Source of the DNA: Lytechinus pictus
Lineage: Eukaryota
Assembly (NCBI RefSeq): GCF_037042905.1
Contig: NC_087263.1
Span: 8,680,001 to 8,744,000 of the forward strand
Direction: 5' to 3'
DNA: 64,000 bases
Shown here: piece after piece, positions 1 through 64,000 of the stretch
Numbering within the stretch: the stretch's first letter is position 1
Layout of the letters: the number at the start of each line of letters is the position of its first letter
Notes under the pieces: generated by a model
The model's database searches: none
Seen by the model: the letters and a program-made list of their open reading frames with translations, nothing else
Told to the model about the DNA's origin: nothing
Translations under genes and position numbers: made by a program

Positions 1-211
1 GCTAATTAATCAAGCAAAGGCCTAAGCTGTACATGATGTAAATTTATATAGCTTTATTTCTCAGAATTATTCATGGTTGTTATTATATTTGTTTATTCTT
101 TACATGTTAGATGAAAGGTAATTTTACTATGAAATACAAGATAAAACTTCAATGACAACAGTTCTGAGAAACAATCACTAAAGAGCAATGGCCAGAGCTG
201 TACAGATTAAT

Positions 212-730
212 TTAGGTGTAATTCAATTCAGACATTTGTAAACTATCAAGCATGGCGACGCGAACATCATGTAAAGCATTATTTGATGTCTTGGGCGCTC
301 CGGGTGTCGATTTGATTCCGTAGAACAGCAAGTTGAGTTTCCGCTCATGTATTTCAAGACTAGTAATTGCATCTGTTAGCTTGGTCTCTGACTCATGGGT
401 GTTTTCATCCATTTTAGGTAACACCACATTCTCCAAATGCGCGATTCGCGCCGTCGTATCCTTTGCAAATTTTTGTAAATCCGTGGTAGTTTTTCGCACA
501 GTTCCTAATTCTGCTCTCAAGTTAGAGATTCCGTCATTCATAATGTTAAATTTATCCATTATTTTATTCATTGACCCGTCAAAGTCGATACGTAGCTTAC
601 CAATGGACTCCTCTGTTGCATACTCACGACGGTCACTTTGTTCGTTGGTTTCATCGTCGGAAGAAGGCTTATTCCGCAAGGAATATGCCTTAGCATTAGT
701 TAATTTGGTGTTATTAGATACTTTGCTCAT
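212..730 (-). mobile_element. 5' part of an L1/Tx1-type LINE ORF1 (coiled coil plus start of the RRM), 3'-truncated
   Basis: 172-aa ORF: basic N-terminus, heptad-like segment (ISNLRAELGTVRK...IAHLE...ITSLE), then ERKLNLLFYGIK, which resembles the RxxNL..xGI motif that opens the ORF1p RRM. It stops shortly after and runs into AT-rich sequence. Confidence 0.7.
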
Positions 731-3416
731 GATTCTGTTGTAAAAGAGCGTTATTTGAAGAAGATGCAGACGGATTTTGTTGTGTATTTTCTAAGCTCCT
801 AAAATGTCGTGCTACATGCTCAGTGCGCCCTCTATATGTACGGTTCCCAGTCTTCCTCTTTTCTTTCATTTATTTTTTTTTCCCAAGAATTTTCCCCGTT
901 TCTTTCCGTCCCTCCTCCCTCCCTGGATCCTCGAATCTCCTCAAGAGAAATAAGTGCACGCTCGTTTGGTCTTTCCATACACTAAGTGAGATATATGGGA
1001 CTACGTACACATTGCGTCTCTCCAATATACAATGTGATCAACCTGCAGTCGTTGGGGGTATATGTCGCCATTTTCCCTTTATTCACCAGTAAATCTTAAT
1101 TCATTTTTGCATCAACCTAATGCGGACTAAAACGACTGTTATTTCCTCTCTGTAGCATTGAACGAATATATTGATAACATATAGGGATTCTTGACGTAGG
1201 GCGGTTGTGACGATATTCGGCAGGGGGTGGATGTGTGCGTGTATACTGGATTGTATCGACTTGAACAGCGTGCCCCCCCCCCTCCCCCCAAAAAAAATAA
1301 TAATAATAATGAAAATAAATAAATAAATAGATAAATAAATGAATGAATGAATGAAAAAACAAAATTCTAATAGCACTCTTAATATGATGTGAAAATTACC
1401 ATATCATATTGTACATAATTTTATAATCGTAAACTAGCATTTATTTTGTACAACTGGCTTAAATTTTATGCGATATGATCTATTAAATACAGAGATATAA
1501 GCCCTATTCAGTACTCGTCAGAGAAAACCTCTCAATTCAAGTATCGTGATAACGTTAAATAAAGTACGATAGGAACACGATAGGAGATTAGTTAAACGTA
1601 TGTAAATGCGACGATTGTCATAAACCGTATTTTCAAGTGTTGAAAATCCCATTAACACTACAAATCTAAATATATTCTGTTCTTTTTTATTAATCTAAGT
1701 TTATTTGATGATGGCTGTGATTATTAAATGTTGCTATAAAACACATCTTGTCATTAATGTCGAGATTCAGGTGCCATCCGCGTGTGTTTTATTTTGTATT
1801 TGGAATGTGATTATAAATTATATAAAGAACCATTTGATTGGATTTGAAATAAGTGCGAATGATTTGTTTTATTCTTTCTCTCTCTGACTCCTGATAAAAG
1901 AGCTGCAAATGCATGTGACATTTATCGTCCTGTTGTCAATGCTTGATTACTTTTATTTATATTCTAACTTCATTTTATTTCTCTGAATATTTTACGCTTT
2001 CACTGGCAAGTTCTTTTTTTTTTTTACCTTTTGTATTTTAATTCGCCTTTGACTTTTGTTCAAGTCTAATATGTCTCACTTTCTCTCTTTCTTCTCTCCC
2101 TCTCTCCCCCTCTCTCTGTCTCTCTCTCTCTCTCCCTTTCTCTCTCTTCCTTCCTCTGTTCCATTGTCTAGCCCTGCCTCTTCAAATTCATTTTACCAAC
2201 TTCAGACTTTTTTCTTTTCTTTTTACCATATCCATGATAACACATGTTGTACCAGTACACAATCATTATATCTTATCAATAATTAAAATGATAAATATAT
2301 TTTTTCTCAATAATATTTATATTTATTTTTATTTTCCTCCCAATTAAAAAAAGAAATAATGTATTAAACAGTTTTCAAGTTTCTGTCTTGTCCGCAGAGC
2401 GGAACGAGACGATAAGCGCCGCTTTTCTGACGGTGGCGTCGTCAACAGTGTTTCAGGTAACACTATCAAGGTCAAATGTTAATGAAATAGATGTTTGGAT
2501 ATAAACATTGGAATAATAAGGTTAAGATTTTTCGAAGTCATCACACCTAAGAAAAAAAAGGGGCCTTAAATAAACTTACAATATGAGTATCACTGATAAT
2601 CTTGTAATGCGTTTGAGGTCACATGATCGAGGTCTAAGGTCATTAAATGTCAACTAACTTTGACCATGTTATGGTGTCAATATGAAACACTCAACCAGGA
2701 ATGAGATCTTGAGCGTTAAACATCATTTTGCAAGTATAAGGCCCTATTCCATAAAGCTTCCATACAATTTTTATCAAAGAAAAATTAACTGTAGCAGTTC
2801 AGATGAAGCACCCCGCGTTACATGCGTGGATAATTCCATAATTTGGAAGATAGCACTGCGTGTTCAAGGGTTTTAAGGTCCTATACATACGTTACTTCCG
2901 GAGTTGATTATGACACTCAACGAGCAACTTCAATCGCAGACGTTCACACGGACTTTATTTTCAGATAGACGCTAAGTCCAATATGCTACATAATTGACTA
3001 ATGATGTCAGATAAAGAAGTGTAAGTTGAAGTTTATATTTGTCGTTAATTACTCGTTCGCACCGACTGTCGTGCGATCCGTTCCAAATTCCACGATTGTC
3101 TTTTCGTAGCCTAATGCGGACAAAAAAGTTGAACCGTTCAACATTATCATACGAGCAATACGATTATCACGACTGATCTCCTACGATCTGATCCGAACTA
3201 CTACGAGCATTCCACGATTAATACCACGATTTCAATCGTGACAGTGGGACCTAGGTATATACAATCATTTCCTTTTGATGATTTATCAAATATTGACTTA
3301 CGACTTATATAATAAATTGAAACATGAGACTATATGCACATTGATCTAACGAAATAAGCATATTATTATTCAACAAAGCGTGTTAGATATTGTTTTATGC
3401 AAATAATATGCAAATG

Positions 3417-3630
3417 ATAATAATAATATGCAACATTTATATAGCACCTTAGCACGGCTACCCTGATCGGATGCTCGAGCATTCAAGGAATTCCTTCCTA
3501 CCATTTACTGCACCTGGATGGAAAGTAGCAAAGCTAGATGATGGATGAAGGATGCGAGTCCTGCAGCGGGATTTGAACCCTGGACCCTGCGGTTCAAAGT
3601 CCAGAGAGTTATCCACTGAGCCACAACACC
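3417..3630 (-). mobile_element. tRNA-derived SINE
   Basis: Minus-strand head GGTGTTGTGGCTCAGTGG (A box)...GGTTCAAATCC (B box), central CCAGGTGCAGTAAATGG motif and (TTA)n-like tail. Confidence 0.8.
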
Positions 3631-3951
3631 TTTAACAGCTTACATTATATTTACACAAAATTAAACTAAACCCCTTTTTCGATGACCCCCCCCCCCCCCC
3701 CCCCCCGAGTCTGAAGCCGTGACCCTAAATGCTACATTTATACCAGCGAAAACGATGACCTATTACAGCTTTTACGTGATTTTAAATAACAAATTGTCGG
3801 TCGGGATGGAGTTTCTTTCGTTGGTGTGGCTGCATCTGTTCATTTCCTGAGGGTATATGCATGACTGAAGATGTTTAATCGCTATGAACGACCCTTCTCT
3901 TTCCTCGGGATAATTCTCCTCTCGATCAAGTCGAGTGTTTTCAACAATGAC

Positions 3952-4132
3952 CTGGTGGGTGTTTCATAAAGCTGTTCGTAAGTTGAGAGGGACTTTAGGA
4001 ACGAATGGTGATCCTTTCTTGTGGTAAATGGTATAATCAAAATCGGCGATGGTTTAGGGCCTGAGAAAGGTTCACCAGTCGTTATTAAAACTCACTCTTA
4101 GCCTACGAACAACTTTATGAAACGCCCCCCAG
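3952..4132. mobile_element. MITE, PIF/Harbinger-like (CWG flanks)
   Basis: TIRs gggtgtttcataaagctgttcgta / tacgaacaactttatgaaacgccc; flanked by CTG and CAG. Confidence 0.7.
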
Positions 4133-5048
4133 GCATAATCGATAAGTGTGCTCCTTATTAAACCTATAGTAGGTTCACCTGTCGACTATAATTCCGTGCA
4201 TGTAATCATCAAAAACTTTGCACAGTGACCAAATTCCACTAAGCGAAGGATTAGTATAGCTTGAAATAAGCAGTCGATTTGACATTGGTCCTTGCAGAAT
4301 TAAATGATAACTTTTCCAGCTATTGTGATGTAACGATCCGATTCATAAATTATGTTGATGGGACATGCGTTGTTTGGCCGAAAGCTGTATGTGTGCTATG
4401 CCATATTAAAATCGACTTTTTCAAAATTATCGTTGACAAGAAGAAGAGAGATATGTATATACTTGGCAATTTCAAAGTACCGTAATGGCACTGGTATTCA
4501 ACCCGTTTGGAGAACTTCCTCAAATATATAGAAATATGGAATTTACCTTAATTTCGGACCTGTCTTATTTCCAAGAGCAAATGCTGGTTATTCTTTTGCG
4601 TTATTTTTTTCTTCAACCCGACGACTGTGTGCGCGTGCGATCAAATTATACGGCGATTGATTTTTGCACTAGTATTCAACCCGTTGGCACTAGTATTCAA
4701 CCTAGCGATGAAATATGGCCCTGTCTCTCAATCTGCTCTTGTCCCATCCGACTATGGACTAGACCATTTGAGATGAGACCAAACAGGGATTAGTCAAAGC
4801 CAGAGACTTACATAGATCTAGATCTAGTTTAGCAATCTAAACCATTTTGAGATTCGCTATTTATCATCACTAGGTTGAATACTAGTGCAATTCAGTGCAA
4901 AAGGTCATCGCCGCATAATTCGATCCTCCGCGCATACAGTCGACAGATTGATAAAGAAAATACCGACAACAGATTACCCTGGAAATAACAAAGTGTATGT
5001 TAAGGTGTAGCTGCCTGCTTACATTTATATATATAATATATATATATA

Positions 5049-5200
5049 ATGATCACAAAAGGTTTAGTAAATGCCGTGGAAATAAAATCGTAGATTTTAA
5101 AAGGAACATAGCTCTCAAAAATGAAAGGTAAAGTCACACTCTTCGTCAGTGCCCATGATGTGACAAAAAAAAGAGAATTCAAAATCCGTTTCTGAAACAG
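5049..5200 (-). mobile_element. Decayed Penelope-like terminal remnant with a degenerate hammerhead
   Basis: Abuts (TA)n at ~5026-5048. Minus strand 5107-5152 reads caCTGACGA-AGAG...TTTT-GAGAGCTA-tg (GAGA in place of GAAA). Confidence 0.4.
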
Positions 5201-5345
5201 TCGTGAAAAACACGTCTGTTCATGGGCATACGGCTTGTGAAACTCACCTTTCAAAGAAATCAATGCACTGGAGATGGAGGAAGCGCACTGATAATTATAA
5301 TGATATAAATACTAATATATTATACAAGTAATGAATGTTTATGAG

Positions 5346-5463
5346 TGCAATGGACAGAATACTTCATGAGGTGAAAGATGAAATGATCCATTCAACGAGG
5401 CGTATCCGAGTTGAATGAATCATTATTTCATCTATCACCGAACGAAGTATTCTGTCCATTGCA
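5346..5463. repeat. Palindromic hairpin element (non-autonomous DNA element, family uncertain)
   Basis: Arms tgcaatggacagaatacttc...ttcaac and gttgaa...gaagtattctgtccattgca around the core gaggcgtatccga. Confidence 0.7.
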
Positions 5464-5904
5464 AGAATGAAAAAACATTCATTATTTGGTTTATATGACA
5501 CCTAGGAATTGATTTTTTTTTCATATGAAATTCATGAATTTCGATGCAAACACGCTCATGCAGTGCGAGTTCGGTCTGTTGATTATTACGTCATTACAAC
5601 ATGCGCACTGCTGGTGCCTGCAGCTGCAGCTGCAGGTGCGCGAGTGCAATGGAGTGCAATGGACAAAATCATATGGATCCTAAATTGCACGGTCGATGAC
5701 GTCATTGCAAAATGGGCTGAATGAACGATATCAAACAACCAATCAAATCACAAGGATGTATCTAGGTGTCATATAAATGTATATATATATATATATATAT
5801 ATATATTGTAAAGAAATGGATGAAGAGAACAAAGGTAGGCGTAGCTTAAATCAAGGTTCCCCAGAGCTATCTACCCTTTGGAAAATTTGGTGATGCCGAA
5901 AAAA

Positions 5905-5976
5905 TGCCTCTGCCGGGAATCGAACCCGGGCCCCCAGCTTTGAACGCCGGTGCCTTAACCACTAGACCACAGAGAC
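5905..5976 (-). tRNA. tRNA-like gene, anticodon UCA (copy 1)
   Basis: Reverse complement of 7418-7489; full cloverleaf followed by T6. Confidence 0.8.
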
Positions 5977-6312
5977 GGGTTAGTGGCTAGGGCGACCCCG
6001 ATCCGATTGACCGTCAGATAGACAGATTTTCGACACCATACCAATTATAATTTCCTTTGTCGGGTGAAGGTGGGTTTTGAACAATGACAAGCCGCCATGC
6101 CTCAGCTGGATCAAATCTATTGCTTCGATACAGTACACGTATGGGAGAAGACATACAAATGTGTAAAGTGATACATGTACAACAGCTTTTGGCAACTCTT
6201 TTTTATTTAAATATTGTAAAGAAATGGATGAAGAGAACAAAGGTAGGCGTAGCTTAAATCAAGGTTCCCCAGAGCTATTTACCCTTTGGAAAAATTGGTG
6301 ATGCCGAAAAAA

Positions 6313-6384
6313 TGCCTCTGCCGGGAATCGAACCCGGGCCCCCAGCTTTGAACGCCGGTGCCTTAACCACTAGACCACAGAGAC
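6313..6384 (-). tRNA. tRNA-like gene, anticodon UCA (copy 2)
   Basis: Reverse complement of 7010-7081; full cloverleaf followed by T6. Confidence 0.8.
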
Positions 6385-7009
6385 GGGTTAGTGGCTAGGG
6401 CGACCCCGATCCGATTGACCGTCAGATAGACAGATTTTCGACACCATACCAATTATAATTTCCTTTGTCGGGTGAAGGTGGGTTTTGAACAATGACAAGC
6501 CGCCATGCCTCAGCTGGATCAAAGCTATTGCTTCGATACAGTACACGTATGGGAGAAGACATACAAATGTGTAAAGTGATACATGTACAACAGCTTTTGG
6601 CAACTCTTTTTTATTTAAATATTGTAAAGAAATGGATGAAGAGAACAAAGGTAGGCGTAGCTTAAATCAAGGTTCCCCAGAGCATCACCAATTTTTCCAA
6701 AGGGTAGATAGCTCTGGGGAACCTTGATTTAAGCTACGCCTACCTTTGTTCTCTTCATCCATTTCTTTACAATATTTAAATAAAAAAGAGTTGCCAAAAG
6801 CTGTTGTACATGTATCACTTTACACATTTGTATGTCTTCTCCCATACGTGTACTGTATCGAAGCAATAGCTTTGATCCAGCTGAGGCATGGCGGCTTGTC
6901 ATTGTTCAAAACCCACCTTCACCCGACAAAGGAAATTATAATTGGTATGGTGTCGAAAATTTGTCTATCTGACGGTCAATCGGATCGGGGTCGCCCTAGC
7001 CACTAACCC

Positions 7010-7081
7010 GTCTCTGTGGTCTAGTGGTTAAGGCACCGGCGTTCAAAGCTGGGGGCCCGGGTTCGATTCCCGGCAGAGGCA
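7010..7081 (+). tRNA. tRNA-like gene, anticodon UCA (copy 3)
   Basis: GTCTCTG TG GTCT-AGTGGTTA-AGGC A CCGGC-GT TCA AA-GCTGG GGGC CCGGG-TTCGATT-CCCGG CAGAGGC A. All four stems pair, A and B boxes are canonical, anticodon at 7043-7045, T6 at 7082-7087. Confidence 0.8.
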
Positions 7082-7087
7082 TTTTTT
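7082..7087 (+). terminator. Pol III terminator (T6) after the tRNA-like gene; present in all four copies
   Basis: TTTTTT directly after the discriminator base. Confidence 0.7.
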
Positions 7088-7417
7088 CGGCATCACCAAT
7101 TTTTCCAAAGGGTAAATAGCTCTGGGGAACCTTGATTTAAGCTACGCCTACCTTTGTTCTCTTCATCCATTTCTTTACAATATTTAAATAAAAAAGAGTT
7201 GCCAAAAGCTGTTGTACATGTATCACTTTACACATTTGTATGTCTTCTCCCATACGTGTACTGTATCGAAGCAATAGCTTTGATCCAGCTGAGGCATGGC
7301 GGCTTGTCATTGTTCAAAACCCACCTTCACCCGACAAAGGAAATTATAATTGGTATGGTGTCGAAAATCTGTCTATCTGACGGTCAATCGGATCGGGGTC
7401 GCCCTAGCCACTAACCC

Positions 7418-7489
7418 GTCTCTGTGGTCTAGTGGTTAAGGCACCGGCGTTCAAAGCTGGGGGCCCGGGTTCGATTCCCGGCAGAGGCA
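7418..7489 (+). tRNA. tRNA-like gene, anticodon UCA (copy 4)
   Basis: Identical to 7010-7081, 408 bp downstream, followed by T6. Confidence 0.8.
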
Positions 7490-8172
7490 TTTTTTCGGCA
7501 TTACCAATTTTTCCAAAGGGTAGATAGCTCTGGGGAACCTTGATTTAAGCTACGCCTACCTTTGTTCTCTTCATCCATTTCTTTACAATATTTAAATAAA
7601 AAAGAGTTGCCAAAAGCTGTTGTACATGTATCACTTTACACATTTATATATATATATATATATATAGGTAGGTAGTATAAATTTATTTATAAATGTATAA
7701 ATATATAAAAAAAAATATAATAATTATTATAACTATTATAATTATCATTTATATTTATAATTATCACCCGTATCAGACATCTGAGCTGGTCATTTACAAA
7801 ACCGTATTTTCCTGTATTTTATTATTATCAGGAAGGGATAGGTATATTGTTTGTATTTTCCTCGGTCTCAATGCGCGTATTGACTTTGCATGCCGAGACG
7901 ACGCAAAATATACCTTTTTTTATTTTCCCTGGTCTCACATCCGGGCCTTTGAGGATGCGAATGAAGTGATACGCTTCATAATGTTCCGCGCACCAACGAT
8001 CTACGTCATAATAAAGACAACGCTGGATCTGGGCGCTTGCAAGTACGTCATAATGGTAAAGTGCAGAGCCTATAGACACTGATATTATCATGACGCAACA
8101 GAACTCTATTCTTAAAAGATATCACTGTTATAATGATTTTTGCTCTAGATATCTGATTTGGATGATAATAAA

Positions 8173-8312
8173 AATATTGACTGCCCTTCTTTCGGGGAAC
8201 ATCAAATATATTGCCCTTGAAAGACCCATATTGCCCTCGTCTAAAGACTCGGGCCAATATGATTCTTTTGCTGGCAATATATTTGATGTTCCCCTCAAGA
8301 CCAGTCAATATT
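8173..8312. repeat. Palindromic hairpin element
   Basis: Arms aatattgactg...ggggaacatcaaatatattgcc and ggcaatatatttgatgttcccc...cagtcaatatt around the core gccctcgtctaaagactcgggc. Confidence 0.75.
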
Positions 8313-8885
8313 ATATAAACATATCCAATAAATGTATACAAATATATGTATAAATATTTTCCCCATCATTTATGATGCAAGGATGCATGAGGACATGATG
8401 TCAGTTGACGAATGTAATCAAAAGAATGATTGTAAAACCATTCGTAAAAGGATAAAGGTGAACTCGTTCGAAATTGAAATTAAAATAATAAAGCCACCCC
8501 ATGCTGCTTTCCTTATCGATGACCAAGGTTGTTTATAACTCTTTTAAGTCAACGTAACTCTATAGCACTAGAAATCAATGGAGATAGTATCAACAACGAA
8601 TTTGATCTCTTCATCCAATGGATTAAGCACTTAATCGCCAGATCATCCCCTCCAGAAGTAGTGAAAGTGGCACTTTAACTTGAGTTTGATTGTGTTATCT
8701 GGCCCAGATAATCCTGTATCGGTAGTCTGCATCGTACTAATGGGAATTGAAGCGTCATATATTTTCACACCCCCACATTGTCTTCAGGGAAAATAAATAC
8801 AAGGGCATTGTCCTTTCTCAGACTTGTTTATTTTCCCTGGCCGTCATTTAAAGTGTGTCTGCGTTTTGATTGTTATTCTCTTTAA

Positions 8886-9489
8886 AGGACAAGTCCACCC
8901 CAACAAAAAATTGATTTGAAAAAAAGGAGAAAAATCCAACAAGCAAAAAACTGAAAATTTCATCAAAATCGGATGTAAAATAAGAAAGTTATGACATTTT
9001 TAAGTTTCGCTTAATTTCACAAAACAGTTATATGCAAATCCTGGTCGGTGTGCAAATTGGCAGACTGATGACGTCACCCACTCACTATATCTTTTGTATT
9101 TTATTACATGAAATATGAAATATTCTAATTTTCTCCTAATTGTCAAGTGAAACAAAGTTTTATTTCTCACTGAACATGTGCAATTACCATTATTTTAACA
9201 GTATATTGTTAAGTTAAGTTGGTCCTTATTGTCAAATCTGTAAAAATTGAAATATTTTATTATTCAAACAATAAAAAACAAAAGAAATAGTGAGTGATGG
9301 ACATCATCGACTCTTTCATTTGCATATCGCTGAGTTGCACATTGAACTATTTTGTGAAAAATAAGCGAAACTTAAAAATGTCATAACTTTCTTATTTTAC
9401 CTCCGATTTCGATGAAACTTGTAGCGTTATGTTTGTTTGATTTTTCTCTATCGATTCAAATCAACAATTTTCTGGGGTGGACTTGACCT
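8886..9489. mobile_element. Non-autonomous TIR element, Kolobok-like (TTAA TSD, AG termini)
   Basis: TTAA|aggacaagtccacccc ... ggggtggacttgacct|TTAA, with long imperfect inner inverted repeats (~8954-9012 vs ~9363-9420). Confidence 0.8.
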
Positions 9490-9649
9490 TTAAACCCTCC
9501 AGTCTTTCCTTTTCATTTTTGGTGATGGGTGAAAACTCTGGCTCTGTTTCTGTGTCTTTATTTATCCAGTGGATCGACTGCCTTGTCACGTCTGTCTTTG
9601 CGTCTATAAGTCTCTCATTTTCTCTCTGTTTTTCAAATATATATATATG

Positions 9650-9683
<34 letters not shown>

Positions 9684-9735
9684 TATAGGCGAAAAAATGA
9701 CAAGACGATTTGACGTTGCTGTAGACCACAATTTA

Positions 9736-9770
9736 ATCCGAGCTTTCGGCCTTAGGCTTTCTTCATGGGT
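9736..9770 (-). ncRNA. Minimal hammerhead ribozyme motif (variant core)
   Basis: Minus strand: ccc ATGAAGA AAGCC-TAA-GGCC GAAA GCTC gg. Confidence 0.55.
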
Positions 9771-10585
9771 TCTATTTTAACAAAAAACGAACGAAACATA
9801 TCAATTGTATAGAGGGAGGAACAGGTGGAAATATGGGCATATACATGTACATATATAATAACTGATAATAACATATGTAACAATGACGTCGTACGTATAC
9901 AATATATGCACATACATATACAAATACATACATGCACATACGCATATATATCTATATACATAAATACACTTATACATATATATACATACATATGTACATA
10001 TACACAAACATACACATATGATGTACAAACATGACAAATATATACAAATAAATATATATGTATCTAATGTGGGGTAATTTTACCTGGGTCTTTGGGGTCT
10101 TTCGGGCTGACTCGGAGGTGTGCAGTGTCGTGTGTTCGGTTTCTGGTGTGATATAGAATTCGCGTGACTTAAGTTCATTCAAGTGAAACGGAAAAGGTAT
10201 ATGGTCGAGGTGGAATATAGGTCATTAAACAGTACATTGTTATCACGCCGGTAAATTCGAGAGGTTACATTAGAAAAACTAATTATAATTTATACAAGTA
10301 AATGACCAGTACATTAATTGAAATATATATGTTCACAAAAATATATATCGATGATAACAATGTCTTGTCATTATCGTATACCAAATAGGTTTGATGCGAA
10401 TCAAAGTATAACTTAGTATCGTAAAGAGTATAAGTCGTAAATATAAGTCGTAAATTGTATACGTACGACGTCATTGTTACATATGTTATTATCAGTTATT
10501 ATATATGTACATGTATATGCCCATATTTCCACCTGTTCCTCCCTCTATACTATTGATATGTTTCGTTCGTTTTTGTTAAAATAGA

Positions 10586-10620
10586 ACCCATGAAGAAGGC
10601 CTAAGGCCGAAATCTCGGAT
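10586..10620 (+). ncRNA. Minimal hammerhead ribozyme motif (variant core)
   Basis: ccc ATGAAGA A GGCC-TAA-GGCC GAAA TCTC gg; the first core base is A rather than C. Confidence 0.5.
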
Positions 10621-10723
10621 TAAATTGTGGTCTAGAGCAACGTCAAATCGTCTTGCCATTTTTTTCGCCTAAGTATTTGGTACAAGGCACAGTAGTCATG
10701 TTAAAGAGTGGATGCCTGTTTAC

Positions 10724-10761
<38 letters not shown>

Positions 10762-10809
10762 GAGATCAAGTGTATGGAGAGGGCCGTAGCAAGGTCAATA
10801 CCTGTCTTC

Positions 10810-10843
10810 ATCAAGCTTTCGGGCACATGCCCTTCATCAGGAT
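10810..10843 (-). ncRNA. Minimal type I hammerhead ribozyme motif
   Basis: Reverse complement of 10948-10981. Confidence 0.7.
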
Positions 10844-10947
10844 CGTAGGGTCCGTAAGTATAGTGTGTTGTTTATAGTAAAGTTAAGTGTGAAGTACTTC
10901 ACACTTAACTTTACTATAAACAACACACTATACTTACGGACCCTACG

Positions 10948-10981
10948 ATCCTGATGAAGGGCATGTGCCCGAAAGCTTGAT
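10948..10981 (+). ncRNA. Minimal type I hammerhead ribozyme motif
   Basis: ATC CTGATGA A GGGCA-TG-TGCCC GAAA GCTT GAT: canonical CUGAUGA and GAAA cores, paired stem II, palindromic AAGCTT stem III, 3-bp stem I. Confidence 0.7.
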
Positions 10982-11081
10982 GAAGACAGGTATTGACATT
11001 GCTACGGCCCTCTCCATACACTTGATCTCGAATATAATTATGAAGGAGACCCGTACACGTACATCGCCAAGATTGATCACA

Positions 11082-11137
<56 letters not shown>

Positions 11138-13129
11138 GTTCTATGCATCTCTTTCTATATTTCCCTTTATCTGTATATATATTTTTGTTCTCTATTTCCA
11201 TCGCCTGCTCCCGATACCACTGGCGGATGTATTTTGCTTGGCAGCTTGTGGCCTCCTCCATTTTATAATCCTACCATCTTATCTTCCATTTTGCTTCCTA
11301 AATCACCATTTCCCTTCTTATTTTCACTATCCTCCCTCTTTTTCTTGTCAAAATCCTTCACAATTTTTAGATTTACCCTCGGACCCCCCCCCCCCTTCTT
11401 ACCCATCTATCACCCCCGCGTACTCTTTTTGTTGGTTTCCACACCTATATTTATCTATATACCTCCGAACATTCCCTGTAACAACCCCAACTACAGTTCT
11501 AAGGCTATATTAACGCATTGATTTAAGTGTGAAATAGGTTTGTAGACTCCATACATGTACATAAAGCTCGCTATGTTCATATCTTCTGCAGATCTAGGCC
11601 CCGTAACGTGAAGATTTACGTGTATGTAAAGTATCAAAGAACGCCACTAACTGATCAATGGCCAGTGTTTGTTTGTTTGTTTTTTTAACAAAGTACGCAT
11701 GCAAAAAAGGTCTTGATTGGTCATTGATATTCAGCGATTGATCGCAAATCTCTGTGTTACGGAGTGTAGATTGGTGTTTCAGAAAGTTGTCCATATATTT
11801 ACGTCCCTCTTTACGCACGACTGGAACGTGTCCTAAGGTGCTAGATCAACGGCATAGGAAGTATTTAGCATAATAAAGAGTCACAAGTCATGTACAAAGC
11901 CCATTGTATAAACTTACAAACAGCTTAAAACATACACATGGATCAGTGCCAAAATAGTTATTAAGTTGCTATTAAAAAAAACTGGACCATATTTTTGGTC
12001 GTAACAAGTAATCCCATTACTCCATTTTAGTAGCCTCTAAAAGTTACAGTTTAACAAGTTTTATGACATACTATCCTGATTAGCGTATTTCTGATTAAAA
12101 AGCCGACAAATCAATATGATGAAGTTGCATTGATGTATGCTCAATATTCTCCTGTTTTTCGTTAGTTTTCTGGGGAGTTTTTGTTTTTGTTTTCTGTACT
12201 GAAAATGTATAATTAATTTGATTATTTTGAATGGCAAAAGAAAATATGAAAAATCATGCGATGTAATTTTTTGTTAAAAACGTGAAATAAATCTGATATA
12301 CTACCGTGTTATTCTCTGAACCAACACAATTCGATTGAAAGGAATTCATTATTAAAATCTTACATGAAACATTTTCTTTAGTAATTGATGTCCCTTTTAG
12401 AAAGAAAAAAATTACATTATGTAATGAGTATTTTGTTATATTCGTTTTACTTAAAAAAAACACCCATGATCATCCGCTCGGGGTTAAAACATTGTGGCAA
12501 TCATTATGTCTCACCTTTTCCTTTTTCCTTCTTTCCATTACGGCTACCGTCCTTCCCCGTTCACCCACTGTACCATATGAAAGCTATTATGACAGCTGGG
12601 TCTAATGGGGCGTGTTGAGAAAGGTGGGAGAGTAAGTAGAAACAGATTCCATTAAATGCGACACAAGGAGTTGATGATGTTTTCAGACATGCTTTCACAT
12701 CGGATTCCCCTGGAGGTTACCCCTCCATGGCAATGGTAACCAATGTTTTTCATTGAATTTACCATCTTATTGACTTCTTTTTATCACCATGAGGCGGAGT
12801 GCTGCCCCCTTTCGATATTCATATTCTCTTCATTGTGTTTTTCCCTCCTGTTTTTTTTTCTTCCCGATTCTTGTCTTGTGTCTGTCTGTCTGTCTGTTCC
12901 TCTCTCTCTCTCTCTTCTCCAACTAATGTGATTATTTCTCTTATAACAGAAACACACGTTAAGAAATGTTTTTTTCACGCGTATGCACCTTTCTGTATCA
13001 CAACCTTACCCCGCCTTTCCTACCCTCATACATACACCCACACCCTCACACACTCTCTCTCTCTCTCTCTCTCTAACATCCTTTCTAAAACCCACACACA
13101 CTCACACTCGTCTGCAGACACCATATTGT

Positions 13130-13159
13130 CACGTGAGCCCTGAGCTATAAAGTCACGTG
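13130..13159 (+). promoter_or_regulatory. Two CACGTG E-boxes flanking TATAAA
   Basis: CACGTG at 13130-13135 and 13154-13159, TATAAA at 13146-13151; ~700 bp upstream of a candidate coding exon. Confidence 0.3.
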
Positions 13160-13860
13160 TTCAGGTTTATTAATCCCTGATATGATCAAAATTTATATGT
13201 GACTTCAAACCGAATGCAAGTTACTAGTAGTCCTACGGGCTAAATTCACACGTTAACAACCACGCTCGCTCATCATCGCAGCCACCCACACATTCACTTG
13301 CGCACACGGACGACCTCACTGCAATAGCCTCCAATATCAGCGATGGCTTACTGCATCAGGTTTCACACGACAATGATTGCGTGATCTTGCCCCGAGTATC
13401 ATGTTCTGTTTGTTCTCTTCGTCCCTTATGTTTTGTCTCACGAGTGTGATTTGAAATGCAGAATACTTGTATTAATTCATCACAGTATGTTACAGCTCCC
13501 TGGTTACAATGTTGACCCACCTTAGAAACATGACACACTTTTTACCAGCTTGTAGCTTATACACGTACACATGATAGAGGGGGGAAGTGCAACACTTCTT
13601 TGTCGGTTTTCCTTAGTATTCCCAATCACAAATTTGGATAAAAGGTATATTTCTTACTTTCTATTTATCTATATCACTCTTTTTCTATCTGGCTACTCCC
13701 TTTTGGCATTTTGTATTAATTACGTGTGTCATCATTAATTAAACATGTACATCAATAAACAAAAGGCAAACACATTTTGTCTATGATTTTAATTATTACG
13801 AAGTGTTCAATTTCCAAACTATTCCTTTTTTTACAATGAATACATATTTTTTAATTTCAG

Positions 13861-13962
13861 AAGCACCCGTGATCAAGATGGCAAATAAACAAGCTACATC
13901 GCTCATTGAGGAAGCAAAGCGCGCCATCAACGACCAGGTGACAAAGAGGCAGGCAACAACAG
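13861..13962 (+). CDS. Candidate exon of an unidentified host gene (MANKQATSLIEEAKRAINDQVTKRQATT)
   Basis: Acceptor ttttaatttcag|, ATG at 13878 in AAGATGG context, donor CAG|gtacac; GC-richer than its flanks. Downstream exons were not found. Confidence 0.5.
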
Positions 13963-16350
13963 GTACACTAATACATTGTCGATTTACTGTTTTCCCTTTA
14001 TATGGTTCGCTTCTTGTACGTGAAAAGTGTTAACAATCATCTTAAAGGTTCCTTGTCGACCCATTTCCACTGCGAACAGTCACTCTTTTGGTGAAGAAAG
14101 GGTTCCTTTTTTTAAAGACGTGTTTCCCTGTAAGCAGCCAGAGGACTGTCCGGTAATGCAAAATGAAAAAGGGCTTAAAGAGGGATTGAAAATGAATGAA
14201 GGTGGCCCACCGAATGCCGAAACAGGTAAAAAGGTTGAAAAAACCTACATGTATACGTATGCATTATCCATTCTATGATAAATACCATGATTATGTTTAT
14301 GGTAATCCATCGAAAGATTATTTCCCCATTGGTTGCAAAACCTCATTCTTTGACACATCCCGTGGATAATCCAACTATATCTGCTCTTTAATTACCGATC
14401 CCAACCATCACCTTCTCATCGCCCTCTTTTATTCTTGTCAGAACGCACATCTGATAGTTATATCCAATCTGACTTTCTGTATAATGAAGAATATGTTTGT
14501 ATAGTTGCTTGTTATTGAAAAAAGGGTTTCTAATGAAAGAGCAAGTGGCGCTGTACGTTAATTACGGGGACCTATCGATTTCATATCGTGGGCGGTAGTA
14601 CATGAATCGATCGTGTGTTATTAACCGTGTAGTGGTATGGTACTATTATTAGCCCCCGGGAAGAGTTACATGTTAACACAATTAGACATGTGTCAGTTAA
14701 ATCAATATTAAACCGGGATACAGCAATAACAACCAGGTAACTATGTTTTCATGCGCTTCATAATGTCATTTCTAATAACGAAATGCAAACATTTGAATCG
14801 ATTTGAAATATGGGCATTGGTATGTCGACAATATTACTCCCAAGAAAAGAAAAGGTTTGCAGTAATACAAAGTGAAGAATCATCATCGGCAACGTGGATT
14901 TTTTTTAGTGTGCGAACGCCAGAAATTTTTGAAAATATATCTAGATATGTATATTTCAAAGCAAATTGACATAACTATTTCTGGGGGGGGGGGGGGCTAT
15001 CGATGGATATCCATGCATCACTTGGAAGTCCAAACAAGGATTGAAATTTATCCTTGGAATTTAGTGGTCAGGTACATCGGTTTCAACCCGGACTAATCGG
15101 GGTATGTTATTGATTATGTCTAGCGTAAAGGGATAGAGCAGTAAGATGAATTTTAAAACCCGACCTGATTATTCGTCACAAGTGCGAAACTAACAAACAA
15201 AATCACATACCAAGCGAAACAAATAAACGAGCCATTCGTACAACACATGAACATTTCCAATGCGATCTCGAATATGAGAGAACCAATTTCCGGAGCCTGC
15301 TATTTTTATCTGATATTTAGAGAAGGATGCTAACTGTTATTACATCGCTTCCACTTACCTAAAAGAGAGACATTTCACGCAAGCCATCGATATAAGATCA
15401 CCAAAATGAGGATCTTTAGATGTAAAAGCCCTGACATTTCCAAACAAAGCACAGCGATTCTAAAGGCGGATAGAACTTGGATGCAAATTTAATATTTTCT
15501 CATCTCTTCAATCATGGTAATGTAATGAGACATTTGACTTTGCAAGACATACATTGTGGAGTTGTTTGGTTGTGATTTAGGATAAGTTGGATGTATACAA
15601 TGGGACTGAACTGGTTTGAAATGTCAACATAATTACTTTTTTGTGTGGATCTAGAACTTAATTTAAGTTAATATCATGTGGCATTATGTGATGGTAAAAA
15701 ACATCCTAAGACCTTTTTCTTATTTTAGAATAAAATAAAACTGATACAGAAAAAGAAAAAAATATACATGTCTTCAGTTATAGCGCAGAATGCCATGTGC
15801 AAACGAGGGATTTCATGTCCTCAATAATAATACAAAAATAAAACCATGTAAATTTGAATCCCAATCTCGTAACTGTAATGCGTGGCAGTCATCCTTATTT
15901 TTGCATGTCAATTGCCTTGCACTCTCCTAACAAGGAGACACTGTGATCAGTTACTGCATAAGATTTCTTCATTGACCTGTTTTAACGTTCTGAGCCATTG
16001 GTAATTGCCCCTTTTAATATATGACGAATTTCCGCTTTCCATTCTGATACGACCATTTTAACTAACTGATCACCGAGATCGTAATTGAATTGAATCGCCA
16101 TGTTCCCCTCGACAGCCCGATGTATAATGCGTGCCACCGATCACGCTGTGATAACAAGATGCAGCCGAACAACTATAAGTCGAGCTTGAACATGATGGAG
16201 TTTAGAATTAGGGTTGACAGGTGAATACATGCATTGGTAAGTGCACGGTGCATTTGAAATATAAGGTTCAAGACATCAATGATTATGGCAGATATCTTTA
16301 TTTTCACGTCTATTCTGACCATGCCGACATGTCCCGTTTATTGTTAAAAA

Positions 16351-16624
16351 AATAATATAATAATGATTATGAGACGCCGATGTATTTCTAGCTTCCTATT
16401 CAATAGCGCACTTCATATTACCCCTGCTGTAGCTCCAGCTGCTAAAGGCGCTTGGTGCATTGAAGGAATTAATCCTGCCGGGTACCCATTCACCTCATCT
16501 GGGTTGAGTGCAGCACAATGTGAACAGATTTCTTGCTGGAGGAAAACACGACGTGGCTGAGATTCGTACCCACGTCGCTCTCATTGAAAGACGAGATTCG
16601 TAACCACTAGACCACGACGCCCCC
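16351..16624 (-). mobile_element. tRNA-derived SINE
   Basis: Head GGGGCGTCGTGGTCTAGTGG...GGGTACGAATC, central ACCCAGATGAGGTGAATGGGTACC motif, (TTA)n-like tail. Confidence 0.8.
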
Positions 16625-19071
16625 ACGTATCAAAAGATTATTATTTTCATTCATTAAGTATTACAAACAATAACTAACAATGACATAAACAAATTAACTG
16701 ATAATTTTTTCCTGTCAGTATATGCACCAGTAATCAAGCCTCAGTAGTTTGAAAAGAACTAAGATTTCCAAAATTCTACCTCTGATTTTCGTATTATATG
16801 ATGATGAGAGGTATAAAAATGAGTTGATGGCCTGCCGTCAATTACTAACAATGTTTTATCGGTACACCTGTGGAAAAACATTAAACGCATACACAAATTC
16901 TACCCTCCACACATACCCACACACCTATACAACGTGTTTTCTCCGCACAATAACCTAGTTCTCTTTCTGTATATACGATTTTCACTATAAACGGTTGCAC
17001 TGGAAATATAATAATGGGAGCGCAAGCCACTATAAAATCAGTGGTCGAATCATTGGCTGTCACGATATTTGTAAAACTATACTGAACGTCATATATTATT
17101 CACTCCGAAAATTGATGAAGGGTCTATTTTGCACTTAAATGGAAATGGATATCTTTTCAAACATTCAGCATGTAAAGCGATTTTTTTTCAAAATTGAAAC
17201 TGCTTGATACTTATCATATCACTTGTTCTCCAACAACGACGCCAAAATCATCAAATTTTTCGTGAGCGTTGTTGCAGCGAGATAGGTGCATGTGGACTTT
17301 TATGTGCAAGAAGTGGAATGTCAAATCAATCTAGACTTTACGATTTCAAGATGGGAGCCCTCTTCGTTCAGAATCGTACAGTCAAAATACACCACCATTT
17401 CAACCCACTAAAAGAAAAAAAGAAGTACATCTCTATTAATCCAAGATAGTGATTATTATATCTGGTTGATCTGGGAGGCTTTTAATTTGTTGTTTACAAA
17501 AAATTTTGTCAAAATCTTTTTTTTTTGGCCTGTTCAATATCCCTTTTAATCCGAAAACCAAAGTTTTTCCTGCCCATTTTTAATGACTGTTTCTTGGACC
17601 GCGTTATGGTAAAAATACTTCTCTACTATATTCTATCACATCTTTTATACTCCAACCTCTTCTTCCACGTCTAATCTGTCAAAAAAAAAACCGCTCTTAA
17701 AAACCAACGTTTTTCTTATACGATCTTTGGTACGTTAGCATACGAGACAGGCGGTTATACACTAGGATCATCAATGATAGTTAGGGCAAACATGCATGGT
17801 GATTAATTATTGGCTGACATAATGCTCTCGCATATCAAGAACCCCGAGGCAAAGCTGATAAATTTGGCAATTTTAGATTAAAACACTGGGCCTCTTCCTT
17901 CTAATTCCGGCATCGCACTCCATTACACTTGTACTTAAATATAATTGCCCTAATAAATTGGTTTTTATAGGAAAACGGACCGTGTGATCTTAACATGTAA
18001 TAAGAAAAATATACCTGACAATTTAGAAATGAACTAGGTGTTTAATTAAAACAACTTTCCATGTTAAAGTTTTGTCATGTTTCTTGCGTCGTGCTCGGAC
18101 CTGTTCTACTTTGATGGGATCTTATTAAAGAATACAAATCTAGTCTTATAAACTTGATATCTGAACTGTGTTTGCCAATGTACTGTTTTGCGAAAGCATT
18201 TAAGATTTTGAATTCCGGGCACGGCTCTCCTTGTCCTCCTTCAAACAGAAAATGGGGATTGGGCTTATTAGGAAATCAAGTCAGGCAAATTCGTTTACAT
18301 TGCAACACACACAATATCGCCCAGGCGTATACTGACGTAATTGAAGCCCATCGAGAATTCAGCACATCACTCATCTCAGTCCCACCCGCCGAATTTGGTG
18401 TATTGATCTTCCGTCAAGTCATGTTTATAGTCCATGGAAAACACATTACATTTGACTGTGCCCCCAAAACAGTCTCATCCCGGGAAGCTGTGAGATTAAA
18501 ATTCCAAGATAAATACCCCTTTCAGAAGACATTACGTTTTCGATTTGTGAGATTTCCTTGTAAAATAGAAACGAACAAAGACATGGAGATTTTGATGAAA
18601 CATTAAAGTACATAAGCCAACAACAACAGCATAAAAACAGTGTTATGTATGCAAGCATATGGAAAGATACCATTTTATGAAATTTAAAGCGCCAAGGATA
18701 AAGAACATTGTATTCTTTCAAAATAATATTAAAGCGAAAAATATTGAAATTTGATTATTACATTGACGGATACAATAATCATCGCTTCTTCCTTGAAAAA
18801 AGTTTATAAAAATTTATAGAAAACGTTAGGATATTTCCAAAATGTTCATTAATAATGAAAAACCTTCTCTGAAAATCATTTTGCAAACTTGTTGCAGTTT
18901 CTGTGAAAAGGGGAATAAAGCAAAACCCACACCCACATAACCACCCACTCGCACCCCCTCCCCTCCTACACACATACAGAGTATTTGAGTGGATGAGCGT
19001 AAAAGAGAACATACAACACGGGATAGAGTATCAGAGGGATGGGCAAGGATGAAGAAAAACGCGGAGGGATA

Positions 19072-19208
19072 TATGGGCTCGTTTCAGAAAAATTTCCAAT
19101 AACAGTTAAACGCTACCGAAATTCTCCAATCTGATTGGCTGATAGTAAGCTTGTTATAGAAACTGTGCATTTGTTATTATAACACGTCTTTATGAAACAG
19201 GACCCATA
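19072..19208. mobile_element. Short MITE
   Basis: TIRs tatgggctcgtttcagaaa / tttatgaaacaggacccata. Confidence 0.55.
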
Positions 19209-20373
19209 AGTTCATATCTACTGTAGATGAAAACCTGAGAAAATATTTCTTTTGGGACACGACCGGAGACGGAGGAAAGAGGAAGAAGTAAGATATATGT
19301 ACATCAGAGTATTGTAAGAAATCCAGGAGGAAAAAAAGTATAACGATAAGGAGGGAAAGGGAGAGAGAGAAAGAGAGAGAGGGAGGGATATTGAGAGAGC
19401 TCAACTTACACACTAGTTTGTTATTAAGACAATTCACTCACACGAGTGCCTCAGGGTAGCTTAGCTTTCACCTGCGATATTTTTTAAGCTTTCTCTTCAT
19501 GCCCACATCCAGGGATGTTCTATCCCTCTCGCATGTTCCTTAATATTCGCTTTATATCCATTGCATTGATGTTTGAGGCACCTTACTTCTCTCAAACTCC
19601 CACCATTCCCCATCTCTCTCTCTCTCTTTATTTCTCTCCCTATCCCTTGTTTTCACTTTTCAACCAATGTTCGGTGAACTGAAGTTAAAGGTTGGAAAAG
19701 GAGGGGTCTAGAGGGTAGTCCCATTATGTCGCTTGATTGATCTTAATGTTTTAATGTGGGGACACAGAATCCAGACCTAACCCCTACGTATCTCTCAAAT
19801 CTGACGCGCGCGCACACTTGGAGATAAAAAAAGATAACATTTGCATGCGGGACTCGCAGGAGTCACATCTTTCGCAAATTCGCCCACATTTCCCCCTTGC
19901 CTACAAAGTTGTCCACCTTGCGTTCGTGCGTTGTGTGTCACGCGTGACATTTGTTTCACCACACTGAGTATCTAGTCTACTTTTCTAACATTAGCTTCCT
20001 TTACCATGTTTACAGTTGACGGCATTTCCCATTGGTATTTCATTCCTTCCAACCCAACATCAGGAAGATATTATTGTTCTAGAACACCCGATAAAGTTCA
20101 ACTGATGTAACCTCTACATTGCACTCTATTCCCCCGTAAGCATGTTAAGGATAAGAAGTGCAAACATAATATCTCGCTAAAACTGTTTTGCTATGTCAGA
20201 CTTGATGGTTAATCCGAATAATATGTAATCCTTTTTTCATGCAAGCGGGAAGGATGAAACTTAATAGGATGAAACTTCAATTATTTCGTGCTTGATATAC
20301 CATTACTGACATATAGCCGATTAGAATATAGTGCCAATTGATATTCACATTTATCGAATAATATCCTTTTATA

Positions 20374-20539
20374 TACTGTAAAAAATGAAGTGCTAATTTA
20401 GCACTTACTGTGCTTGTACAGTGACTGCACTACGAGTGCTGATTTTCCAGTTTAAATTTGAACTAGAAAATCAGCACTCGTAGTGCAGTCACTATACAAA
20501 CACTGTAAGTGCTAAATTAGCACTTCATTTTTTACAGTG
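20374..20539. mobile_element. Fully palindromic MITE (CACTG ends, TA flanks; EnSpm/CMC-like)
   Basis: actgtaaaaaatgaagtgctaatttagcactta... mirrored end to end; second copy at 31149-31315. Confidence 0.85.
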
Positions 20540-20684
20540 TAAAATACCCCGTGGAGAATGAGGTGAGGGCTGAGATCAATGTGAAAATATTGGCCACTCT
20601 TCGATCTGATCTGAGTCAATATCAACTGCTTCATCATTAGCTGTTAGTATTTTTAATACCATGTTCGTAGTATTGCTTTTCAAA

Positions 20685-21195
20685 GGGCCTTTTCACACGT
20701 GAATCTTGAATCATCATTGTAATGATGATTGTTATTGTGACTGTGATTAGCGTTCGTGATTCTAATCATGTTGTAGTTTGTTTTCACACGTGCTGATTAA
20801 TTCTCATTAGCCGTATTTTTCACTGGAATCATTCAAATTACGATTTTTTTTCCGTGTGAAAGGGCGGATAGTTGCTTTGATTCGGAAGTGTTAGGAAGGC
20901 ACTGCTTGTTAAAAGATACTGATGACACATTTTAAATGGTAATAACTGGAGTTTTTCTAACCCCCCCCCCCCCCCGTTTATTGAATGTGACCCATTACTA
21001 ACCGCCCTTTCACACGGTTTAAAAAAATCATAATTTGAATGATGATCCCAGTGTAAAATAAGGCTAATGACGAATATTTAGCACGTGTGAAATCAAACTA
21101 GAACATGATTAGAATCGCGAACGCTAATCACAGTCACGATTACAATAGAAATCATCATTACAACGATGATTCAAGATTCACGTGTGAAAAGGCCC
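20685..21195. mobile_element. MITE with ~180-bp TIRs (PIF/Harbinger-like ends)
   Basis: gggccttttcacacgtgaatcttgaatcatc ... gatgattcaagattcacgtgtgaaaaggccc; arms continue to ~20867 and from ~21001. Confidence 0.85.
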
Positions 21196-22144
21196 TAGAG
21201 TTTCTTTATATCCGAATCCTGTTAAAACTGCTTTGTTCAGACATTTGGGGCAAAATACACGGCTACTATTTTCTCTGTACTTTTTCCTAGCTAGTGAAGC
21301 CGGTCACTAGTCGCCCTCGTTCTTATATAACATTCACTAATCTTAGAAAAGATCAAGAGCCTATTAAAGTGGGTGAGATGATGTCTCTAGGCAATTGCTA
21401 ACTTGAGCGGATATCCACCAATCATCGACGCGAATGATAATAATGTTTACTTATCAGTTAATAATGGTAATTTCCCCACATTTGGTACGTAGAATTCTCC
21501 TGATCCCTTTAGCTGGAAAACGAATAACATCTTCACGGCACCCATATGAGGCTTGCACTTACCTGGTAATTTAAGAAGCTTCATTCTTTAAGTACCTGTA
21601 GGGAATTTCCCTTTGACCAGTGGGATACTTAACCCGATAGTGTTTTTTTTTTTCGTAACGGAGTACGGAAAATTGTTTTGTTTCTTTCTTGTATTTATTT
21701 TTATTTTTAGGGATGATATGAAAAAACTAATATACCTATTTTCACTCGGAGATTGGGAGTTGATCAGACAAAATTATTATCTACTTAAAATGGTTGATGT
21801 TATACTGTGTCATTAGCCACAGTAAAAAATAATGAGCTAATTTTTTTCACACATTAGTCTTAGTCTTAAAATGGAATTTCGATTACGTATGAAATTTATT
21901 ATTTTGTTTTTATGGGGGGAAGGGGGAATATTTCAATGGAGTAAAAAATAAAAGACGGTATATCTTTATTAGGATCAGCTTGGTCAAGGCAAGCATGTTT
22001 GTTTGTCGATTGTGCTTGTCAAGTATCTTTTAACCTATTTTTAAAAAGCATTTTCATATTTAAAGCAGCTTCTTATTGTGCTCCAACAAAAGATGATTTA
22101 CGACTCAAAATGTATCTATGTATTTAATTTAATTTCGATGACAA

Positions 22145-22490
22145 TAGAGTACCGAAGTGTGGCGTCATCAATTATCCCTTTTTGCATATCAGCGTTTTTA
22201 TACCAGATTTTAGTAGGGCATGATGAAGAAGAAAAAAAAACACAACCCAAATTTGGTGGGAATCGATCCATGGGGGGAGGGGGGCTTACATATGACCTCA
22301 TGAATACATAATTAGCCCCATTGAAGTCAATGTATTCATGAGGTCATATCTTGGGGCCCATGGACCAATTCCCACCAAATTTGGGTTGTGAGGTTTTTTC
22401 AACATGCTCTACCAAAATATGGTATAAAAAAACGCTGAAATGCTTAAAAAAAAGAAGTTTTTTTGGTGACGTCATCATTTCGGTACTCTA
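22145..22490. mobile_element. Palindromic MITE
   Basis: tagagtaccgaa ... ttcggtactcta; inner arms acaacccaaatttggtgggaat / attcccaccaaatttgggttgt. A decayed relative lies at ~52719-52960. Confidence 0.8.
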
Positions 22491-23385
22491 TGACACCAGT
22501 AAAAAAGAAAAAGAAAGTTTAACAATGGTGATAACAACAATGGAAAATAATGATGCTTGTAATGATGACAGCGATACTTTTTAGTAATAAAAATGACCAT
22601 AGATATATCTAAATCAATAAATCATGCGAAGCAATTTAAAACGCATTTGTTAAACCTTATATTTAACATTTTTTTTAATCATTGTAAATTGTTAGACGGA
22701 CAAAATTGATATCAGGGCAAGTCCGTTAAAATGTTCTTTTTGAGAAAAAAATGGAATAGATATGTATTGTCGCCTTTTCTCTTCCCTTTTCCCTCTTGAA
22801 TTCCCCAAGTGGTCCTCCCACATATTCCCATTACCCACTAATGTACACCCACACTAGTTCTTACGCTATGCATTCTAAAACTTTTATATTGATCTGAAAG
22901 AAAAGCCAGACAATCTATTAATGATAATGATCATTAAAAGTAGCTATCTGGGTCAGTATAAAGTAGGGTACATGGCTCGGGATTTGCGCCAATATGTGAA
23001 CCAACCTGCAAGCTACTAAAAAGGTCTCCCCACATTCCTTCTTGGCAATCTTAAACCGCAAGGGAAAATTATATTGCGTGGCTTATCTAAGCTATTTGAT
23101 TATCGGCTCGACGTCAACCCAACATAACATTTTTTTTTTACATTTATTGTTCAGTAAATGGTTCAAGGGATGATGAGTTAAAAAAGATATCGTCATCTAA
23201 CTGAACTTTAAGCGAATGATAAGTATAAGACTGGATTGTGAATCATCTTAGCCAAAGTTCCCTTTTATTTAGATAGGACCAGTTACATATAAAGGGGAAT
23301 GTTGCCTAGTGAGTCTCAAGTACTTATCAATTATGATGTATGTCACACTTGTCAACTGGCATCTCCCGATTATAAACCACATCCT

Positions 23386-23658
23386 GGGGCCCGTATTACA
23401 AAGAGTTGCGATTGATCCGATCAATCACAACTATGGACGGCCAGCAACATCAACATCCATTATGCACGTCTGTTCAAAATAATTTCTAGCTTTGGTGTAT
23501 ATGCATGCATTCAGTGTTTTCTTGAAAATTCACTGCGCTTCTCTTTGTTTACGAAGGACATTGTGCAAATTTCATGTAGAGAAAATTATGACCCTGATGG
23601 ATTTCCATAGAGTTACGATTGATTGGATCGATCGTAACTCTTTGTAAGACGGGGCCCC
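23386..23658. mobile_element. MITE, PIF/Harbinger-like
   Basis: ggggcccgtattacaaagagttgcgattgatccgatcaatc ... gattggatcgatcgtaactctttgtaagacggggcccc. Confidence 0.8.
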
Positions 23659-26600
23659 GGTCTCGTCGGTGCCTCTTCCTTCCTCCTTCGTGTCATGGCA
23701 CCGCCCTAGTTTCTCCTCGCCCCCGTCCAATGGTTTCGGCTATCTTCCCACCTATACCTTTCCGAAAGCTGAGAGCCATTCCAAGGCAAGTGCCTTACTT
23801 TCGCCAGGCTAACCACTCTACGAGCGGTTAACCCCAACTCACCCCCTGCACACACTCGCATCTTCGCGATGGTGGTTTTTAATAACACTCCACTTGCTCC
23901 GAGTGAAGAATAAAATGCTTGCGTTGCGACGTCCTCAACACACTCAGCTGTACAGATGGACGAGGAGGCGCATCGCCAAGTGATATATCTTTTGAGTTAA
24001 GCCCTTCGGTGTCGGGGAGTGTGGATCGTTATATTGTTGTTATCGCACACCGAGCAGTGGCTCCGTGTCTGGAAAAAAGGGGTTAAACTTTCTCACGTGA
24101 GATGTTTTACTTGAGGTGCAGCTGATACCGGTGAGGTAGGTCCTTTATTTTTTTCTCTCTCTATCTTTGTCCCCCCCCTTCCTTGCAAGCACTTTATCTT
24201 TCGAGTAAATCGTGCAAACACACACACACACGCACAAACCCTCCTTTAATTCACGTACGCTACCCACAATCCTTTACCACCCCCCCCCCCGTCTCTCTCT
24301 CTCTCTCCCTCCTTCACGTAAACACTCTAAACACAATAGCACGCTCACACTCTTCATCTCGAACGCACATTCAGCATATGCACGTGTACTACACACATAC
24401 CCACACACCCTCACCCACTGTCTCACACACTACCATACACCCACACTTAGATCCATCTAAACCTACAGTTTAGCTATATGAATCTAACACCTTCACCAAC
24501 ATTCGACATCTTACTCATAAAAAAAGACTCCATCGCTGTGTTAATACCAAGCACCGCTGTGTATTCTCACCGTATTTGCATAGTTGACATCCTGAGGTTT
24601 CAAGATGGTGTTTCCTCTCATATGAACATGACTCACATACACCTTCCCAAGACCCCTTTCACTCATTTTCTCATTTAATCAATGCTCATTTGATCAATTT
24701 CGTACTACATTTACGTCATTGTTGTGATCATCCATGTTTTTTACGACACCTGTCATTTGCCTAAAATGTTTGTTAAAAGGTTTTATGATGTGACTTTATT
24801 ACTTGTCATCTTTATTAGTTTCTCCCATTTGTGCTATTGTTTTTTTTATTTGAGAAGACCAATTTTACATCTTATTTTACTATGAACAAATGTTTTAGCT
24901 TGTACTTTATAATACTTCATAAATGTCCATGATGAAATGTCAACGAACACACCCTCGTATACACACTCACACACACACACATTATAACACATATCTGTGA
25001 GTTTATCGGTGGGTGAGTGTTGGATGTGTTGTATCTGGTGAAATAAATAATTACCATGCCATGAAATGAAGGAGTGGTGTACTCCTAAAATAAAAATAAT
25101 ACAATAATATAATAAAAAATAACGTTATTCTCATGTTATTGTAATCACCACGTATTAAATTGTATTTTACTATGGTGCTAATCAAACATCAAATCCAATA
25201 AAGCCATATATCCAATAAAGCCATATACTAGGTATTTTACAACATAAGGCAATCCTGATAAAAACTAATGTTTTTTTTTCTTAATGACTACGATATTTAT
25301 TGATCGTGGTGATAGCACTAAAGTAATAAGCCATACGTTACCCATAATTGAAAAGTCAAACATTTGACATCAATAATGTTTAGATTTCTTCCTTTAGGGA
25401 AGCCTTGGATATGTGCTATCATTTTCACTTAAACATATTGATTAGCATGAATTCCCTAAACAAATTCATCCTCCAACGTTAACTGCGTTACAAGGCCCTA
25501 AAGCCCGCGGCAAAACGGTGTAGAAATGGCGCGAGAAAATGGGAAGGTACACGAAAGGCTGTGCAGATGGTGCGTGGGGGGAAGAAACCCTTGGTGGTTG
25601 ATTATAAATCAATCAAGACTCCAACGATGAATCGAGTTGGTCATTGAGAAGGCAAGGAAACTAATATCTAAACGGCAGGCATCCTTCGAGCTGTGTAGCG
25701 GACGCGTCACGTGATGGTATCTACTAAGGCATCTCTTAATCACCGCTCTCTACGCTCTGTTTGATAATGTATGGATTTGAACCTTGAAGTGATGGAATTA
25801 TCACAATTCATATCACTATGAATATAACCCTTAATTTTTACCCTCTCGCTATAATCAAAGATGCGAATAGCGTCCTCCTGTTGGGTTATGCCAGTAAATG
25901 CTAACAAAAATGAGCTCAAAGGTGTTCAACAATTCAACGAACTTCCTTTTGGGGATGGGAATAAGCATTGAACTTTTGATATATATTTTATTTACCGGGA
26001 GCTACATATTAAGTTTGAAGTAAACTGATCATTTTTAATTGACTTTTAATGTAATTGATAATGATAATGATAATAATAGAATTAAAAATGATAAGAGAAA
26101 ATCAAGAAAAACAACGACAGGATAAACAACAGCCTTAATAGCAGTCAAAGTAAAGCTGAATAATGACCCTTCCGAATTCGATGCATGGTTATTTCGTACA
26201 CAGAGTCAGTCGACTACATTTCACGCCTGTTACAGGATGAAGGATCAATCTACGTTCTACAGTACCCTTGAATACATGCATATTCTTCAGCAACCCGTAG
26301 ATTGTTTGATAGGGTTTGACGTAATACTGGTGGATGGATGTACAATAAACATTCCTTGGATCCCCTTCAAATGATTAGATGGGCATTTGAGAGTACTTCG
26401 TTTTGATTAATACCAAATAGTATACGTGACTTTGAAGTCTTCAGACTGCACCTACCCTTTTGAATTATTAGCAGGGAGCTACTGTTTGCTCATCACATCG
26501 ATCTGGATTGGGACAGTGTGCTAGCAGGGATTTGTGTACTCTGTGTTAAATGAGTTTACATCCTCATCCCCCAGGAAGTCCTTCTTTCCGCCAAGCTCAG

Positions 26601-29224
26601 CTAATGGTCTTCCTCACAGGCGCCAAAAGGAATTGAAACGATACAATGTCCAATATTTGGTCACTAGCAATCAGGATAATACTAAGGATATTAGTTGGTA
26701 GTTATTTATGTCGCATTTTCCATGAGAAGGGGCTTTGAGATGTTATCCATTATCGGCAAAGGAGTTTAAAAAGGTTGTGACAATAAGGTGAGTCAAGCGG
26801 CATTAGTTCAGTGCATACGTGAGGAAAGCAGACCAGGATAGGGGCGAGGCGTATTGCACTCATTATTATTTGATCATCATATTCTGTATGGTGGTTATAG
26901 TTATCGCCAACTGACATAAGCGCTGATTTATATATTTTGAGCAAAAGTCTGTGTGTTTGTGTGTGTGTGTGTGTTGTATACAAGGTGTAGCTGCATAGTT
27001 CGCTATGACCCTACGATGTGTTTGTGAATTTCAAAACCTCGGGGTAACCGACCTCTCTGGAAAAGCGCCCCTATCAAAATCCTCAGAGCCATGGTATTGC
27101 GTTTCACTCGAATCATTTATTCATGGAACCGTTTAGCAAGTCAACAAGCCATCCGAAACCCCTTCCCACAATTGATTCGTACTAATATGCAAATATCAAA
27201 CGCAACAAGTAAACCATCATCCACGGTTACTCCTGGCTTGTCGCTAGGCCCCAATTTGATATTTGCATTTTTCTGTAATACGAAGCCATTGGTGCACTTA
27301 TTGCTTAATGGGTTTCTTGAAGAATCCACTATCATGTTGCAACTCTGGTCATTCTCGCGAGGAACTCGCGTGTGCACGGTTTTAGCCGTCGATGAGATTT
27401 TTCCTTTTAGCCAGAACTACGTTTCTATTTACAATTTACATAATCAACAGCTACAAAGGCACAAGCCTTTGGGAGGTGTTCAAATTCAGGGTATTTATTT
27501 GCGAGTCTACCCAATGAAGAAATGCTTTGGATACGCTATAGTGGTAAAGAAAGACAACCAAATAAATCTTAATATGATCAATCAAAATAATAACATTTCA
27601 AAATGTGATTACTTCCACTTACGTCAAATACTTTTCCTTTTATCTTTTTTTGTAAAGTATTTCTAAGTTTGTATTGATAGATATTTTGCCATGTTATTCT
27701 TTATATTCATAGGCTTCGGTTTTACTTCTATTTTAAAGCATATGCCAGTGGATTGGTAAGTTTGCTGATTCCTCGTTTGCACATTTACAACAATACCTAA
27801 ACAAAGACGTTATTTTTCTAATCTTTATGAAATAATTATATATCCCCAGTGTTATTTTAGCTATAGTAGTGGCTGTGGAGACATAGAGGCAATTTTGTCT
27901 TGTGTTTACAATTCACCATGTCCCAGAAAGCAGCACATCTTCTGATTTTTCGCCATTGATATCTTCATGCGCATTGTTATTAACCAATCTCCTTGAATGC
28001 CATCGAAACATATACTGTTTCGGATAAAGTTGCAACGTCCCTGAAATTCGTGCCCACATGAATAGCAAACTGGGCAGTGTGTAAAGAAAAATGATACTGT
28101 CATTTTATTTATCCATGGTGAGACTCTAAATATTGTATACACCATCAGGTGAAACGAATCGTAATCCCACTAGCATTAGGAAGCGCTTCTTTTCTGGTTT
28201 TCCCAGATTTTCGTATTTCCGTGATACCTTTCAATTTCTGAGTCAGTACCTGGACGGCGAAGAGGCTGAGATTATGTGTCGGGTTAGTTAATGCAGTTCT
28301 GATTGAGATGCGATCTCCGTGTTTGGTTGCGTTTTGAGAATAAGAAACACAAAATGTAACTTTGCAAACTTGTTTTCGAAGAATCCTTGCCATTCGGGTC
28401 ACACCACAAATGTCTCATCTTCTCCTGTGAGGCGACGACCAAGTTGGTAACGTATTTGGAAAATGATTTTTTGCAGCCTGGTCAGTCACCTTTACATCAC
28501 AAATCATTGAAATATACCTCTTAGATATAGATAGTTTCAAGGTAACATACGTGTCGATTCGTGTTACGTAGTATAAATATTTCTCATGTTTGGATATCCG
28601 TTGAACATATCATATGGAATATACGTGGAAAGAACATCAGACGATATCATCAACCAATTCGAAAAGGGGGGTCTTTTAAGGATGTACCTGTCTTTTGTAT
28701 GGTTAGTTGTAAAGTTTTTCTCTTTTTTTCGGTTCTTAAAGCAAAACATAGCAAAACTTAGCAAAACTTCATAATCGTTGATAAATAAATAAACACAGCG
28801 ACAGAGTACAGCTATAAATGAGCAATTGATAACGTCTTGTTATTGTTCTTTGTTGAAAACACTCGAGTATTCTCTCAAGAGATTGCACGTGCAGTGGATA
28901 AACCATCTTCTTCACCGAGCAGACACCCCTCACACAAGCCCTAGAATAACCTTCATCCAGCCTGTGCAATGAAACCACAATCATCCAGGTGTGTAGATGG
29001 GAAACCACAAATTGTGAAGCCATGAATCGTTAATCAAAGATTCTTGATCAGTTAAACAAGACTGGAGGAAGTGGTCAATCCTCATTCCAGCATCTAACCA
29101 CGGATATCTTATTCTGAATATTATATCAATGCTCCAACCTCTACAGCCTACGTCTTGTACAGCCTCTGTGCCTTCTAGACGTTCCTCTACAATATCCATT
29201 TGTCTGGGACGATTCCACCATCTT

Positions 29225-29331
29225 CTGCGCTCCGTAACACGTCGCTAAGTGATTAATCGTAGAGTTCATTTCTACGACTGATTTAAACCAGCTTAACAAT
29301 CAATTGCTAAGTTTTATGATACCGGGACAAG
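29225..29331. mobile_element. Decayed short MITE of the 57941/61614 family
   Basis: ctgcgctccgtaacac...caattgctaagtttt, shared with 57941-58101 and 61614-61746. Confidence 0.45.
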
Positions 29332-30442
29332 ACGAATTCTGAATCCAGAAGCACCCGTTCGCGATTCCCATTCGTTAATTCTTACTATCTCCACGAAACT
29401 TCATGGGCTTTGATAGAAGTGGGAAGATGGAGGATGCGTGACAGTCTGTTATCACCTGAAGCGATGGCAGGACGGGGGTGTGCGCGAGGAAGCGCCCGTA
29501 GATGCTTGAGGATAGTCGTTTAGCATCTCACTCGGGAAAACGTTATTGGACGAGGTAGATAAAACTGGGTTACATGATTAGATGGTCATGTAAGAACCGC
29601 TGACAGCTTGAGCGATTTCAAGGAGCCCCTAGCTCGGCTCGAGTAGCGCGAATACTAGATGGAGATAAGAAAATGGTACGTGTTTCATAGAAAAGGGATG
29701 TGTGCGGTGAAGAAGCCACACCACAGACACTCTCTTACTGCCATAAAGACTAATTCCACACAAGAGAATCATGTTTTAAATGGGAATAAATTCAAATATA
29801 TTACTGATAAAATCCATCGATGAAGGATGTAAATCAGACAGTAATGAAATTTGTAATTGTCTGTAGATCACTTAACAGCCATACGAGCAACATGGATGAC
29901 ATGCAGATTGTGCCATGGACCAACTGGTTATTTCGGTATTTACGGGGAAGATACAGTCGACGATGAGGAATTTACACATGCGTGCTTTGACGTCAATCAA
30001 GTTATTTTTTCTGAAGGAGCAAAGTAAACATAAATTCTCTTCTTGGGGATCCTGAGCTAAAATGCCATGTTATCAAACTAAACACAGAACGAAAAGAATC
30101 GAGTATTTCATAAATTAGATCTAAGCTGAGCTGCATTTTGCCCGTTACCTACTCATTAGTGTATCAGGTAAGGGGCACCCTCGGCAAGTGCTGAAGTGAC
30201 GCCCCTACTAACATGGGTAAAATCACTGAAATCGTGCTGCTTTTAGCTCTATCAGATACCAATAGACTTTCTTCTTGTGAAGGGATTTATGTTCACCTTT
30301 TCACTTTCTCCGTTCTTCCTCTCCAAAATTTTCATGGTTTTTGTTGCTCAACCCTAAAACTGTTTCCCAGAGCACACGTAGACGTTCCCCCTGTATACAC
30401 CCCTGCGTATCCAACATTACTGGTTCCATGATATTTGCTCTG

Positions 30443-30611
30443 GCGACAATTGCTCCGATGGAAATTCTGCACGTTAATCCGAACATAAAAACTAACCTCC
30501 GAAACTAAATAAACCCTAATCCTCATTTTCACATTATTCTGAGGCAAAAACTTTGGGACATTCCTAACTCTCACCCGATGCCCTCAGAGATATCATACCG
30601 GAGCAAATATC
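30443..30611. repeat. Short interspersed repeat with inverted TTGCTCCG/CGGAGCAA ends and degenerate TAACCC-like filler
   Basis: gcgacaattgctccg ... aaccctaatcct ... ccggagcaaatatc. Confidence 0.4.
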
Positions 30612-31148
30612 TTCGTCACCAAATTACAAAATTACAACTGTATGCCAACAGTGTTTTATCAGGGATGCATATTCATTGAAGTTTGTTTTAAGTTTGTTTA
30701 ATTAATTTTTTTAAGAAATGACTATTCTTATCTCTATTTATTATTTGGTACTTGCCGCATCCATACCATATATTGAATTTTATTTTTAACGATTTATATT
30801 TCGTGGGTATGCGCGTTTTAACAAGCCTTTTTATGGCTTTTTTGTGCATGCCCAATTTCCATTCATTATTTTGTTCATCTATATTTTTCATGATTATGTG
30901 CCAACCATAATTTTATCATTACCACTATTTGTTTTAGTAATGTTTTGTTGATACCTTTGCTTTGTTTCATGTTAGTTATTTATTTTTTCTTTGTGTATAT
31001 ATACTTTTGTTCTCATTTTGTTCTTTTTAATGAATTTGGAAATAAATACTGAATTGAATTGAATTGAATTAGGAACGCCTTTCCCGCTAAACCTGCTATC
31101 CATGTCCATATCTTTTGGTAACTACCCACCAAGATAATTACTAAGGTA

Positions 31149-31315
31149 CACTGTAAAAAATGAAGTGCTAATTTAGCACTTAAAGTGCTTTTATAGTGAC
31201 TGCACTACGAGTGCTGATTTTCTAATTTAAATTTGAACTAGAAACTCAGCACTCGTATGTGCAGTCACTATACAAGCACTGTAAGTGCTAAATTAGCACT
31301 TCAGTTTTTACAGTG
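31149..31315. mobile_element. Fully palindromic MITE, second copy
   Basis: TA|cactgtaaaaaatgaagtgc ... gcacttcagtttttacagtg|TA; near-identical to 20374-20539. Confidence 0.85.
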
Positions 31316-34300
31316 TAATTGGGAAGTAACTGATGAGTTGAAAGTTTTCGTGGGAGTCTACCTGTGACTTCACCAACAGACCCACATTTCTCTTTCTCTG
31401 TAGCATGATTCCATTAAATGAACTTGCTTTGAGAAATGGATTGTCTTGTAACCGCGGGTGATTTGAGTGCAGGTGGAATGATTTCGCGAGGGATAAACGG
31501 GATTTGCTCAGCAGATCCTGCTAAGCTGTTCGTCATGTGCAAACAAAATAATATAATAGGATCACGTTCTAATGAAAATATTGCCATCAAGGCATGCAGG
31601 GAAATGTTGATTCATGAAGTAAACGAATGTTTGAACATCTTTGAAAAGACAAGTGTTGTTGCCTAATATCTGCTTTGAACTTACATTTATTTCTGTTCAG
31701 AAGAATACAAATTTAACGAAATGCAGTCTTACGTATATTAGTATGCATTGTCTAATTTTATCACAGCAATATCCTCTCATTTTTATAATGACTTTTAAGT
31801 ATTTGATATTCGACGTAGAAACGACTAGCGCTCTAAAAACGAATAATGACAATAGTCGTGCAATAAGAGAAAGCATGCGTGAAACATTAGAATATTAATG
31901 TTTTTCTGACTACAATCCCAGTGCGAATTAATATCACAATTGCCCAAATTCATAAACGATTCGAAGAAATGCTCCATCGTTGTAACTTCGGGAGTGTTTT
32001 CATAATCATTATTACTCGTCATCCATAGCCCCATTTCGGTAGTCGGTGAACGCTTAGAGTTTGATTGCTCGCTTTAAGCTTCTACTTTATAAGCTCGTCT
32101 GTCTCAATTCACTGGTATGTACTCAAATAACTCAATAGGAGGCAGCCTGCTGCAATTAAATTCCAATTTCGTCATTCGCAGACAGAAGATTATCACTAAC
32201 ATGAAGTGATTGGGCTACAGTGTGGCTCTAATGCCTCATAGGCATGCTGTGAACGTCCCCCTTTCGAAACAATCATACCACATTGAATTATGGAACTGGG
32301 GCATTGTGGGATAGGTGACGAATTATTTTTCAAGGCGTGAAAACTTAGGATCTCGATACATAATTGATTGTCTGGTAACACTTTCTGTTTTTGAGATTAT
32401 TTTTCTTCATCAATATCTCCTGTGGAAAAGTCAGGAAAACTCAAAAGGGATCTAGCCTCGTGCCATAGGATTAGGAGGCGGCGGAATTCTAGTTGAGTCA
32501 TGCTTATATTTGGTGTGGATGTCATCTTGGGACATGATTTCAATAAAATCAGCACAGCGGTCGCTACAGAAATCATACGGATATGTATACGAGTGATATT
32601 ATTTTAGCAATGCTGCAAACCAGGATGAATAAAGGTTGTTAAGGTTTTTGTTAAGCTACTTAGAGCCAAAAGTTATAACTTTAACGATCCACGAGGGACA
32701 ACCCAGTCGTGACAAGTTCCGTAACGAAATATTTAGCGTCCAGCTATCATGGTACGGGCTGAATATCTGTACATCTTTCTTCCTCACACTGTTCGTAATC
32801 GGAGAGTTGGATAACTTACGTAGCCAAGGTAGCGGTAGACCTGACTCCATTCCCCTTTCATATGCAGCGATGCTCAGCTTACATCTGAAGAGTACCTTGC
32901 GAGTGAAATGCCTCTCAGAGCAATTCAAGTCACGTTCTATGGTTTGACACACCGATGGATCCTTATCCCTTATTCTTGGATTGTTGTAACTGTGATGTTC
33001 TATATGACTCCAAGGCCCACATCTTCAACGTCGTGACAGAGCAACAAACCACAAGCTGAATCAATATGCATGTGACAACCGCTGTTTTCACATTAGATGG
33101 CCCTGCGGTCCCCTACCGAATAATTGTCTCTTTATGCCTAAGAATCAAAAGTAGATATGGAAGTAGCGGGGGATTAAAATAATTACGGCAAATGGTGGAG
33201 GTGCTCTAAATTCCTCGGATTAAATATCAATTTAATAGCGACCCAAATTTGATTGATATTAAGAATGAGCTCTTCATCTGTCTAATTTTGGATTTGTCCC
33301 TCATATATGTAGTAATTTTGAGAGTATGTGTACTAAAGGAATGTAAGTATATTGTTGTCTAAAAGTATGTCAGCGTTATGATTCCTCTATCATTATGTGG
33401 AATGCATTTTACTTTACGTGAATTCGATTGCTGTTTTTCCCTCCTGATGAAACGCCACATTAATAACATATTGTGACAATTTCATATTTTAATTTTCCCC
33501 TTCACTAGACTTCATGATGATCATTCCAGGAATATAATCAAATATACAAGCATCTACATGCCGCAAGAATGTGTCTTCCCCTGTCCGCTTGGCTGTTTTG
33601 ACTTGTCATTCTATTCCCGTTCGAAGATTCTCTCAGAGATTGGATTTGAGATTTGTATTCGTCGCGCTTGCTCTGACATACCGATGTTATTTATGTTTCC
33701 GTCGCGGCCGAGGGGAGTGGGTTTGTCAAGTGTCACTTAATCTGTCTCAATTCGGCATCAAGTCGCATCGGGTGTATTTGGTCGTGGTGTGAACGTTCGA
33801 TCTCAATAACAACACCAAACACTCCATCTAATAATGAAGATGGCTTAATTAGAGCCGTGTATATAACCAATATGACAGGCCATATGCTTTGCTTCAATAG
33901 TATAATTAATTTAATGATTAAGCTCTATCAACGAAAAAAAGTGCAAGCCTACTACATACCTGAAACGAGCGTTAGAGATTCTAAATTAATCTACACAATC
34001 CCCTAATACCCATTTTGTGGTCATAACGATTGCACATTTTTTTGTGGCATTTTCAAGGTTAAGTTCTCTTCACCAGAAAAGCCGACACCTGACTCCCATG
34101 CAATATAAAGAGGATAAACATGATGAAGTGTGCCGTGATTCATTGGGTGATTCCATTGGCACAGTAGGCCTATATCGCCTCTATCGAATCGGCAAGGGTG
34201 GCTAATGAAATGTCTATATCGCATAAAATATCGACTATTATGTAGTTTTCGCATATGCTACGGGGAAACTCTCGACAACGCATCGATTCCTCTGAAAATT

Positions 34301-37300
34301 CAATCAAAATCAAAATGGAGATCTAAGAGGCTTTTGTCGAAATCTGGTGGACTGGGACAGCAGATCATACACAAATTTGCACCGGACGAAAAATTGCAAA
34401 TATGTCGTTGTCCAGAGTCAAGAGATTCCGATGCTGTCCCGGTCCACCAACTTTCGAATGAAAAACCTCTCTGCTCTCCATTGTGATTTGACTTGCATTT
34501 TTAAAGGAATTGGTGAATTTGGTGAAGTTTGGTGAATTTGTGAAGTTTCCCCGTTGTTAATGTGAAAAGTCCGAATTGCCTTCTCTGGAAAGAATCTGCA
34601 GCATACATTGACAAAAAAAAAGAAGATTCGGATGTTCAGTGCAAGCCTTGAAATCACCAAGGGAAGTGTGTCACTTCCCTAGGTCATCTTACTCCTATGG
34701 ATTTGCATATCACGTACCTGTAGCACTGCAGTTCCTAGAAGTATTGATTGAAAACTACTTCAGGTACAAACAAGCATCCGTAAGTGGCAGTTGTACTTCA
34801 CGGTCAAGAAAATAGCGGGCTTTCTCGTTAAAAGATAAAGAAAACTAAGGAATATTTATTGCATCCATTATTTGGTCTTTTGTCAGTCGAAGTATTCTCA
34901 AGTTATACGATAATGTTGATGTTTAATTTACACTGGATTTCATTAACTGATATGCGTCATTGCTGTTTGTACATACGATGGCCATGTGTTGTGTGACTTA
35001 CGTTAGGATAAAAAAAGGCTTCCACTCTTCTGCTTCATTAATTAAGCTTTCATTTTCAAAAATACTTTATTAGAGCAATAATGCCCGCCATTACATGATG
35101 ACATGATATCTGTTCACAAAATTTAATGTATGTTATTTCGCTTTCTTATACTGTTACGTTACATATACGAAGTACCGAAACATAGTTTTTAGTTTTAGGA
35201 AAGCATTTTGGATTGTTTTGTTCGATAAGGAGAGATGTTTGGCATCGTTTTGCATATAATTGACTGAGAACACCTTCTCTTCGCGGAGCGTAATTTGTTT
35301 TGTTTGGTTTGTTTAAGAAATGTAAACGTATTGTATGCATTATTCATGGCCCAACATACACTCTATAATTACACATTGCTTAAACATTATTTCACTCCTT
35401 TTTTTTGGGGGGGGGGGCTGATGTTCCTGGATATAAGCCGAAACGAATATACTGATATCGGCTGATTTTTCACCACTCACTTTTCAAAATCGATAGATCA
35501 GAAGGATTTATGCAGTGGTATCCATTAGGTAGATTGGTATTCGAGACGAGTCCCTAAAGCAAGAGCCTCAAACCTCCTCGGCCTCTTTCGCCAAGGCCAT
35601 CAATCAATTAAGCCCCGGCAGACTTTTTTGTTTTACCTTCCTAGACGGTCCTAAACACCATCGTAAATTCTGCTAATAGCTGCATATCTTAGATCCTGCA
35701 TCAGACGACATATTAAGATATACGCCTGACCAGGTGAGCAGATCAACCTGCAACAAGTTCATGACTTTCTAAGACGACATTTTGATTTTCAAACGTAGAG
35801 ATTCAGAGGCTCAGCCAAAATACCTGTTATTTTACTTGAAGCATCGCCTACCCTGTTCATAGACTTTGGTCTGGGACCTTTGTCCGTTTAGCAAGGTTAC
35901 AAAAGGGTTTGGGAAATGCTGAAAGTAAGTGAATCGATTTAGAATCTCAACAAACATACCTCGGATGTCTATAAAACATCGTCTAGTTTTATGCCGAGAT
36001 TTTGTTAGAAAAAAAAGTCTAGAAATTGGTTTTTGGATGTTATTTCCTTCCAAAATCTCTGCGGGCCATTGGGAGTTGTTTTCGGGACCTACATGCTCAC
36101 CCTTATCTGCTTATCTTCAATATTCATCTGTGATATTGACAGGACTCGGTGCCGAGTATCAATTTTAAATGTCCATTTAGCACGTTCAATATAAAAATGA
36201 ATCACCTTTCAGTGTGCATGGTGTGCAGAAGTGGACTCTTTCAATATTGTAGATAGATAATCGCCTCTGTAGGCGGTGGATTTGGCTAAAATGCGATGGC
36301 ATTATGTACGTCTTAGCTTGAAGCGGGCTTCTGCTTGAGGTATGGACCTTGGCAGTTTTCGAATTCCATTACGCGCCCATATCGATCAAAAGTTCAATAT
36401 AAGTAGGCCATTTCCCCTCTAATTCATCTCTATTCTGACTTGATGCAAACCTTCGAGTTCGGTATGCCTGATAGGTGACAGGAATGTGATATTAAACGAT
36501 CGTCGCAGGGGCTATGGTGCATTGGCAGTATGAATTCTCAGCAAGTGTTTTAAATGAGCGAAACACCTTCTCGCATGCTTAGCAATTACAGAAGACAGCA
36601 GGCTGAATGACCAAACCAAATATGTAATGACGGCATAATAAACAACAATCATAAAATAGTTTAATATCCCTACTTTCTTCCATGAGGTAAGTATATAGGA
36701 AATACACATTTTTGTATAGGCCCATATGCCAATCCTGTTCCATTTCTAATTCTAGCATAAATATCTCATAAACAGACTAATATATTTTGTCTTATTGTAG
36801 TGGATAAATTCGAAGTGGTCATGTTCTTTGCCACACCCTACCCATGGGCATTAGTGGGCAGTCATAACGTTGCTACTTTGATAGCAACTTAGAAGGTTCT
36901 GTAGTTTTGGACTTATTTATTTTATAAAATGGGTTGGACTACAAGAATACATGCAACGTACATGTATATCCTCTTATATTTTTTTCACTCTTGAAAAAAA
37001 ATGCACAGACCAAAAATCCTTTTTACTGGCGCCGTTACTGGCGTTACTGGCAGAGAATACGTGTTCCGCCTGCTGGTTTACCTCACGAAATGTGATATTC
37101 TGCAATTGTTATGAGCCTGAATTATGAAATGAATGCGCCAGCGTTATTGGTTTTAGTTTCTGAACAGAATACATACAAAATTGACAAATACACTATACAA
37201 ACAGCAAAGGAACACCTCTTAGCAAAATCATATGAGGTTGTTTTACGATCAAGCAACGCTGTTTTAATCTCCTTGGAGACAGTCTGCAGATGAAGTTGCA

Positions 37301-37491
37301 CTTTAATATTGACTGCTTGTACTTTGGTTTTGACACGTCTAACGCTTTCATTCGTTTTCCTAGCAATATATCATCCTACTGGAAAAGGACTGGTGGTGAT
37401 GATATAGTAAAATAGGTTTGACTCTGAAAAGTGTGATAGACATCCTGTACGGCGGCGTGAGAATGGTAGGGGAAGACTGGTAGACAAATAC

Positions 37492-37802
37492 TGCTTTCAC
37501 ACCAAGGTACGGTCGCAGAGACCGTACCGAGCGACCGATGAAATCATGATGTGAAAGCATTTAATCGTACTCAGCGACCGATCGTTTTGGTCAAAACGAT
37601 CGGTCGCTGAGTCCGGCCTAAGAGGTACTCCAGCGACCGATGCAAGCTTGATGTGAACGCACATCGTACTCACTGACCGATCGAATTGCAATGTCCCCTC
37701 ATACACGCCCACGTGCTATCTCTTTTCCGCTTCCGGCTAGGCCAGCTTAAGAGCGACCGATAGCTCTGAGGCTGACCAAATTTTGACGGCGGTGTGAAAG
37801 CA
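37492..37802. mobile_element. DNA transposon terminal fragment with reiterated CGACCGA and TGTGAAAGCA motifs
   Basis: Inverted 12-mer tgctttcacacc / ggtgtgaaagca; many cgaccga and tcggtcg motifs in both orientations. Confidence 0.55.
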
Positions 37803-40184
37803 CGTCAGATCGGTCCGATCTCTCGGGTTTGATATGATTCAGTGGACTGTTTTCGCATTATCAAAGGTTTGTGAGTATCTACTAACTAGCATCAGTTTTT
37901 TTATCAATCTTGTCATTCTAATAAGAAAAACGATACATTTTGGCACGATGGCAACCCATGTGGATCGGATACCGCTCAGGCCATGCTGGTTAGCGTCTTG
38001 GAATAGCCTTACCAGATAGGCCTCGCTGATTTCGTGAAAGGGCCACCACGGTGGTACCCTGGAAGCGGAGCTCTGCCTGGTTAGATCCACGACATTACGT
38101 TAAGAGAAAACAATGACAAATTTGATGCTAGGGGATGTCAGCCGAGACTTCACATTTTCAGGTTATTCTATTGTTTTGGTCTTATTCTCAGCAATACCTC
38201 TTCAAAAAGAAAAACAAAACTAAGAAACAGAATCTATGATTTGATGCGGGCTAGCAAATATTAGCTTTATTAATGTGCAAGCAACACGGCTGTTAGTCCG
38301 TTTTAACTGTAGCCAGAATGTCCCTGTACATAGACAACATACAGTATGTAAACCGCAAATTCAGTAGTGTACGGGTTAATATGGCATTTCTGTGTTAGCG
38401 ATTGACCATTGCCCCCTTTAATACAGCTTATAGGTTCTTGTACTTTCTTCTCATTTCGTTATGCGTGGGTGTGTATGTGTGCTCTGCTAGTGTTCACAGG
38501 GGACGAATGATGTGAATGATAGATGTCTGGTCACCACAGTTAACTCACCCAATTGTTGAAGATATCAGCGCCAGTAAAAACAATCCTAGATCACCCTAAA
38601 AAGGGCAATGCATTCGTTCCTTTGACATTTGTGAGATCCACCTTGCCAGGTCAGATGCCCTTAACCAATGGGTAGAATGTATTCCTTCGAGGAGATGGAA
38701 GGATTGAAAAGCTTGAGCACATGCAAATCCTGGATTATACCCACTGACCACGATTGTAGAGGTCGACATGGCGTCCTTAAAGTTTTTAGCGCCTCATTGT
38801 CGTGCATTCTCTTATCCTGAAACAATCTAAAAGATGATGTTTGCACAAGACAAAGATTAGTGGGCGTTACTTTATATTGAATTTTATGTTGGAACACTTT
38901 TATGTTAAAAAAAATCACGAATACAACCCCTTCGGTTTTTTCTGATTGTAGGATTCAGTTATGTCCGCCTTTGCTCGCATTTGCCGTAATAATCATCTTC
39001 AGTTTGTCTAGTTTACAGAATACCCAGCAGAAAGTGTTTTTTTTTTCTTCAAAATGCCAATTCATGACACTGATCGAGCCATCGACAAACGATCAATCAG
39101 GGCTGCTTAATTTACAAAATTAGTAACAATCTCTGAGACATTGACATCTTCATATCATGTAAATGTATACTTTGTCATTCATTTATCTAGCTTACTCATG
39201 ATAATTTTTAAAAGAAAAACATGTCCTTGCAAAATGGAATTGGAAGTATGTGTTTACAACCCGCTGTCAGTTCTGCCCTTAGGGAAATCAAATCCAGGGA
39301 TAATTTTTTTTTTCTCCATCTTCCAATAATCTCTCACAATACTTGAAATAAAAGCTCGAGAAGATTTTCCAATGGTTTGTGGTATGTGTTTTGTTTTCCA
39401 GAAATTGTCATCGATCTTTTATATCTAAATCTCCTTGTCGTTTTGCTTCGTCTCGAGTTACCTTCGTTTCTTCAAACATCGAAGGGATCTCTTTTTATAT
39501 AATATTTCAGTTTCATCAATTATAAACATATTTTTTTGTGGAGCTGTCAATCAACATACATTTACCTATATTTGGGAATCATTACCACAACAGATGGTGA
39601 AGCGTGTAAAAAAAAATGTCAATAAGCAAATGAAGTTCTACATTCATAAATGTATAAATATGTTCAATTTGCGATTACGTTTTCTTCGAAAATTCCCAAA
39701 GTGAAGCTTCTTACGGTCGTTCTAATACACCTTACTTTGTAAATGTTATACAAGAAACCACAAATAATTGGTTACATGAAGGGCTCCGTTATATCTTAAT
39801 GAACATTCTCTTATTCTTTACTATTGGGGGGGAATAGATTTGTCTGTTTGAAACATTGATTATTCTGATTACTATGAATTATTTTAAAACATACATACAG
39901 AGACCTATATTCAATTTTTTTTTTCGCTTATAAAGAAATCGTATTTTCAGATTAAACAGAGGTTGGCTGCTATTGTCATGTTATTAAGTTCAGATGAAAT
40001 GGTACGGGACAGGAAATTGTAGACGTACAGGAAACGGCGGATCTGGCGTGGGAAGTGTCTATAGTGATTTAATTCTAGGGGCTTCAATTAACCTACTCTG
40101 ATGTTATGAATCTTCATCAAAGGCGAGTCGCTGGCCTGGGAAGAGTTTAGATGTGAAACCCGCTGGGTGTATATCTTCCGTTCT

Positions 40185-40198
40185 GTTGCCATGGTAAT
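40185..40198. promoter_or_regulatory. RFX X-box-like site
   Basis: GTTGCCATGGTAAT, close to the palindromic GTTGCCATGGCAAC consensus, in a locally CpG-rich stretch. Confidence 0.35.
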
Positions 40199-41885
40199 CG
40201 GAGAATCCTAGTCCGTTTAAAACCCCCTCTGGTAAAGCGAGTTCATTTTGCAATTGCCGAAAATGAAAACACTTAATACGAGTTATGCATTAACGTCGTT
40301 TACCGTTGCCACGACAATTCCATCGCATAATCGCCTCCTTGTGCAAAATTTGAGCCTTTTTCTTATTTCGGTTTTCTCATCGTTAGTGTGTTCATTGAGA
40401 AATCGCAGATAAAAGTGAGACTTAAAAAAAGCAGATGAAAAGCAACTATTTTTCTTGCAAAAAAAAATCTGTAAATAATACATTGATTCTGCAACAGTTA
40501 GGAATCCAGTGACAGAATTGACAACAACTACTATATGTAATCGTTCCTACATATTTTTTTATAAAATGTTATTGTTTAAGTTGTTTCACTTGAAACATTC
40601 TTCCCCCATTAATGTTTGTGTGATCAAGGGATACAATTTTCTGACCAGATGGTTATCATCTCATTTCTAAAGACACATACGGAAATATGATCGCTGATGC
40701 AGGAATGGACATTTGGATGCGCATAACAGTTATCCACCTCCGAGTGTCTGCACGTATTGACAAATTACTTCAATTATTGTAATCTCTTTTAGATTATTTC
40801 AGATAAAATCTTGAGAGACAGTTCGTTTAAAGATACGGAATCCGGAAAAAAAAAACGCGTTATAACCGATCCAGCTGGCATTCAATTATCAGAGCAACGC
40901 TGAAAGCAAAACCCTTGTTTTCAAATTACCGGAATTTCCACTTCTGTCATTGGTTGGTATTATTCGCAAGGCTGAATTGAATTACGGCGCTCAATCTTCT
41001 CGACATTACCCATTCCTTATGTGCTCTATTTCACATTGTTCAAAGAAAATCCCTTTTCCCTCTGGCCTCTTTTACCGTGTCTACAAGTGGTATGGAAAAG
41101 CAAAAAGGTTTTCTTTTGAAAAAGGTACTTGGCTCTGTAGATCTCTGTGGATCTTTTTTAAACAAACAAAGCCCATGGTAGCATAACAATTCCTTATCTA
41201 TTACAAAAACCTAATTCTTGTTATACCTTGAGAATGGCAAATATAAAACCTTATACGACGCAAACGCAGCAAGTGGAAGCGATTTAGGGTTTCAGAATGC
41301 TAAAAAACAGAAAGAAAGAAAGAGAGAGAGGAAAGAGCTGGGGAGGGGGAGACGGAAACGGAGATAGAGAGGAGGGAGGGATGGATGTTTGGATATATCA
41401 ATTTTGAATGGGATTCAGCTAAAACTTGGTGATATGATAATGATACACAGTTAACTTTCCAGACGAGGGTAATTGCAAAAGCTTGTCCATTTCACATGAA
41501 AAGAGTGTACACTGTTAAAAATTTATCCTTAAAATAAAAGAAGTTTCTGAAGCAGAGTCTCGAGAACACCTGTAATCTTACCAGATTGCGTAAAACAATA
41601 AATTATTTCAATTTGGACAAAAAGACCAAAAATGGACTGCTCAAAATCACACAAAAGGTGCATTTTTGCTGTAATATTGTTCCTTTTGTAAGGACATCTG
41701 GTCAAAATTTTGTAGAAAAAGGTAGATAAATTAGTGCTATTAGCTCATTGAAATCACCAATTCAACCATTCTCTCTCCATCACATGTTTTAATTCACATA
41801 TTACAATTCAAAACAGCAATACAATATTTGTTTGATTTAATTTGTCATTCGATAGAATAACTATAAATGTGTGTATGTACAACAA

Positions 41886-44800
41886 AGTATGAGGTAATAC
41901 AAATCAAAATGGATAAGCTTATACCTGTATGATACTCTGCAATGTATGAAGCAATACAAATCAAAAGGGATAAGCTTATACCTACGTGACATTCTGCAAT
42001 GTATGAGGTAATACAAATCAAAATGGATAAGCTTATACCTGTATGATACTCTGCAATGTATGAGGCAATAGGAATCAAATGGGATAAGCTTATACCTGTA
42101 GGATACTCTGCAATGTATGAAGCAATACAAATCATATGGGATAAGCTTATCCCTGTGTGATACTCTACAATGTATGAGGTAATACAAATCAAAATGGATA
42201 AGCTTATACCTGTATGATACTCTGCAATGTATGAGGTAATACAAATCAAAAGGGATAAGCTTATACCAGTATGATACTCTGCAATGTATGATGCAATAGA
42301 AATCAAACATGATAAGCTTATACCTGTATGATACTCTGCAATGTATGAGGCAATACAAATCAAACGGGATAAGCTTATACCTGTAGGATACTCTGCAATG
42401 TATGAGGTAATACAAATCAAAAGGGATAAGCTTATCCCTGTATGATACTCTGCAATGTATGAGGTAATACAAATCAAAAGGGATAAGCTTATACTTGTAG
42501 GATACTCTGCAATGTATGAAGCAATATAAATCAAACGGGATAAGCTTATACTTGTAGGATACTCTGCAATGCATGAAGTAGTACAAATCAAATGGGATAA
42601 GCTTATACCTGTATGATACTCAGCAATGTATGAGGCAATAAAAATCAAAAGAGATAAGCTTACACCTGTAGGATACTCAGCAATGTATTAGGTAATACAA
42701 ATCAAAAGGGATAAGCTTATACCTGTAGGATACTTTGCAATGTATGAGGCAATACAAATCAAAAGGGATAAGCTTATACCTGTATGATACTCTGCAATGT
42801 ATGAGGCAATACATATCAAAAGGGATAAGCTTATACCAGTATGATACTCTGCAATGTATGATGCAATAGAAATCAAACATGATAAGCTTATACCTGTATG
42901 ATACTCTGCAATGTATGAGGCAATACAAATCAAACGGGATAAGCTTATACCTGTAGGATACTCTGCAATGTATGAGGTAATACAAATCAAAAGGGATAAG
43001 CTTATCCCTGTATGATACTCTGCAATGTATGAGGTAATACAAATCAAAAGGGATAAGCTTATACTTGTAGGATACTCTGCAATGTATGAAGCAATATAAA
43101 TCAAACGGGATAAGCTTATACTTGTAGGATACTCTGCAATGCATGAAGTAGTACAAATCAAATGGGATAAGCTTATACCTGTATGATACTCAGCAATGTA
43201 TGAGGCAATACAAATCAAAAGAGATAAGCTTACACCTGTAGGATACTCAGCAATGTATTAGGTAATACAAATCAAAAGGGATAAGCTTATACCTGTAGGA
43301 TACTTTGCAATGTATGAGGCAATACAAATCAAAAGGGATAAGCTTATACCTGTATGATACTCTGCAATGTATGAGGCAATACATATCAAAAGGGATAAGC
43401 TTATCCCTGTGCGATACTCTGCAATGTATGAGGCAATACAAATCAAACGGGATAAGCTTATCCCTGTTTGATACTCTACAATGTATGAGATAGTACAAAT
43501 CAAATGGGATAAGCTTATCCCTGTATGATACTCAGCAATGTATGAGGCAATAAAAATCAAACGGGATAAGCTTATACCTGTAGGATACTTTGCAATGTAT
43601 GAGGTAATACATATCAAAAGGGATAAGCTTATACCTGTATGATACTCTGCAATGTATGAGGTAATACAAATCAAAAGGGATAAGCTTATACCTGTAGGAT
43701 ATTCTGCAATGTATGAGGTAATACAAATCAAAGGGATAAGCTTATACTTGTAGGATACTCTGCAATGTATGAGGCAATACAAATCATAAGGGATAAGCTT
43801 ATACCTGTATGATACTCTGCAATGTATGAGGTAATACAAATCAAAAGGTATAAGCTTATACCTGTAGGATACTCTGCAATGTATGAGGCAATACAAATCA
43901 AAAGGGATAAGCTTATACCTGTATGATACTCTAAAATGTATGAGGTAATACAAATCAAAAGGGATAAGCTTATCCCTGTAGGATACTCTGCAATGTATGA
44001 GGTAATGCAAATCAAACGGGATAAGCTTATACCTGTAGGATACTCTGCAATGTATGAGGCAATATAAATCAAACGGGATAAGCTTATACTTGCAGGATAC
44101 TCTGCAATGCATGAAGTAGGACAAATCAAATGGGATAAGCTTATACCTGTATGATACTCAGCAATGTATGAGGCAATATAAATCAAACGGGATAAGCTTA
44201 TACCTGTATGATACTCTGCAATGTATGAGGTAATACATATCAAACGGGATAAGCTTATACCTGTATGATACTCTACAATGTATGAGGTAATACAAATCAA
44301 ACGGGATAAGCTTATACCTATATGATACTCAGCAATGTATGAGGTAATACAAATCAAACGGGATAAGCTTACACCTGTATGATACTCTGCAATGTATGAG
44401 GCAATACAAATCAAAAGGGATAAGCTTATACCTGTATGATACTCTGCAATGTATGAGGTAATACAAATCAAAAGGGATAAGCTTATACCTGTAGGATACT
44501 CTGCAATGTATGAGGCAATACAAATCAAAGGGATAAGCTTATACCTGTAGGATACTCTAAAATGTATGAGGTAATACAAATCAAAAGGGATAAGCTTATC
44601 CCTGTAGGATACTCTGCAATGCATGAAGTAGTACAAATCAAATGGGATAAGCTTATACCTGTATGATACTCAGCAATGTATGAGGCAATACAAATCAAAA
44701 GAGGTAAGCTTATACCTGTAGGATACTCAGCAATGTATGAGGTAATACAAATCAAAAGGGATAAGCTTATACCTGTAGGATACTTTGCAATGTATGAGGC

Positions 44801-46985
44801 AATACAAATCAAAAGGGATAAGCTTATACCTGTATGATACTCAGCAATGTATGAGGCAATAAAAATCAAACGGGATAAGCTTATACCTGTAGGATACTTT
44901 GCAATGTATGAGGTAATACATATCAAAAGGGATAAGCTTATACCTGTATGATACTCTGCAATGTATGAGGTAATACAAATCAAAAGGGATAAGCTTATAC
45001 CTGTAGGATATTCTGCAATGTATGAGGTAATACAAATCAAAGGGATAAGCTTATACTTGTAGGATACTCTGCAATGTATGAGGTAATACAAATCAAAAGG
45101 GATAAGCTTATACCTGTAGGATACTCTGCAATGTATGAGGCAATACAAATCAAAAGGGATAAGCTTATACCTGTATGATACTCTAAAATGTATGAGGTAA
45201 TACAAATCAAAAGGGATAAGCTTATCCCTGTAGGATACTCTGCAATGTATGAGGTAATGCAAATCAAACGGGATAAGCTTATACCTGTAGGATACTCTGC
45301 AAAGTATGAGGCAATATAAATCAAACGGGATAAGCTTATACTTGCAGGATACTCTGCAATGCATGAAGTAGTACAAATCAAATGGGATAAGCTTATACCT
45401 GTATGATACTCAGCAATGTATGAGGTAATACAAATCAAACGGGATAAGCTTATACCTGTATGATACTCTGCAATGTATGAGGTAATACATATCAAACGGG
45501 ATAAGCTTATACCTGTATGATACTCTACAATGTATGAGGTAATACAAATCAAACGGGATAAGCTTATACCTGTATGATACTCAGCAATGTATGAGGTAAT
45601 ACAAATCAAACGGGATAAGCTTATACCTGTAGGATACTCTGTAATGTATGAGGCAATATAAATCAAACGGGATTAGCTTATACTTGTAGGATACTCTGCA
45701 ATGCATGAAGTAGTACAAATCAAATGGGATAAGCTTATACCTGTATGATACTCAGCAATGTATGAGGTAATACAAATCAAAGGGATAAGCTTATACCTGT
45801 ATGATACTCTACAATGTATGAGGTAATACAAATCAAACGGGATAAGCTTATACCTGTATGATACTCAGCAATGTATGAGGTAATACAAATCAAACGGGAT
45901 AAGCTTATACCTGTAGGATACTCTGTAATGTATGAGGCAATATAAATCAAACGGGATAAGCTTATACTTGTAGGATACTCTGCAATGCATGAAGTAGTAC
46001 AAATCAAATGGGATAAGCTTATACCTGTATGATACTCAGCAATGTATGAGGTAATACAAATCAAAGGGATAAGCTTATACCTGTAGGATACTCTAAAATG
46101 TATGAGGTAATACAAATCAAAAGGGATAAGCTTATACCTGTAGGATACTCTGCAATGTATGAGGCAATACATATCAAAAGGGATAAGCTTATCACTGTGC
46201 GATACTCTGCAATGTATGAGGCAATACAAATCAAACGGGATAAGCTTATACCTGTATGATACTCTGCAATGTATGAGGCAATACATATCAAAAGGGATAA
46301 GCTTATCCCTGTGCGATACTCTGCAATGTATGAGGCAATACAAATCAAACGGGATAAGCTTATCCCTGTTTGATACTCTACGATGTATGAGGCAGTACAA
46401 ATCAAACAGGATAAGCTTATACCTGTAAAATACTCTGCAATGTATGAGGCAATACAAATCAAACAGGATAAGCTTATACCTGTAGGATACTCTGCAATGT
46501 ATGAGGTAATACATATCAAAAGGGATAAGCTTATCCCTGTAGGATACTCTACAATGTATGAGGTAATACAAATCAAACGGGATAAGCTTATACCTGTATG
46601 ATACTCTGCAATGTATGAGGTAATACAAATCAAAAGGGATAAGCTTATACCTGTAGGATACTTTGCAATGTATGAGGTAATACATATCAAAAGGGATAAG
46701 CTTATCCCTGTGCGATACTCTACTATGTATGAGGTAGTACAAATCAAATGGGATAAGCTTATCCCTGTTTGATACTCTGCAATGTATGAGGTAGTACAAA
46801 TCAAATGGGATAAGCTTATCCCTGTGCGATACTCTGCAATGTATGAGGCAGTACAAATCAAACAGGATAAGCTTATACCTGTAAAATACTCTGCAATGTA
46901 TGAGGCAATACAAATCAAAAAGGATAAGCTTATCCCTGTAGGATACTCTACAATATATTAGGCAATACAAATCAAAAGGGATATG
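41886..46985. repeat. 57-bp minisatellite, roughly 89 units
   Basis: Consensus gggataagcttatacctgtatgatactctgcaatgtatgaggtaatacaaatcaaaa; some 56-bp units; the last unit resumes at ~47704-47748 after the MITE. Confidence 0.97.
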
Positions 46986-46990
46986 TTTAA

Positions 46991-47699
46991 CCCTAAAAAG
47001 ACTGGGGGGATTCAGCCCCCCCCCTCGACATTTTTCGCGATAAATCCGCCGCGCGAAATTTTTTGACCGCCTCGCTCGCTGACTTTTTACCTTCAAGTCT
47101 CGCGCAACTTTTGAGACCAAAATTGTGACCCCCGGGACCGCGGTTCCGAAATTACGCAACATTTCGTAAGTGCATGCAGACCCAAATCCAATGCAAATAG
47201 CGTTTTTAACCAAAATTAATAAATGTATCATTATTTTTCCTTTTACTGCTTAAAATCAATTAATATTATCTTTTTTATGGTCTAAATAAAGTCACCGACA
47301 ATTTCCATTGAAAAAACAAAAAACAAAAAGTCGAAAAACAAAGAAATACATAAGAAATTTTGAAAACAATAGAATACATAAGAAAATAAATGTGATGTTG
47401 AAATTTTTTAAAAATAAATTTGATCAGATGCCTATCTAGAGTATGTGAAACAAAAATTAGCATTTCAGGGGCATTATTTTATTAATTAGAGCAAACTTAT
47501 GATTTTTACGCATAAATTAGCATAATTAATGAGACATGAGATTTTTTGCAGAATTTGATGGTATAGTTTTGTAGATAATGCCATGGGTAACACGTGTGCC
47601 AATTTTTGTCGCGAGCGCGCGATCGACGGCCGAGATCATAGGGGCCCCCCCCCCCCCCCCAGTCTTCTTAGGCATCGAAATAGCCCAGTCTATTTAGGG
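46991..47699. mobile_element. piggyBac-type MITE
   Basis: TTAA|ccctaaaaagactggg ... cccagtctatttaggg|TTAA; related single ends at ~52550-52577 and ~54925. Confidence 0.9.
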
Positions 47700-49472
47700 T
47701 TAAACCTGTATGACATACTCTGGAATGTATGAGGTAATACAAATCAAATCAAATGCACAAGGTTATATCACTATGATAGCTTATATTATATGTCCGATAC
47801 TAAGATTGTTATCTCTGATTGGTCAAAACTGCATCATGTGACGCGATGCTATTCCATCTATCATCATCTCGGGAGTTTGACTTACTGTACATTTCTTCTA
47901 TCAACCCCTCTGATAGTACTTGTAACCCCTGAGAGTGAGGCCACAAGTTGTGTTTCTATGCACGCATCTAGCTGGCTCGAGCTAACTGGCTGCGCTGCTG
48001 CATGGACATGTATGCACAGCCAACAGTGCGCTGGCTGACCAACTGGATTTATCGGTTGTCCTGCGGGGATGAAACGCATCTCGGGCATGATAATTTACAC
48101 AGTCATCCTCATGGGCAGTCAATATTTGTATATTGTGATGCACAGCATGAGGTAATTAATTTAAATCAAATTGATAAGCTTTCACTTGAATGAAACTTAT
48201 ACCACTAGATAATAAGTTAAAACAATTACATATAGGTTTCCAGTCAAAGCCTATATAATCAGCACCAGTATTTCTGGTACTTTCTTTAAAGAAAGTGATT
48301 CACCAAAAAAAGTAAAAACATTTTTATTTAACTCATTAGCTGGATACATGAATGGGGGAGGGGGTTAATCCTGGGACTCAGGATCGCTGTAATTTCTAGA
48401 AACCTGAAAAACATGTAAATTACAATCCTGAGTTGGGTTAATTTTTTTGTTATAGCACTGGCAAACCAGTCTTGTAGGACAGATAGATTATGTACGAGTA
48501 AAATAAGCTATGTGTACTATATGGTCTCATCTAAATGATCTGTGACTTTAATATCCATATAAACTTTTCATGATTTTAGAATCGTCACATAAATGAAGCA
48601 CATTAGTCTGGATAAACCAACTTATTGGGGGATGTGAAGCCCAACTCATAGTGTACTATGCCTATGTCGACAAAAGTATGTCTTGATTATAGCATATGTC
48701 AAGGACTAGCAAGCAATATCCAAAATTGGTAAAAAAACCATCCAACTGAATTGACGGTCTGTCCTCAAGATTATTAGAGTGAAAAATGAATCATTCAAAG
48801 CACCCACCCATCATGGACTGTCTGAGATTCAATGATCACATGAGGCAATGTTCATGTCAGATCCTGGAATCTCTGACATATGACAAATCTAAACTTTCAT
48901 TACCCCCCCCTCATAAAAATTAGTTGGAAGCTGAGATTTACAGACTACTTTTACCATTAATACTCATTCCAGATACAGTGTGGTTGTGCCATTCTAAAGT
49001 CTGACAATTCTATTTGATTATATACATGTAGATACAGGACTACTCTTAACCCAGTTTCGAATGGAACCCCAGTATTTCTAGCAGGTGGATGTTATTTCAT
49101 AAAGCTTGACTTCTCAAAGTCATATCAGTAGATGACAATACTCAGATTCGGACTAGCAAGTATACCTGCTATTTTTCAGTTGTCAGGGAATAATTTCTAG
49201 GTGATGAAGTATGTATTCTAGACAAGTTCATTAATGGGAGATGAGGTCAGAACATCTTGCGTGGTTGAGGGCTGTACTTCAGCATCTTGAAATATTGGAT
49301 TGTGACTAAAGTTGCCAAAATGAAGCTTATTCCTTCTGTTTTTGACGAGCTTACAGAGAAAGGAAGTTCAATTCAGTTCACATTTAAATGCTGATTCAAC
49401 TGCCATTGGGAAAGGTCTTCTTTCTGCTAGGCAGGGAAGTTGTAACTGATATCCATTGTGTGTATGCTGGAC

Positions 49473-49820
49473 TCATTCAAAATAATCTTCATGTTTCTCT
49501 CTTAGAGCATTTGCGATCATCTGAGGAAGTTTCTCTCCAGGAGTTAGCTTGAATGGTGGTAGAATGACAGAATTTGATGGAATGGTATCTATCCAGAGCT
49601 TTTTTCTGCCCCGCTGTCCTGGAATAGCAAGTTTGACTTCCTTCCACTTGGATGTCATTGTGCCTGTGTACCATTCAACATCTATAGTTTCACATTGTAC
49701 TTTGCATACTCTTCCAACTTGAGGCCAATGGGTAGAGTATTCTTGAAGATATGTTGCTACCATGTCTCCCTCTTGTACATCTACCCTTCGATCCATCTTG
49801 CCTTTGGGTCCAATGTGAAC
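49473..49820 (-). pseudogene. Last coding exon of the transposase-like gene; Tudor/PWWP-like beta-barrel C-terminus
   Basis: AG acceptor at 49822-49821, phase 0, open reading VHIGPKGKMDRRVDVQEGDMVATY...WPQVGRV...VEWYTG...W...DYFE*. Confidence 0.7.
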
Positions 49821-51593
49821 CTATTTGTTTGATAAAATACAAATAAAACTCTTAATGTTGAAATGGTATTTGAGCTTTAGATATATAAATATAAACCAAA
49901 CTACTAAAAATAGTTTCTTAGTTTGAGAGTAAAAAATGGGATAGATCTGACAATCCTTCAACAAAACTTCTTTGTGGATTATTGCAGAAAATAATTCATT
50001 AATAATTAAACCTAACTGCACTAAGGAAAGTGGGGAGGGCCTGTTACATAACAGTCAAAAATTTAACAGGGACACATGTCACACCAACGCATAATGTCAC
50101 AGGGAAATGACATTATGCAATGATCACCCAATGCATAATGTCAAAGGGGACATATACTATGGTACATGTAGCTTGAACTTATGCATAACGTTGCAAGGTT
50201 GAACGCATAATGCAAAAGCGGCATTTGTTTCAGCACTTGAGTTAAAAACAAAGATAAGACATCAAAAATATGTTTTCCCTCGTCATCTAAATGTTATAAG
50301 CATGTTTGGTGTGGCAGTATTACATTATCTATCAGGAAGATGGGTTGGCCTTAAAATTTTTTAATGTGTGGAGTAGTGAAATGCAAGTATCCACATACCG
50401 ACATCTGAGCATATTGCTCAACATGTAATTAACTTATTTTGCAAGTGGTGAATGTCATCTACTAGTAGTTGAGAAACAGCACCTTCCCATGGTCTTTTAA
50501 AGACAATTTTAAATACAAATTTAATTGCATTTCATTGTTTTTTATGACATTTCAATAAAAAAAAATTATTTTTTGTATTGTTACTAGGAATGTACTACCA
50601 ATGCATCAAAAATTCAGCACGAGATTCACTCTTGCAATCTATTATATATGCCGCCAAAATGAATATTACCTTTTTTTGGTCTTAATACATAAAATATGCA
50701 AAAACTAGAGCTCACACTTTGCGCTCATTTTATTTAGGCCATGTGAGATACCTAATTTTGTTTGTAAGAAGAAATTTAATCAAATTGACTTAAAACTTCA
50801 GTCTTTAGTTGGAAATGCTCCCTCTATAGGCTAAACCACCAACAAAAATTAGTTTTATCAGCTGATCGGGAAAACATGAAGAAAAAATTTCTGTAATTTT
50901 TGCGAAGCATGCAAAAATAAATCGCTTTTAAATGTTTAATCTTCTGGTACATTCCAATTAACAATACAAAATAACATTTCTTTATTAAGATGTCATGAAT
51001 ATTGTATGAACATTTTTAAAAAGTGATAGTGGATTTGATTCTGCCTGCCACTCCCCTGCATTCTCACATACCCCACCAAACATTTTTTTTAAACGTTCAG
51101 ATGACAGAGCTTGAAAAAAATTACTCGGTAAAAACATATGTTATCTGTATTGAGTCCTGAAGAAAATAACGCTGTGACTTTTCCGTTAGCAGTTCTATGA
51201 TGATATGCGTTGACTGTGTTTTATGCTTTGGATGATCATCGCATGTTAATTCCTGCAACATTATGCACTGTTGTGTCATGTGTTGCTGCGACATTATCGG
51301 TTGTACTAGGGCCTCAGAGGACCCTCACAATAAATCTAGTTTGAGCCGATTTTTTGTGGGTGACATTTTCCTTCAAGTCTCATTGCTGAAAAAAGATGAA
51401 AGTATAAATCAAATGCATATTGTCTTTATAGCCAATATCATTAATGTATCATTTTCACTTTTAATTGTTGACATCAATTAATTTCATGTTCCTATGGTTG
51501 TTATAGCATTACCAATTATTTCCTTTGAAAAAAAAAACAAAAAGTGGAAACACAAAGAAAATTTTTAAACAAAACACAGCATACATGACTTAC

Positions 51594-51712
51594 CTGTCTG
51601 AAGGGTTCATCTTGTCTTGTATTTGGAGAAACTTCTTCTCTGATGTATCCTGTATGCGATTTCTACGCCAACAACAGATCACAGATTGGCCATCTAAATG
51701 TCACATCATTTT
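51594..51712 (-). pseudogene. Internal exon of the transposase-like gene (in-frame TAG)
   Basis: ctacag| ... CAG|gtaagt; 119 nt, phase 1 in and phase 0 out, matching both neighbouring exons. Reads ENDVTFRWPICDLLLA*KSHTG...FRQ. Confidence 0.6.
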
Positions 51713-52718
51713 CTGTAGCAAAAATGATAATTTGTAAAGTTGCGCAAATGATAATATTAATTCCTTTAACAAAAAAAGATAACATTCAAATTCATTTGAA
51801 ACCTAAATGGATTTTCCAGTTAGTTTTCATTGTAAATTCTGATAATAAGTACAACCAATAATTTGAAAATTTGTCAAATAAAACTCATGTGACCTGCCAA
51901 CGACCTTTAGCCATGACTCCTAAATTTTATCAGATCAAGGTCACTCCCAAAACACAAACTGTACACAAACCATAACTCAACGGGGGAGGGGCTTTTAAGT
52001 GCAATTTTCACAAAATGTAAAAAAAAAAAAAAATGATAAATTGTTGTTTCTGGAATTTTTTTTTCAGTTACTATTGTAGGAATACTATAAAGAATATTCA
52101 ACAAAATTAGCTTTTTAGAGCCGTAATTAAATCAAATTGAGCAAAATGTATGAGTTTGCCTTCAAAATTTTGCAGTGACTTGGCCCCAGAAAAGGAGAGG
52201 CGCTGTGGGTGCTGAAGCACCCACTAGATTTTTCCCTGGAGCAGCTTGTATTATTCTCCATAGGAAGCACCCCCTAGAATTCTGGTAGGTGTTAAAAAAT
52301 GGAGAAATGGAACCGCAATGAAACCCTTTCATTTTTTCTTTTGCTTGTGAAATTTTTCGGGAACTAAGTATAAACCTTAATTTTGGAGTGAAACCCTTTT
52401 TTTTTTGCTTGTCAAATTTACATCAGCACCCCCAGTAAAAAAAAAACATTCCCAGGGCTATACACCTAGCTTGCAGGTTCTAAGGCCAAGATCTTCAGGG
52501 GGTGGCTGTAATACCCCCCCCCCCTCCCCCCAACAGGAATGTAAGCTCACAAAATAGCCCAGGTAACTTAGGGTTAGGTGAAATTTGAAGATGACCCTCA
52601 AGCAGTTACATATTTTTGGTTAAAAGAGAACAAGATATTTGTGGACTGTGGTTGTTCTACAAATTCTAACAATTTATCTTTATCAGAAACATTTAACTCT
52701 CATATATCGAGTACCAAA

Positions 52719-52960
52719 GTGATAACGTCACAAAAGACTTTTTTCGCATTTCAGAATTTTTTATACCATATTTCAAAAGCGCATGATGAAATACCTCCAG
52801 AAATAATTTGACTTCAATGGGGCTAATTAATGTATTCACGAGGTCATATCTTAAGCCCCAATGGACTGATACGGTCCACAAAATTTTGGTTGTAGAGGTC
52901 TTTCATCATGCTCAACTGAAATATGGTATCAAAAATGGTAAAACACAAAATATGAAAAAT
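52719..52960. mobile_element. Decayed copy of the 22145-22490 MITE family
   Basis: gagtaccaaagtg..., gacttcaatggggctaatt...gtattcacgaggtcatatc. Confidence 0.55.
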
Positions 52961-53762
52961 GATGAAATCACACATTGATATCCTATAAACATACATAGCA
53001 AAGGGTGCTATTCACCCCCCCCCCCTTCAATATTTTTCACGATAAATCTGTAATGCAAAAAATAGGTGCAGTGGCATTTCGTTATTTTTTTCTTTCAAGA
53101 CAAAATTGCTCATAAATGTGAGTTTATGAATTTATAAATTAAATCTGTATATGTAGCAAAAATTCATGAATTTATGGATCATTATTTTTGCTATTAGTGA
53201 TTAAAAACAATTGATTGGTGTTAATTATTTAACAAGTGATACAAAAGAATTAAAATAAGATTAAAAATAAGAGATAAAAGTTCAGATTATTTTTTTAACT
53301 TTACATGTAATTCCAATATATTTGATACATAGAATCTTAATAAGAATCCTAAAAAAAAAAGCAAAATGTAGTAATCTTGGATCCTTATTTTCAGATAAAT
53401 AGCCAAATTCTGATCTAACAAATTAATAGCATGATTAAGATAGATTTGAAAAGTTATAATACATTTAAGAATCAAATCTAGAAGGTTACATGATATGCAT
53501 CATGAACGTTTTTTTTATTGTTGCAACAGCATGGTCAGTGGTTGAGATCTGAGGGGGTTGGGTTACATCTATATGTAGGTTTAAGTGATGGTTTTGATTG
53601 ATCCTGTACCAGCTCATTGAGTGCAACTTTTTCTTATCTAAGAATGATTCTATTCATTTGAGTTCAAAATATTTGTTTTCCTTAGCCCAGTTCTATCCTT
53701 TCATAGTTGCTTAAATAAATTGAAGCATAATCAAATAAAGGGAAAATAGTTATAATACATAC

Positions 53763-54279
53763 CTCCACTGTCATCTTCTTCAAGTATGAGTAGCTCACAC
53801 AAAAATTTCCATGCTTCAATATCTTCTGGTTCCAGATAGGGTTGTAGTTTGACAGAGAGATGGCTGATATAGATCTACAAATGATTTCTCAACAAGTATG
53901 GGTTGCGCATCTGGATGCAATTTCAGGATGTGAGGACTGCCAGTGGTTTCTCTCAAGTATGGGTTGGTTGACCAGTCTTTGGTTTGCAGGGTGGCCTTAT
54001 CTTCTTTGTCCATTGTAAATGTAAAAATGTTCGGTTTACTGTGATACTGGCATACTGCATGGTATGTTGATACTGAAGAAGCCATTGACGTACATCGAAG
54101 ATATGACTGATGTGCTCTGATGTTGTGATGCAGTCTGCTCGTTGGAAAGAAGCTGGGATGGATTGGAAAAGTTTGGGGAGAGTAGTGATGTTCTTTTTCT
54201 TTAGATGACTTGATATGCGTGAGAAAAGTTGATCAATATCCTCGTGAGTGTGACCAACCATAAGGAATCCAACCTTGAT
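53763..54279 (-). pseudogene. Transposase-like catalytic-region exon (FLMVGHTHEDIDQLFSRIS; Sola1/DUF7869-like), two frameshifts
   Basis: tttatag|ATC AAG GTT ... GGA G|gtatgt. GHTxxxxD motif typical of this DDD/E-type family. Frame changes near 54050 and ~53870. Confidence 0.75.
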
Positions 54280-55641
54280 CTATAAACAGAAAGACATGAA
54301 TGACAAATATTATCTAAATAACCAAAGTAAATAGACCACAAGAAACCAGCAAAAATATCATCAGGATAAAATCAAACTTACATCCACAATCCAAATGCAC
54401 ACTTTGTCAAACTGGTCTCCTAGCAAATGGGCTCATTCTCAGATTGCTATACTCCACTATGGCCAAAGCCATTTGATACACTATCATTTTTGTGTAATCA
54501 CTGTTTGTTTAGTCCAACCATAGCTAGTCATTTAGTCTGATGCCCATATGTTCAATTTTCTTTGTCTACTCATCACTTTGCACTTTTTCAAATGATACTT
54601 TGGTTCATAAGTTCATAGACTGTTCATCTAATAAAGTCTTAGTTGTGATATCAGTTGCAGAAAGCCTTGCTGAAAATCACAAAAAATGGTAGATTGAATA
54701 GATGAAAATTTGACCAAATTGTTAGTAGCTAACTTCCTACAGATAAATAAGGATTAGACCATGCAGGAAGAGAGTGAGACCAAATGGGAAGCAAAGTATA
54801 CTCCAAACTTCAATATTAATGTCAATTCATTCTACACTAAAAGGGCAATTTCAGAGTAGGCCTACTTGACAATTCTACAGTTACAGTTAATAAATGTCCA
54901 TTAACATCACAGTGGCATTTCTTCAACCCTAAATAGACTAGGCTATTCCAACTTTTAGGAGGACTAGGTGGTTCAGCCCCCCCACCTCCCCTATGATCTC
55001 TGCCGTCAATTACATAATCGCGCACGTATTATAAAATAAGGATTATGATATCATATTTATGTTGATTTAAAGAATAAAGCTAAGAAGTGACTTATATGAC
55101 TACCCCCTTCAAAGAAACAAACACAAAATCATCTTCGAGTGGTCGGTCGGGGAAAAATATTCCCCCCCCAAAAAAATTCTGAGGTTGGTATACTAATACT
55201 AACTTCGCAATACGTGTGAGTGAGCTACAGTACGCATGCGTAGCCTTGGCTTCAGTTAGGCCCCCACCCTCATACCAGGAAAGGTTGTGCGATGTCTGTT
55301 GACATCTCAACTCATCAGTCCTTGGCTTAACCCAGGGAGCTCCCTGGGTTACTCCTTGGCTATACTATAGCCTAGTCTAGGCTAAGACTTCTAATGTTAA
55401 GTTAGATCTAGATCTAGTCGTGACTAGACTCTCTCTAGAATAGATCTAAAAGTTATACCTGTCCTGTACTAACTACAGTATACCCAGTAATTGTGTGTCC
55501 GGACGATCACTTTTAGAAAGACATTTGGAAAAATTTACAAGCGAAGTTTCATCAATTTATAAGTACAAAATGTTAGGAAATATTATAGAGAACAAAATAG
55601 GAGATGATTACTACTAGTATTGAATTCACATTTTTAGTGTA

Positions 55642-56515
55642 GGGGAAGGTGGGGTAAGTTGAGCCACCACCACCAGGCTAATAATGAATCAGTCAGACAT
55701 TATGGTGGTGTCATGTATTGATGACCCAAGGCATTACATTACCCTTAACCCCACCACATTGTTTTGAAACATTTGAAACAAAAAGTCCTTTTAGAGGAAA
55801 AAATGCAAATTTCAGCCAAAAAAGTAAAAAAGGATTTGAAATAGATCATTGCTTTTTACACACACAAGTCTTCAAATATAATAAAGAAATAAGAATAATA
55901 CCGTTAGTCAAGGTATAGATTCTCATTCTTGTCATGATCATTACAAGATGGATGCATAAAAAATGTGTGAATGTGAAAATATTGCATGAAGTTCGGAATG
56001 GGGTAAGTTGAACCAACCAACATTGGGCCACAAAATGAGCCATGGTAATTCTTATGCTATTTGTGTATGAGAAAAACAACAAACCTTAAAAAGCCATTGA
56101 TATGCAGGCAGAAAGGAGCAAATTCACATGACAGTTCTTTTACTTATAGAGGATGTTAGTATTTACAGCGAATTAACAAGTGTAAAGACTTTGAATGAAA
56201 AAAAATGACATGCTGGTTCTTCTCGCATTGAGTTTGTATAGCCTATAGTTTTCGTGGCTCAACTAACCCCAGAAGGGGGCACAACTTACCCCACATATGG
56301 GGCAAGTTGAGCCATTTGACATCATATTTTTTCAAAGGTTACATTGACTTTAAGTGTTGGGGGTAAAAAGTTACATATACTATAGCCTCATAGGCAAAAA
56401 ATATTTCCCAAGAATCAAATTTAAAGGCAAGGTACTTATTTCTACAATACTATTGGTCGTTTCATTTAGTAACATGCAAAATGTAAAAATTGTCACAACT
56501 TACCCCGCCTTCCCC
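55642..56515. mobile_element. MITE, Tc1/mariner-pogo-like (TA TSD)
   Basis: TA|ggggaaggtggggtaagttg ... caacttaccccgccttcccc|TA; internal reiterated ggggtaagttga motifs. Confidence 0.85.
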
Positions 56516-56520
56516 TACAC

Positions 56521-56764
56521 CGGGGCTCGACATTAGCAGTGGCCCGGTGGCCCAGGGCAACCAAAAATGAGAGTCGGGCCACCAAAATTCTGTAAAAGCC
56601 AACACTTGGTGGCCCGGTTTGGCTACCAGAATTTGGATGATTTGTAATGTTTTCTATTACTTTTAGGGCCACTAAATTTGCTTTGCGGGCCATCAAAAAT
56701 ATGAAATTAATGATTTTGGTGTACCGATCGGGCCACCAAGAAAAAAAGTTGGTGTGGAGCCTTG
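56521..56764. mobile_element. MITE, hAT-like
   Basis: cggggctcgaca ... tgtggagccttg, reiterated gggccacc motifs, near-TSD cctacac / cctacaa. Confidence 0.65.
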
Positions 56765-57588
56765 CCTACAAGTATTCCAAAGATAAAAAAGAATGCTTAG
56801 AATATAAAGACTTTAAAGTGTCTGGACACCCGACCACCCCCCCCCCCCCATCCTACCAACGTTAGTGTAGACTGTCTGTTGAACTCCGTTGGCTCCACTC
56901 CCCGAATACAGTCAGATTAAACGATGAGAAATAAAATTTAAAAAAAAATAAAATGTTAACATTTTAACAAACTTCTCGAAACAGACGGCTGCCACTTTGT
57001 GCCAGCTGTCCAGCTAAGGGCAGCTAAGTTAGACCAGAGGTTACTGCGGCAGCCCGAACACGTACTGACTGTCTTAAGAATAAGAGTTAAGACGTGTCGA
57101 GGTCCCCGGGGCAAGACCAGAGGCAGAGCTTCGGTCTCTGGTCATTTCACTAACTATGTTTGCTCCACTCACCATGCTCACCACACCAGAAATAAAAAAA
57201 ATATAGGCCTATTTAAAAAAAAAACTCGAAACAGACGGCTGCCAAAGTTTCTGTCTAAAGAGTACTAAGATTAAGCCAGGCTAGGCATGCACCGCCACCG
57301 GGGACACGCAGGCACGGCAAAAGGCCAAAGGCAAAGGCAAAGGCGAGCCGAGCCCCGAGAGCCTGTAATACTAATACAGTATGTGCTCGTCTGACTCTGA
57401 CTGAGCTGACGCGTTCATCACTTCAGTACTCTTATTTTGATCAGATAGCGTAACTCAAAAGAGTTAAAGTTGTGACAAAGAACGACCATATATATAGGCT
57501 TATCGTATACATTGGGAAATTATGTAATTCTAGATCTAGGCCTAATCATGATTGATATTGACAAACAAAACAATAATCGATAACTTAC

Positions 57589-57665
57589 CATGTATATCCC
57601 TCAGTTTCAGAATTGTGCGTGTATGTGCGATCCAGCTGATTTTCAAAATACCCGCCGGCGCGGCT
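57589..57665 (-). other. Candidate first exon (ends ATG|gtaagt) of the transposase-like gene; 5' boundary approximate
   Basis: Minus strand gggatatacATG|GTAAGT is a perfect donor, phase 0, compatible with the 54279 acceptor; CpG-rich surroundings. Confidence 0.4.
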
Positions 57666-57940
57666 CTAGTCTGTAAACACAGACCCAAGTAGTCTTTTTA
57701 CACCTTATTTTCATAAAGAAATTACTCCAAAGTTCCGAACTTGTTTCAAACTATTTTTATTGTCAAAAATTTTAAAAGAGGTAGTGACAACATATGAATA
57801 AATCGATTTTAATTACTTTAGAGTCCTACATCTGTATTAAAATGCGTTAAAAGGTTTATGATTGTAGACTAACAAATCTTGCAATCGATACCGGTATTAT
57901 AATCCGGCCGAAACAAAGGATCTATTGACCTATAGTATCA

Positions 57941-58101
57941 CTGGGCTCCGTAACACACAGATTTGCGATGGATTGCAAATATGAAAGAACCGCACTGATT
58001 AGTCCCTGGTCAGTATTTTAAACCTAATGCGCGCGTAACATTGATATTGATTGGTCAGTTCATTTAGTGATTGATCTAATCTTCGTGTTACGGAGCCCCG
58101 G
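57941..58101. mobile_element. Short MITE, PIF/Harbinger-like
   Basis: ctgggctccgtaacac ... gtgttacggagccccgg. Confidence 0.75.
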
Positions 58102-58618
58102 TCTATTTTACGTTGTCCTTGGCCTTGTTTGTTGTGTGTGTATTTGATTCAGAAGTGTATCACAGATGTTGTTGTTGTTGTTGTTTAGCTTAAATATCAT
58201 TCAGCAGCGAATGTAGGCCTTCTTCTAGAAATTAATGCTGATTCCATATAAGCATATATCATTGCATTCCTTGTTCTTTACCATTTGGCAATTATAATTA
58301 AATTATGAGTGTCTCTTTTTGCCACACACTCTACATAAGATTTAAAAAATCTTCTTTTTATTTTTTAAATTCATTTTTTTATGACGAAATACTATTCTAA
58401 TCATGTTAGACCCCACCACCCCCCCCCCTTAAAAAAAAAAAAATCAACACCAGCACCAATAACAAGCTTACATCATTAGAGGTGGATAACATGCGAAACA
58501 AACACACTGAAAAATATCAGCAAACTATATTCAGGAGCGCTGTAACCCTCATCAGTCTAGATATATCATTATTTTTCCGGGCCTGTAGCCAGCAGGAGGC
58601 TTTTATGTATAAGGGGTG

Positions 58619-59667
58619 CAGGGGCGGCGATCGGCTACGCGGGGGCTGGGGGCACAGTGTCCCCTCCACTTTTGAAGTACTGGTCGAAAAGTGCCCTTTT
58701 TATACACAAGAGAAATGCCCCCTCAGACTTTGAAATGTCCCCCTGTTCCTGAGAAGGCCCCGCTTTACGCCGTTAGCAAGTGCCCTATTTGGCTTCTAAC
58801 AGGCGCCTTTCATGCCCCTGCTTATGCCCCTCACGAAGTGTTCTGTACCCCTTTTACCTCAGAAGGGCCTGTCTTATGTGTTACAAACGTGTTCCCCTTT
58901 ATAACAAAAAAAAAAAATGAAGGAAAAAATTGTAATAATTCTATGTGCGTAAAGTTTAATTAGTCATGTATCTGTTTCTGTATCTGTTTGTGGTAACTCC
59001 CGTAGGAACTCGGCATGACAGCACTTTGCTGGTAAACGCCAAGCTGGTATATATACCAATTACCTATATGAAACTTTTTTTCGTCTAGGTTAATCAGTCA
59101 TAGTGGCTGACGTTATAGACGATATATCACTCTCGGGCCTTTTTATCAAAGTGGAGACAATGGCAGAGTCGGGATTCGAACTCACAACCTTGCGATTATG
59201 AGTCCAATGCTCTAACCACTGGACCACACGACCCGTCATGTGATTGGGGTAGATAAACAGTAGCGTACACATGAGGGGGCTTGGGGGCTCTTCTCCTTCC
59301 CCCCCCAAAAAAAAAAAAAAAAAAAAAATAAAATAAAAAATAAAAATCATGATCGATAAAAAAAATATATAGGAAATGAAAAGAAAGAGGGATGGGTGAA
59401 ATGTATATTTTTTCTGAATATTATGTCAAAATCTATCAGAAAAATTGGATTTCCTTTATAAAATTGTCAAAAATGTTGCTCGCTCACTCCCTTCACAACT
59501 TCTTGTGACGTGATAAGGCATGTCTATCCGCCTCAAATTTTAGCTCATTACATGCACTGTAAATAAATCAATTGCTTTCTTTGTTTTAAGATAGTGCCCT
59601 TTCGAAAAAAATGTGCCCTTGCAGTTCCTGTGCCTCCCCCACTTTTAAGTTCGCTCCGCCGCCCCCG
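58619..59667. mobile_element. hAT-like non-autonomous element with nested inserts
   Basis: caggggcggcg ... cgccgcccccg; 8-bp near-TSD aaggggtg / aagggggc; reiterated tgccc motifs. Confidence 0.55.
59162..59234 (-). mobile_element. tRNA-derived SINE head (3'-truncated)
   Basis: GGGTCGTGTGGTCCAGTGG...GAGTTCGAATCC; acceptor and anticodon stems are poorly paired. Confidence 0.7.
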
Positions 59668-60063
59668 AAGGGGGCGGGGGTTCTGTGGGGTGCTGTGTGT
59701 ATTAAAATGCAGCACTCCCTGATCAGAAATTTTGGCCGGTACTGGGACAAAATGGAGAAAAAATGTTCTACACTCGGTATAAAATCCCTTTTTGTGTGCT
59801 TGTCAAATTTCTCGGGACCAAAATGATCTTAATTTTTTTGGGTAGTGATAGGCCCTGGCGGACCCGAGGGGGGTGGGGGGTTCAAATCCTGTCCGCACCC
59901 ACCCTTGCATATTATTTGACAATTAAAATTTGTAATGTAAAAATGTCGTTATACAGAAGTATGCCCCCCCCCCTTTGAAAGTGAAGACTTTTTTTTCTTG
60001 TCAAACTTTTCATCGGAAAAATGTGCCCCCTTTTTTGGAAAATCCTGGATCTGCCCCTGGTGA

Positions 60064-60460
60064 TAGGGGACTGGAGCGGGGCGAGTCCGCCCCATTTTTC
60101 ACGCTCTTGAATCGTCATTTCTTTGAAGGCAGGAAGGTCGTGCTTTATGATGTACTCTAGGTAATATTTACCTAATATCTTAATTTTCAATTTTCTGCGA
60201 GGACATGTGCATGCGGTTTTGACAAAAAGTGGGCGTTAAGAAAAAATTTCGCTGCAGGGCGAACCTGATTTTTTTTTTCCAAAATGGCCTCGAAATAGAC
60301 AATTGTCGTAGATTTCTGGAATTCCGAGCACATGAACTTGCTACCTTTGGGTAGGTTGACATTACATCATCAACAAAACACCAATCACAGCAAACTTGGG
60401 GGAAAATCATGTGCCGGGGTGGACTTGCCCCTGGGGTGCGGATTGACCCCGCTCTCCCTA
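60064..60460. mobile_element. MITE, TA-flanked
   Basis: tagggga(ctg)gagcgggg ... ccccgctctcccta. Confidence 0.55.
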
Positions 60461-61613
60461 CCTTTTTTGCTAATAAAATTTCTCGGAATCAAATGACCTT
60501 CATTTTTTTAGTTAATCTTTTTTTTTTGCATTTTCTTATGTTTGTCAAATTTCGAGGGAACAAAATAATCTTCTTTTTTTTGTCGTGAAACTGTTTTTTG
60601 TGCTTTTCGAATTTATTTTCCCTCCGTTCAGTTGATTTATCTTCAATTATGAATTGTCAGTGAACTTTTTGTATTATTTTGTACCGTTACTTCGATTATA
60701 TATCATTTTTGAACGAAAATAAATTTAAATCTAAATCTATACATCAGCACCCCCAGTTAAATATATAAAATCATTCCAGTGGCCCCGCGCATCGATTTGT
60801 TGAGATTGACAGCTCGGGCCCATGTTTAAAAATAATTTAAGCCTACATTTTTCAGATTGGAATATCAAATATTTGCAGCTCCATGCACGCCTCTCTTAGT
60901 AATTTCAATTTTCGGCTTTTTAAAATTTTCTTGCATGCTGGTCGGGTCAGTCAAACCTTTGAACCCATACTTGACACTAACAGTGTTCTTTTAATTCTAG
61001 GCCCATTCGTGTTTTTTTTCCAGATCGTATCAAAAATTATATCTCCGCGCTCGCATTTATTCAGATACCCACCCTAAACTACTGAGAATCAGAATGTCCT
61101 GTTTTCAGTCAAAATCGCAAAAAAGGCTGCTCGCACTTCGCGTTGCATAGGTCTTTACTTTGTTCGATATTCAAATTAAACTATCTAGTTTTAGGTGGGA
61201 ATTTGAAATCTTTTCAGGTCAGTATAGGGCCTATAAAAAAAGCGAATTGTTAAATCATGCCAATTGTATTTATAGGCATACTTTTAACCGATCGGGCCGG
61301 GGAAATATGGATTGAAATATAGGGGGGCTACCCCCTCCTTATTGACGAGAGCAGGATCCGACACTGGAAGTATAAAGGAACCGAAAAAGGCTCTGATCAT
61401 AAACTAGATTTTGTCAAATTTTTGTTATTAATTCAGAGCCCCCAACCGAAAAAATAATGGCTACTTGCAAGCCTGTGAATGTAGTCAAAATAGCGCAAGG
61501 TAACATCAGCTTTGGATATATAGACTTTTAATTAAAAAAGGGACGTTTAAGTGTGCGAACGCGAAGACTTGTGCGAGCTGAAAAAAATCTTATCCAATCT
61601 GAAAATAGGTGAC

Positions 61614-61746
61614 CAGAGCCCCGTTACAAAAAACTTAGCAATGATCGTAGAACATTTTTCTACGACTGATTCCATAGACTACAATGTACAATCAATCGTA
61701 TCAGCATATACGATCAATTGCTAACCTTTGTGTTACGGGACCCATG
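61614..61746. mobile_element. Short MITE of the 57941 family
   Basis: ccccgttacaaaaaacttagcaatgatcg ... cgatcaattgctaacctttgtgttacggga. Confidence 0.65.
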
Positions 61747-62024
61747 CAGGTTAATGCACTTTTCTCTTTTTTTTTATAGTTCATATCTTTTTGGAAGAGG
61801 GGTGGGGGAGCTACGAATAATTAGTATTAAATGTACTATGATGTACAATGATGAGTAAACTGCAGTCTTCTATGTTACACAGCGATCGTTTCGATGTATT
61901 AAGCGCTATATAAAAAGCGGATTATTATTATTATTGATATAGTCAGAGGAGTTTTTTTTTTCGATCAATATCTTCCTGATCATCAGGATCATGCATCTTT
62001 CAGCGTGAGAACATTTTTTGTCAA

Positions 62025-62787
62025 ATTTGCATATGAATTGCTCTCTGAGTTGAGCGCCAGTACATATAATTTGCATATGAATAAAAGGCAGTCCTAAGCC
62101 GCGTTTCGAAAATGTGTGTGCATGTGTGTGTTGGGGGGGGGGGGCTGTTCGGAGTCCCCTAGCCCACCCGCCCGCATTCCGCTGAACCGTGACTTGCATG
62201 ACCTGTTTCTGCTTTTTAGCATTAGTCTTATCAACATCAGTGAATGATTGTGAGATCATTAATTGCAACAAACTTTGCATGCATGATGACAGCAACCTGT
62301 TTAATTTAGCCTTGTTTATACCGCAGACATATTTATCAACACAGCTAGACTGAATACTAATTTTGAAGAATAATTTGGTTTATTGTGCTTTGGTTTGTGA
62401 TTTGCTCTGCTCATTTCGATTATCAACTTTACATTTGTTGTTTTCCTTTAGTTTTTAACGAATCTTCATTTTATTGTTTCCCTCTGTAATAAAAATTGTA
62501 ATATTAAGCTCCGAAAGCTGTTCCCCCCCCCCCCCCCCCAATCTCGGTCACACGGCCCTCTCGTTTAGATTTGAAGGAAAAAAAAACTGTTCACGCAGAG
62601 CAGGCGAGGCGCGCACAGTGTGTGATGAGTGAACTGTGAATGAAATTTGCATATAAATAGAAGCGATCAAGCTAATCTGGGCAGTGGATTAGAGGTGGAT
62701 AATTTGCATAAGAATAGTCTAGACCGAGACAGGCGCAGGCACGAGTTAAGTATAGTATAAATAAATTAGAAATGTTTTCGGTCATTC
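62025..62787 (+). promoter_or_regulatory. Pol II promoter/enhancer: four octamers, Otx-type site, TATA and Inr
   Basis: ATTTGCAT at 62025, 62069, 62645 and 62702; GGATTA at ~62686; TATAAATA at 62756; TCATTC at 62782, at TATA-Inr spacing. Confidence 0.6.
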
Positions 62788-63014
62788 GTTCTAATTCGTT
62801 TGCTTATACTACTACACTCGTGAAAATACATCGTTTGTTTGGTTTAGTTCACAGTTCCATTATTAAGTTTCAATATAATAGTGGAAATATCTACCTCATT
62901 AGTCTTATTTACTAGACTAAGCCAAATGTGTACGGCACGCGCTTTATCAGTCGATCTATCTTCAGTCAACATGCATGACGTATAGACGATCAGCTGTTTC
63001 TCGTTGTGAATGGG

Positions 63015-63149
63015 ATGGATGGGAGGAGGGTTTTCAGCCGCGCCGGAAACCGGAGCTTCGAATTCTCTACAGTCAAGGCACAAACGGTCCACGCCAGTGG
63101 TAGCAGCAGTGACTGGGCAGCAACCAGTCAGATGAAAAAGACAGTTTTG
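63015..63149 (+). CDS. Candidate first coding exon (MDGRRVFSRAGNRSFEFSTVKAQTVHASGSSSDWAATSQMKKTVL)
   Basis: GGGATGG start context, GC-rich, donor TTG|gtaact, downstream of the TATA/Inr. Product not recognised. Confidence 0.35.
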
Positions 63150-63659
63150 GTAACTATTGTTTTCGGTTTTCATTAAAATTTGTCTAGACTCTGGACCAAG
63201 TTGTACCTGGTTTCATACGGTATTAAGCCTAATTCTTGATGATGATTGTTATTGTTAATTGATTGATATCTTGGCGACCCTGCCCGTGCCATGGCCTTCC
63301 TAACAGTCCCAGGGAGCTCCGGCCCGCGAACTCCCTGGGTTATGGTCTTTCTTGCCTTGCCCTTTTGGCTGCACCATACTTCATACTATGCCTTGGCCTG
63401 GGCTTTACAGTTTCAGGTTATTATTTAGGCCACGGGGCTGCCTGATTGGCTGGCGGATTGGGGACAAGATCTAGGCCAACATGTAGATAGTTCTTGGTCA
63501 GTGTATTTAAAAAAACAAAACTAGAGCTCAATAATGTCTGGGGTGTTGCAAGAAACTTGTTGTGATAAATTACTAGTCAATTTTTTGTCCCTAAATTAAT
63601 CAGTCAATTAAACAATCAATCATGAATTAATTGATTGCTAATCTGATCCTAACTTCCTA

Positions 63660-64000
63660 AAGGTCAAGTACAGCTCTGAATGTTGATTTGAATCAATAGA
63701 GGAAAATCAAACAAGCATAATGCTGAAAATTTCATCAAAATCAGATGTGAATAAAAGTGTTAAGACATTTTAAAGTTTCGCTTTGATATTTTTTACAAAA
63801 CAGTTTAGAACTTGCAGAATTCTGTAATATGCAAATTAGAGGGTCGATGTCCCTCACTCACTATTTCTTATGTTGGTTATTGTTTGAATTATACAATATT
63901 TCAATTTTTACACATTTGACATTAAGGACCAAATTGACTGAAACAGTGTTTAAATGAAATGCTCAGGAAGGAAAAAAAACTTTGTTTCATAGCACGATGA
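63660..64000 (+). mobile_element. Second, decayed copy of the Kolobok-like element (runs off the window)
   Basis: aaggtcaagtac...gaaaatttcatcaaaatcagatg...ctcactcactat, collinear with ~8886-9230. Confidence 0.75.

Follow-up and report, generated by a model that had tools for sequence, protein, structure and literature searches.

A dispersed, tRNA-bearing 408-bp repeat family with Penelope-like insertion anatomy in Lytechinus pictus

What kind of element leaves two blocks of tandem repeats head to head in a (TA)n tract, with a complete tRNA gene in its repeat unit, and does that tRNA take part in its propagation? These questions are raised by positions 5796–7649 of a 64,000-nt stretch of contig NC_087263.1 of Lytechinus pictus, the window to which all positions below refer. 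A sequence-only reading had seen here a non-autonomous retroelement mobilised by Penelope-like elements (PLEs), with the tRNA fold as a possible replacement for a ribozyme.

Anatomy of the fold-back and its tRNA

In the assembly, the insertion consists of 2.2 and 2.4 units of a 408-bp repeat folded back head to head, with the following features.

5771–5806, no strand: (TA)n target tract, left flank (TRF period 2, 18 copies; sequence)
5796–6683, minus strand (sense): left arm, 2.2 units, 98% (TRF, 408-bp array)
Left edge of 5796–6683: left arm 3' end, type (a), unit position about 93–101, ...TTTACAATA followed by TATA
5905–5976, minus: tRNA(UCA), 72 nt, intact cloverleaf (ARAGORN, Rfam); T6 at 5899–5904 (minus strand)
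6313–6384, minus: tRNA(UCA), second copy of the left arm (ARAGORN, Rfam)
6682–6683, no strand: head-to-head junction of both 5' ends (sequence, arm mapping)
6682–7649, plus: right arm, 2.4 units, 99% (TRF, 408-bp array)
6684–6710, plus: fold-back loop, 27 nt, plus arm only (inverted-repeat search)
6890–7009, plus: degenerate inverted copy of the tRNA 3' half and trailer, unit position about 209–328
7010–7081, plus: tRNA(UCA) (ARAGORN, Rfam); T6 at 7082–7087
7418–7489, plus: tRNA(UCA) (ARAGORN, Rfam); T6 at 7490–7495
7599–7649, plus: tail, 51 nt, plus arm only (arm comparison, family-wide ends)
Right arm 3' end, plus: type (b), unit position about 145–152, ...CTTTACACATTT followed by ATAT
About 7646–7668, no strand: (TA)n target tract, right flank (sequence)

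The layout first read from the letters, with units in opposite orientation, 5' ends at the centre and a shared GC at 6682–6683, was recovered by TRF and by an inverted-repeat search, which pairs 5796–6683 with 6711–7598 (888 nt, 99% complementary, 27 nt apart). The junction reads CAGA-GC-ATCACC, GC being a 2-nt microhomology common to both arms. Both outer 3' ends do run into (TA)n, and the one-sided tail, previously put at 54 bp, is the 51 nt by which the plus arm is longer, that is, the stretch separating the alternative 3' ends (a) and (b). Successive units show a G/A difference that is mirrored in both arms, which speaks against copying from a monomeric circle. Judged from its sequence, the fold-back quite probably arose by a single recent insertion of a high-copy family of non-autonomous retroelements.

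The four tRNAs are identical, 72 nt long, with anticodon UCA, and lie inside the unit, each directly followed by T6 and then, downstream, by T5, so that the earlier description of the tRNA as internal, intact and terminated holds for all four copies. The Rfam tRNA model gives 57 bits against a cut-off of 29, and the tRNA at 7010–7081 has a perfect B box and an A box with one mismatch to the consensus. The ARAGORN label "SeC" follows from the anticodon alone; tRNA-Sec was rejected, since about 90 nt, 9/4 acceptor/T stems and a long variable arm would be expected, whereas this is a standard 7/5 cloverleaf with a 4-nt variable region. The tRNA is present, with anticodon UCA throughout, in all 102 units sampled. 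About 30 tRNA variants in the genome have a TCC (Gly) anticodon; they were rejected as the parent host tRNA gene, because the ones checked carry the family leader and are therefore family members. The tRNA(UCA) is probably a captured, integral part of the unit, Gly(UCC)/Glu-like. Its diversity is 0.020 against 0.035 in the rest of the unit, and it contains 2 of 26 shared and 15 of 109 private variants; by none of these measures is its conservation significantly above that of the rest, and they give no sign of selection on it.

In the predicted fold (helix list), the stretch at 6890–7009 pairs with the tRNA and its trailer, so that the RNA forms a rod capped by the tRNA and predicted to be stable (fold z = -7.2). 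This inverted copy aligns locally with the tRNA at a score of 24, against 14.8 +/- 1.9 for shuffles, and we read it as a putative fossil fold-back within the unit. Covariation along the rod (94 kept, 1 compensatory and 150 broken cells) is uninformative, the units being 95–100% identical.

A hammerhead core (CTGANGA...GAAA) is absent from both strands of the unit by regular expression, as the sequence-only reading had also remarked, and Rfam at the gathering cut-off and at E<=10 returned the tRNA alone and no ribozyme. The regular expression, which found its positive control at 10755–11084, was used because Rfam missed the minimal hammerheads of that neighbouring insert. Two inserts lie nearby:

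9687–10727, no strand: inverted-arm insert in (TA)n, one-sided tail of about 54 nt, end ...GTTTACA followed by TTTATATA
10755–11084, no strand: palindromic insert in (TA)n, one-sided tail of about 47 nt, end ...GATCACAC followed by TTATATA

Both had been taken for hammerhead-bearing copies of the same layout. The layout (inverted arms, one-sided tail, (TA)n) stands for both; canonical minimal hammerhead cores, on both strands, were found by regular expression only in 10755–11084, the core in 9687–10727 being degenerate (CATGAAGA...GAAA), and Rfam (E<=10) called a hammerhead in neither.

The family and the Penelope-like elements of the genome

At least 2,180 units genome-wide carry the family leader and the tRNA 5' half, so the unit is not confined to this locus, and other copies repeat the (TA)n and inversion pattern. 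The units are dispersed in tandem arrays at hundreds of loci, with roughly 600 or more insertions in the genome; 182 scored matches among 1,127 candidates lie on many contigs, in arrays of between 0.1 and about 20 units. A search of published papers for the literal unit sequence gave no match. All 18 sampled 3' ends enter (TA)n, at two discrete positions, and the exact junctions are numerous: about 390 matches for (a) and about 250 unique matches for (b), compared with 0–1 and 0 for the reversed-pattern controls. The 3' ends are thus fixed (...ACAATA or ...ACACA(TTT)), whereas the 5' ends are scattered over the unit. Thirteen of 48 mapped 5' ends fall inside the 36-nt tRNA 3' half (p=2e-4; scan-corrected p=0.0175), the first part of the tRNA reached by a reverse transcriptase (RT) copying sense RNA, with an apparent pile-up in the T-arm around A58, and only one lies near the tRNA start.

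About half of the insertions are two-armed, with a tail of 52–59 nt usually on one arm only. One (a) and one (b) end occur in 12 of the 16 that could be classified (p=0.035), and on contigs C1–C3 an outward-facing exact (b) end lies within 1.1 kb of 15 of 50 exact (a) ends. The arms of one insertion are 99.3–99.7% identical, against 95–98% between loci; comparing in-register with shifted arm identity did not discriminate snap-back from independent cDNAs. No empty insertion site was recovered, and target site duplications are unreadable inside (TA)n.

The same genome encodes intact PLEs with RT and GIY-YIG domains (e.g., a 944-aa ORF on the minus strand of locus L043, 6637–9471), which carry a CX4CxxC finger. 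Their copies end at ...CTCATCTCATTAT against (TA)n or, 53 nt further, at ...ATCATCACAC against (TA)n, and the two-armed PLEs at C8:37399488-37403391 and C19:10761353-10768975 have one end of each kind. At another locus (L045), a hammerhead palindrome of the 10755–11084 type adjoins a PLE and a copy of the tRNA element, the three being nested in one (TA)n tract, as in the window. It is this sharing of the (TA)n target, the two 3' ends and the two-armed pattern that makes PLE mobilisation well supported. In sequence, the unit's 3' region and tail showed no significant similarity to a PLE by local alignment against shuffles (z <= 1.7, one PLE family sampled), so the choice of PLEs as partners comes from architecture. 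Going by this anatomy, the 408-bp family is quite likely a PLE-mobilised non-autonomous retroelement, in keeping with the multi-locus, PLE-style element proposed from the single locus. A selenoprotein link between the UGA-reading tRNA and PLE ORFs was also considered and rejected: the intact PLE ORFs contain no in-frame TGA, and the single one seen (L031) can be put down to a plain CGA>TGA nonsense mutation.

A candidate mechanism and its rivals

From these observations we infer an RNA intermediate, the enzyme involved and an order of steps. The family would be copied in trans by the endonuclease-positive PLEs of the genome from a sense RNA longer than one unit. Since Pol III would terminate at the T6 and T5 runs, this RNA probably arises by Pol II read-through of a tandem source copy. 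The GIY-YIG endonuclease would nick the (TA)n tract, whose 3'-OH may then anneal to either of two AU-rich, predicted-unpaired RNA patches, (a) at unit position about 93 or (b) at about 145–152. Reverse transcription would proceed 5'-ward over anything from 0.1 to more than 20 units and could halt anywhere, with a higher chance once the fold of tRNA and rod is reached. Roughly every second event would add an arm of opposite polarity, either primed from the other strand of the target or begun by a template switch at 0–3 nt of microhomology, and the outcome would be a head-to-head fold-back with one arm ending at (a) and the other at (b), their difference in length appearing as the one-sided tail.

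RNA-seq reads over the family make up 0.013% of reads, compared with about 0.11% of the genome. Cover is continuous and even, does not differ between the two mate orientations and extends across junctions with the flanks, so that either read-through transcription or carried-over DNA could account for it. The reads also contain unit-to-unit joints, explicable by tandem DNA, at low cover and in a library type unsuited to circular RNA.

The sequence-only reading had gone further and suggested that the tRNA fold may substitute for the hammerhead, with RNase P/Z cutting a multimeric transcript into monomers. In this view, cleavage by RNase P and/or RNase Z would yield unit-length RNAs, possibly circularised, as templates for transposition. 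The absence of a ribozyme is in line with this, as are the tRNA(UCA) in every sampled unit, the end of the tRNA 93 nt upstream of 3' end (a), a position similar to that of the hammerhead in the PLE pLTR and in hammerhead minis, and the near-identity of units within an insertion, as rolling-circle copying would give. Yet none of the 48 5' ends falls at unit 329 (RNase P site) or unit 401 (RNase Z site), and double cleavage would remove a tRNA that multimeric retrocopies retain uncut. RNase P/Z products (5'-P, 3'-OH) are not known to be substrates for RtcB-type ligation, which also counts against it. RNA-seq reads neither start nor end at the tRNA borders, in libraries that would miss small or circular RNAs, and the lack of significantly higher conservation of the tRNA points the same way. 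We consider this role unlikely; the tRNA as a built-in passenger is the simpler reading, and nothing here shows that the element needs it.

Spread at the DNA level, as a satellite or tandem tRNA-gene array moving by unequal crossing-over, eccDNA reintegration, or rolling-circle or Helitron-like transposition without reverse transcription, would suit the arrays of up to about 20 units, for which later expansion by unequal crossing-over is plausible, and Helitrons likewise prefer A/T dinucleotides. It fits poorly with hundreds of dispersed insertions of 0.1–5 units with fixed 3' ends and random 5' truncation, and with a two-end and tail pattern identical to that of RT-encoding PLEs of the same genome; the unit also lacks terminal inverted repeats. 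A Helitron or Helentron was rejected, as a 5' TC, a 3' hairpin with CTRR and a defined 5' end are absent, the copies instead ending in ...ACAATA or ...ACACA(TTT) with variable 5' ends. We regard spread at the DNA level as quite improbable. That the unit is just a tRNA-derived SINE, with Pol III transcribing it and a LINE moving it, is scarcely credible: an intact tRNA with A and B boxes is what such an element would offer, but here the tRNA is internal with T6 and T5 immediately downstream, the scattered 5' ends do not match its start, the 3' ends are (TA)n junctions with no LINE-like or A-rich tail, and multimers and fold-backs are the rule, all of which bears out the earlier distinction from SINEs. 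Palindromes are known to generate chimeric long reads, so the fold-back could be an artefact of reads or assembly. This is very improbable, as the two-armed layout recurs at many independent loci and in PLEs with differing junction positions, the insertion is bounded on both sides by proper 3' ends of the family in (TA)n, and RNA-seq reads contain opposite-strand joints within the family.

Related systems and meaning of the family

Mobilisation by PLEs, the reading we prefer, recalls several known systems. The twin-priming inversions of L1, reportedly described by Ostertag and Kazazian in 2001, are said to have head-to-head arms, junction microhomology and target priming of both arms. The 408-bp family shares the inverted arms and the microhomology, but each of its arms ends at a defined site inside a multimeric template, the two sites lying about 52 nt apart, and its target is (TA)n rather than an A-rich nick site.

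Closer in form are the metazoan non-LTR retrozymes, short (170–400 nt), non-coding, tandem and dispersed, with structured RNA, and regarded as PLE parasites or as non-autonomous elements derived from PLEs; a type I hammerhead in every unit defines the family, and abundant unit-length circular RNA is expected of its members (Cervera & de la Pena 2020, PMC7229834; Li, Clavereau & Pollet 2026 preprint, 10.64898/2026.07.22.740005). Our family is likewise short, tandem and dispersed with a structured predicted RNA, but it has a complete tRNA gene with T6 instead of the hammerhead, and no similarity to a PLE pLTR (one PLE family sampled). For PLEs, Craig et al. 2021 (PMC8557442) describe partial tandem copies together with an inverted one truncated at its 5' end, a tail confined to one end and a (TA)n preference, and tentatively tie the CX4CxxC finger to (TA)n recognition; non-autonomous multicopy derivatives are known (PMC8557442; bioRxiv 10.64898/2026.07.22.740005). 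The 408-bp family has these traits of endonuclease-positive PLEs and their non-autonomous derivatives, such as MRC1/Chlamys, but it lacks an ORF and its tail measures 52–59 nt against 30–40 nt (PMC8557442). In Chlamys, the non-autonomous elements and their partners are alike at the 3' end (PMC8557442), whereas ours has no detectable similarity to the PLE sampled. With tRNA-derived SINEs and with Helenus and Ajax, tRNA-bearing non-autonomous LTR elements (Kojima 2024, PMC10886601), it shares a small-RNA gene embedded in a non-autonomous retroelement; it differs in that its tRNA is complete, lies inside the unit with a terminator rather than marking the 5' end, and sits in a PLE-type rather than LINE- or LTR-type carrier.

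Known short PLE parasites, the animal retrozymes, are defined by their hammerhead, and a high-copy, recently active family with the same anatomy and no ribozyme would mean that trans-mobilisation can do without the hammerhead. It also offers a compact natural substrate (408 nt, two 3' ends about 52 nt apart) for the unexplained tail and fold-back mechanism of PLEs. There is some small chance that the tRNA domain is a required cis element of ribozyme-free PLE parasitism, or that the seeded UGA-reading tRNAs act in the host. If the former, host tRNA-processing or tRNA-binding factors might, for example, stand in for the hammerhead, or the tRNA-capped rod might direct RT pausing and strand switching; if the seeded tRNAs are expressed, more than 2,000 Pol III-competent UGA-reading genes might alter stop-codon decoding or, as TFIIIC sites, chromatin. 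In any case, the family has spread more than 2,000 opal-reading tRNA genes through an animal genome, all structurally intact and equipped with promoters and terminators for Pol III, and their possible read-through, TFIIIC or insulator effects are worth attention.

The fold-back and its tRNA gene

The sequence-only reading had described the 408-bp unit as 2.2 and 2.4 tandem copies in opposite orientations, and this layout is borne out by Tandem Repeats Finder and by an inverted-repeat search, which gave arms at 5796-6683 and 6711-7598 (888 nt each, 27 nt between them, 99% complementary).

Tandem arrays of the fold-back (Tandem Repeats Finder)
5796-6683, 408-bp tandem array, 2.2 copies
6682-7649, 408-bp tandem array, 2.4 copies

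The junction at 6682-6683 joins the 5' ends of the two arms, and the GC common to both, previously noted as microhomology, is seen there in the sequence. As also described, both outer ends run into (TA)n and only one arm carries a tail, the + arm exceeding the other by 51 nt.

Each arm holds two tRNAs, and all four, as found by ARAGORN and Rfam (57 bits; cut-off 29), are identical, 72 nt long and of anticodon UCA. T6 directly follows every one, so that the intact internal tRNA and terminator of the earlier reading hold for 4/4 copies. The tRNA-Sec identity suggested by the ARAGORN label is ruled out by the cloverleaf, which is of the standard 7/5 form and has a variable region that is short. 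Because the B box is perfect, the A box good and the terminator present, every unit is, in formal terms, a UGA-reading tRNA gene of the Pol III type. ARAGORN called UCA in 102/102 tRNAs from sampled loci; anticodon variants (TCC ~30, TCT ~13, TCG ~6), with the family leader present in the TCC copies checked, hint at a Gly(UCC)-like tRNA ancestor. The majority of family copies, and almost every RNA-seq read, have A at window position 7079 (tRNA position 71; 7077 is listed beside it), which makes a U2-A71 pair; in the window's youngest subfamily the base is G and the pair U2.G71. Both the UCA anticodon and the pairing are retained in a subfamily that differs by G32>A and A38>U in the loop and by C28>U in the stem. 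Weak resemblance (62-68%) to the unit's tRNA part is seen at window 16542-16615 and 59154-59228 and at sampled locus L044:8951-9025; ARAGORN calls no tRNA there, and these stretches may represent either the heads of tRNA-derived SINEs or tRNA genes in decay.

No hammerhead core was found on either strand of the unit, as had been stated, using a regex that, in the neighbouring mini-element at 10755-11084, picks up canonical cores on each strand. The two neighbours do have a layout like that of the fold-back, but the hammerhead ascribed to both is canonical only in 10755-11084 and degenerate in 9687-10727; Rfam reports neither, even at E<=10. A stretch of ~36 nt within window 5000-5050, which shares 86% identity with 10701-10736, the tail of the 9687-10727 element, and has a short (TA)n at its end, is probably a further relic 3' end of that element's family. 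Elsewhere in the window, a minus-strand cluster of overlapping long ORFs (41845-47231, longest 484 aa) gave no Pfam match over the cut-off, only a sub-threshold lysozyme-like one.

A dispersed family with two alternative 3' ends

One unit, searched against the 812-Mb genome, had 182 scored matches among 1,127 candidates, with identities of 88-100%, on many contigs and in arrays from a fraction of a unit up to about 20 units, while a 50-nt pattern of the family leader and tRNA 5' half (<=3 mismatches) occurred in 2,180 places versus 0 in the control. The unit is a dispersed family and not a single-locus repeat. Family members ~97-100% identical were also present in contigs from runs labelled as two other species. 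The longest array (G000:C4:8097489-8104684), of about 17-20 units with identical scores and 96% identity to the window unit, could be a source locus of multimeric transcripts or an expansion after insertion.

Unit ends were mapped at 34 loci, where all 3' ends enter (TA)n at either of two fixed positions, (a) at approximately unit 93, with ...TTTACAATA joined to TATA, and (b) at approximately unit 145-152, with ...CTTTACACA(TTT) joined to ATAT. Genome-wide, the exact (a) junction was found 390 times (0-1 for the reversed control) and the (b) junction about 250 times (0 in the control). The 5' ends are spread across the entire unit. About half of the mapped insertions are two-armed, with the shortest second arms measuring 30-57 nt, and 12/16 of those with classifiable ends have one (a) and one (b) end (p=0.035); on contigs C1-C3, an outward-facing exact (b) end lies within 1.1 kb of 15/50 exact (a) ends. 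Since the arms of a single insertion are 99.3-99.7% identical and loci diverge by 2-5%, every fold-back is a single event. The window copy, with its (a) end on the left and (b) end on the right, is the archetype of the family, its only oddity being two long arms. A SINE was rejected on account of the internal tRNA, the scattered 5' ends and the T6 followed by T5, upholding the distinction already drawn.

The RNA of one unit has a predicted folding energy of -146 kcal/mol (shuffled -106 +/- 5.5, z = -7.2), a stability due to a second, inverted and degenerate version of the tRNA's 3' half and trailer, placed directly upstream of the tRNA (local alignment 24 versus 14.8 +/- 1.9 in shuffles), through which unit ~209-328 is predicted to pair with unit 337-408 plus 1-59. 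On this model the unit is a fossil fold-back in its own right, a rod whose apex is the tRNA. The (a) site would fall where an AU-rich stretch is left unpaired, and the (b) site in and around a weak 4-bp apical hairpin.

Penelope-like elements as the probable mover

The genome encodes Penelope-like elements (PLEs) with reverse transcriptase (RT) and, at the C-terminus, a GIY-YIG endonuclease preceded by a CX4CxxC finger, one ORF being intact (944 aa). A minimal hammerhead lies in their 3' regions, which run into (TA)n, at 15 PLE loci either directly after ...CTCATCTCATTAT or 53 nt further, after ...ATCATCACAC. Two two-armed PLE insertions (C8:37399488-37403391 and C19:10761353-10768975) have one end of each kind apiece, and the hammerhead mini-elements beside the fold-back are arranged alike, their tails measuring about 47 and about 54 nt and likewise ending in ...CACAC or ...TTACA. 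At locus L045 one (TA)n tract contains, in succession, a PLE, a hammerhead palindrome and a tRNA-element fold-back. Across sampled loci L034-L045 (e.g., L045:8443-8522; L043:5317-5380) the alternative PLE ends are exactly 53 nt apart, and the hammerhead mini-elements and the tRNA element repeat the pattern with 47-59-nt tails, all ending in ...ACA(C); this spacing suggests that the PLE integration complex holds a roughly 50-nt 'ruler'.

The (TA)n target, the spacing between alternative ends and the one-sided tail of PLEs have been described (Craig et al., 2021; PMC8557442). In the same work, the 3' ends of non-autonomous Chlamys elements are generally similar to those of their autonomous partners, whereas the 3' region and tail of our unit had no significant match in the sampled PLE. 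The assignment is thus one of architecture: mainly from the common target, the common ~52-nt end spacing and the one-sided tail, the family is quite probably a PLE-mobilised non-autonomous retroelement, and the mobilisation proposed earlier is well supported. In its way of working it is like an animal non-LTR retrozyme or a non-autonomous PLE derivative, although the hammerhead that defines the retrozyme is absent here. The searchable literature yielded no account of a PLE parasite that bears a tRNA gene and lacks a ribozyme.

The template and the role of the tRNA

The 5' ends of long arms are concentrated in the tRNA (17/48, p=0.0025), above all in its 3' half (13/48, p=2e-4; 0.0175 corrected for window choice), which is the first part reached by RT on a sense RNA, a pile-up that fits a folded tRNA or rod RNA template. 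Two independent copies begin at or beside T-loop A58, and one may speculate that m1A58 acts there as an RT block. Pol III is an unlikely source of a template of more than one unit, given the T6 and then T5. A G/A difference between successive units, mirrored in both window arms, argues at this one site for a template that was a linear, heterogeneous multimer and not a monomeric circle.

The earlier suggestion that the tRNA serves as processing signal in the ribozyme's place is not supported and appears unlikely. None of the 48 mapped 5' ends lies at the RNase P site (unit 329) or the RNase Z site (401), and conservation is not significantly higher in the tRNA than elsewhere in the unit, the tRNA's intactness being due to the youth of the copies. 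Two RNA-seq runs, in which the family makes up only 0.013% of reads, cover the tRNA and T6 evenly, equally in both mate orientations and with no preferred starts or ends, in libraries that would miss small or circular RNAs. The conclusion is that the element carries the tRNA as a captured, built-in module.

Follow-up and report, generated by a model that had tools for sequence, protein, structure and literature searches.

ARAGORN found exactly four tRNA genes in the 64-kb window, that is, in the whole stretch of DNA analysed here, and all four carry the anticodon UCA (tca in the output). Copies 1 (5905-5976) and 2 (6313-6384) lie on the minus strand, while copies 3 (7010-7081, the gene to which the sequence-only reading had been attached) and 4 (7418-7489) lie on the plus strand. 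Each of them reaches 57.0 bits on the Rfam tRNA model (gathering score 29, E 1.2e-9) with zero non-standard pairs, compared to 62.2 bits for a host tRNA-Glu. Directly 3' of the discriminator base stands a run of six T residues, a terminator for RNA polymerase III (Pol III), which was read at 7082-7087 behind copy 3. The same run follows copy 4 at 7490-7495 and, on the minus strand, copy 1 at 5899-5904 and copy 2 at 6307-6312, and it is kept in the family consensus.

The window copies are 72 nt long, with stems of 7/4/5/5 bp and a variable loop of 4 nt. Their anticodon loop reads G32 U33 U34 C35 A36 A37 A38, and U8, A14, the GG of the D loop, U33, A37 and TTCGA in the T loop are canonical. The A box (TGGTCTAGTGG) and the B box (GGTTCGATTCC) are identical to those in host tRNA-Glu and tRNA-Gly; the discriminator is an A, and CCA is not encoded. 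At position 2-71 the window copies have U2-G71, whereas the family consensus has U2-A71. The genes thus combine the cloverleaf and conserved nucleotides of a class-I tRNA with the internal A and B boxes and the T-run terminator of an elongator tRNA gene (Pol III type 2). They also present UCA within a standard 7-nt loop, as expected of an opal suppressor, though with a G at position 32 that is atypical in tRNAs. The sequence-only reading had described four identical, fully paired UCA cloverleaves with these stems, loops, boxes and T6 run, and this description was confirmed by all four ARAGORN calls, by the Rfam score of each copy and by our own reading of the sequence.

The label 'SeC' that ARAGORN gave to the four genes is due to the anticodon alone. 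UCA, U33 and A37-A38 occur in the loops of both RNAs, but the UCA tRNA lacks the hallmarks of tRNA-Sec: the long variable arm, the 9/4 acceptor/T helix of 13 bp (here 7/5) and the 6-bp D stem (here 4 bp). The earlier verdict that these genes do not encode tRNA-Sec is therefore upheld. The UCA tRNA also differs from classical opal suppressors, which derive from tRNA-Trp: it is not tRNA-Trp-like, it has G32, and it exists in thousands of decaying copies.

A composite insertion in a (TA)n tract

The earlier account has to be corrected in that two of the four copies are on the minus strand and that all four lie within one inverted and tandem insertion. This composite insertion spans 5796-7649 in a (TA)n tract and is built from a 408-bp unit arranged in two head-to-head arms. 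In numbering the unit, position 1 is the 5' end of the tRNA. On the left, a remnant of the target microsatellite (5771-5806, an AT array in TRF) encloses the end of the first arm at 5796. The inverted arm (5796-6683, minus strand) comprises 2.2 units (TRF period 408, 98% matches); its 5' truncation falls at unit position 110, its 3' end at position 181. The direct arm (6682-7649, plus strand) comprises 2.4 units (TRF period 408, 99% matches) and runs from unit position 81 to a 3' end at position 232. Read at 7640-7666, the sequence passes from the end of this arm (7649) into (AT)n, the right remnant of the target microsatellite (7649-7666). The inverted repeat formed by the two arms measures 888 nt and is 99% complementary to 6711-7598.

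Comparison of the units within this insertion showed variation at just 8 of the 336 positions outside the tRNA, three of them at the (TA)n junctions. Given this rate, zero variable sites would be expected in 72 nt with a probability of about 0.2-0.35. The sequence-only reading had taken the identity of the four genes, amid scattered SNPs elsewhere in the unit, as weak evidence of constraint. Because the genes belong to a single insertion and so few variable sites are expected anyway, their identity is no evidence of constraint. The four copies would be identical because they were made in one recent event and not through selection.

Several further features were observed in the window. An AATAAA at 7187-7195 coincides with the 3' end of the element at unit position 181, and contigs of run X8, whose status as RNA is a guess, extend with 13 A residues past 7195, where either a poly(A) site or internal oligo-dT priming is possible. 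An inverted repeat at 8881-9494 and 9637-9687 (137-nt arms, 84% complementary, 340 nt apart) lies beside (TA)n and may be another microsatellite-associated insertion. At 41883-46983, a minisatellite of 5.1 kb repeats a 57-bp period in about 90 copies (90% matches). Its overlapping open reading frames of 150-480 aa and weak Pfam matches to 'lysozyme' and SH3 domains were dismissed as artefacts, the repeat period being a multiple of three.

Antisense leader and parentage of the tRNA module

Immediately upstream of each gene lies a 79-nt leader that is an imperfect antisense copy of it (6931-7009 and 7339-7417 on the plus strand, 5977-6055 and 6385-6463 on the minus strand). The leader is antisense to the D arm, the T arm and the 3' acceptor strand of the tRNA and to a 25-nt trailer. 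Its reverse complement aligns to tRNA plus trailer with a score of 45, against 17 ± 3.3 and a maximum of 35 in 500 shuffles, and the family consensus retains a score of 43. The region 6900-7130 folds into a long hairpin of -97.1 kcal/mol (z -7.18), and none of 200 shuffled sequences was as stable. In the consensus, the hairpin has -98.6 kcal/mol, compared to -75.7 kcal/mol with the cloverleaf enforced. The 336-nt spacer is self-paired as well (z -3.7). In a long template RNA, leader and tRNA would form an imperfect hairpin of about 90 bp. As this fold is predicted to be about 23 kcal/mol more stable than the one with the cloverleaf, neither RNase P nor RNase Z would have access to the tRNA. 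The junction between antisense copy and gene lies exactly at tRNA position 1, which suggests the trace that a PLE-style (Penelope-like element) head-to-head insertion of an ancestor starting with the tRNA would leave. The hairpin may be no more than what an ancestral inverted duplication left behind.

The tRNA of the family consensus has 21 of 21 standard pairs. It is identical to host tRNA-Glu-UUC (L092) at 48 of 72 positions and to host tRNA-Gly-UCC (L095) at 49 of 72, and it has the D loop and the entire T arm in common with both. Owing to this near-equal identity, the parentage is ambiguous: the resemblance of the D and T arms to tRNA-Glu, to which the sequence-only reading had pointed, is real, but it is not specific, as tRNA-Gly is equally close. 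The anticodon loop, G1-C72 and A73 of the consensus are closer to tRNA-Gly, from whose anticodon UCA is one change away. Seven or eight stem pairs, depending on the host tRNA compared, differ on both sides with pairing kept. A perfect consensus with so many both-sided differences from the host tRNAs could reflect a history of selection on a working tRNA. The host tRNA-Gly-UCC genes themselves are clustered on contig C13, where at least 35 near-identical copies, L095 among them, occupy both strands over about 80 kb (22.08-22.16 Mb).

The genome also holds a second, classical tRNA-headed SINE family, seen at about position 1500 in each of six loci (L064, L068, L072, L073, L082 and L084). The head of this family is degenerate, and its body, which includes TTCCTTCAGCAAGAAATTTACCCACATTGTG, is conserved. 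It has the D-arm word GGTCTAGTGGTTAAG and a TTCAA loop motif in common with the UCA tRNA, and both may descend from one ancestor. UCA tRNAs with the usual C32 loop and a short variable arm were also searched for by pattern, which gave 23 matches in the genome. Four of these are the element's own anticodon-arm sequence with C32 and the rest resemble heads of the second SINE; an independent UCA tRNA with a C32 loop was therefore rejected, as all 23 matches look like copies of the element or heads of that SINE. In one contig of run X11 (organism B), joined at the position of window 7042, the UCA loop and 3' half follow a tRNA-Gly-like 5' half, a form that would have the canonical C32 loop together with UCA. 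This Gly-like chimeric form is absent from the present genome at up to 2 mismatches; the contig may be a chimera, or the sister species may have a second family of UCA tRNA-like genes.

A dispersed family and its class

The exact 26-nt anticodon arm matches 1,878 times in the 811-Mb assembly, and in 1,840 of these matches the anticodon is TCA. A 15-nt word from the D arm gives 3,658 matches, a total that includes the second SINE family, compared to a single match for the reversed control, and a query with the flank alone yields 1,105 candidates. We conclude that retroposition has spread roughly two thousand or more copies of the UCA tRNA module. Fragments are dispersed on every large contig, many of them shorter than one unit, and the number of units per array varies from below one to at least 38. 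The largest is a satellite-like array on contig C2 (about 8,866,150-8,881,200), where at least 38 units follow each other at a spacing of 406 bp, all with intact UCA arms. Contigs from three other organisms carry the unit with UCA as well, and UCA is the majority anticodon in several related species. Within the tRNA, the contigs from other organisms differ consistently from the window copy only by A71 in place of G71, which is the state of the family consensus.

The ends of the copies follow a pattern. Unit position 181 accounts for 34 of the 91 sampled 3' ends, position 232 for 24 and position 225 for 15. A TA repeat of at least 8 nt directly follows 64 of the 91, and several of the ends at 225 abut (CA)n. 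The composite insertions that were inspected pair an arm ending at 181 with one ending at 225 or 232. The 5' ends, on the other hand, are scattered, and every 'solo' tRNA copy sits in a 5'-truncated piece of the unit. There is no peak of 5' ends at the 3' end of the tRNA, and definition of these ends by RNase Z was rejected on account of their scatter.

Taken together, 5' ends that vary, 3' ends that are fixed and have microhomology to a microsatellite, tandem units with an inverted and 5'-truncated copy beside them, and an extra tail of 44-51 bp at just one end match the anatomy of endonuclease-positive PLEs. The four genes are thus probably modules of one insertion of a short, non-autonomous PLE-type retroelement with a 408-bp unit that spreads by retroposition. 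Target-primed reverse transcription would insert such an element in (TA)n or (CA)n microsatellites, and a PLE enzyme would mobilise it in trans. The proposal of the sequence-only reading that this is a mobile element of Penelope-like architecture targeting (TA)n is in this respect borne out by the insertion anatomy. The assignment to PLEs is one of architecture, since microsatellite-specific LINEs also exist.

For Naiads and other PLEs, 5' truncation, partial tandems, an adjacent inverted copy, a tail of 30-40 bp at one end and a preference for (TA)n have been described, and Naiads have no hammerhead ribozyme (Craig et al. 2021, PMC8557442). The UCA element shares all of these traits; it differs from Naiads and other endonuclease-positive PLEs in having no open reading frame and in its longer tail. 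A coding PLE of the same genome, L096, forms a palindromic insertion between two (TA)n runs, with a layout like that of the UCA unit. This PLE (L096:1980-5848) has a C-terminal GIY-YIG endonuclease and 266-aa open frames, and each of its arms ends in about two tandem 566-bp units. L096, the one PLE locus that was compared, has no sequence similarity to the UCA unit, and an autonomous PLE sharing sequence with the unit was not found in this comparison; the genome contains 468 GIY-YIG candidates.

Non-LTR retrozymes offer a second comparison. They are non-autonomous tandem derivatives of PLEs with units of 150-450 bp and highly self-paired RNAs (Cervera & de la Pena 2020, PMC7229834; see also Li, Clavereau & Pollet 2026, bioRxiv 10.64898/2026.07.22.740005). 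The UCA element resembles them in its short unit, its range from tandem dimers to long multimers, its non-coding nature, its high copy number, its PLE association and its self-paired RNA. However, neither a hammerhead family nor another ribozyme matched at E values up to 5 over 5500-7900, and instead of a hammerhead the unit carries a complete Pol III tRNA gene with an antisense leader. In addition, no link from the unit to a PLE pseudo-LTR was found in the comparison with L096. A hammerhead was not detected in L096 either. MicroRNA-like matches at 6620-6775 and in the centre of L096 lie below the gathering scores and were set aside as artefacts of palindrome centres.

The unit also resembles tRNA-derived SINEs, as it contains a tRNA-related module with A and B boxes and has been retroposed into thousands of 5'-truncated copies. 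One might therefore regard it as an ordinary tRNA-derived SINE mobilised by a microsatellite-specific LINE rather than by a PLE. The fixed 3' end with microhomology to the target repeat would fit this reading, as would the presence of the second tRNA-headed SINE family with the same D-arm sequence and the head-to-head junction exactly at tRNA position 1, which suggests an ancestral RNA beginning at the tRNA. In contrast to a SINE, however, the UCA unit has a perfect cloverleaf with an immediate terminator: between them, the T6 run and a T5 run about 15 nt beyond it would keep Pol III from reaching the body of the element. The tRNA is, moreover, internal to the inserted RNA, and tandem units, inverted arm and one-sided tail are PLE hallmarks that recur in the layout of L096, so that we consider a LINE-mobilised SINE highly improbable. 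An origin as a host tandem tRNA gene cluster, homogenised by concerted evolution and not a transposon at all, would account for the 408-bp tandem arrays, up to the long one on contig C2, and would parallel the clustering of true host tRNA-Gly-UCC genes. It is already contradicted by the insertion anatomy, with dispersed, 5'-truncated fragments that always end at 181, 225 or 232 in microsatellites and with inverted arms, and its copies would not be expected to decay neutrally as these do; we give this origin almost no credence. The PLE-type element proposed above is best filed as a hammerhead-less, tRNA-bearing relative of the PLE-associated short tandem retroelements.

Decay of the copies and possible roles of the UCA tRNA

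Across 84 copies, divergence from the consensus amounts to 3.0% in the tRNA, 2.8% in the upstream and 2.5% in the downstream flank. Copies recovered by way of their flanks, a set unbiased for the tRNA, give 4.1% for the tRNA versus 2.6% and 1.2% for the flanks, and leaving out CpG sites does not change this picture. Variants common to at least three separate insertions, which are source-copy changes, affect 3 of 72 tRNA sites and 14 of 219 flank sites and are thus no rarer in the tRNA than in the flanks. A variant with a deletion in the T loop and B box was found in four separate insertions. Neither divergence nor the counts of common variants therefore show purifying selection on the tRNA relative to its flanks, and constraint on the tRNA, as put forward in the sequence-only reading, does not hold family-wide. 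UCA is kept in 73 of 74 sampled copies and in 98% of those with an otherwise exact anticodon arm (the 1,840 of 1,878 given above), which is what neutral divergence of about 3% predicts. Covariation in 71 copies, assessed for both the cloverleaf and the leader hairpin, gave a term of 0.06 with both-sided change in 1 of 52 pairs, in a family too young for this test to have power. The inserted copies decay neutrally. Such decay leaves room for a few functional loci.

The template RNA of the element would be a long, tRNA-sense transcript that runs through T6 and T5 and is not made by Pol III, because these runs would stop Pol III and because the inserted copies hold internal tRNAs. As these internal tRNAs are uncut and the 5' ends are scattered, the template RNA appears not to be processed at the tRNA. 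From individual DNA copies, by contrast, Pol III could make a tRNA-like RNA of 72 nt that has no leader, and Pol III-competent genes in such numbers could yield abundant RNA.

Two roles may be considered for this module. It could be essential to the element itself, taking the place that the hammerhead has in retrozymes and in the pseudo-LTRs of PLEs, either by marking where RNase P and RNase Z cut multimeric transcripts or, as a site for Pol III and TFIIIC, by keeping the arrays open. The match of unit size and tandem layout with the non-LTR retrozymes in spite of the missing hammerhead is in line with such a role, as are the perfect tRNA and terminator in the consensus and the strong self-pairing of the 336-nt spacer, which is reminiscent of retrozyme RNAs (PMC7229834). 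On the other hand, the internal tRNAs of inserted copies are uncut, the 5' ends of these copies do not peak at the 3' end of the tRNA, the T-loop/B-box deletion occurs in four separate insertions, and the leader hairpin would oppose cleavage by both RNase P and RNase Z. Taken together, an essential role is unlikely. Alternatively, some copies could be transcribed by Pol III, matured and charged, and could decode UGA in messages of the host or of transposons. Much of the gene itself is compatible with a working opal suppressor of this kind: the perfect cloverleaf with its canonical nucleotides, the A and B boxes of host tRNA-Glu and tRNA-Gly and the adjacent T6, a score of 57 bits that is close to the 62.2 bits of a host tRNA, the seven or eight pairs changed on both sides with all 21 pairs kept, and the prevalence of UCA in several related species. 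Eukaryotic TrpRS is reported to read G1-C72, A73, C35 and A36, and all of these features are present in the UCA tRNA. However, neither tRNA nor anticodon is conserved in excess of the flanks, and about 2,000 active copies would impose a heavy burden of read-through. GluRS and GlyRS, the synthetases of the candidate parents, both read the anticodon, and G32 is unusual; for these reasons, the UCA RNA is most likely inert or very weak as a translational adaptor. A working suppressor is thus, judged from the sequence, quite unlikely. Its more elaborate form, a transposon-borne opal suppressor of which a fraction of copies is expressed and charged, with a dosage set by the copies that escape silencing and with the leader as a switch, appears very unlikely; such a leader would hide the tRNA in the template RNA and not in the Pol III transcripts.

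The sequence-only reading had gone further and proposed that the element supplies a UGA decoder for PLE open reading frames with in-frame UGA codons. We surveyed the endonuclease domain of the PLEs and read one TGA case in its alignment. Of 59 scored GIY-YIG endonuclease matches, 49 have no in-frame stop, seven have one TGA and three have one TAA. In the best TGA-bearing match, the TGA aligns with an Arg of the intact copy and not with a Cys or Sec position; it looks like a CGA-to-TGA change and not like a recoded position. In the known UGA-containing Naiads, UGA replaces Cys, which is explained by SECIS elements (PMC8557442). The proposed link to in-frame UGA in PLE frames thus finds no support, and a decoder dedicated to PLEs is very doubtful indeed.

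The UCA genes are repeat modules and not conserved host suppressor genes. For annotation, this means that about two thousand or more calls of 'tRNA-SeC' or 'suppressor' in this genome and in its sister species represent one repeat family, which should be masked rather than counted. If even a few copies were charged, they would constitute a stop-codon suppressor encoded by a transposon in an animal. What sets this short tandem retroelement apart is that a whole tRNA transcription unit, accompanied by its own antisense copy, forms part of it. Short tandem elements associated with PLEs have so far been defined by their hammerheads, and the UCA element is a hammerhead-less counterpart. It provides a natural system in which to ask what role a structured RNA module plays in PLE-type retroposition, and by what means a tRNA embedded in a long RNA is shielded from RNase P and RNase Z.
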